Made by a program: the position numbers and the translations under genes. A stretch of 8,828 nucleotides of DNA, from NCBI GenBank assembly GCA_000004985.1, contig GG739054.1. One strand, written 5' to 3'. The notes under the pieces were generated by a model, which saw only the letters and a program-made list of their open reading frames with translations, searched no databases and had not been told where the DNA came from. This document shows positions 1 through 8,828 of this stretch, piece after piece (position 1 is the first letter of the stretch; every line of letters starts with the position of its first letter). This stretch comes from Naegleria gruberi (lineage: Eukaryota).

Positions 1-7
1 ATTTCAG

Positions 8-184
8 TCATTGACTACTTTGTGGAGTATTCTCTTCATGGTTTATATTAATGTGTTGCAATTGTGTACTCCTCTAGCTCCGTCAATTATTTTGTGGACA
101 GATTTTGTATTTTTGATTATTGCCTTTGTACTCATTGTTTCTTTCAAGGGTAACTTTAGTCCTGTCTTGGTGAATAGTAAATAA
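8..184 (+). CDS. Partial 3'-terminal coding exon of an upstream gene, probably a small membrane protein; the 5' part lies off-window.
   Basis: The window opens with 'atttcag', a UUUCAG-type 3' splice site. Positions 8-181 are then open for 58 codons (SLTTLWSILFMVYINVLQLCTPLAPSIILWTDFVFLIIAFVLIVSFKGNFSPVLVNSK) and end at TAA 182-184, which is embedded in AATAAA 180-185. The translation is strongly hydrophobic and TM-like. The supplied ORF track omits it because it has no ATG. Confidence 0.35.
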   Translation, partial: SLTTLWSILFMVYINVLQLCTPLAPSIILWTDFVFLIIAFVLIVSFKGNFSPVLVNSK

Positions 185-185
185 A
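180..185 (+). promoter_or_regulatory. AATAAA poly(A) signal overlapping the stop codon of the 8-184 exon.
   Basis: 'agtaAATAAAattg'. The stop TAA at 182-184 sits inside the hexamer. Confidence 0.4.
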
Positions 186-412
186 ATTGAAGACCAATCT
201 TTCAGGAACCACAAAAGTTACCGTTACGAATGTTGATGATTTTTTTTAAAAATTTAGAAAAAAAATAAAATATTCTTTAACGAATTACACGTTGATATTT
301 TCCTTCAGGTACATTCAACAGATTTATCTTCAAGGTGTTGAAGTGGGGAATGATACTATGAAACAACAAGTGTGAATTATGTAAAGGCTGATTTCCTTCA
401 ACATGGTGAAAG

Positions 413-418
413 TTTATT
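413..418 (-). promoter_or_regulatory. AATAAA poly(A) signal (minus strand) overlapping the stop codon of the 414-1110 gene.
   Basis: Minus-strand 'caagAATAAActttc'. The stop TAA lies inside the hexamer. Confidence 0.4.
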
Positions 419-553
419 CTTGCTGTTGTTGGTCATCCTCTTCGAAGAGTAATTCATCTTGATCAGCTTCGTTCATATCTTCCAAGGCAAATTCGTACCT
501 TTCCAAATCTCTCTTGAGTTGGGTAGAGTTGAATCCATGAACCATTCCACATC
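414..553 (-). CDS. Exon 2 (3'-terminal) of the CxxC...CxxC zinc-binding (Yippee/Mis18-like) protein gene. It encodes ...G-CGMVHGFNSTQLKRDLERYEFALEDMNEADQDELLFEEDDQQQQE*.
   Basis: On the minus strand this is the only open frame after a 70-bp intron at 554-623 (donor G|GTAAGT, acceptor ttaaaAG|). Splicing joins 'CVG' to 'CGM', which recreates a second C-x2-C motif about 46 residues after the 'CAHC' motif. Stop TAA is at 414-416 and lies within AATAAA (413-418, minus). The C-terminus is an acidic tail. Confidence 0.6.
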
Positions 554-623
554 CTTTTAATCATCATCATAAGATATCATCAAATAATAATATTACATTC
601 CAGTGATGAAGAAGAAAACTTAC

Positions 624-1110
624 CAACACAAACATGGAGAGAAACTCCATCACCATCTGTTAATGCTGTCAGCTGTGGAGTTTGACCAGAGACTGTTCTA
701 CCATTTGGAAACTCCAAATACATGCCATCACTGTTACCATTACAAACAAAGATGAATTCGGAGCCACCACAGTGAGCACAGGTCTTGTCGGATGATGTTT
801 TGGCTGATTTTGCTTCTGTTTCGTCCGAGTCTTCACCTAAAGTGGTGGTGTTTTGATTTCTCTTTCTCTTCTTGAAAGTTTCCACATAGTCTACTGGAAT
901 AATCTTTAATGATTCATTCCTGATGGTTGAATAAATATTGGAAACACTCAGTAAATCACAATGATTGTACAGAGAGACATCATTCAGAAAATCCTTCTTT
1001 TCCAAATTGTATCTATCACAAATTCTTTCATAATTCTTGTGAATCTTTTCCAAGTCTGACTTGTAATAGTTTTTGATTAAATGTTGAAGACGAGTAGGAT
1101 CGTGAGGCAT
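624..1110 (-). CDS. Exon 1 of the CxxC...CxxC zinc-binding protein gene (MPHDPTRLQHLIKNYYKSDLEK...TCAHCGGSEFIFVCNGNSDGMYLEFPNGRTVSGQTPQLTALTDGDGVSLHVCVG).
   Basis: ATG is at 1108-1110 on the minus strand, with an A-rich pre-ATG context (acaaaATG). The frame is open for 162 codons down to a consensus 5' splice site (G|GTAAGTTTT) at 623. 'SCAHC...(46 aa)...CVGCG' resembles the two zinc knuckles of Yippee/Mis18-type domains, and the downstream 'YEFALED' recalls Yippee 'YEFATED'. The full spliced product is about 208 aa. Confidence 0.65.
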
Positions 1111-1343
1111 TTTGTTTTGTTACGTAATCAAAAGTTACTACTGTGTCCCGTTGCTTAATTTGGAAGCATCTTTTGAGGCAGGACCATTTGAATTTGGAAG
1201 TACATTCGAGGCACAAAGTAGCATTGGTCGGTTAAACTTTGCACATTCATGGATTAATTGTTTCACAAAAATCCAGTATTAAAATATAAGCAATTATTGT
1301 TCTTGAGATGTTCATTTCATTCCAAATGAACGTGAAGCGTCGA

Positions 1344-1354
1344 TGGTTTAGTGG
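1344..1354 (+). promoter_or_regulatory. Pol III A box (TGGTTTAGTGG) of the tRNA-Gly gene. The B box (GGTTCAATTCC) is split by the insertion; only GGTTCAATTgt remains contiguous at 1386-1396.
   Basis: Matches the TRGYNNARNGG A-box consensus at tRNA positions 8-18. B-box positions 61-62 (CC) are displaced about 316 bp downstream. Confidence 0.6.
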
Positions 1355-1387
1355 TAGAATACGGCGTTGCCATCGCCGTGACCCGGG

Positions 1388-1394
1388 TTCAATT
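1388..1394 (+). repeat. Left copy of the 7-bp target-site duplication (TTCAATT).
   Basis: Identical to 1704-1710. Both copies correspond to the tRNA T-loop. Confidence 0.6.
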
Positions 1395-1446
1395 GTATGT
1401 TTGAATGTTCCATATATAGTAAACCGTCTCCCGTTACCCAATTTCA

Positions 1447-1460
1447 TTTTTTTAAAAAAA
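1447..1460 (+). terminator. Internal T7 run (1447-1453) followed by A7 (1454-1460) inside the insertion. It is a potential premature pol III terminator for transcripts started at the disrupted tRNA promoter.
   Basis: 'tttttttaaaaaaa'. A run of four or more T residues on the coding strand terminates pol III. The run lies about 110 nt downstream of tRNA position +1. Confidence 0.35.
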
Positions 1461-1506
1461 TTAAAAAATTTTAAATGCGTCGACCAGTTTATAACACACA
1501 TACAAC

Positions 1507-1540
1507 ATTCCCAAAAAGGAAAAGCGACTCCCGGTATCAA
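1507..1540 (+). repeat. Internal copy ('unit A') of the element-3'-end/tRNA junction motif ATTCCYAAAAAGGAA-N7-TCCCGGT. The second copy ('unit B') is at 1688-1717.
   Basis: 1507-1521 attcccaaaaaggaa vs 1688-1702 attcctaaaaaggaa (14/15 identical). After a 7-nt divergent spacer, 1529-1535 tcccggt vs 1711-1717 tcccggt (7/7). Both are followed by TTAAT-containing AT-rich sequence, and each is near a taaatattaaata-like motif. Confidence 0.5.
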
Positions 1541-1703
1541 ATAATTAATATTAAATACATTTATTGTTGTTGTTCTTGAATGGTACCTTTCCAAATATGG
1601 TGAATCGACTCACGGGTACCCTACTTCAACACATTTACACGTTGTTCATTATTCAATATTGTAAACTATTTAAATATTAAATATAATATTCCTAAAAAGG
1701 AAT

Positions 1704-1710
1704 TTCAATT
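1704..1710 (+). repeat. Right copy of the 7-bp target-site duplication (TTCAATT).
   Basis: Identical to 1388-1394 and directly followed by the tRNA T-stem 3' half, CCCGG. Confidence 0.6.
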
Positions 1711-1736
1711 CCCGGTCGACGCAGTCATAACATTAA

Positions 1737-1741
1737 TTTTT
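1737..1741 (+). terminator. Pol III terminator (T5) of the original tRNA-Gly gene.
   Basis: 'ttttt' lies 14 nt after discriminator A1723. Confidence 0.6.
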
Positions 1742-1842
1742 AATCATCATAACAATTGAGTCACTCATTGTTTCAAATTGTAACCTAGGCATACCATTAT
1801 ACAATATTCTCAATTTTTGAATTTTAATAATTTATATTGAGC

Positions 1843-1852
1843 TATATATAAA
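1843..1852 (+). promoter_or_regulatory. Candidate TATA box (TATATATAAA) about 60-70 bp upstream of the ATG at 1914.
   Basis: Sequence motif only; the spacing is compatible with a short 5' UTR. Confidence 0.25.
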
Positions 1853-1913
1853 TCAAAGTTTGTACCTCATTTTTTTTAAATGCCTCAAACCCGATGAACT
1901 TTTCTAAAAAAAA

Positions 1914-2011
1914 ATGAAACGAGAACTTTTTACTTCCTTACCTCCAGAAATTCTTCTCTTGATAATGAAGTTTATTAGGAATGATCAAGATGATGATTTG
2001 GATATTCTTGG
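1914..2011 (+). CDS. Candidate exon 1 of an F-box / Rab-like gene (MKRELFTSLPPEILLLIMKFIRNDQDDDLDILG...). The 3' boundary is uncertain: the donor could be at 2012 (GG|GTATCA) or at 2027 (AT|GTTTAA).
   Basis: ATG is in an A-rich context (aaaaaaaaATGaaa). 'LPPEILLLIMKFI' is a typical F-box core (LPxEIL..I..F.). The continuous frame stops at 2094-2096. To reach the long downstream frame a GT-AG intron must end at AG 2114-2115. Donors at 1970, 2012 or 2027 all satisfy the phase; 2012 keeps most of the F-box. Confidence 0.4.
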
Positions 2012-2115
2012 GTATCATTGGGATATGTTTAATATGCAATGCATATGCAGGATCTTGATGATTATTTTGATGAGTTTTGGTGGAATTATTTCATGATGAA
2101 ATTTAAATTGTTTAG

Positions 2116-2507
2116 ATATGAATGTGATGTGGACAAGGAATTGGACATGGAAACCTGGAAAGATGTACAGAATTTGAAACAGAAAAAGGAAATGAAGGAT
2201 ACACTCTATTTCAGACAACACCATCATGAGTTTGAAGCAATTTACAAAATTCTTTCCAATCCAAAGGTTTCAATGCGAAGAAAAGTTTTAATTTCGTGCA
2301 TGAAGAGAAAATTAAGGATGAAATCCAAACCAGAAAAGGAAATGTTTGCTCTTCTTTTGGGAATTGACAATGTTGGAAAGAGGTGTATTGTGAGGCGAGT
2401 TGCTGATGGATTATTTGATAGATCGCCTAATAGGAAGATATTGTCTTCAAGGAGGATAAAATTAGAGATTGATGGTGTAGAATTGACTATTAGAGTTAAA
2501 GAACTAG
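2116..2507 (+). CDS. Exon 2 of the F-box / Rab-like gene: a linker plus the N-terminal half of a Ras/Rab-like GTPase domain (...EMFALLLGIDNVGKRCIVRRVADGLFDRSPNRKILSSRRIKLEIDGVELTIRVKEL).
   Basis: The frame is open from 2033 to 2518; the acceptor is 'ttgtttAG|' at 2115. It aligns with the Rab core KLLLIGDSGVGKS.LL.RF..D.F......TIGVDF..K.I..DG...KLQIWDTAGQE. Here the equivalent is LLLGIDNVGKRCIVRRVAD..F...IKLEIDGVELTIRVKEL. The P-loop ends GKR rather than GK[S/T], and WDTAGQ is replaced by VKELD. 'AG|GTACGA' at 2508 is a donor placed just before an in-frame TAA at 2519. Confidence 0.55.
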
Positions 2508-2558
2508 GTACGAAAATATAATTTGAATGTAATTTTAACATTCTAATAATGGAAAAAG

Positions 2559-2724
2559 ATTATTATGAAGTGCAAGACGAAAAGGAAAAAAGAGAAGAAG
2601 AAGTTAGGAAAATGTGTACGGAACAGTCGTGTTTCGTGCTTGTTTGTAGCTTGGATCAAAAGGATTCAGTCCAAAGTTTAAACAAGATTCTTTGTGATAT
2701 AATTCGTTTTAAAAAACGAAACTC
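2559..2724 (+). CDS. Exon 3 of the F-box / Rab-like gene (...YYEVQDEKEKREEEVRKMCTEQSCFVLVCSLDQKDSVQSLNKILCDIIRFKKRN...). It is truncated by the assembly gap.
   Basis: A 51-bp intron at 2508-2558 (GTACGA...aaaaAG) restores the frame across the stop at 2519-2521. 'CFVLVCSLDQKDSVQSLNKILCDIIRF' aligns with the Rab '[27 protein letters not shown]' segment (beta4-alpha3). The G4 and G5 motifs would lie in the gap. The exact acceptor is uncertain (first AG is 2557-2558; alternatives are 2570 and 2576). Confidence 0.45.
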
Positions 2725-5700
2725 NNNNNNNNNNNNNNNNNNNNNNNNNNNNNNNNNNNNNNNNNNNNNNNNNNNNNNNNNNNNNNNNNNNNNNNNNNNN
2801 NNNNNNNNNNNNNNNNNNNNNNNNNNNNNNNNNNNNNNNNNNNNNNNNNNNNNNNNNNNNNNNNNNNNNNNNNNNNNNNNNNNNNNNNNNNNNNNNNNNN
2901 NNNNNNNNNNNNNNNNNNNNNNNNNNNNNNNNNNNNNNNNNNNNNNNNNNNNNNNNNNNNNNNNNNNNNNNNNNNNNNNNNNNNNNNNNNNNNNNNNNNN
3001 NNNNNNNNNNNNNNNNNNNNNNNNNNNNNNNNNNNNNNNNNNNNNNNNNNNNNNNNNNNNNNNNNNNNNNNNNNNNNNNNNNNNNNNNNNNNNNNNNNNN
3101 NNNNNNNNNNNNNNNNNNNNNNNNNNNNNNNNNNNNNNNNNNNNNNNNNNNNNNNNNNNNNNNNNNNNNNNNNNNNNNNNNNNNNNNNNNNNNNNNNNNN
3201 NNNNNNNNNNNNNNNNNNNNNNNNNNNNNNNNNNNNNNNNNNNNNNNNNNNNNNNNNNNNNNNNNNNNNNNNNNNNNNNNNNNNNNNNNNNNNNNNNNNN
3301 NNNNNNNNNNNNNNNNNNNNNNNNNNNNNNNNNNNNNNNNNNNNNNNNNNNNNNNNNNNNNNNNNNNNNNNNNNNNNNNNNNNNNNNNNNNNNNNNNNNN
3401 NNNNNNNNNNNNNNNNNNNNNNNNNNNNNNNNNNNNNNNNNNNNNNNNNNNNNNNNNNNNNNNNNNNNNNNNNNNNNNNNNNNNNNNNNNNNNNNNNNNN
3501 NNNNNNNNNNNNNNNNNNNNNNNNNNNNNNNNNNNNNNNNNNNNNNNNNNNNNNNNNNNNNNNNNNNNNNNNNNNNNNNNNNNNNNNNNNNNNNNNNNNN
3601 NNNNNNNNNNNNNNNNNNNNNNNNNNNNNNNNNNNNNNNNNNNNNNNNNNNNNNNNNNNNNNNNNNNNNNNNNNNNNNNNNNNNNNNNNNNNNNNNNNNN
3701 NNNNNNNNNNNNNNNNNNNNNNNNNNNNNNNNNNNNNNNNNNNNNNNNNNNNNNNNNNNNNNNNNNNNNNNNNNNNNNNNNNNNNNNNNNNNNNNNNNNN
3801 NNNNNNNNNNNNNNNNNNNNNNNNNNNNNNNNNNNNNNNNNNNNNNNNNNNNNNNNNNNNNNNNNNNNNNNNNNNNNNNNNNNNNNNNNNNNNNNNNNNN
3901 NNNNNNNNNNNNNNNNNNNNNNNNNNNNNNNNNNNNNNNNNNNNNNNNNNNNNNNNNNNNNNNNNNNNNNNNNNNNNNNNNNNNNNNNNNNNNNNNNNNN
4001 NNNNNNNNNNNNNNNNNNNNNNNNNNNNNNNNNNNNNNNNNNNNNNNNNNNNNNNNNNNNNNNNNNNNNNNNNNNNNNNNNNNNNNNNNNNNNNNNNNNN
4101 NNNNNNNNNNNNNNNNNNNNNNNNNNNNNNNNNNNNNNNNNNNNNNNNNNNNNNNNNNNNNNNNNNNNNNNNNNNNNNNNNNNNNNNNNNNNNNNNNNNN
4201 NNNNNNNNNNNNNNNNNNNNNNNNNNNNNNNNNNNNNNNNNNNNNNNNNNNNNNNNNNNNNNNNNNNNNNNNNNNNNNNNNNNNNNNNNNNNNNNNNNNN
4301 NNNNNNNNNNNNNNNNNNNNNNNNNNNNNNNNNNNNNNNNNNNNNNNNNNNNNNNNNNNNNNNNNNNNNNNNNNNNNNNNNNNNNNNNNNNNNNNNNNNN
4401 NNNNNNNNNNNNNNNNNNNNNNNNNNNNNNNNNNNNNNNNNNNNNNNNNNNNNNNNNNNNNNNNNNNNNNNNNNNNNNNNNNNNNNNNNNNNNNNNNNNN
4501 NNNNNNNNNNNNNNNNNNNNNNNNNNNNNNNNNNNNNNNNNNNNNNNNNNNNNNNNNNNNNNNNNNNNNNNNNNNNNNNNNNNNNNNNNNNNNNNNNNNN
4601 NNNNNNNNNNNNNNNNNNNNNNNNNNNNNNNNNNNNNNNNNNNNNNNNNNNNNNNNNNNNNNNNNNNNNNNNNNNNNNNNNNNNNNNNNNNNNNNNNNNN
4701 NNNNNNNNNNNNNNNNNNNNNNNNNNNNNNNNNNNNNNNNNNNNNNNNNNNNNNNNNNNNNNNNNNNNNNNNNNNNNNNNNNNNNNNNNNNNNNNNNNNN
4801 NNNNNNNNNNNNNNNNNNNNNNNNNNNNNNNNNNNNNNNNNNNNNNNNNNNNNNNNNNNNNNNNNNNNNNNNNNNNNNNNNNNNNNNNNNNNNNNNNNNN
4901 NNNNNNNNNNNNNNNNNNNNNNNNNNNNNNNNNNNNNNNNNNNNNNNNNNNNNNNNNNNNNNNNNNNNNNNNNNNNNNNNNNNNNNNNNNNNNNNNNNNN
5001 NNNNNNNNNNNNNNNNNNNNNNNNNNNNNNNNNNNNNNNNNNNNNNNNNNNNNNNNNNNNNNNNNNNNNNNNNNNNNNNNNNNNNNNNNNNNNNNNNNNN
5101 NNNNNNNNNNNNNNNNNNNNNNNNNNNNNNNNNNNNNNNNNNNNNNNNNNNNNNNNNNNNNNNNNNNNNNNNNNNNNNNNNNNNNNNNNNNNNNNNNNNN
5201 NNNNNNNNNNNNNNNNNNNNNNNNNNNNNNNNNNNNNNNNNNNNNNNNNNNNNNNNNNNNNNNNNNNNNNNNNNNNNNNNNNNNNNNNNNNNNNNNNNNN
5301 NNNNNNNNNNNNNNNNNNNNNNNNNNNNNNNNNNNNNNNNNNNNNNNNNNNNNNNNNNNNNNNNNNNNNNNNNNNNNNNNNNNNNNNNNNNNNNNNNNNN
5401 NNNNNNNNNNNNNNNNNNNNNNNNNNNNNNNNNNNNNNNNNNNNNNNNNNNNNNNNNNNNNNNNNNNNNNNNNNNNNNNNNNNNNNNNNNNNNNNNNNNN
5501 NNNNNNNNNNNNNNNNNNNNNNNNNNNNNNNNNNNNNNNNNNNNNNNNNNNNNNNNNNNNNNNNNNNNNNNNNNNNNNNNNNNNNNNNNNNNNNNNNNNN
5601 NNNNNNNNNNNNNNNNNNNNNNNNNNNNNNNNNNNNNNNNNNNNNNNNNNNNNNNNNNNNNNNNNNNNNNNNNNNNNNNNNNNNNNNNNNNNNNNNNNNN

Positions 5701-6083
5701 NNNNNNNNNNNNNNNNNNNNNNNNNNNNNNNNNNNNNNNNNNNNNNNNNNNNNNNNNNNNNNNNNNNNNNNNNNNNNNNNNNNNNNNNNNNNNNNNNNNN
5801 NNNNNNNNNNNNNNNNNNNNNNNNNNNNNNNNNNNNNNNNNNNNNNNNNNNNNNNNNNNNNNNNNNNNNNNNNNNNNNNNNNNNNNNNNNNNNNNNNNNN
5901 NNNNNNNNNNNNNNNNNNNNNNNNNNNNNNNNNNNNNNNNNNNNNNNNNNNNNNNNNNNNNNNNNNNNNNNNNNNNNNNNNNNNNNNNNNNNNNNNNNNN
6001 NNNNNNNNNNNNNNNNNNNNNNNNNNNNNNNNNNNNNNNNNNNNNNNNNNNNNNNNNNNNNNNNNNNNNNNNNNNNNNNNNNN
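2725..6083. other. Assembly gap of 3359 N. It hides the 3' ends of two convergent genes (2116+ on the plus strand, 6794- on the minus strand).
   Basis: An uninterrupted run of 'n'. The non-round length suggests a gap size estimated from pairing or mapping information. The ORFs 2549..6118(+), 2656..6114(-) and most of 2709..6788(-) in the supplied track are artefacts of translating N as X. Confidence 0.99.
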
Positions 6084-6794
6084 CTTCACACCCTTTGTTG
6101 CAACCAGTGAACAATTAGAAACGAGGAGATTGACGCTTGTCCACGATTTAATGTCTGCCTTCTTCATCTTAATCTTTCTATAATAGCAAATTCCATACTT
6201 TTTCTTTGGTTCTTTGAGTTTGATAATTTGAGAAGTGATATTCTTTCCAGCAACTTCAAACATGACAAGTCTTGTTCTAAATTCTGAAGTGTCCAAAACT
6301 GAAATCTTGAATCTCTTTCCAGCTGAAATTTTAATATAGAGTTGAGTATTGTCACCGTGAGGTGAGAATGGGAAGACAATAGTCTTTTTTGATGGATCCA
6401 CATACTTGTTTGGAGATGTGATTTTGCGAGTGAGGTCAGCAAAAGAAATGTGAGCACTTGCTGATACGATAATACAGCACTCTTTAGCTCCCTTGAATGG
6501 TTTGAATCCAGATAAGCATTTCAAGACGATGTGCTTTCCAAGCCATGAACCTGATGATTTCAGCTCAACAAGAGAAAGTATGGCAGTGCAAACCTTTTCA
6601 TTTCTCAAAGTATCTTCATCCCAAATTTCAACAAGACAATCTCTGGTTCCATCCACATCTGTACAGAACAAATCAAATTCCCAATCAGGATTTGGGTCAT
6701 CTTGCACACATTTTGTTTTAAATGTTTTGGTTTGTCCTCCAATAATCGGAACAATAACAACAGCATAGGCATCAATCGAAGATAACAAATCGGC
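6084..6794 (-). CDS. Exon 2 of a C2-domain protein gene (ADLLSSIDAYAVVIVPIIGGQTKTFKTKCVQDDPNPDWEFDLFCTDVDGTRDCLVEIWDEDTLRNEKVCTAILSL... continuing into the gap). Downstream sequence is of unknown domain.
   Basis: A 237-codon open frame on the minus strand in AT-rich DNA. C2 hallmarks: a hydrophobic beta-strand start, 'K...DPNPDWEFDLF' (cf. C2 'TLNPVWNE.F.F') and 'LVEIWDEDTL' (cf. 'L.V.V.D.D'). It is preceded by the acceptor 'catttAG|' at 6795 and is in phase with exon 1. Confidence 0.7.
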
Positions 6795-6912
6795 CTAAAT
6801 GATGATCATAAATTCAATGCAATTAATAACAACAACATCATCATATGGTAAACAAATCAATAGAGAATTTTAAAACATTAAAAAATCAAATTGTGATGAA
6901 ATTTCTTCTTAC

Positions 6913-6966
6913 CTTTGGAAGATCTCTTCCGCAATGCAAAGTAAGATTAAGGCTAAGCGAGTTCAT
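6913..6966 (-). CDS. Exon 1 of the C2-domain protein gene (MNSLSLNLTLHCGRDLPK), the first beta-strand of the C2 domain.
   Basis: ATG is at 6964-6966 (minus) in an A-rich context (ataaaaaATG). The 18 codons end at a consensus donor AAG|GTAAGA. The 118-bp intron 6795-6912 ends in TTTAG. The join gives '...LTLHCGRDLPKADLLSSIDAYAVVIV', a canonical C2 N-terminus (L.V.V..A..L...D). Confidence 0.6.
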
Positions 6967-7547
6967 TTTTTATAAAATTAAAATACTTAAATTTAATAAC
7001 AAAATAAATTAATTATCGGGTGATTGGGATATTTGATGAAGAATATGATGATGACATTATTCATTGGGAAATCATTTAATACAATGAGAATCTGTGGAGG
7101 AAGAGAATTAAGACACTCTCATAATTTTTACAAATGGAGAAGGAGAACTTCTTGAAATTTGAGATTAAAATTATCTCTCAAGATTCAACTAAAAAGCACC
7201 TCTTGTGGAACAAATTAATATTAATTATTCAATTATTGAATACAGTATTATTATCGCTCTGTATTTCAATTAATTTAGAGATATATGCATTTTTAAATCC
7301 TTATTGAATAATAATATCCCATTCCGAAATTATCAACATCAAGCTGAGCAATAACAACATAAAATAAATTCCAAATAAGTTGCTGAATCGTTCTTTAACT
7401 GTAATTTATTTTTCTTTTGTCCTTATTCTGTTTTTTTATAACGATTTAACTCTAGTAAGACATTACACATCTCAAGCTCCTCCTCCAACACATAACCAAC
7501 ATAAAGAGAGTCAAACGCAAGTTGGATAACAATAACAGAAAAAAAAT

Positions 7548-7577
7548 CAACAACAACAAGAACAACAATAAGAACAA
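7548..7577 (+). repeat. Imperfect (CAA/AAC)n microsatellite in the intergenic or 5' region of the 7599 gene.
   Basis: 'caacaacaacaagaacaacaataagaacaa'. Confidence 0.5.
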
Positions 7578-7598
7578 TTATTTTGTTGTATATAAAGA

Positions 7599-8375
7599 AT
7601 GACCTCCACTTCTTACTCAACTAGTTTAATCGGCTATAGCGCACTCTGGCAATTACTTAAAGGTTTATTGGTCTCCGTGTGGACATGTGTTGTGATGTTG
7701 GCTGAACAATCGTATGAAGGTTGTGTGCTGGATTTGAATGGATACTTTTTAATGCATGAGAATATACTTGATTTACATAATTTATATGAGAGGGACAATC
7801 AGAGTGTTGGCATTCCTGCTGTTGCTTCTTCTAAGGGTGTTGCTGCCTTACCAAAACCAATTCTCGTCAGAACCAAATCCATTTCCATCTCTCCAATATC
7901 AAAGGTTGCTTCCTCTTCAAAACTTCAACCAATCCTGATGAAACAAGCTTCCAATCTTCACTTGACCATTCCAATTATTTCGGTACAACAAGAAGTAGAG
8001 CCATCGATTCCAAAACTCAAAAAGAGTCCTTCCAAGTCAATTGTCCACACTACCAACACAAGATTCCATCAAATTACTCCACCAATTTCTCCTCTTGGCA
8101 ACTTTACATTCCCAGCTGTGAGCTCCAATTCACAAACTCTGTTAGTTCCTCAATTCGAGCTTTTGAATACTCCACCTCCACAACAATCTGCCACCAATCA
8201 AGATTTCAAATCCACTTCTTTCCATACTACTAGTAAGAAGAGACTTTCATTTTCTGCCTTCTCATACGAATTTAATTCAACAACAACAACAAGAGGTAGA
8301 GCTGCCACCATTCAAACTATTGTTCCAAAGCCAGTCATTGAAATCAAACGAATCAAATCCAACTCTCACATGTAA
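7599..8375 (+). CDS. Hypothetical Ser/Thr/Pro-rich protein of 258 aa with an N-proximal hydrophobic segment (SALWQLLKGLLVSVWTCVVMLA). No recognisable domain.
   Basis: A single 777-nt ORF, unusually long for AT-rich DNA. Its composition is rich in TCN/ACN/CCN codons, which is atypical of random AT-rich sequence. The stop at 8373-8375 abuts AATAAA (8375-8380). A TATATAAA motif lies only 3 nt upstream of the ATG, so the true start could be a downstream ATG (e.g. Met33), or the TSS may lie further upstream. Confidence 0.55.
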   Translation: MTSTSYSTSLIGYSALWQLLKGLLVSVWTCVVMLAEQSYEGCVLDLNGYFLMHENILDLHNLYERDNQSVGIPAVASSKGVAALPKPILVRTKSISISPISKVASSSKLQPILMKQASNLHLTIPIISVQQEVEPSIPKLKKSPSKSIVHTTNTRFHQITPPISPLGNFTFPAVSSNSQTLLVPQFELLNTPPPQQSATNQDFKSTSFHTTSKKRLSFSAFSYEFNSTTTTRGRAATIQTIVPKPVIEIKRIKSNSHM

Positions 8376-8380
8376 ATAAA
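8375..8380 (+). promoter_or_regulatory. AATAAA poly(A) signal abutting the stop codon of the 7599-8375 gene.
   Basis: 'catgTAAATAAAtacg'. The stop codon's final A is shared with the hexamer. Confidence 0.4.
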
Positions 8381-8828
8381 TACGAATTAATTGATATCAA
8401 TTTAACCACAAAGAAATTGAAACAGATGTGCATTGCTTAATGTGTGTAGTTTGTTAATAACGAACTCCACGTACATTAAACAAACTGGCTTTCTTCTCAA
8501 CCTTACACTGCGCTATAAGAAATCTTCTCTGTAGTAGAAGTTATCTCCTCCAATAATTTTCCTTTTCAACGAGGCATTCTTTAAAATTGTTTAATGCACA
8601 TGTAGAGAATAGTCTTGTGGAGGTGGAATTATTGGTGATGCAAAGTATTAAGATGAAATATAAAGAACCATTCCCTTTGGGGAGCCTATTTGAATTTCTA
8701 AATTGGCCAAAAACCTGACAAACGAGGTTTGATGTCAGCTGTAAGCACACAAACAAAAACGCATGAAAGGATCACTTAAAAAAAATGCCAGCAATAAACC
8801 TGTCAAATGCCAGCAGCAGACTTCAAAC

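What the first reader, a model, noticed from the sequence alone, without database searches (positions are those of the whole stretch)
1337..1741. tRNA-Gly(GCC) gene cleanly split in its T-loop by a ~309-bp insertion with a 7-bp target-site duplication
The 5' 58 nt of a textbook eukaryotic tRNA-Gly(GCC) end at 1394. That segment contains the acceptor 5' half, D-arm/A box, anticodon arm, variable loop, T-stem 5' half and the T-loop TTCAATT. The missing T-stem 3' half, acceptor 3' half and discriminator (CCCGG-TCGACGC-A) reappear at 1711-1723. They are preceded by a second copy of TTCAATT at 1704-1710 and followed by the expected T5 terminator. Removing 1395-1710 regenerates a 72-nt tRNA with every stem base-paired. 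The acceptor is 7/7 Watson-Crick, the T-stem 5/5 and the anticodon stem 5/5. This precise reconstruction is the signature of a transposon insertion with a 7-bp TSD inside a pol III gene body at tRNA position 60/61. It is not a canonical tRNA intron, which sits at 37/38, and it is not a permuted gene. TE insertions are usually targeted upstream of tRNA genes rather than into the structural RNA, so an in-gene hit with a perfectly preserved host gene is uncommon. It indicates a very recent event, or a multi-copy tRNA-Gly family that tolerates the loss of one member.
Basis: seen in the sequence. Interest (0 to 1): 0.75.

Follow-up and report, generated by a model that had tools for sequence, protein, structure and literature searches.

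The report
Insertion-split glycine tRNA gene, Naegleria
One copy of a glycine tRNA gene in the amoeba Naegleria gruberi has been cut in two by a recent 309-base insertion of repeat DNA that is absent from the same spot in a close relative, so it is a dead gene copy and not a new kind of split or intron-bearing tRNA.

Summary
They are separated by 309 bp plus a second copy of the 7-nt T-loop, TTCAATT. The window is a whole 8.8-kb scaffold of Naegleria gruberi. Two contigs from one metagenome carry the same locus at about 95-97% identity, and there the T-loop is uninterrupted. The empty site therefore exists and the 316 bp are an insertion. The gene copy is dead: a T7 pol III terminator lies 53 nt into the insert, no splicing motif forms, and tRNA finders fail on it. 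The insert has no terminal inverted repeats and no coding capacity. It is a diverged two-unit head-to-tail repeat. Each unit starts with a copy of this tRNA's own 5' flank and ends in a hairpin followed by a T-loop/T-stem-like motif. It therefore looks like DNA descended from tRNA-Gly gene units, not like a classical transposon. I could not search the Naegleria genome, so copy number is unknown. The mechanism stays open between repair or recombination copying from a decayed paralogous array and a TIR-less, Dada-like site-specific transposon. Interest is modest.

The parts
1337..1394 (+). 5' 58 nt of tRNA-Gly(GCC): acceptor 5' strand, D arm with A box, anticodon arm, variable loop, T-stem 5' strand and T-loop
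   Evidence: Read directly. It is 100% identical to the intact gene in L001, L002 and L010. Rfam gives a sub-threshold tRNA match here.
1388..1394 (+). First copy of TTCAATT, the T-loop (tRNA nt 54-60); left copy of the 7-bp direct repeat
1395..1703 (+). 309-bp insert: 29% G+C, no long ORF, no TIRs, absent from the orthologous locus in a close relative
   Evidence: Absent in L001 and L013. G+C content. All six frames are full of stops. The TIR test gives p about 0.4.
1391..1445 (+). Repeat A1, which begins at the left junction (its first bases overlap CAATT of the T-loop). It is homologous to A2 and to the native 5' flank A0.
   Evidence: A1 versus A2 scores 27 against a null of 9.9+-1.9, exceeded by 0 of 2000 shuffles. 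nhmmer E = 3e-10.
1447..1453 (+). T7 run (with a T4 run at 1469-1472): pol III terminator signals inside the insert, 53 nt after the junction
1476..1488 (-). ACTGGTCGACGCA, an 11/13 match to the tRNA 3' end on the minus strand. On the plus strand the same bases read GCGTCGAC, the tRNA 5' acceptor strand. They start a weak tRNA-Gly-like stretch at 1477-1513.
   Evidence: 0.01 expected by chance; p = 0.02-0.04 for the pseudo-tRNA alignment
1493..1538 (+). Repeat B1: hairpin ATTCCCAAAAAGGAA followed by AAGCGACT and CCCGGT, a T-loop/T-stem-3'-like motif inside the insert
   Evidence: (p about 0.01, same register at a 181-nt offset)
1566..1627 (+). Repeat A2: a diverged copy of the tRNA's 5' flank, starting the second unit of the insert
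   Evidence: A0 versus A2 scores 20.5 against a null of 9.4+-1.8, exceeded by 0 of 2000 shuffles. nhmmer E = 4e-15.
1674..1720 (+). Repeat B2: hairpin ATTCCTAAAAAGGAAT at the 3' end of the insert, running on into the real T-loop and T-stem 3' strand
1704..1710 (+). Second copy of TTCAATT; right copy of the direct repeat
1711..1723 (+). 3' 13 nt of the tRNA: T-stem 3' strand, acceptor 3' strand and discriminator A
1737..1741 (+). T5 terminator of the original gene; also present in the empty allele L013
1291..1346 (+). A0: the native 5' flank plus the first bases of the tRNA. Positions 1302-1336 are only 63% identical to the relative, against about 96% for neighbouring DNA.

Best explanation
This is a recent insertion allele that inactivates one member of the N. 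gruberi tRNA-Gly(GCC) family. Three steps are shown. First, the ancestral locus carried an intact 71-nt gene. Second, 309 bp were placed in its T arm, with the 7-nt T-loop present on both sides. Third, the product cannot make a tRNA. Transcription from the A box would stop at the T7 run 53 nt into the insert, and no splicing motif forms. The mechanism is inferred. The inserted block is not a classical transposon. It is a two-unit, head-to-tail repeat descended from tRNA-Gly gene units. Each unit opens with a roughly 70%-identical copy of this gene's own 5' flank and closes with a hairpin followed by a T-loop/T-stem-3'-like motif. The units are far more diverged from each other and from the locus (about 60-70% identity) than the two alleles are (about 96%). 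The block must therefore have existed elsewhere and been copied in as a whole. I think the most likely route is repair of a break in the T arm by copying from, or recombining with, a paralogous decayed array of tRNA-Gly units. In that route T-loop homology is used on the right (TTCAATT-CCCGGT). CAATT microhomology is used on the left, because the A repeat itself starts CAATT. The flanking heptamers would then reflect that homology, or a 7-nt backward template switch, and not a transposase cut. The confidence given (0.45) is for this mechanism; that the 316 bp are a recent gene-killing insertion I hold at about 0.9.
For: The empty site is seen from both sides in a relative: L001 covers the 5' flank and tRNA nt 1-70, and L013 covers tRNA nt 18-71 and the 3' flank. 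The tRNA halves are 100% conserved and rebuild a canonical tRNA. Intact identical genes occur at other loci. The T7 and T4 runs are in the insert. In the precursor fold the 3' acceptor strand pairs with the internal GCGTCGACC, and no bulge-helix-bulge forms. There are no TIRs. Unit 1 versus unit 2 gives z = 6.4. A1~A2 and A0~A2 were each exceeded by 0 of 2000 shuffles. B1~B2 gives p about 0.01, in register. An acceptor-stem fragment lies in the insert where 0.01 is expected. The pseudo-tRNA-like stretch gives p = 0.02-0.04. A1 starts at the left junction and B2 ends at the right junction, so neither terminus is foreign to the locus family.
Against: No donor locus was seen, because the N. gruberi genome could not be searched. 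A perfect 7-bp duplication whose ends fall exactly on the stem/loop boundaries is the textbook mark of a staggered transposase or integrase cut. In the sibling repeat B1 the T-loop is decayed (AGCGACT), so a donor unit with a perfect TTCAATT next to a fully decayed T-stem 5' strand is a somewhat special requirement. The B, pseudo-tRNA and 3'-flank similarities are weak or not significant on their own. The CAATT microhomology rests on an alignment with p = 0.07. A priori, most clean insertions of about 300 bp with flanking repeats in eukaryotes are TEs.
Confidence: 0.45

Rival explanations
1. A non-autonomous, TIR-less, site-specific DNA transposon (Dada-like or a new family) cut the T arm with a 7-nt stagger at the two stem/loop boundaries and inserted, making a true TSD. 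The tRNA-like and flank-like pieces inside it would be fossils of earlier target loci carried along. The whole would be a composite of two related elements with an old target remnant between them.
For: The direct repeat is exactly 7 bp and coincides with the T-loop, inside a perfectly inverted pair of 5-bp half-sites, CCGGG/CCCGG. There are no TIRs. The insert is small, AT-rich and non-coding. The empty site is clean. Dada elements insert inside tRNA and snRNA genes, make 6-7-bp TSDs, lack TIRs, carry target-like subterminal motifs, sometimes drag ancestral flanking sequence along, and can insert in tandem (PMC3706591; PMC8869645). B1 looks like an element 3' end followed by an old target.
Against: No second copy was found anywhere accessible, although these sources hardly sample Naegleria. 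The 5' terminus (A1) is homologous to the native, ancestral 5' flank of this very gene (A0, which is about 73% identical to the relative's flank). A transposon end should not be. Known Dada sites are tRNA nt 8-13 and the anticodon region, not the T-loop. No Dada transposase from Naegleria is on record, and my profile search was uninformative.
Confidence: 0.35
2. Polarity is reversed. A small array of tRNA-Gly-like units is ancestral at this locus, and the relative lost it by recombination between the two T-loop heptamers, regenerating an intact gene.
For: The insert is made of units related to the locus's own 5' flank. This 5' flank is unusually diverged between the two strains, as if the haplotypes were old.
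Against: The inner units are about 30-40% diverged, yet the outer 58 nt and 20 nt are identical to the functional tRNA. An old, untranscribable pseudogene could not stay perfect. A 7-bp-mediated precise deletion that happens to rebuild a perfect gene is improbable. An intact tRNA must in any case have been the original state.
Confidence: 0.05
3. The insert is a 5'-truncated non-LTR retrotransposon or other retro-copy inserted by target-primed reverse transcription, with a 7-bp TSD.
For: There is a TSD of a plausible length, no TIRs, and a short, non-coding insert.
Against: Neither orientation has a poly(A) or simple-repeat tail. The insert contains copies of the non-transcribed 5' flank of a pol III gene, which points to a DNA-level origin. 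T runs in both orientations exclude a pol III SINE.
Confidence: 0.05
4. It is a functional non-canonical intron or a split tRNA whose halves are joined at the RNA level.
For: The halves are perfectly preserved and the reconstruction is exact.
Against: T7 and T4 terminators lie inside the insert. No bulge-helix-bulge motif forms at the junctions, and the 3' acceptor strand prefers an internal partner. The same locus has an ordinary uninterrupted gene in a close relative. At 316 nt it is far beyond known eukaryotic tRNA introns.
Confidence: 0.02
5. It is an assembly artefact: reads from two tRNA-Gly loci were mis-joined in a small scaffold.
For: The window is an 8.8-kb leftover scaffold with a 3.4-kb gap. 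It duplicates part of a 207-kb scaffold.
Against: Both flanks are collinear with single contigs of the relative, so the two halves belong to one locus. The junctions are clean and the insert lies well away from the gap at 2725-6083.
Confidence: 0.03

Closest known systems
Dada superfamily of DNA transposons (Kojima & Jurka 2013, PMC3706591; Kojima 2022, PMC8869645)
   Same: Insertion inside the body of a multicopy tRNA gene, within a pol III promoter box. The flanking duplication is 6-7 bp. There are no terminal inverted repeats. Short non-autonomous derivatives exist. Target-like motifs lie near the element ends, ancestral target sequence is sometimes carried along, and tandem insertions occur.
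   Different: Known tRNA sites are nt 8-13 (A box) and the anticodon region, not the T-loop/B box. No transposase link, no second copy and no Naegleria Dada are known. Both ends of this insert are related to the host locus itself, which is not described for Dada.
Templated or ectopic insertion at a double-strand break (gene conversion or synthesis-dependent repair between dispersed tRNA gene copies, microhomology-mediated template switching); established knowledge, not tested here
   Same: A block of pre-existing, diverged paralogous DNA appears between two points of short homology. The junctions lie in sequence shared by donor and recipient (the T-loop, and CAATT).
   Different: No donor has been identified. 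A perfect 7-bp duplication bounded exactly by the stem/loop borders is not the usual outcome.
Non-canonical tRNA introns and split or permuted tRNA genes (Cyanidioschyzon merolae, nucleomorphs, Crenarchaeota, Nanoarchaeum); from general knowledge
   Same: A tRNA coding sequence is interrupted outside position 37/38, with exact reconstruction on removal.
   Different: Those are short or have bulge-helix-bulge junctions, are transcribed through, and are fixed. This one has internal pol III terminators, no such motif, and is polymorphic against an ordinary gene.
tRNA-gene-targeted retroelements (Dictyostelium TRE5/TRE3 and DGLT-A, yeast Ty3) and prokaryotic integrases using tRNA 3' ends
   Same: tRNA genes serve as landing pads. 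Integrase-type elements leave duplicated tRNA T-arm or 3' fragments.
   Different: The eukaryotic elements land upstream or downstream, not inside the gene (PMC3706591 discussion). Integrase-type insertion regenerates an intact tRNA at one junction, which is not the case here.

Membership tests
Dada DNA transposons | Target-site duplication of 6-7 bp | tested here: met
   Exactly 7 bp, TTCAATT, at 1388-1394 and 1704-1710. It could also arise from T-loop homology.
Dada DNA transposons | No terminal inverted repeats | tested here: met
   The first 30 or 50 nt against the reverse complement of the last 30 or 50 nt give p = 0.36-0.45.
Dada DNA transposons | Insertion at one specific site inside a multicopy small-RNA gene, shown by several copies at the same site | not testable with these tools
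   Only one copy is visible. The host genome is not in any searchable collection. A JGI scan for interrupted copies gave 0 hits, but only one Naegleria-like copy of this tRNA is in that collection.
Dada DNA transposons | [quoted passage not shown] | tested here: inconclusive
   ATTCC/GGAAT lie at the 3' end and ATTCC lies in the target (1689-1693, 1699-1703, 1708-1712). No matching partner occurs at the 5' end.
Dada DNA transposons | Mobilised by a Dada DDE transposase present in the genome | tested here: inconclusive
   A profile of 5 Dada transposases from Dataset S1 found only Perkinsus proteins. The search scored only 8000 word-sharing candidates.
MITE / TIR DNA transposon | Terminal inverted repeats plus a TSD of family-specific length | tested here: not met
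   No TIRs.
Solo LTR | TG...CA termini and a 4-6-bp TSD | tested here: not met
   None of the 8 possible registers of the element gives TG...CA with a matching duplication.
Helitron | Insertion between A and T without a TSD; 5'-TC and 3'-CTRR ends | tested here: not met
   A 7-bp duplication is present. No register starts with TC and ends with CTRR.
tRNA-derived SINE / non-LTR retro-copy | Internal A and B boxes at the 5' end, a 3' tail, and transcribable by pol III | tested here: not met
   There is no A box at either end and no tail. T runs of 4 or more occur in both orientations. The insert contains copies of non-transcribed 5' flank.
Canonical eukaryotic tRNA intron | Located between nt 37 and 38, tens of nt long, and transcribed through | tested here: not met
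   Located at 60/61 and 316 nt long, with internal T7 and T4 terminators.
Bulge-helix-bulge (non-canonical) tRNA intron or split tRNA | Both junctions lie in 3-nt bulges separated by a 4-bp helix | tested here: not met
   The minimum-free-energy fold of 1337-1723 shows no such motif. The 3' acceptor strand pairs with 1477-1485.
Insertional tRNA pseudogene (polymorphic) | An orthologous empty site exists, and the interrupted copy is not recognisable as a tRNA | tested here: met
   L001 and L013. ARAGORN and Rfam are negative on the window.

The most novel reading that the evidence does not exclude
The insert is one member of an undescribed mobile family in Heterolobosea that lands specifically in the T-loop/B box of tRNA genes. 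It would be either a new Dada-like lineage with a third kind of tRNA target site or a new TIR-less family. Its elements would be built from, or have captured, tRNA-gene units including 5' flanks.
Probability: 0.25. Interest if true: 0.55.

Novelty: new member of a known kind. Interest (0 to 1): 0.3.

Why it matters
As it stands, this is one disabled member of a multicopy tRNA family, which is ordinary. It has some value as a clean, polarised insertion polymorphism in Naegleria: the filled allele is in strain NEG-M and the empty allele in a relative about 96% identical. The inserted DNA is itself made of decayed tRNA-Gly gene units, which is unusual. If a genome search showed many copies in T-loops, it would add a B-box-targeting lineage to the few known sequence-specific DNA transposons. 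It would also extend them to Heterolobosea. If instead a single decayed array turned out to be the donor, it would be a well-resolved natural example of templated insertion between dispersed tRNA genes.

Tried and rejected
1. Spliceosomal intron. The insert starts GTATGT, but no register within the 7-bp ambiguity ends in AG while restoring the tRNA (read).

2. Other tRNA or known RNA family in the insert. There were only sub-threshold noise hits.

3. Retrieving the second N. gruberi copy of the region, on the 207-kb scaffold. The proteins P0001, P0002 and P0003 are not in the contig index.

4. Finding other copies of the insert.
   - A protein search with the 115-aa ORF across the insert returned only tRNA-derived ORFs.
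   - Exact ORF look-ups were absent.
   - A JGI scan for interrupted copies gave 0 hits.
   - A JGI scan for the tRNA 3' 20-mer gave 10 loci. Only one was Naegleria-like, and it was intact.
   - Scans of viral contigs gave 0 hits.
   - blastn and nhmmer against all fetched loci gave only noise or self hits.
   - A GTDB scan for the 3'-junction 22-mer gave one chance hit inside a Bacteroidia coding region.

5. Dada transposase in Naegleria. The profile search was uninformative, and no paper links Dada with Naegleria TEs. The genome paper is not held.

6. The claim that the insert also copies the 3' flank. It is not significant on its own, so it is dropped. The significant 'junction test' is driven by the 5'-flank repeat and CTCCCGGT.

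7. The idea that the third unit is a whole decayed tRNA. Not significant.

8. RIP-like rapid decay of an in-situ duplication. The units differ by indels and transversions as well as transitions.
Full report
**Observation**

- Positions 1337-1394 are the first 58 nt of a tRNA-Gly(GCC), ending with the T-loop TTCAATT.
- The same heptamer recurs at 1704-1710.
- It is followed by CCCGGTCGACGCA at 1711-1723 and a T5 run at 1737-1741.

ARAGORN finds no tRNA in the window as it stands. Rfam finds nothing at gathering score, and only an 18.8-bit sub-threshold tRNA match at 1337-1401. Once 1395-1710 is removed, ARAGORN calls a 71-nt tRNA-Gly(gcc) with all stems paired.

The 13-nt 3' part is not a chance match. 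Shuffles of the window give 0.01 matches even when two mismatches are allowed.

Two small corrections apply. The gene is 71 nt, not 72. The removed stretch is 316 nt, made of 309 nt plus one heptamer. The duplicated heptamer is exactly the T-loop, nt 54-60.

**Where the window comes from**

A spliced gene on the minus strand (414-1110) is 100% identical to a predicted protein of Naegleria gruberi. That protein's longest contig is 8828 bp, so the window is a whole small scaffold. It holds a 3.4-kb assembly gap at 2725-6083.

The 258-aa protein encoded at 7599-8375 is also annotated on a 207,235-bp scaffold. A variant of the 208-aa protein, more than 90% identical, sits on that scaffold too. The sequenced clone therefore holds two near-identical versions of this region, alleles or a very recent duplicate. 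I could not retrieve the DNA of the second one.

**The empty site exists**

The 90% cluster of the neighbouring protein contained an ORF from an ENA metagenome, ERZ929261.

Its contig L001 aligns to window 169-1394 at about 96% identity. It reads ...GACCCGGGTTCAATTCCCGGTCGACGC without interruption, and the contig ends at tRNA nt 70.

A search with the downstream ORF led to a second contig from the same sample, L013. L013 reads ...GACCCGGGTTCAATTCCCGGTCGACGCA followed by a 3' flank about 95% identical to window 1724 onward. At its start it carries 13 nt of the L001-type 5' flank.

A close relative therefore has the same locus with the T-loop intact, seen from both sides.

An identical, intact 71-nt gene also lies at two other loci with unrelated flanks, in Naegleria-like contigs L002 and L010. 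The gene is multicopy, and TTCAATT is its normal T-loop.

An intact tRNA must be the original state, so the 316 bp are an insertion. The two tRNA parts carry no substitution, which limits the age of the event to roughly the divergence of the two strains or less.

**Not an intron or a split gene**

- The insert contains a T7 run at 1447-1453 and a T4 run at 1469-1472. A pol III transcript started from the A box would end about 53-60 nt past the junction.
- In the minimum-free-energy fold of 1337-1723 the junctions are not in a bulge-helix-bulge motif. The 3' acceptor strand pairs with an internal GCGTCGACC instead of the 5' end.
- The insert begins GTATGT, but no register consistent with the tRNA ends in AG.
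- The relative has an ordinary gene at this locus.

This gene copy is dead.

**Anatomy of the insert**

The insert is 29% G+C and has stops in all frames. It has no terminal inverted repeats (p about 0.4). In none of the eight possible registers does it have LTR-like or Helitron-like ends.

It is internally repetitive. Positions 1395-1575 and 1576-1756 align over their whole length with z = 6.4. Two repeat types stand out.

*Repeat A* occurs three times:
- A0 at 1291-1346 is the native 5' flank plus the first bases of the tRNA.
- A1 at 1391-1445 starts at the left junction.
- A2 at 1566-1627 lies in the middle of the insert.

The A1~A2 and A0~A2 alignments were each exceeded by none of 2000 dinucleotide shuffles.

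*Repeat B* occurs twice:
- B1 at 1493-1538.
- B2 at 1674-1720.

Each is a hairpin, ATTCCYAAAAAGGAA, followed by 7-8 nt and then CCCGGT. In B2 those following bases are the real T-loop and T-stem. In B1 they are a decayed look-alike, AAGCGACT-CCCGGT (p about 0.01, same register at a 181-nt offset).

Between them lies GCGTCGAC, the acceptor stem, where 0.01 matches are expected. It heads a weak tRNA-Gly-like stretch (p = 0.02-0.04).

An apparent copy of the 3' flank is not significant by itself, and I do not rely on it.

The native 5' flank at 1302-1336 is only 63% identical to the relative by gapped alignment, or about 73% by my ungapped count. Nearby DNA is about 96% identical. The two flanks are still clearly orthologous. 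At the sites where the two strains differ, A2 agrees with the window allele (read).

A0 is therefore host DNA, and A1 and A2 are old paralogues of it.

**Mechanism**

The units inside the insert are about 30-40% diverged from each other and from the locus. The filled and empty alleles differ by about 4%. The block therefore cannot have been built in place after the strains split. It pre-existed somewhere and arrived as a whole.

Both of its ends belong to the same sequence family as the locus: A at the left end and B at the right. This leaves no obviously foreign transposon termini. It contains copies of the non-transcribed 5' flank of a pol III gene, so its origin is at the DNA level and not through an RNA.

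My preferred reading, at roughly 0.45, runs as follows. A break in the T arm was repaired by copying from, or recombining with, a paralogous decayed array of tRNA-Gly units. On the right the T-loop/T-stem homology was used. On the left the CAATT shared by the T-loop and the start of the A repeat was used. The heptamer on both sides then reflects that homology, or a 7-nt backward template switch.

The main rival, at roughly 0.35, is a genuine TIR-less, site-specific transposon. A 7-bp duplication bounded exactly by the stem/loop borders is what a dimeric DDE transposase making a 7-nt staggered cut would leave. The T-loop here lies between perfectly inverted 5-bp half-sites, CCGGG...CCCGG. B1 would then be the fossil of an earlier target carried between two element copies.

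Minor rivals, none above 0.05, are a retro-copy, reversed polarity (an ancestral array lost in the relative), mis-assembly and an RNA-level split gene. The reasons against each are given with the rival explanations.

**Comparison with what is known**

The closest described system is the Dada superfamily. Dada elements insert at fixed sites inside tRNA, snRNA and 5S genes and make 6-7-bp duplications. They lack TIRs, have target-like subterminal motifs, and sometimes carry ancestral target sequence. They occur in tandem and include a tRNA-Gly-specific family in the protist Perkinsus (PMC3706591; PMC8869645).

The features I could test are met: TSD length, absence of TIRs, and location inside a tRNA gene. 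The defining ones remain untested or inconclusive: several copies at one site, the subterminal repeat pattern, and a Dada transposase in the genome. Known Dada tRNA sites are nt 8-13 and the anticodon region, not the T-loop.

I therefore do not file the insert as Dada.

It fails the tests for MITE, solo LTR, Helitron, SINE, canonical intron and bulge-helix-bulge intron.

**Limits**

The decisive computation is a search of the N. gruberi genome for the insert, and none of the collections available holds that genome. All attempts to find further copies were negative but barely informative. Only one Naegleria-like copy of this tRNA is in the JGI metagenome set.

**Verdict**

The finding is real and the insertion reading is right, with the empty site now documented. 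It is a polymorphic, insertion-killed member of a multicopy tRNA family. Such in-gene hits have a known precedent.

The unusual aspect is the make-up of the insert, which consists of decayed tRNA-Gly gene units including 5' flanks and lies in phase with the host gene. That leaves a minority chance of an undescribed T-loop-targeting mobile family. Interest is 0.3.

Noticed in passing
L006 11162-11976 (minus strand): Contig CAJIAS010000001.1, from the metagenome-contig scan, carries 45 tRNA genes in about 6 kb. In it a tRNA-Gly-like 5' start (GCGTCGATAGTTCAATGGG) and a 3' end (...TCCGGAGTTCAATTCCCGGTCGACGCA) lie about 770 nt apart, and ARAGORN calls no tRNA there. This is a second interrupted tRNA-Gly in an unrelated organism. 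Rfam finds no intron family in the intervening DNA.
   Followed up: partly
L013 1-70 versus L001 1-120: Two contigs from the same metagenome disagree at this locus. L001 has the full tRNA 5' end. L013 joins the 5' flank (CAGTGAATATGAA) directly to tRNA nt 18 (GTAGAATACGG...), a 17-nt deletion. This is either a second, independently damaged allele in that population or a contig-tip artefact.
   Followed up: no
window 1302-1336: The 35 nt just upstream of the tRNA are only 63% identical to the relative, with a 6-nt indel. The surrounding intergenic and coding DNA is about 96% identical. Both alleles form a hairpin there, with different sequences (GTTCATTT...AAATGAAC in the window). This could be transcription-associated mutation at a pol III gene or an old haplotype block.
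   Followed up: partly
window 1-8828 (whole scaffold); gap 2725-6083: The window is an entire 8.8-kb N. gruberi scaffold with a 3359-N gap. It duplicates genes also annotated on a 207-kb scaffold (identical 258-aa protein; the 208-aa protein differs at its C-terminus in a way I read as a frameshift in a CAA repeat). It is probably the alternative haplotype, perhaps kept apart by the assembler because of the 316-bp indel.
   Followed up: partly
L008 178-260 (minus strand): A metagenome contig has the same 20-nt tRNA-Gly 3' end, preceded by a sequence with a TCC anticodon loop but no matching T-stem 5' strand or acceptor. ARAGORN calls no tRNA. It may be another damaged tRNA-Gly.
   Followed up: no
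L014 1627-1648: The 22-mer across the right junction (CCTAAAAAGGAATTTCAATTCC) occurs once in the GTDB genomes, inside a Bacteroidia protein-coding region and followed by unrelated sequence. It is a chance match and a reminder that single 22-mer hits in 596 Gb mean little.
   Followed up: yes
window 1914-2724: The downstream gene has an F-box-like N-terminus, a Ras-like GTPase part (a weak Pfam Ras hit on the L013 ORF) and a short intron at about 2509-2568. It runs into the assembly gap. A C2-domain-like gene lies on the minus strand at 6084-6964.
   Followed up: no

What the first reader, a model, noticed from the sequence alone, without database searches (positions are those of the whole stretch)
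1395..1745. The insertion carries an internal copy of its own 3' junction, including tRNA T-stem sequence
The motif ATTCCYAAAAAGGAA-N7-TCCCGGT occurs twice. One copy is at the real 3' junction (1688-1717), where TCCCGGT is the tRNA T-stem 3' half (tCCCGG) plus the first acceptor base. The other is deep inside the insert (1507-1535). The two are 14/15 and 7/7 identical, with only the 7-nt spacer different (tttcaat vs aagcgac). Both are flanked by taaatattaaata-like AT motifs. In addition, tgcGTCGACc at 1476-1485 is the reverse complement of the tRNA 3' end ggTCGACgca (1714-1723). This is hard to explain by a simple cut-and-paste insertion. Possible explanations are listed here. (a) The element may be a tRNA-targeting family that has captured the T-arm and acceptor sequence of a previously occupied tRNA gene, by transduction or template switching. 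(b) Two related elements may be nested or tandem. (c) The element may be tRNA-derived (SINE-like) with a diverged tRNA-related core. It also has a short imperfect terminal inverted repeat (TTGAAtgTTCC at 1401-1411 and GGAAtTTCAA at 1699-1708). A palindromic T7A7 tract sits at 1447-1460.
Basis: seen in the sequence. Interest (0 to 1): 0.55.

Follow-up and report, generated by a model that had tools for sequence, protein, structure and literature searches.

The report
Repeat-built insertion splitting a tRNA-Gly gene
A Naegleria gruberi glycine tRNA gene is split in its T-loop by a 309-base non-coding insertion with a 7-base target duplication; the insertion is made of diverged tandem repeats whose unit ends resemble the tRNA sequence it landed next to, which suggests a small tRNA-targeting mobile element, unproven from this one copy.

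Summary
The window is a whole 8.8-kb Naegleria gruberi scaffold. A tRNA-Gly(GCC) gene is split after its T-loop by 309 bp (1395-1703), flanked by a 7-bp duplication TTCAATT. An environmental Naegleria-like contig carries the uninterrupted, 100% identical tRNA.

These lie in two diverged direct repeats (1401-1535 and 1576-1717, 68% identical). The last copy is completed by the tRNA's own T-loop and 3' T-stem.

Not above chance: the "terminal inverted repeat", the similarity of the insert interior to the tRNA, and the similarity of the flanks to the insert. The GTCGAC 10-mer is marginal (p~0.03).

Ruled unlikely: MITE, LTR, group I/II intron or ribozyme, tRNA-derived SINE, and a functional tRNA intron (a T7 Pol III stop lies inside, and any bulge-helix-bulge fold is weak).

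Best reading: a recent insertion of a non-autonomous, repeat-built, T-arm-selective mobile element. Dada transposons are the closest analogue and TPRT retroelements the rival. It rests on a single copy, because the N. gruberi genome could not be searched. Interest is moderate.

The parts
1337..1394 (+). 5' part of tRNA-Gly(GCC): acceptor 5' strand, D arm, anticodon arm, variable region, T-stem 5' half and the full T-loop TTCAATT (1388-1394, left copy of the 7-bp duplication)
   Evidence: Joined to 1711-1723 it gives a perfect 71-nt tRNA-Gly(gcc) in ARAGORN. It is 100% identical to L001 204-264. Rfam tRNA gives a sub-threshold truncated hit at 1337-1401.
1395..1703 (+). 309-bp non-coding insertion (29% G+C), absent from the intact tRNA-Gly(GCC) gene in L001
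   Evidence: Filled-site versus empty-site comparison. No Rfam family at E <= 10. No terminal inverted repeat. No further copy in the rest of the window or in L001.
1401..1535 (+). Direct repeat DR1, containing J1 and J2
   Evidence: Colinear alignment with 1576-1717: score 31 against 13.1 +/- 2.3 in shuffles, blastn E = 1e-7, 102/150 identical.
1576..1717 (+). Direct repeat DR2, containing J3 and J4; its last 14 bases are the right copy of the target duplication plus the tRNA 3' T-stem half and the next T
1408..1436 (+). J1 motif TTCCATATATAGTAAACCGTCTCCCGTTA
   Evidence: 20/27 to J3 and 18/27 to J2, against a background maximum of 16. Best non-training hit when left out, E = 0.8.
1508..1536 (+).
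   Evidence: 21/27 to J4 and 20/27 to J3. Leave-one-out E = 4e-4. Exact pattern match.
1589..1618 (+). J3 motif TTCCAAATATGGTGAATCGACTCACGGGTA
   Evidence: 20/27 to J1 and to J2. Leave-one-out E = 4e-3.
1689..1717 (+). J4 motif TTCCTAAAAAGGAAT|TTCAATT|CCCGGTC: the element's 3' end (small hairpin ATTCC/GGAAT), then the right copy of the duplicated T-loop, then the tRNA 3' T-stem half
   Evidence: 21/27 to J2. Best non-training hit when left out, E = 1.1. Positions 1704-1723 are 100% identical to L001 258-277.
1704..1710 (+). Right copy of the 7-bp duplication TTCAATT (T-loop)
   Evidence: The two 100% matches to L001 overlap by exactly these 7 bases.
1711..1723 (+). 3' part of tRNA-Gly(GCC): T-stem 3' half CCCGG, acceptor 3' strand TCGACGC, discriminator A; a T5 terminator follows at 1736-1740
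1447..1460 (.). T7A7 tract; it reads as T7 on either strand, so it is a Pol III termination signal inside the insert
   Evidence: Read directly from the sequence. Not conserved in DR2. That T runs terminate Pol III is established knowledge.
1476..1485 (+). TGCGTCGACC, the exact reverse complement of the tRNA 3' end GGTCGACGCA (1714-1723), or equally a 7/7 copy of the tRNA 5' acceptor strand; marginal significance
   Evidence: Longest insert-to-tRNA match is 10 nt, p = 0.027 in 2000 shuffles. It pairs with the 3' end in the minimum-free-energy fold of the whole precursor.

Best explanation
This is a fairly recent insertion of a small, non-coding, non-autonomous mobile element into the T-loop of one copy of the multicopy tRNA-Gly(GCC) gene. 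A 7-bp staggered cut duplicated the T-loop TTCAATT.

The element is a tandem multimer. A ~90-100-nt unit is present about 3.4 times and is organised as two ~140-nt diverged direct repeats. Each unit boundary carries the motif TTCC.AAA.A.GG.AA - 7 nt - (C)TCCCGG-TA. The second half of that motif looks like 'T-loop + 3' T-stem half'.

The element ends after the first half of the motif, and the tRNA's own T-loop and TCCCGGT supply the second half. The 'internal copy of the 3' junction' is therefore an element-borne repeat that mimics the target. The repeats are either fossils of earlier tandem insertions, each new copy entering next to the previous one and the multimer later moving as a block, or reiterated binding sites for the mobilising protein.

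The in-register completion implies selection for the T-arm. The most likely mechanism is mobilisation in trans by a sequence-specific enzyme. A Dada-like DDE transposase is the closest precedent; a site-specific non-LTR reverse transcriptase/endonuclease is the alternative.

The insertion inactivates this gene copy. It splits the B box, and Pol III would stop at the T7 run 53 nt into the insert.

- Shown: the split tRNA, the 7-bp duplication, the empty-site counterpart, and the repeat architecture extending into the tRNA.
- Inferred: mobility, target specificity, the enzyme class, and recency.
For: - Filled and empty sites with an exact 7-bp duplication.
- Both tRNA halves carry no substitution relative to an intact gene in another genome. 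The two internal repeats are only 68% identical. The repeats therefore pre-date arrival at this site and came in with the inserted DNA (inference).
- Four J motifs and two colinear direct repeats are well above chance.
- J4 is a chimera. Its first half belongs to the J family and its second half is the tRNA's T-loop plus TCCCGGT, 7/7 identical to J2 at the same 7-nt offset. For a random landing site that is about 4^-6 to 4^-7 (reasoning from sequence).
- No terminal inverted repeat and no known RNA family.
- Dada transposons give 6-7-bp duplications, lack terminal inverted repeats, insert inside tRNA and snRNA genes, share a sub-terminal motif with the target at a fixed distance from the duplication, and form tandem insertions separated by one duplication-length spacer (PMC3706591).
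- tRNA-gene-specific non-LTR elements also exist: NeSL-1_TV, LIN15_SM and LIN25_SM (PMC4640811).
Against: - Only one copy was seen. No second copy lies in the window or in L001. The motif scans of the metagenome and viral collections and the protein search with the 115-aa antisense ORF (1250-1594) found none either; the genome-collection scan gave one chance hit. The N. gruberi genome itself could not be searched, so mobility and specificity are inferred.
- All four J motifs are in direct orientation. A cut-and-paste DDE element would be expected to have inverted end sites.
- The left end (GTATGT TTGAATG...) falls at an arbitrary point of the repeat unit. That fits 5' truncation in target-primed reverse transcription better than a defined transposon end.
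- N. gruberi is not among the Dada hosts listed in 2013. Known Dada tRNA sites are nucleotides 8-13 or the anticodon loop, not the T-loop.
- Gene conversion from intact tRNA-Gly copies could keep the halves pristine, which would undercut the 'recent' inference.
Confidence: 0.5

Rival explanations
1. The element is a site-specific retroelement derivative, a short internally deleted or non-autonomous partner of an R2/NeSL-type non-LTR element, inserted by target-primed reverse transcription at a nick in the T-loop. The fixed 3' end (hairpin ...ATTCCTAAAAAGGAAT) is the reverse-transcriptase recognition end. Template jumping, or a multimeric or read-through template carrying downstream target sequence, produced the tandem units and the internal junction copies. 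The left end is a 5' truncation.
For: - No terminal inverted repeat.
- The 3' end is defined at a motif that recurs at the homologous position inside the insert (J2). The 5' end lies at an arbitrary point of the unit.
- All repeats are in direct orientation.
- tRNA-gene-specific non-LTR families are documented.
Against: - No reverse-transcriptase partner was seen.
- No A-rich or simple-repeat tail.
- T7 and T4 runs inside DR1 exclude Pol III transcription of the whole element.
- The internal 7-mers differ from TTCAATT, so read-through from this kind of target does not directly explain them.
- Single copy only.
Confidence: 0.2
2. The structure is a local rearrangement, not a mobile family. A short sequence once entered the T-loop. 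The segment 'insert + T-loop + 3' T-stem half (+ flank)' then duplicated in tandem in situ several times and decayed. Ectopic gene conversion from intact tRNA-Gly(GCC) copies keeps the outer tRNA halves, including the second half of J4, identical to the functional gene.
For: - The repeat unit includes T-stem-like sequence, and homology crosses the insert boundary.
- J4's 7-mer departs from the J1-J3 consensus exactly where it equals the modern T-loop.
- No other copy was found anywhere that could be searched.
Against: - It requires both repeated in-situ duplications and precise conversion tracts ending at the insert boundaries.
- Similarity of the insert to the gene's real 5' and 3' flanks is at low-complexity background level.
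- Insert interior against the tRNA is not significant.
- It still needs an initial 7-bp-duplicating insertion.
Confidence: 0.2
3. The insert is a non-canonical tRNA intron in the T-loop, removed by the tRNA splicing endonuclease through a bulge-helix-bulge fold. The fold would be the T stem, then a UUC bulge, then AAUU:AAUU (the T-loop repeat is self-complementary), then a second UUC bulge. The gene would remain functional, which would explain the intact halves.
For: - Because of the duplicated TTC+AATT next to the T stem, the two junctions can formally be drawn as helix, 3-nt bulge, 4-bp helix, 3-nt bulge. Cleavage at equivalent bulge positions would restore the tRNA exactly (reasoning from sequence).
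- Both tRNA halves are unmutated.
Against: - That fold is not the minimum (-16.7 against -19.5 kcal/mol) and lacks the intron-side helix h'.
- The T7 tract at 1447-1453 would terminate Pol III.
- The B box is split.
- 309 nt is far longer than known tRNA introns (own knowledge).
- Two literature searches for Naegleria tRNA introns (T-loop, bulge-helix-bulge) turned up no report of one.
- The 7-bp direct repeat is explained for free by a target duplication, but under the intron model it needs a 1/64 coincidence for the identical bulges.
Confidence: 0.04
4. The element is a tRNA-derived SINE-like element, or a captured decayed tRNA-Gly pseudogene (about 1477-1535: GCGTCGA ... TCCCGGT), nested in its parent gene.
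For: - GCGTCGA (7/7), GTTTA and ATAC occur in tRNA order after 1477, and TCCCGGT ends the segment.
- The GCGACTCC / TCGACTC part of the J motifs resembles a B-box core (own reading of the sequence).
Against: - Interior alignment to the tRNA has p = 0.11, and control AT-rich segments score as well or better.
- Exact 7-mers shared with the tRNA are expected by chance in 81% of shuffles.
- Rfam's tRNA model finds nothing inside the insert at E <= 10.
- Internal T7 and T4 runs are incompatible with a Pol III-transcribed SINE.
Confidence: 0.05

Closest known systems
Dada DNA transposons (Kojima & Jurka 2013, PMC3706591; 2022, PMC8869645), including internally deleted non-autonomous derivatives such as Dada-U6N1_DR
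   Same: - Inserted inside a multicopy small-RNA gene, and tRNA genes are among the known targets.
- 6-7-bp target duplication.
- No terminal inverted repeats.
- A short element motif recurs in the target at a fixed distance from the duplication.
- Tandem copies are separated by a duplication-length spacer.
   Different: - Known tRNA sites are nucleotides 8-13 (A box) or the anticodon loop, not the T-loop.
- Dada's sub-terminal motifs are inverted, one at each end. Here the motif is reiterated four times in direct orientation, and the 5' end lacks it.
- No transposase was seen, and N. gruberi is not a listed host.
- Dada-U6N1_DR retains 231 bp of the 5' end and 1567 bp of the 3' end of its parent, so it is several times larger than this 309-bp element.
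Site-specific non-LTR retrotransposons of multicopy RNA genes (R2; NeSL-1_TV in tRNA-Pro; LIN15_SM and LIN25_SM in tRNA-Arg/Glu) and their short non-autonomous derivatives
   Same: - Precise position inside an RNA gene.
- Defined 3' end with a small hairpin.
- Apparent 5' truncation.
- Direct-orientation tandem or partial units.
- No terminal inverted repeats.
   Different: - No reverse-transcriptase partner or shared 3' tail could be identified.
- No tail repeat.
- No T-loop target turned up in the papers read here.
Prokaryotic integrative elements that recombine in the T-loop-to-3'-end region of tRNA genes (tyrosine integrases; own knowledge, Williams 2002)
   Same: - The T-arm is the target.
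- The element carries tRNA 3'-like sequence.
- A short identical core flanks the insert.
   Different: - This is a eukaryote.
- The element is 309 bp and non-coding.
- The internal copies cover only the T-stem half and do not rebuild the gene.
- The displaced 3' end expected at the left junction is absent.
Non-canonical bulge-helix-bulge tRNA introns (Archaea, Cyanidioschyzon merolae; for example PMC9602550)
   Same: - Interruption in the T-arm.
- A bulge-helix-bulge-like drawing is possible.
   Different: - Much longer than known examples.
- Contains a Pol III terminator.
- The helix is weak.
- The junctions carry a direct repeat typical of a target duplication.

Membership tests
Dada DNA transposon (non-autonomous derivative) | 6-7-bp target-site duplication | tested here: met
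   7-bp TTCAATT at 1388-1394 and 1704-1710. The empty site in L001 overlaps by exactly 7 bases.
Dada DNA transposon (non-autonomous derivative) | Insertion at a family-specific site inside a multicopy small RNA gene, recurring in many copies | not testable with these tools
   It is inside tRNA-Gly(GCC). Recurrence needs the N. gruberi genome, which the tools do not hold.
Dada DNA transposon (non-autonomous derivative) | [quoted passage not shown] | tested here: inconclusive
   No terminal inverted repeat. A target-like motif does recur at a fixed 7-nt offset (J2 and J4). However, all copies are direct, and the candidate inverted pair is at chance level (p = 0.21).
Dada DNA transposon (non-autonomous derivative) | Shares termini with an autonomous element encoding a Dada DDE transposase in the same genome | not tested
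   No transposase in the window. N. gruberi is absent from Table 1 of PMC3706591.
Site-specific non-LTR retroelement derivative | Constant 3' end, variable 5' truncation, 3' tail shared with an RT-encoding partner | not testable with these tools
   In the single copy, the 3' end lies at a recurring motif and the 5' end lies inside a repeat unit. The partner and other copies are unreachable.
MITE / cut-and-paste element with terminal inverted repeats | Terminal inverted repeats | tested here: not met
   At most 7/12 matches for any of the 8 possible boundary shifts. The sub-terminal pair has p = 0.21.
tRNA-derived SINE | tRNA-related head with A and B boxes, transcribable by Pol III | tested here: not met
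   Interior against the tRNA has p = 0.11 and controls score equally. No Rfam tRNA hit inside the insert at E <= 10. T7 and T4 runs lie inside.
Bulge-helix-bulge tRNA intron | Stable helix, 3-nt bulge, 4-bp helix, 3-nt bulge, helix at the exon-intron junctions, on a continuous precursor | tested here: not met
   The structure can be forced (-16.7 kcal/mol) but is not the minimum (-19.5) and lacks h'. A T7 terminator lies in the insert.
Group I/II intron or self-cleaving ribozyme element (retrozyme-like) | Match to the catalytic RNA covariance model | tested here: not met
   Rfam 15 gives no hit at gathering threshold on the window. At E <= 10 on 1250-1800 it gives only a truncated tRNA and two noise hits.
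LTR retrotransposon / solo LTR | TG...CA termini with a 4-6-bp duplication; a primer-binding site next to the 5' LTR | tested here: not met
   TG/CA boundaries give unequal flanks (TCAAT against ATTCC; read). The tRNA-complementary 10-mer lies inside DR1 and lacks the TGG (CCA complement).

The most novel reading that the evidence does not exclude
The element is a eukaryotic mobile element specific for the tRNA T-loop. It would recognise its target through its own reiterated 'hairpin - 7 nt - TCCCGG' units, so that the element end plus the tRNA T-arm rebuild a unit. That would be a self-templated or homology-guided form of target choice. Because the duplicated TTC+AATT next to the T stem automatically draws a bulge-helix-bulge, such an element could also act as a transposon-born tRNA intron, the tRNA counterpart of spliceosomal 'introners'.
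Probability: 0.07. Interest if true: 0.8.

Novelty: new variant of a known kind. Interest (0 to 1): 0.4.

Why it matters
Elements that insert at one exact position inside multicopy RNA genes are rare. They are studied as 'safe-harbour' parasites and as leads for targeted DNA delivery.

None turned up for Heterolobosea, or for the tRNA T-loop, in the papers I could search. If genomic copies confirm a family, three things would follow.

- It would extend gene-internal tRNA targeting to a deep-branching protist lineage and to a new site, the B box / T-loop.
- Its target-mimicking internal repeats would give a direct handle on how the target is recognised.
- For genome annotation, standard tRNA finders miss this gene entirely. 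tRNA counts in Naegleria may therefore omit interrupted copies.

Tried and rejected
Attempts to find other copies:

- Exact-protein look-ups of two window proteins returned nothing, so the scaffold is not in the contig index.
- Motif scans gave 0 hits in the metagenome collection and 0 in the viral collection. The genome collection gave one hit, in Algoriphagus, which is a chance match inside bacterial DNA.
- The tRNA pattern gave 0 hits in the viral collection.
- phmmer of the 115-aa antisense ORF (1250-1594, covering part of the insert plus the tRNA 5' part and flank) against 1.84 billion representative proteins returned only antisense-tRNA ORFs and a zinc-finger protein.
- blastn of the insert against the rest of the window and against L001 gave only AT-rich low-complexity matches.

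Ideas tested and dropped:

- A fifth motif copy (J0) and homology between the tRNA's 5' flank and 1537-1607. Shuffles gave p = 0.004. However, the J HMM and PWM do not find J0, and the same insert segment scores as high against unrelated AT-rich regions.
- Homology of the 3' flank to the linker: p = 0.23.
- The insert interior as a decayed tRNA-Gly: p = 0.11, with controls scoring equal or better.
- The terminal inverted repeat.
- Solo LTR, Helitron (A|T site, TC...CTRR ends) and spliceosomal-introner readings (GTATGT...AAAAAG). All three were rejected on the end sequences; the introner reading would also leave 11 extra bases.
- Tandem Repeats Finder does not detect the array, because the units are too diverged.

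Literature searches on Naegleria transposons and tRNA introns found nothing relevant.
Full report
**Source and setting.** The minus-strand gene at 400-1110 (one short intron) translates to a protein 100% identical to a 'predicted protein [Naegleria gruberi]' whose longest contig is 8828 bp. The window is therefore a complete small scaffold of N. gruberi (33.6% G+C). Bases 2725-6083 are a run of N. ARAGORN and Rfam at gathering thresholds find no RNA gene in the window as it stands.

**The split tRNA and its empty site.**
- Bases 1337-1394 are the 5' 58 nt of a tRNA, up to and including the T-loop TTCAATT. Bases 1711-1723 are the 3' T-stem half, the acceptor 3' strand and the discriminator base.
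- Joined, they give a perfect 71-nt tRNA-Gly(GCC).
- A scan of the metagenome collection for the anticodon-to-T-loop stretch returned one contig, L001 (Ga0247722_10058881). It carries an uninterrupted tRNA-Gly(GCC) beside a tRNA-Ile(AAT).
- L001 204-264 equals window 1334-1394, and L001 258-277 equals window 1704-1723, both at 100%. The two matches overlap by exactly the seven bases TTCAATT.
- This is a classical filled-site versus empty-site picture: a 309-bp insert (1395-1703, 29% G+C) with a 7-bp target duplication.
- A T5 Pol III terminator follows the tRNA at 1736-1740.

**Check of the reported observation.** ATTCCYAAAAAGGAA-N7-TCCCGG occurs exactly twice in the window, and none was expected in 200 shuffles.

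- The pair is half of a four-member family of a ~29-nt motif, all on the + strand: J1 1408-1436, J2 1508-1536, J3 1589-1618, J4 1689-1717. The spacing is 100, 81 and 100 nt.
- With any J as a 27-mer query, other J copies are the best ungapped matches among 10,834 positions on both strands (17-21/27, against a background maximum of 16; J1-J4 alone does not exceed it).
- In leave-one-out nhmmer the omitted copy is always the best non-training hit (E = 4e-4 for J2, 4e-3 for J3, 0.8 for J1, 1.1 for J4).
- J1 pairs best with J3, and J2 with J4. This is because the insert is two colinear diverged direct repeats, DR1 about 1401-1535 and DR2 about 1576-1717. The local score is 31 against 13.1 +/- 2.3 in dinucleotide shuffles, 0/1000 as good. 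blastn gives E = 1e-7, and 102/150 aligned bases are identical.
- Tandem Repeats Finder misses the array because the units are too diverged.
- DR2 does not stop at the insert boundary. Its last 14 bases are the right copy of the duplication plus TCCCGGT of the tRNA, and TCCCGGT is 7/7 identical to J2 at the same offset.
- The three internal 7-mers at the 'T-loop position' (ACCGTCT, AGCGACT, ATCGACT) resemble one another, not TTCAATT.

**Side claims that fail.**
- The 'imperfect terminal inverted repeat' has p = 0.21, and there is no terminal inverted repeat at any of the eight possible boundary placements.
- The 10-mer TGCGTCGACC, complementary to the tRNA 3' end, is only marginal. An exact insert-to-tRNA match of 10 nt or more arises in 2.7% of shuffles, and 7-mers arise in 81%.
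- I also chased apparent homology between the insert and the gene's own 5' and 3' flanks, and between the insert interior and the tRNA. The 5'-flank match looked good against shuffles (p = 0.004). It is not found by the J HMM or PWM and is matched by unrelated AT-rich regions.
- The 3'-flank match has p = 0.23. The interior-to-tRNA alignment has p = 0.11, with controls as good or better. I treat all three as unsupported.

**What it is not.**
- No Rfam family is hit at E <= 10 in 1250-1800 apart from the truncated tRNA. No group I or II intron, hammerhead or HDV-like ribozyme, and no tRNA-like fold, lies inside the insert.
- TG...CA (LTR), Helitron and introner readings fail on the end sequences.
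- A tRNA intron is formally drawable. TTC+AATT is duplicated next to the T stem and AATT is self-complementary, so the junctions can be written as T stem, UUC bulge, AAUU:AAUU helix, UUC bulge. That fold is 2.8 kcal/mol worse than the minimum and has no intron-side helix.
- The insert contains T7 (1447-1453), followed by A7, so Pol III would stop in either orientation. The B box is split.
- This gene copy is most likely dead. It would give at best a ~110-nt chimeric Pol III transcript (inference from established Pol III termination rules).

**Inference on history.** The two tRNA halves show no change over 71 nt relative to an intact gene from another genome, while DR1 and DR2 are only 68% identical. 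Unless gene conversion keeps the halves fresh, the repeats, including the internal 'junction copies', already existed in the DNA that was inserted. They are not relics of events at this locus. The element then landed where the flanking T-loop plus TCCCGGT completes its terminal half-motif in register. For a random site the chance of that is about 4^-6 to 4^-7. This argues for selection of the T-arm as target.

**Mechanism.** I favour a non-autonomous, repeat-built, T-arm-selective mobile element mobilised in trans, inserted through a 7-bp staggered cut.
- The closest precedent is Dada. It gives 6-7-bp duplications, has no terminal inverted repeats, targets tRNA and snRNA genes, shares a sub-terminal motif with the target at a fixed distance from the duplication, and forms tandem copies separated by one duplication-length spacer. 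The J2 junction (...GGAAA | AGCGACT | CCCGGTA...) has exactly that 'copy - 7 nt - copy' form.
- Against strict membership: the motifs here are direct, not inverted. The left end lies at an arbitrary point of the unit. Known Dada tRNA sites are nucleotides 8-13 or the anticodon loop. N. gruberi is not a listed host.
- The direct repeats, the fixed 3' end and the ragged 5' end fit target-primed reverse transcription by a site-specific non-LTR element equally well. tRNA-specific families of that kind are known.
- A purely local history, in-situ tandem duplication plus gene conversion, cannot be excluded with one copy.

**Limits.** Every route to further copies failed or was unavailable. The deciding analysis is a search of the N. 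gruberi genome with the insert and the J motif, and it remains to be done.

**Verdict.** The feature is most likely a new variant of the known class of RNA-gene-targeting mobile elements. Interest is moderate, pending evidence on copy number.

Noticed in passing
window 2725-6083: A 3359-base run of N occupies 38% of the scaffold. ORFs on both sides run into it: a Ras/Rab-like and F-box-like gene from about 1914, and a C2-domain gene on the minus strand ending about 6960. It could be an assembly gap or masking. Whatever lies there, possibly repeat or transposon sequence, is invisible.
   Followed up: no
L001 47-119 and 207-277: The environmental contig Ga0247722_10058881 carries tRNA-Ile(AAT) and a tRNA-Gly(GCC) 100% identical to the N. 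gruberi gene, 87 bp apart. A BTB/T1-like ORF follows. It is evidently from a Naegleria-like organism in a JGI metagenome, and its flanks are unrelated to those in the window.
   Followed up: partly
proteins P0002, P0003, P0005, P0006, P0007: Public protein collections contain 'proteins' that are antisense translations of tRNA genes (...PGIEPG..WQA.ILPLNHR...). The motif is repeated up to 13 times in one 911-aa entry. These are tandem tRNA or tRNA-derived repeat arrays mis-called as genes.
   Followed up: no
window 1390-1395 and 1699-1712: Both insertion junctions create palindromes. The left is CAATTG (T-loop CAATT plus the first insert base). The right is GGAAT-TTCA-ATTCC (element end plus T-loop plus CC), and the same ATTCC also begins the terminal hairpin at 1688. 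This may matter for cleavage or hairpin formation, or it may be coincidence.
   Followed up: partly
window 1388-1394 / 1704-1710 with T stem 1383-1387 / 1711-1715: Any insertion that duplicates this T-loop (TTC + self-complementary AATT) automatically yields a bulge-helix-bulge-like arrangement beside the T stem. It is weak here, but it is a general route by which a transposon could become a tRNA intron.
   Followed up: partly
window 1547-1557 and 1673-1683: AATATTAAATA occurs twice, once 12 nt after the internal TCCCGGT and once 5 nt before the terminal hairpin. The two copies are offset differently from the J motifs, so they are not part of the DR1/DR2 register. This looks like AT-rich low complexity.
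   Followed up: partly
window 505-580 (minus strand): The gene for P0001 has a ~76-nt GTAAGT...AAAAG intron. The insert starts with GTATGT and has AAAAAG near its end. The resemblance to splice sites appears coincidental, because splicing there would leave 11 extra bases.
   Followed up: yes

What the first reader, a model, noticed from the sequence alone, without database searches (positions are those of the whole stretch)
1914..2724. Unusual domain combination: N-terminal F-box followed by a Rab-like GTPase domain with degenerate G1/G3 motifs
Exon 1 encodes MKRELFTSLPPEILLLIMKFI..., which has the F-box LPxEIL core. The long downstream frame encodes a clear Ras/Rab fold: LLLGIDNVGKRCIVRRVAD..F, then IKLEIDGVELTIRVKEL, then CFVLVCSLDQKDSVQSLNKILCDIIRF. 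This aligns segment by segment with Rab beta1 through alpha3. The phosphate-binding loop ends GKR instead of GK[S/T], so the Mg2+-coordinating hydroxyl is lost. The switch-II DTAGQ is replaced by KELD(YY), so the catalytic Gln and Gly60 are absent. This predicts a nucleotide-hydrolysis-dead, possibly nucleotide-free, 'pseudo-GTPase'. If the F-box exon is really joined, the protein would be an SCF substrate adaptor that uses a Rab-like fold as its recognition module. I do not recognise this as a described architecture.
Basis: partly seen in the sequence, partly recalled or inferred. Interest (0 to 1): 0.6.

Follow-up and report, generated by a model that had tools for sequence, protein, structure and literature searches.

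The report
Decaying Naegleria Ras paralogue, F-box-like head
This is a frame-broken, probably dead copy of a Ras-type GTPase gene from a large family specific to the amoeba Naegleria, whose members carry an F-box-like N-terminal extension; GTPases fused to F-boxes have already been described in Naegleria, so the find is ordinary.

Summary
A 98%-identical metagenome contig (L001) spans the window's gap. It shows one ancestral exon running from ATG 1914 to 2507, a 51-nt intron (2508-2558), then a complete Ras-type domain. The reconstructed protein scores Pfam Ras E=2.9e-11, with G4 NKID and G5 TSAL. The window has lost 13 nt at about 2049-2052, which breaks the frame. L001 carries different lesions: a 1-nt deletion, a frameshift at G5 and a stop inside the CaaX box. 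pN/pS between the two copies is about 1.2. The protein is colinear with Naegleria gruberi 'Ras' paralogues listed in Herman et al. 2021 (PMC8296547, Table S8). These share LPxEIL, NFQS, FNEFWW and LKRKxLL motifs, then a Ras domain and a CaaX box. That paper already reports F-box plus GTPase fusions (Rab, Rho, Ran, Galpha) and birth-and-death decay in Naegleria. The domain is Ras/Rap-like, not Rab-like. F-box identity is only suggestive: all Pfam hits are sub-threshold, and hhalign gives 81-85% probability with confidence on helix 1 only. Verdict: a probable pseudogene of a known lineage-specific family, of low interest.

The parts
1914..2050 (+). First part of the ancestral exon 1, in frame 1: MKRELFTSLPPEILLLIMKFIRNDQDDDLDILGYHWDMFNMQCICR. 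This is the start of the family's N-terminal extension.
   Evidence: Translation. Colinear with N. gruberi Ras paralogues (A1). The window's pre-GTPase region scores 16-21 bits against paralogue N-termini, versus a maximum of 11.6 bits for 200 shuffled queries.
1938..1973 (+). LPPEILLLIMKF, the F-box-like helix-1 motif. It is the only segment that matches F-box profiles.
   Evidence: Pfam F-box-like E=0.035-0.056 on the L001-based N-terminus. hhalign against an F-box alignment gives 81-85% probability, with confident columns only here.
2049..2052 (+). Site of a 13-nt deletion relative to L001 (AGGAGCATTTCGG lost, flanked by AGGA microhomology). It shifts reading from frame 1 to frame 3.
   Evidence: Window/L001 alignment. 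With the 13 nt present, the L001 reading CICRSISEDHDDYFDEFWW aligns without a gap to the paralogues, so the deletion is the derived state.
2051..2507 (+). Remainder of the ancestral exon 1, in frame 3. It encodes YFDEFWWNYF (2063-2092), a helical linker with RRKVLISCMKRK (2276-2311), G1 GIDNVGKR (2360-2383), and the strands up to IKLEIDGVELTIRVKEL (2456-2506).
   Evidence: tblastn of N. gruberi paralogues hits window 2045-2719 (E=4e-5 and 1.5e-4).
2012..2115 (+). It is in frame and has GT..AG ends, but it would excise the conserved FNEFWW motif. Rejected as the native structure.
2508..2558 (+). A 51-nt GT..AG intron that splits the codon of the G3 aspartate.
   Evidence: Splicing restores LDYYE/G, which aligns to LDTAG of Rap and Ras. 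The intron is conserved in L001 with one substitution.
2559..2724 (+). Exon 2. It encodes a degenerate switch II (D)YYEVQ (2561-2572), CFVLVCSLD (2630-2656) and helix alpha3, then runs into the assembly gap.
2725..6083 (.). Assembly gap (N run). It hides the 3' half of the gene (G4, G5, C-terminal helix and CaaX) and probably a downstream DUF4116 gene.
   Evidence: L001 positions 1085-2654 supply the equivalent sequence.

Best explanation
The locus is a frame-disrupted, most likely non-functional copy of a Naegleria-specific Ras-family paralogue.

The intact family has this layout: a helical N-terminal extension that starts with an F-box-like LPxEIL helix, followed by NFQS and FNEFWW motifs; a helical linker (LKRKxLL); a Ras-type GTPase domain; a short C-terminal helix; and a CaaX prenylation box.

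In this copy a 13-nt microhomology-flanked deletion uncouples the first 45 codons from the rest. The GTPase motifs are also degraded: P-loop GKS to GKR, switch-I Thr lost, DTAGQ to DYYEV.

Shown here: family membership, the lesions, and the near-neutral substitution pattern.

Inferred: the gene arose in the birth-and-death expansion of Naegleria GTPases and is now decaying. Intact relatives may act as membrane-anchored, GTPase-coupled SCF adaptors if their extension really is an F-box.
For: - L001 is 98% identical over 1041 aligned columns (998 identical, 22 substitutions plus indels). It shows a continuous ORF across the window's frame break, and places the break at a 13-nt deletion.
- L001 carries different lesions: a 1-nt deletion in helix 1, a frameshift between TSALK and LNETKVF, and a stop inside the CaaX box (TCI*).
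- Between the two copies there are 11 nonsynonymous and 2 synonymous differences, giving pN/pS of about 1.2.
- One of those differences destroys the DxxG glycine in the window (GGA to GAA).
- The reconstructed protein scores Pfam Ras 43.6 bits, E=2.9e-11.
- phmmer scores are 28-67 bits against the eight N. gruberi extension-bearing Ras paralogues that matched, versus 17 bits against canonical N. gruberi Ras. The alignment is colinear over the full length.
- Herman et al. 2021 describe expanded, divergent, Naegleria-specific GTPase clades with a conserved N-terminal extension (an F-box in some), disrupted copies and birth-and-death evolution. Table S8 lists the paralogues.
- A second contig from the same metagenome sample as L001 encodes a protein with 336 of 341 residues identical to N. 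gruberi XP_002682439.1*. This ties the locus to N. gruberi or a very close relative.
Against: - The window's 3' half is in a gap, so only one hard lesion is seen in the window itself.
- The locus borders an assembly gap, where consensus errors are more likely.
- ATG 2039 still opens a 160-codon ORF that could give an N-terminally truncated protein.
- The in-frame GT..AG pair 2012/2115 could in principle rescue a shortened product.
- pN/pS rests on only 13 substitutions.
- The pseudogene-rich clades that the paper describes in its text are Rab-like, not the Ras rows.
Confidence: 0.7

Rival explanations
1. A functional three-exon gene (1914-2011, 2116-2507, 2559 onward) encodes an F-box fused to a Rab-like pseudo-GTPase, which acts as an SCF substrate adaptor.
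For: The 2011/2116 join is in frame and has GT..AG ends. An LPxEIL motif is present. G1 and G3 are degenerate.
Against: - The proposed intron removes YFDEFWWNYF, which holds the one invariant position (F59) and a nearly invariant one (W60) of the family's extension. The product would keep only helix 1 of any F-box.
- In L001 the same stretch is plainly coding and continuous.
- No significant F-box hit was found.
- The domain is Ras/Rap-like, not Rab-like.
- Substitutions are near neutral.
Confidence: 0.07
2. A functional but N-terminally truncated Ras-like protein is made from ATG 2039. It would lack the LPxEIL helix and be a stand-alone atypical GTPase.
For: There is an open frame 2039-2507 followed by a good intron and exon 2. 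The region from 2116 onward shows no frameshift between the window and L001 up to the gap.
Against: - pN/pS is about 1.2 over the same region.
- The P-loop Ser/Thr, switch-I Thr, G60 and Q61 are all lost.
- The sister copy has a frameshift at G5 and a truncated CaaX box.
- No family member in Table S8 has a complete corrected model that starts at this point. The entries that begin at or near FNEFWW (XP_002669178.1*, flagged as a putative pseudogene, and ACER01000490.1**) are partial.
Confidence: 0.13
3. The gene is intact in the organism, and the frame breaks are assembly or sequencing artefacts next to a gap.
For: The locus abuts a 3359-nt N-gap. L001 comes from a metagenome assembly.
Against: - A 13-nt loss flanked by 4-nt microhomology is a typical real deletion, not a base-calling error.
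- The two independent assemblies carry different lesions, three of them in L001.
- The excess of amino-acid changes agrees with relaxed constraint.
Confidence: 0.1

Closest known systems
Naegleria gruberi Ras-family paralogues with an N-terminal extension (Herman et al. 2021, PMC8296547, Table S8 'Ras' rows; for example XP_002681395.1*, XP_002673059.1*, XP_002677816.1*, XP_002682439.1*, and the entry from unassembled reads)
   Same: The layout is colinear: LPxEIL helix, NFQS(L/I), (Y)FNEFWW, LKRKxLL linker, Ras domain with CFVLVC and (V/A)xNKIDL, ETSAK-type G5, a C-terminal LLK.V..D helix, and a CaaX box. Scores are 28-67 bits, against 17 bits for canonical Ras. Several members also have a degenerate switch II.
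   Different: - This copy is frame-broken.
- It has GKR in place of GK[S/T].
- It has a 27-residue insertion in the linker.
- In L001 the CaaX box is truncated.
- Its sequence is not among the corrected models printed in Table S8.
Naegleria F-box plus GTPase fusions (divergent Rab-like clades, some Rho/Rac, Ran and Galpha proteins; Herman et al. 2021, Additional file 4)
   Same: The same organism group and the same theme: an N-terminal F-box or F-box-like extension ahead of a divergent small GTPase domain, lineage-specific expansion, disrupted copies, and a CaaX box in one subgroup.
   Different: Those proteins have F-boxes detectable by SMART, Pfam or CDD, and their GTPase domains are Rab, Rho, Ran or Galpha. 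Here the domain is Ras-type. The extension is not flagged as an F-box in Table S8 and fails Pfam thresholds.
RhoBTB (Rho domain plus BTB domains, Cul3 adaptor) and Rab40 (Rab plus SOCS box, Cul5 adaptor). Named from my own knowledge; RhoBTB is also cited in Herman et al.
   Same: An atypical small GTPase domain fused to a cullin-RING-ligase adaptor module. This is what the intact family would work like if its extension is an F-box.
   Different: The adaptor module is different (BTB or SOCS box rather than F-box), the domain order differs, and the GTPase subfamily differs. No homology of the extra domains was tested or is expected.
Canonical Ras/Rap GTPases (for example Rap2A 1kao, Rap1b 3brw, R-Ras 2fn4)
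   Same: They are the best solved-structure matches over the whole G domain (E=7e-5 to 3e-4). NKxD is kept, and D57 of DxxG is kept.
   Different: - S17 is replaced by R, T35 is lost, and Q61 is replaced by V.
- G60 is replaced by E in the window.
- SAK is replaced by SAL.
- There is a 146-residue N-terminal extension.

Membership tests
Ras family small GTPase (Pfam PF00071) | Profile match above the Pfam gathering score | tested here: met
   The window fragment alone scores 17.7 bits, below the 21.6 cut-off. The gene completed from the 98%-identical L001 scores 43.6 bits, E=2.9e-11, covering profile positions 3-155 of 162. The L001 C-terminal half alone scores 28.2 bits.
Ras family small GTPase (Pfam PF00071) | G1 P-loop GxxxxGK[S/T] | tested here: not met
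   The motif is GIDNVGKR (2360-2383). The Mg2+-binding Ser/Thr is replaced by Arg in both copies.
Ras family small GTPase (Pfam PF00071) | G2 switch-I Thr, and G3 DxxG with the catalytic Gln | tested here: not met
   YDPTIED aligns to PNRK(I/M)LS, with no Thr. G3 is DYYE-V in the window and DYYG-V in L001. Q61 is replaced by V.
Ras family small GTPase (Pfam PF00071) | G4 NKxD and G5 SAK | tested here: inconclusive
   Both lie in the window's gap. L001 has NKID and TSAL(K), followed by a frameshift.
Naegleria Ras paralogues with an N-terminal extension (Herman et al. 2021, Table S8) | Colinear extension motifs: LPxEIL, NFQS, FNEFWW, LKRKxLL | tested here: met
   Alignments A1 and A3. The window's pre-GTPase region scores 20.9, 17.5, 17.0 and 16.4 bits against paralogue N-termini, versus a shuffle mean of 3.1, SD 1.8 and maximum 11.6.
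Naegleria Ras paralogues with an N-terminal extension (Herman et al. 2021, Table S8) | GTPase domain closer to these paralogues than to canonical Ras | tested here: met
   phmmer gives 67, 49, 45, 39... bits against the paralogues, versus 17 bits against canonical N. gruberi Ras XP_002675003.1*.
Naegleria Ras paralogues with an N-terminal extension (Herman et al. 2021, Table S8) | C-terminal CaaX box | tested here: inconclusive
   In the gap for the window. L001 ends ...GYTCI*, so the Cys is in place but a stop follows two residues too early.
Naegleria Ras paralogues with an N-terminal extension (Herman et al. 2021, Table S8) | Host is Naegleria | tested here: inconclusive
   The evidence is indirect. 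L004, from the same metagenome sample as L001, encodes a protein with 336 of 341 residues identical to N. gruberi XP_002682439.1*. The window is 98% identical to L001. GC content is about 32%. The record name of the window is not available.
F-box (Pfam PF00646 / PF12937, clan F-box) | Significant profile match | tested here: not met
   - Window-based model: F-box-like E=1.4.
- L001-based N-terminus: E=0.035-0.056.
- Nine family members: best E=0.005-0.04, all below the gathering score.
- Full-length paralogues: E about 0.3.
- Family consensus: F-box_4 0.003, F-box-like 0.0048, PRANC 0.0071, F-box 0.037.
- PDB profile search: FBXO42 at E=1.4.
F-box (Pfam PF00646 / PF12937, clan F-box) | Three-helix domain of about 45 residues: LPxE(I/L)L helix 1, then helices 2 and 3 with the conserved (V)CxxW and LW | tested here: inconclusive
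   Helix 1 matches: hhalign gives 81-85% probability, P about 1e-5, with confident columns only in LPxEIL..IL.F. NFQS and FWW fall under CK.W and LW only after a 13-16-residue insertion, and with low confidence. The AlphaFold2 single-sequence model of a paralogue N-terminus is all-helical but has pLDDT 50, and the Foldseek matches are meaningless.
F-box (Pfam PF00646 / PF12937, clan F-box) | Binds Skp1 and assembles into an SCF ligase | not testable with these tools
   This needs co-folding with Naegleria Skp1 or a binding assay.
   The top PDB matches are Rap2A, Rap1b and R-Ras; Rabs rank lower. The nearest paralogues are curated as Ras and end in CaaX.

The most novel reading that the evidence does not exclude
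The conserved N-terminal extension of this whole Naegleria Ras-paralogue clade, which Herman et al. do not flag as an F-box, is a genuine but divergent F-box with an enlarged helix 1-helix 2 loop. Intact members would then be prenylated, membrane-anchored SCF adaptors whose substrate choice or activity is gated by a Ras-type (often hydrolysis-dead) G domain. [quoted passage not shown] The window copy would be a dead relic of that system.
Probability: 0.35. Interest if true: 0.35.

Novelty: new member of a known kind. Interest (0 to 1): 0.15.

Why it matters
The locus matters little in itself. It adds one more decaying copy to the already documented birth-and-death expansion of Naegleria small GTPases.

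Its use is as a caution. An in-frame GT..AG pair can hide a frameshift in a pseudogene. 'No homologues' in prokaryote-centred protein collections says nothing about a protist gene.

One modest open point remains: whether the Ras-clade extension is a true F-box. If it is, GTPase-coupled ubiquitination in Naegleria would cover all the major small-GTPase families.

Tried and rejected
- Homology searches with the window-based and reconstructed proteins found only the near-identical metagenome ORF P0001, or nothing: 5.8e9 clusters and 1.84e9 representatives. A family profile (A3) retrieved only P0002 and P0001, both from one metagenome, and no N. gruberi RefSeq protein. These collections therefore evidently lack that proteome, and I dropped the 'orphan' reading.
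- The JGI metagenome scan returned only two loci, each matching 42 residues of the G domain at 44-47% identity. The one whose matching ORF was readable (L003) encodes an ordinary Rab; neither is a specific relative.
- An exact look-up of the neighbouring 258-aa ORF found no record.
- An AlphaFold2 single-sequence model of a paralogue N-terminus gave pLDDT 50. The Foldseek PDB search then returned only E>2 helical-repeat noise, so it is unusable as an F-box test.
- PDB sequence searches with the N-terminus gave no F-box hit.
- A literature search for the sample accession, and two generic searches, found nothing.
- I considered a third intron near G5 in L001 (gttaaaac...tttcag). I rejected it because it would remove G5, whereas a 1-nt frame correction restores TSALK-LNETKVF, which aligns with SAKxxxN...F.

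Full report
**What is in the window.**
- The window is AT-rich eukaryotic DNA (GC about 0.27-0.39 outside the gap) with a 3359-nt N-gap at 2725-6083.
- Frame 1 from ATG 1914 reads MKRELFTSLPPEILLLIMKFIRNDQDDDLDILGYHWDMFNMQCICRILMIIL... and stops at 2094.
- Frame 3 is open from 2039 to 2521. It reads ...DLDDYFDEFWWNYFMMKFKLFRYECDVDK...LLLGIDNVGKRCIVRRVADGLFDRSPNRKILSSRRIKLEIDGVELTIRVKEL.
- A GT..AG intron at 2508-2558 then joins to DYYEVQDEKEKREEEVRKMCTEQSCFVLVCSLDQKDSVQSLNKILCDIIRFKKRN, which runs into the gap.
- Taken alone, the window fragment gives only a sub-threshold Ras hit (E=0.003, 17.7 bits, cut-off 21.6) and no meaningful F-box hit (E=1.4).

**A near-identical contig fills the gap and corrects the gene model.**
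- The only database relative, P0001, lies on a 2654-nt metagenome contig, L001 (sample ERZ929261). L001 is 98% identical to the window over 1041 aligned columns, including the non-coding flank.
- Two indels separate the copies in the 5' region.
  - L001 has 13 extra nucleotides (AGGAGCATTTCGG, flanked by AGGA in both copies) where the window reads TGC|AGGATC (about 2049-2052). With these 13 nt, the window's frame 1 runs straight into the long frame-3 ORF...MFNIQCICRSISEDHDDYFDEFWWNYF....
  - L001 in turn lacks one T in TTTAT(T)AGG, which breaks its own frame after MKFI.
- Comparison with paralogues (below) shows that the 13-nt-plus state and the T-plus state are both ancestral.
- So the ancestral gene had one continuous exon from ATG 1914 to 2507, and each copy carries a different frame-breaking lesion.
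But it would excise YFDEFWWNYF (2063-2092), which contains the one invariant position (F59) and a nearly invariant one (W60) of the family's extension. It is not the native structure.

**The 3' half, seen through L001.**
- After FKKRN, L001 continues SFSIVFVINKIDLKRGEIEISIENAQISIENLIILHRLQNASIVKTSALKTK*. So G4 is NKID and G5 is TSAL.
- Shifting the frame by 1 nt after TSALK gives LNETKVFQDSILLEWNRTIDPIKIMTEALEKDCKILTGYTCI*. This aligns to helix alpha5, the C-terminal helix and the CaaX region of the paralogues. L001 stops two residues short of a complete CaaX box.
- L001 therefore carries three lesions.
- The reconstructed 350-residue protein scores Pfam Ras 43.6 bits, E=2.9e-11.
- Its best solved relatives are Rap2A, Rap1b and R-Ras, with Rabs ranking lower.
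- The HMMER alignment places LDYYG (L001) or LDYYE (window) under LDTAG. So D57 is retained, and G60 is intact in L001 but changed to Glu in the window by a single GGA-to-GAA change. Q61 is Val, the P-loop Ser is Arg, and the switch-I Thr is absent.

**What family it belongs to.**
- Herman et al. 2021 (BMC Biol 19:142, PMC8296547) analysed Ras-superfamily GTPases of Naegleria gruberi and N. fowleri. Additional file 4 makes three relevant points:
  - Divergent Rab-like clades that lack relatives outside Naegleria have a conserved N-terminal extension, which is identifiable as an F-box in some members.
  - The F-box is the most frequent extra domain, found together with Rab, Rho, Ran and Galpha GTPase domains.
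- Table S8 prints corrected N. gruberi models. Many 'Ras' rows share the same layout: LPxEIL..ILSF, NFQS(L/I), YFNEFWW, LKRKxLL, G1, CFVLVC, xxNKIDL, ETSAK, LLK.V..D, CaaX.
- The reconstructed protein aligns colinearly with them over its whole length (A1). It scores 28-67 bits against the eight extension-bearing paralogues that matched, versus 17 bits against a canonical N. gruberi Ras.
- The window's own pre-GTPase region scores 16-21 bits against paralogue N-termini, while 200 shuffled queries reached at most 11.6 bits.
- tblastn of two paralogues hits window 2045-2719 directly.
- The host is tied to Naegleria indirectly. A second contig from the same sample (L004, carrying P0002) encodes a protein with 336 of 341 residues identical to N. 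gruberi XP_002682439.1*.
- The gene downstream in L001 is a DUF4116-repeat protein.

**Is it alive?**
- Between the window and L001, the 251 comparable codons differ at 11 nonsynonymous and 2 synonymous sites. That gives pN/pS of about 1.2, with small counts.
- Divergence is about 1.7% in the coding sequence, against about 3% in the upstream non-coding flank.
- This sits alongside independent frame-breaking lesions in both copies and the loss of four catalytic or ligand residues. The most economical reading is a pseudogene, or a gene in the course of dying.
- Caveats: the window shows only one hard lesion, it borders a gap, and ATG 2039 still opens an ORF.

**Is the extension an F-box?** The evidence is consistent but weak.
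- Among nine family N-termini, F-box-clan models are the recurrent top Pfam hits: F-box-like in 4 of 9, F-box in 2 of 9, and F-box-like_2 in 1 of 9. All are sub-threshold, with best E values of 0.005-0.04.
- Full-length paralogues give Ras at 50-125 bits but F-box only at E of about 0.3.
- A majority consensus of eleven N-termini hits only F-box-clan models: F-box_4 0.003, F-box-like 0.0048, PRANC 0.0071 and F-box 0.037. Every hit is confined to helix 1.
The rest of the domain aligns colinearly only after a 13-16-residue insertion, and with low confidence.
- PDB sequence and profile searches found nothing significant.
- An AlphaFold2 single-sequence model was too poor to use (pLDDT 50).
- Herman et al. 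do not flag these Ras rows as F-box.
- I therefore call the extension 'F-box-like', with membership inconclusive.

**Comparison and verdict.**
- The thing works like, or worked like, the Naegleria GTPases with N-terminal F-box-type extensions. It is a member of the Ras-paralogue subgroup of that expansion.
- By analogy with RhoBTB and Rab40 (my own knowledge), intact members might couple a G domain to a cullin-RING ligase. That step is inference.
- The details are not. The splice model is wrong, the domain is Ras-type rather than Rab-type, the F-box is unproven, the architecture is already published for Naegleria, and this copy is probably dead.
- Novelty: a new (pseudo)member of a known kind. 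Interest: low.

Noticed in passing
window 1337-1723 (+); insertion about 1395-1710: A tRNA-Gly(GCC) gene is split by an insertion of about 309 nt in its T-arm. TTCAATT is present at both junctions (1388-1394 and 1704-1710), which may be a 7-nt target duplication. L001 lacks the insertion. The insert contains four ~36-nt units (spacing 100/81/100), each ending in a T-arm-like ..CTCCCGGT. ARAGORN finds no tRNA in the window, but it finds tRNA-Gly(gcc) once the insert is removed in silico.
   Followed up: partly
window 2049-2052 and L001 399-411: The 13-nt deletion that breaks the gene is flanked by a 4-nt direct repeat (AGGA). This is the signature of microhomology-mediated deletion rather than a sequencing error.
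   Followed up: yes
L001 1473-2654 (+), probably inside the window gap: The gene downstream of the Ras paralogue encodes a DUF4116-repeat protein (Pfam E=2e-30, five repeats). It is truncated by the contig end. Table S8 of Herman et al. lists an N. gruberi Rab5 paralogue fused to domains abbreviated 'DUF41, STYKc'.
   Followed up: no
window about 414-1110 (-), intron about 554-623: A two-exon gene with a canonical GTAAGT...AG intron. It encodes a ~220-aa protein with CxxC...CxxC spacing (CAHCGG ... CVGCG) and an acidic tail. It has no significant Pfam hit.
   Followed up: no
window 6084-6960 (-): A gene encoding an N-terminal C2 domain (Pfam C2 E=5.7e-6). It emerges from the gap on the minus strand and probably has a short 5' intron near 6800-6910.
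   Followed up: no
window 7599-8375 (+): A 258-codon Ser/Thr/Pro-rich ORF with no Pfam match and no exact record in the gene-position index.
   Followed up: partly
databases: The large protein collections returned only ORFs from one metagenome (ERZ929261 / ERR1078381), even for a profile built from N. gruberi RefSeq-derived sequences. They seem to lack that eukaryotic proteome, so negative homology results for this window are uninformative. That metagenome evidently contains an N. gruberi-like amoeba.
   Followed up: partly
L004 945-2228 (+): This is the orthologue of N. gruberi XP_002682439.1*, another extension-bearing Ras paralogue. Here it is intact and shows 5 amino-acid differences in 341, against 13 in 251 for the finding's gene. 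That is consistent with constraint on this paralogue but not on the finding's gene. Its intron sits in switch I (after GLTY), not at G3.
   Followed up: partly
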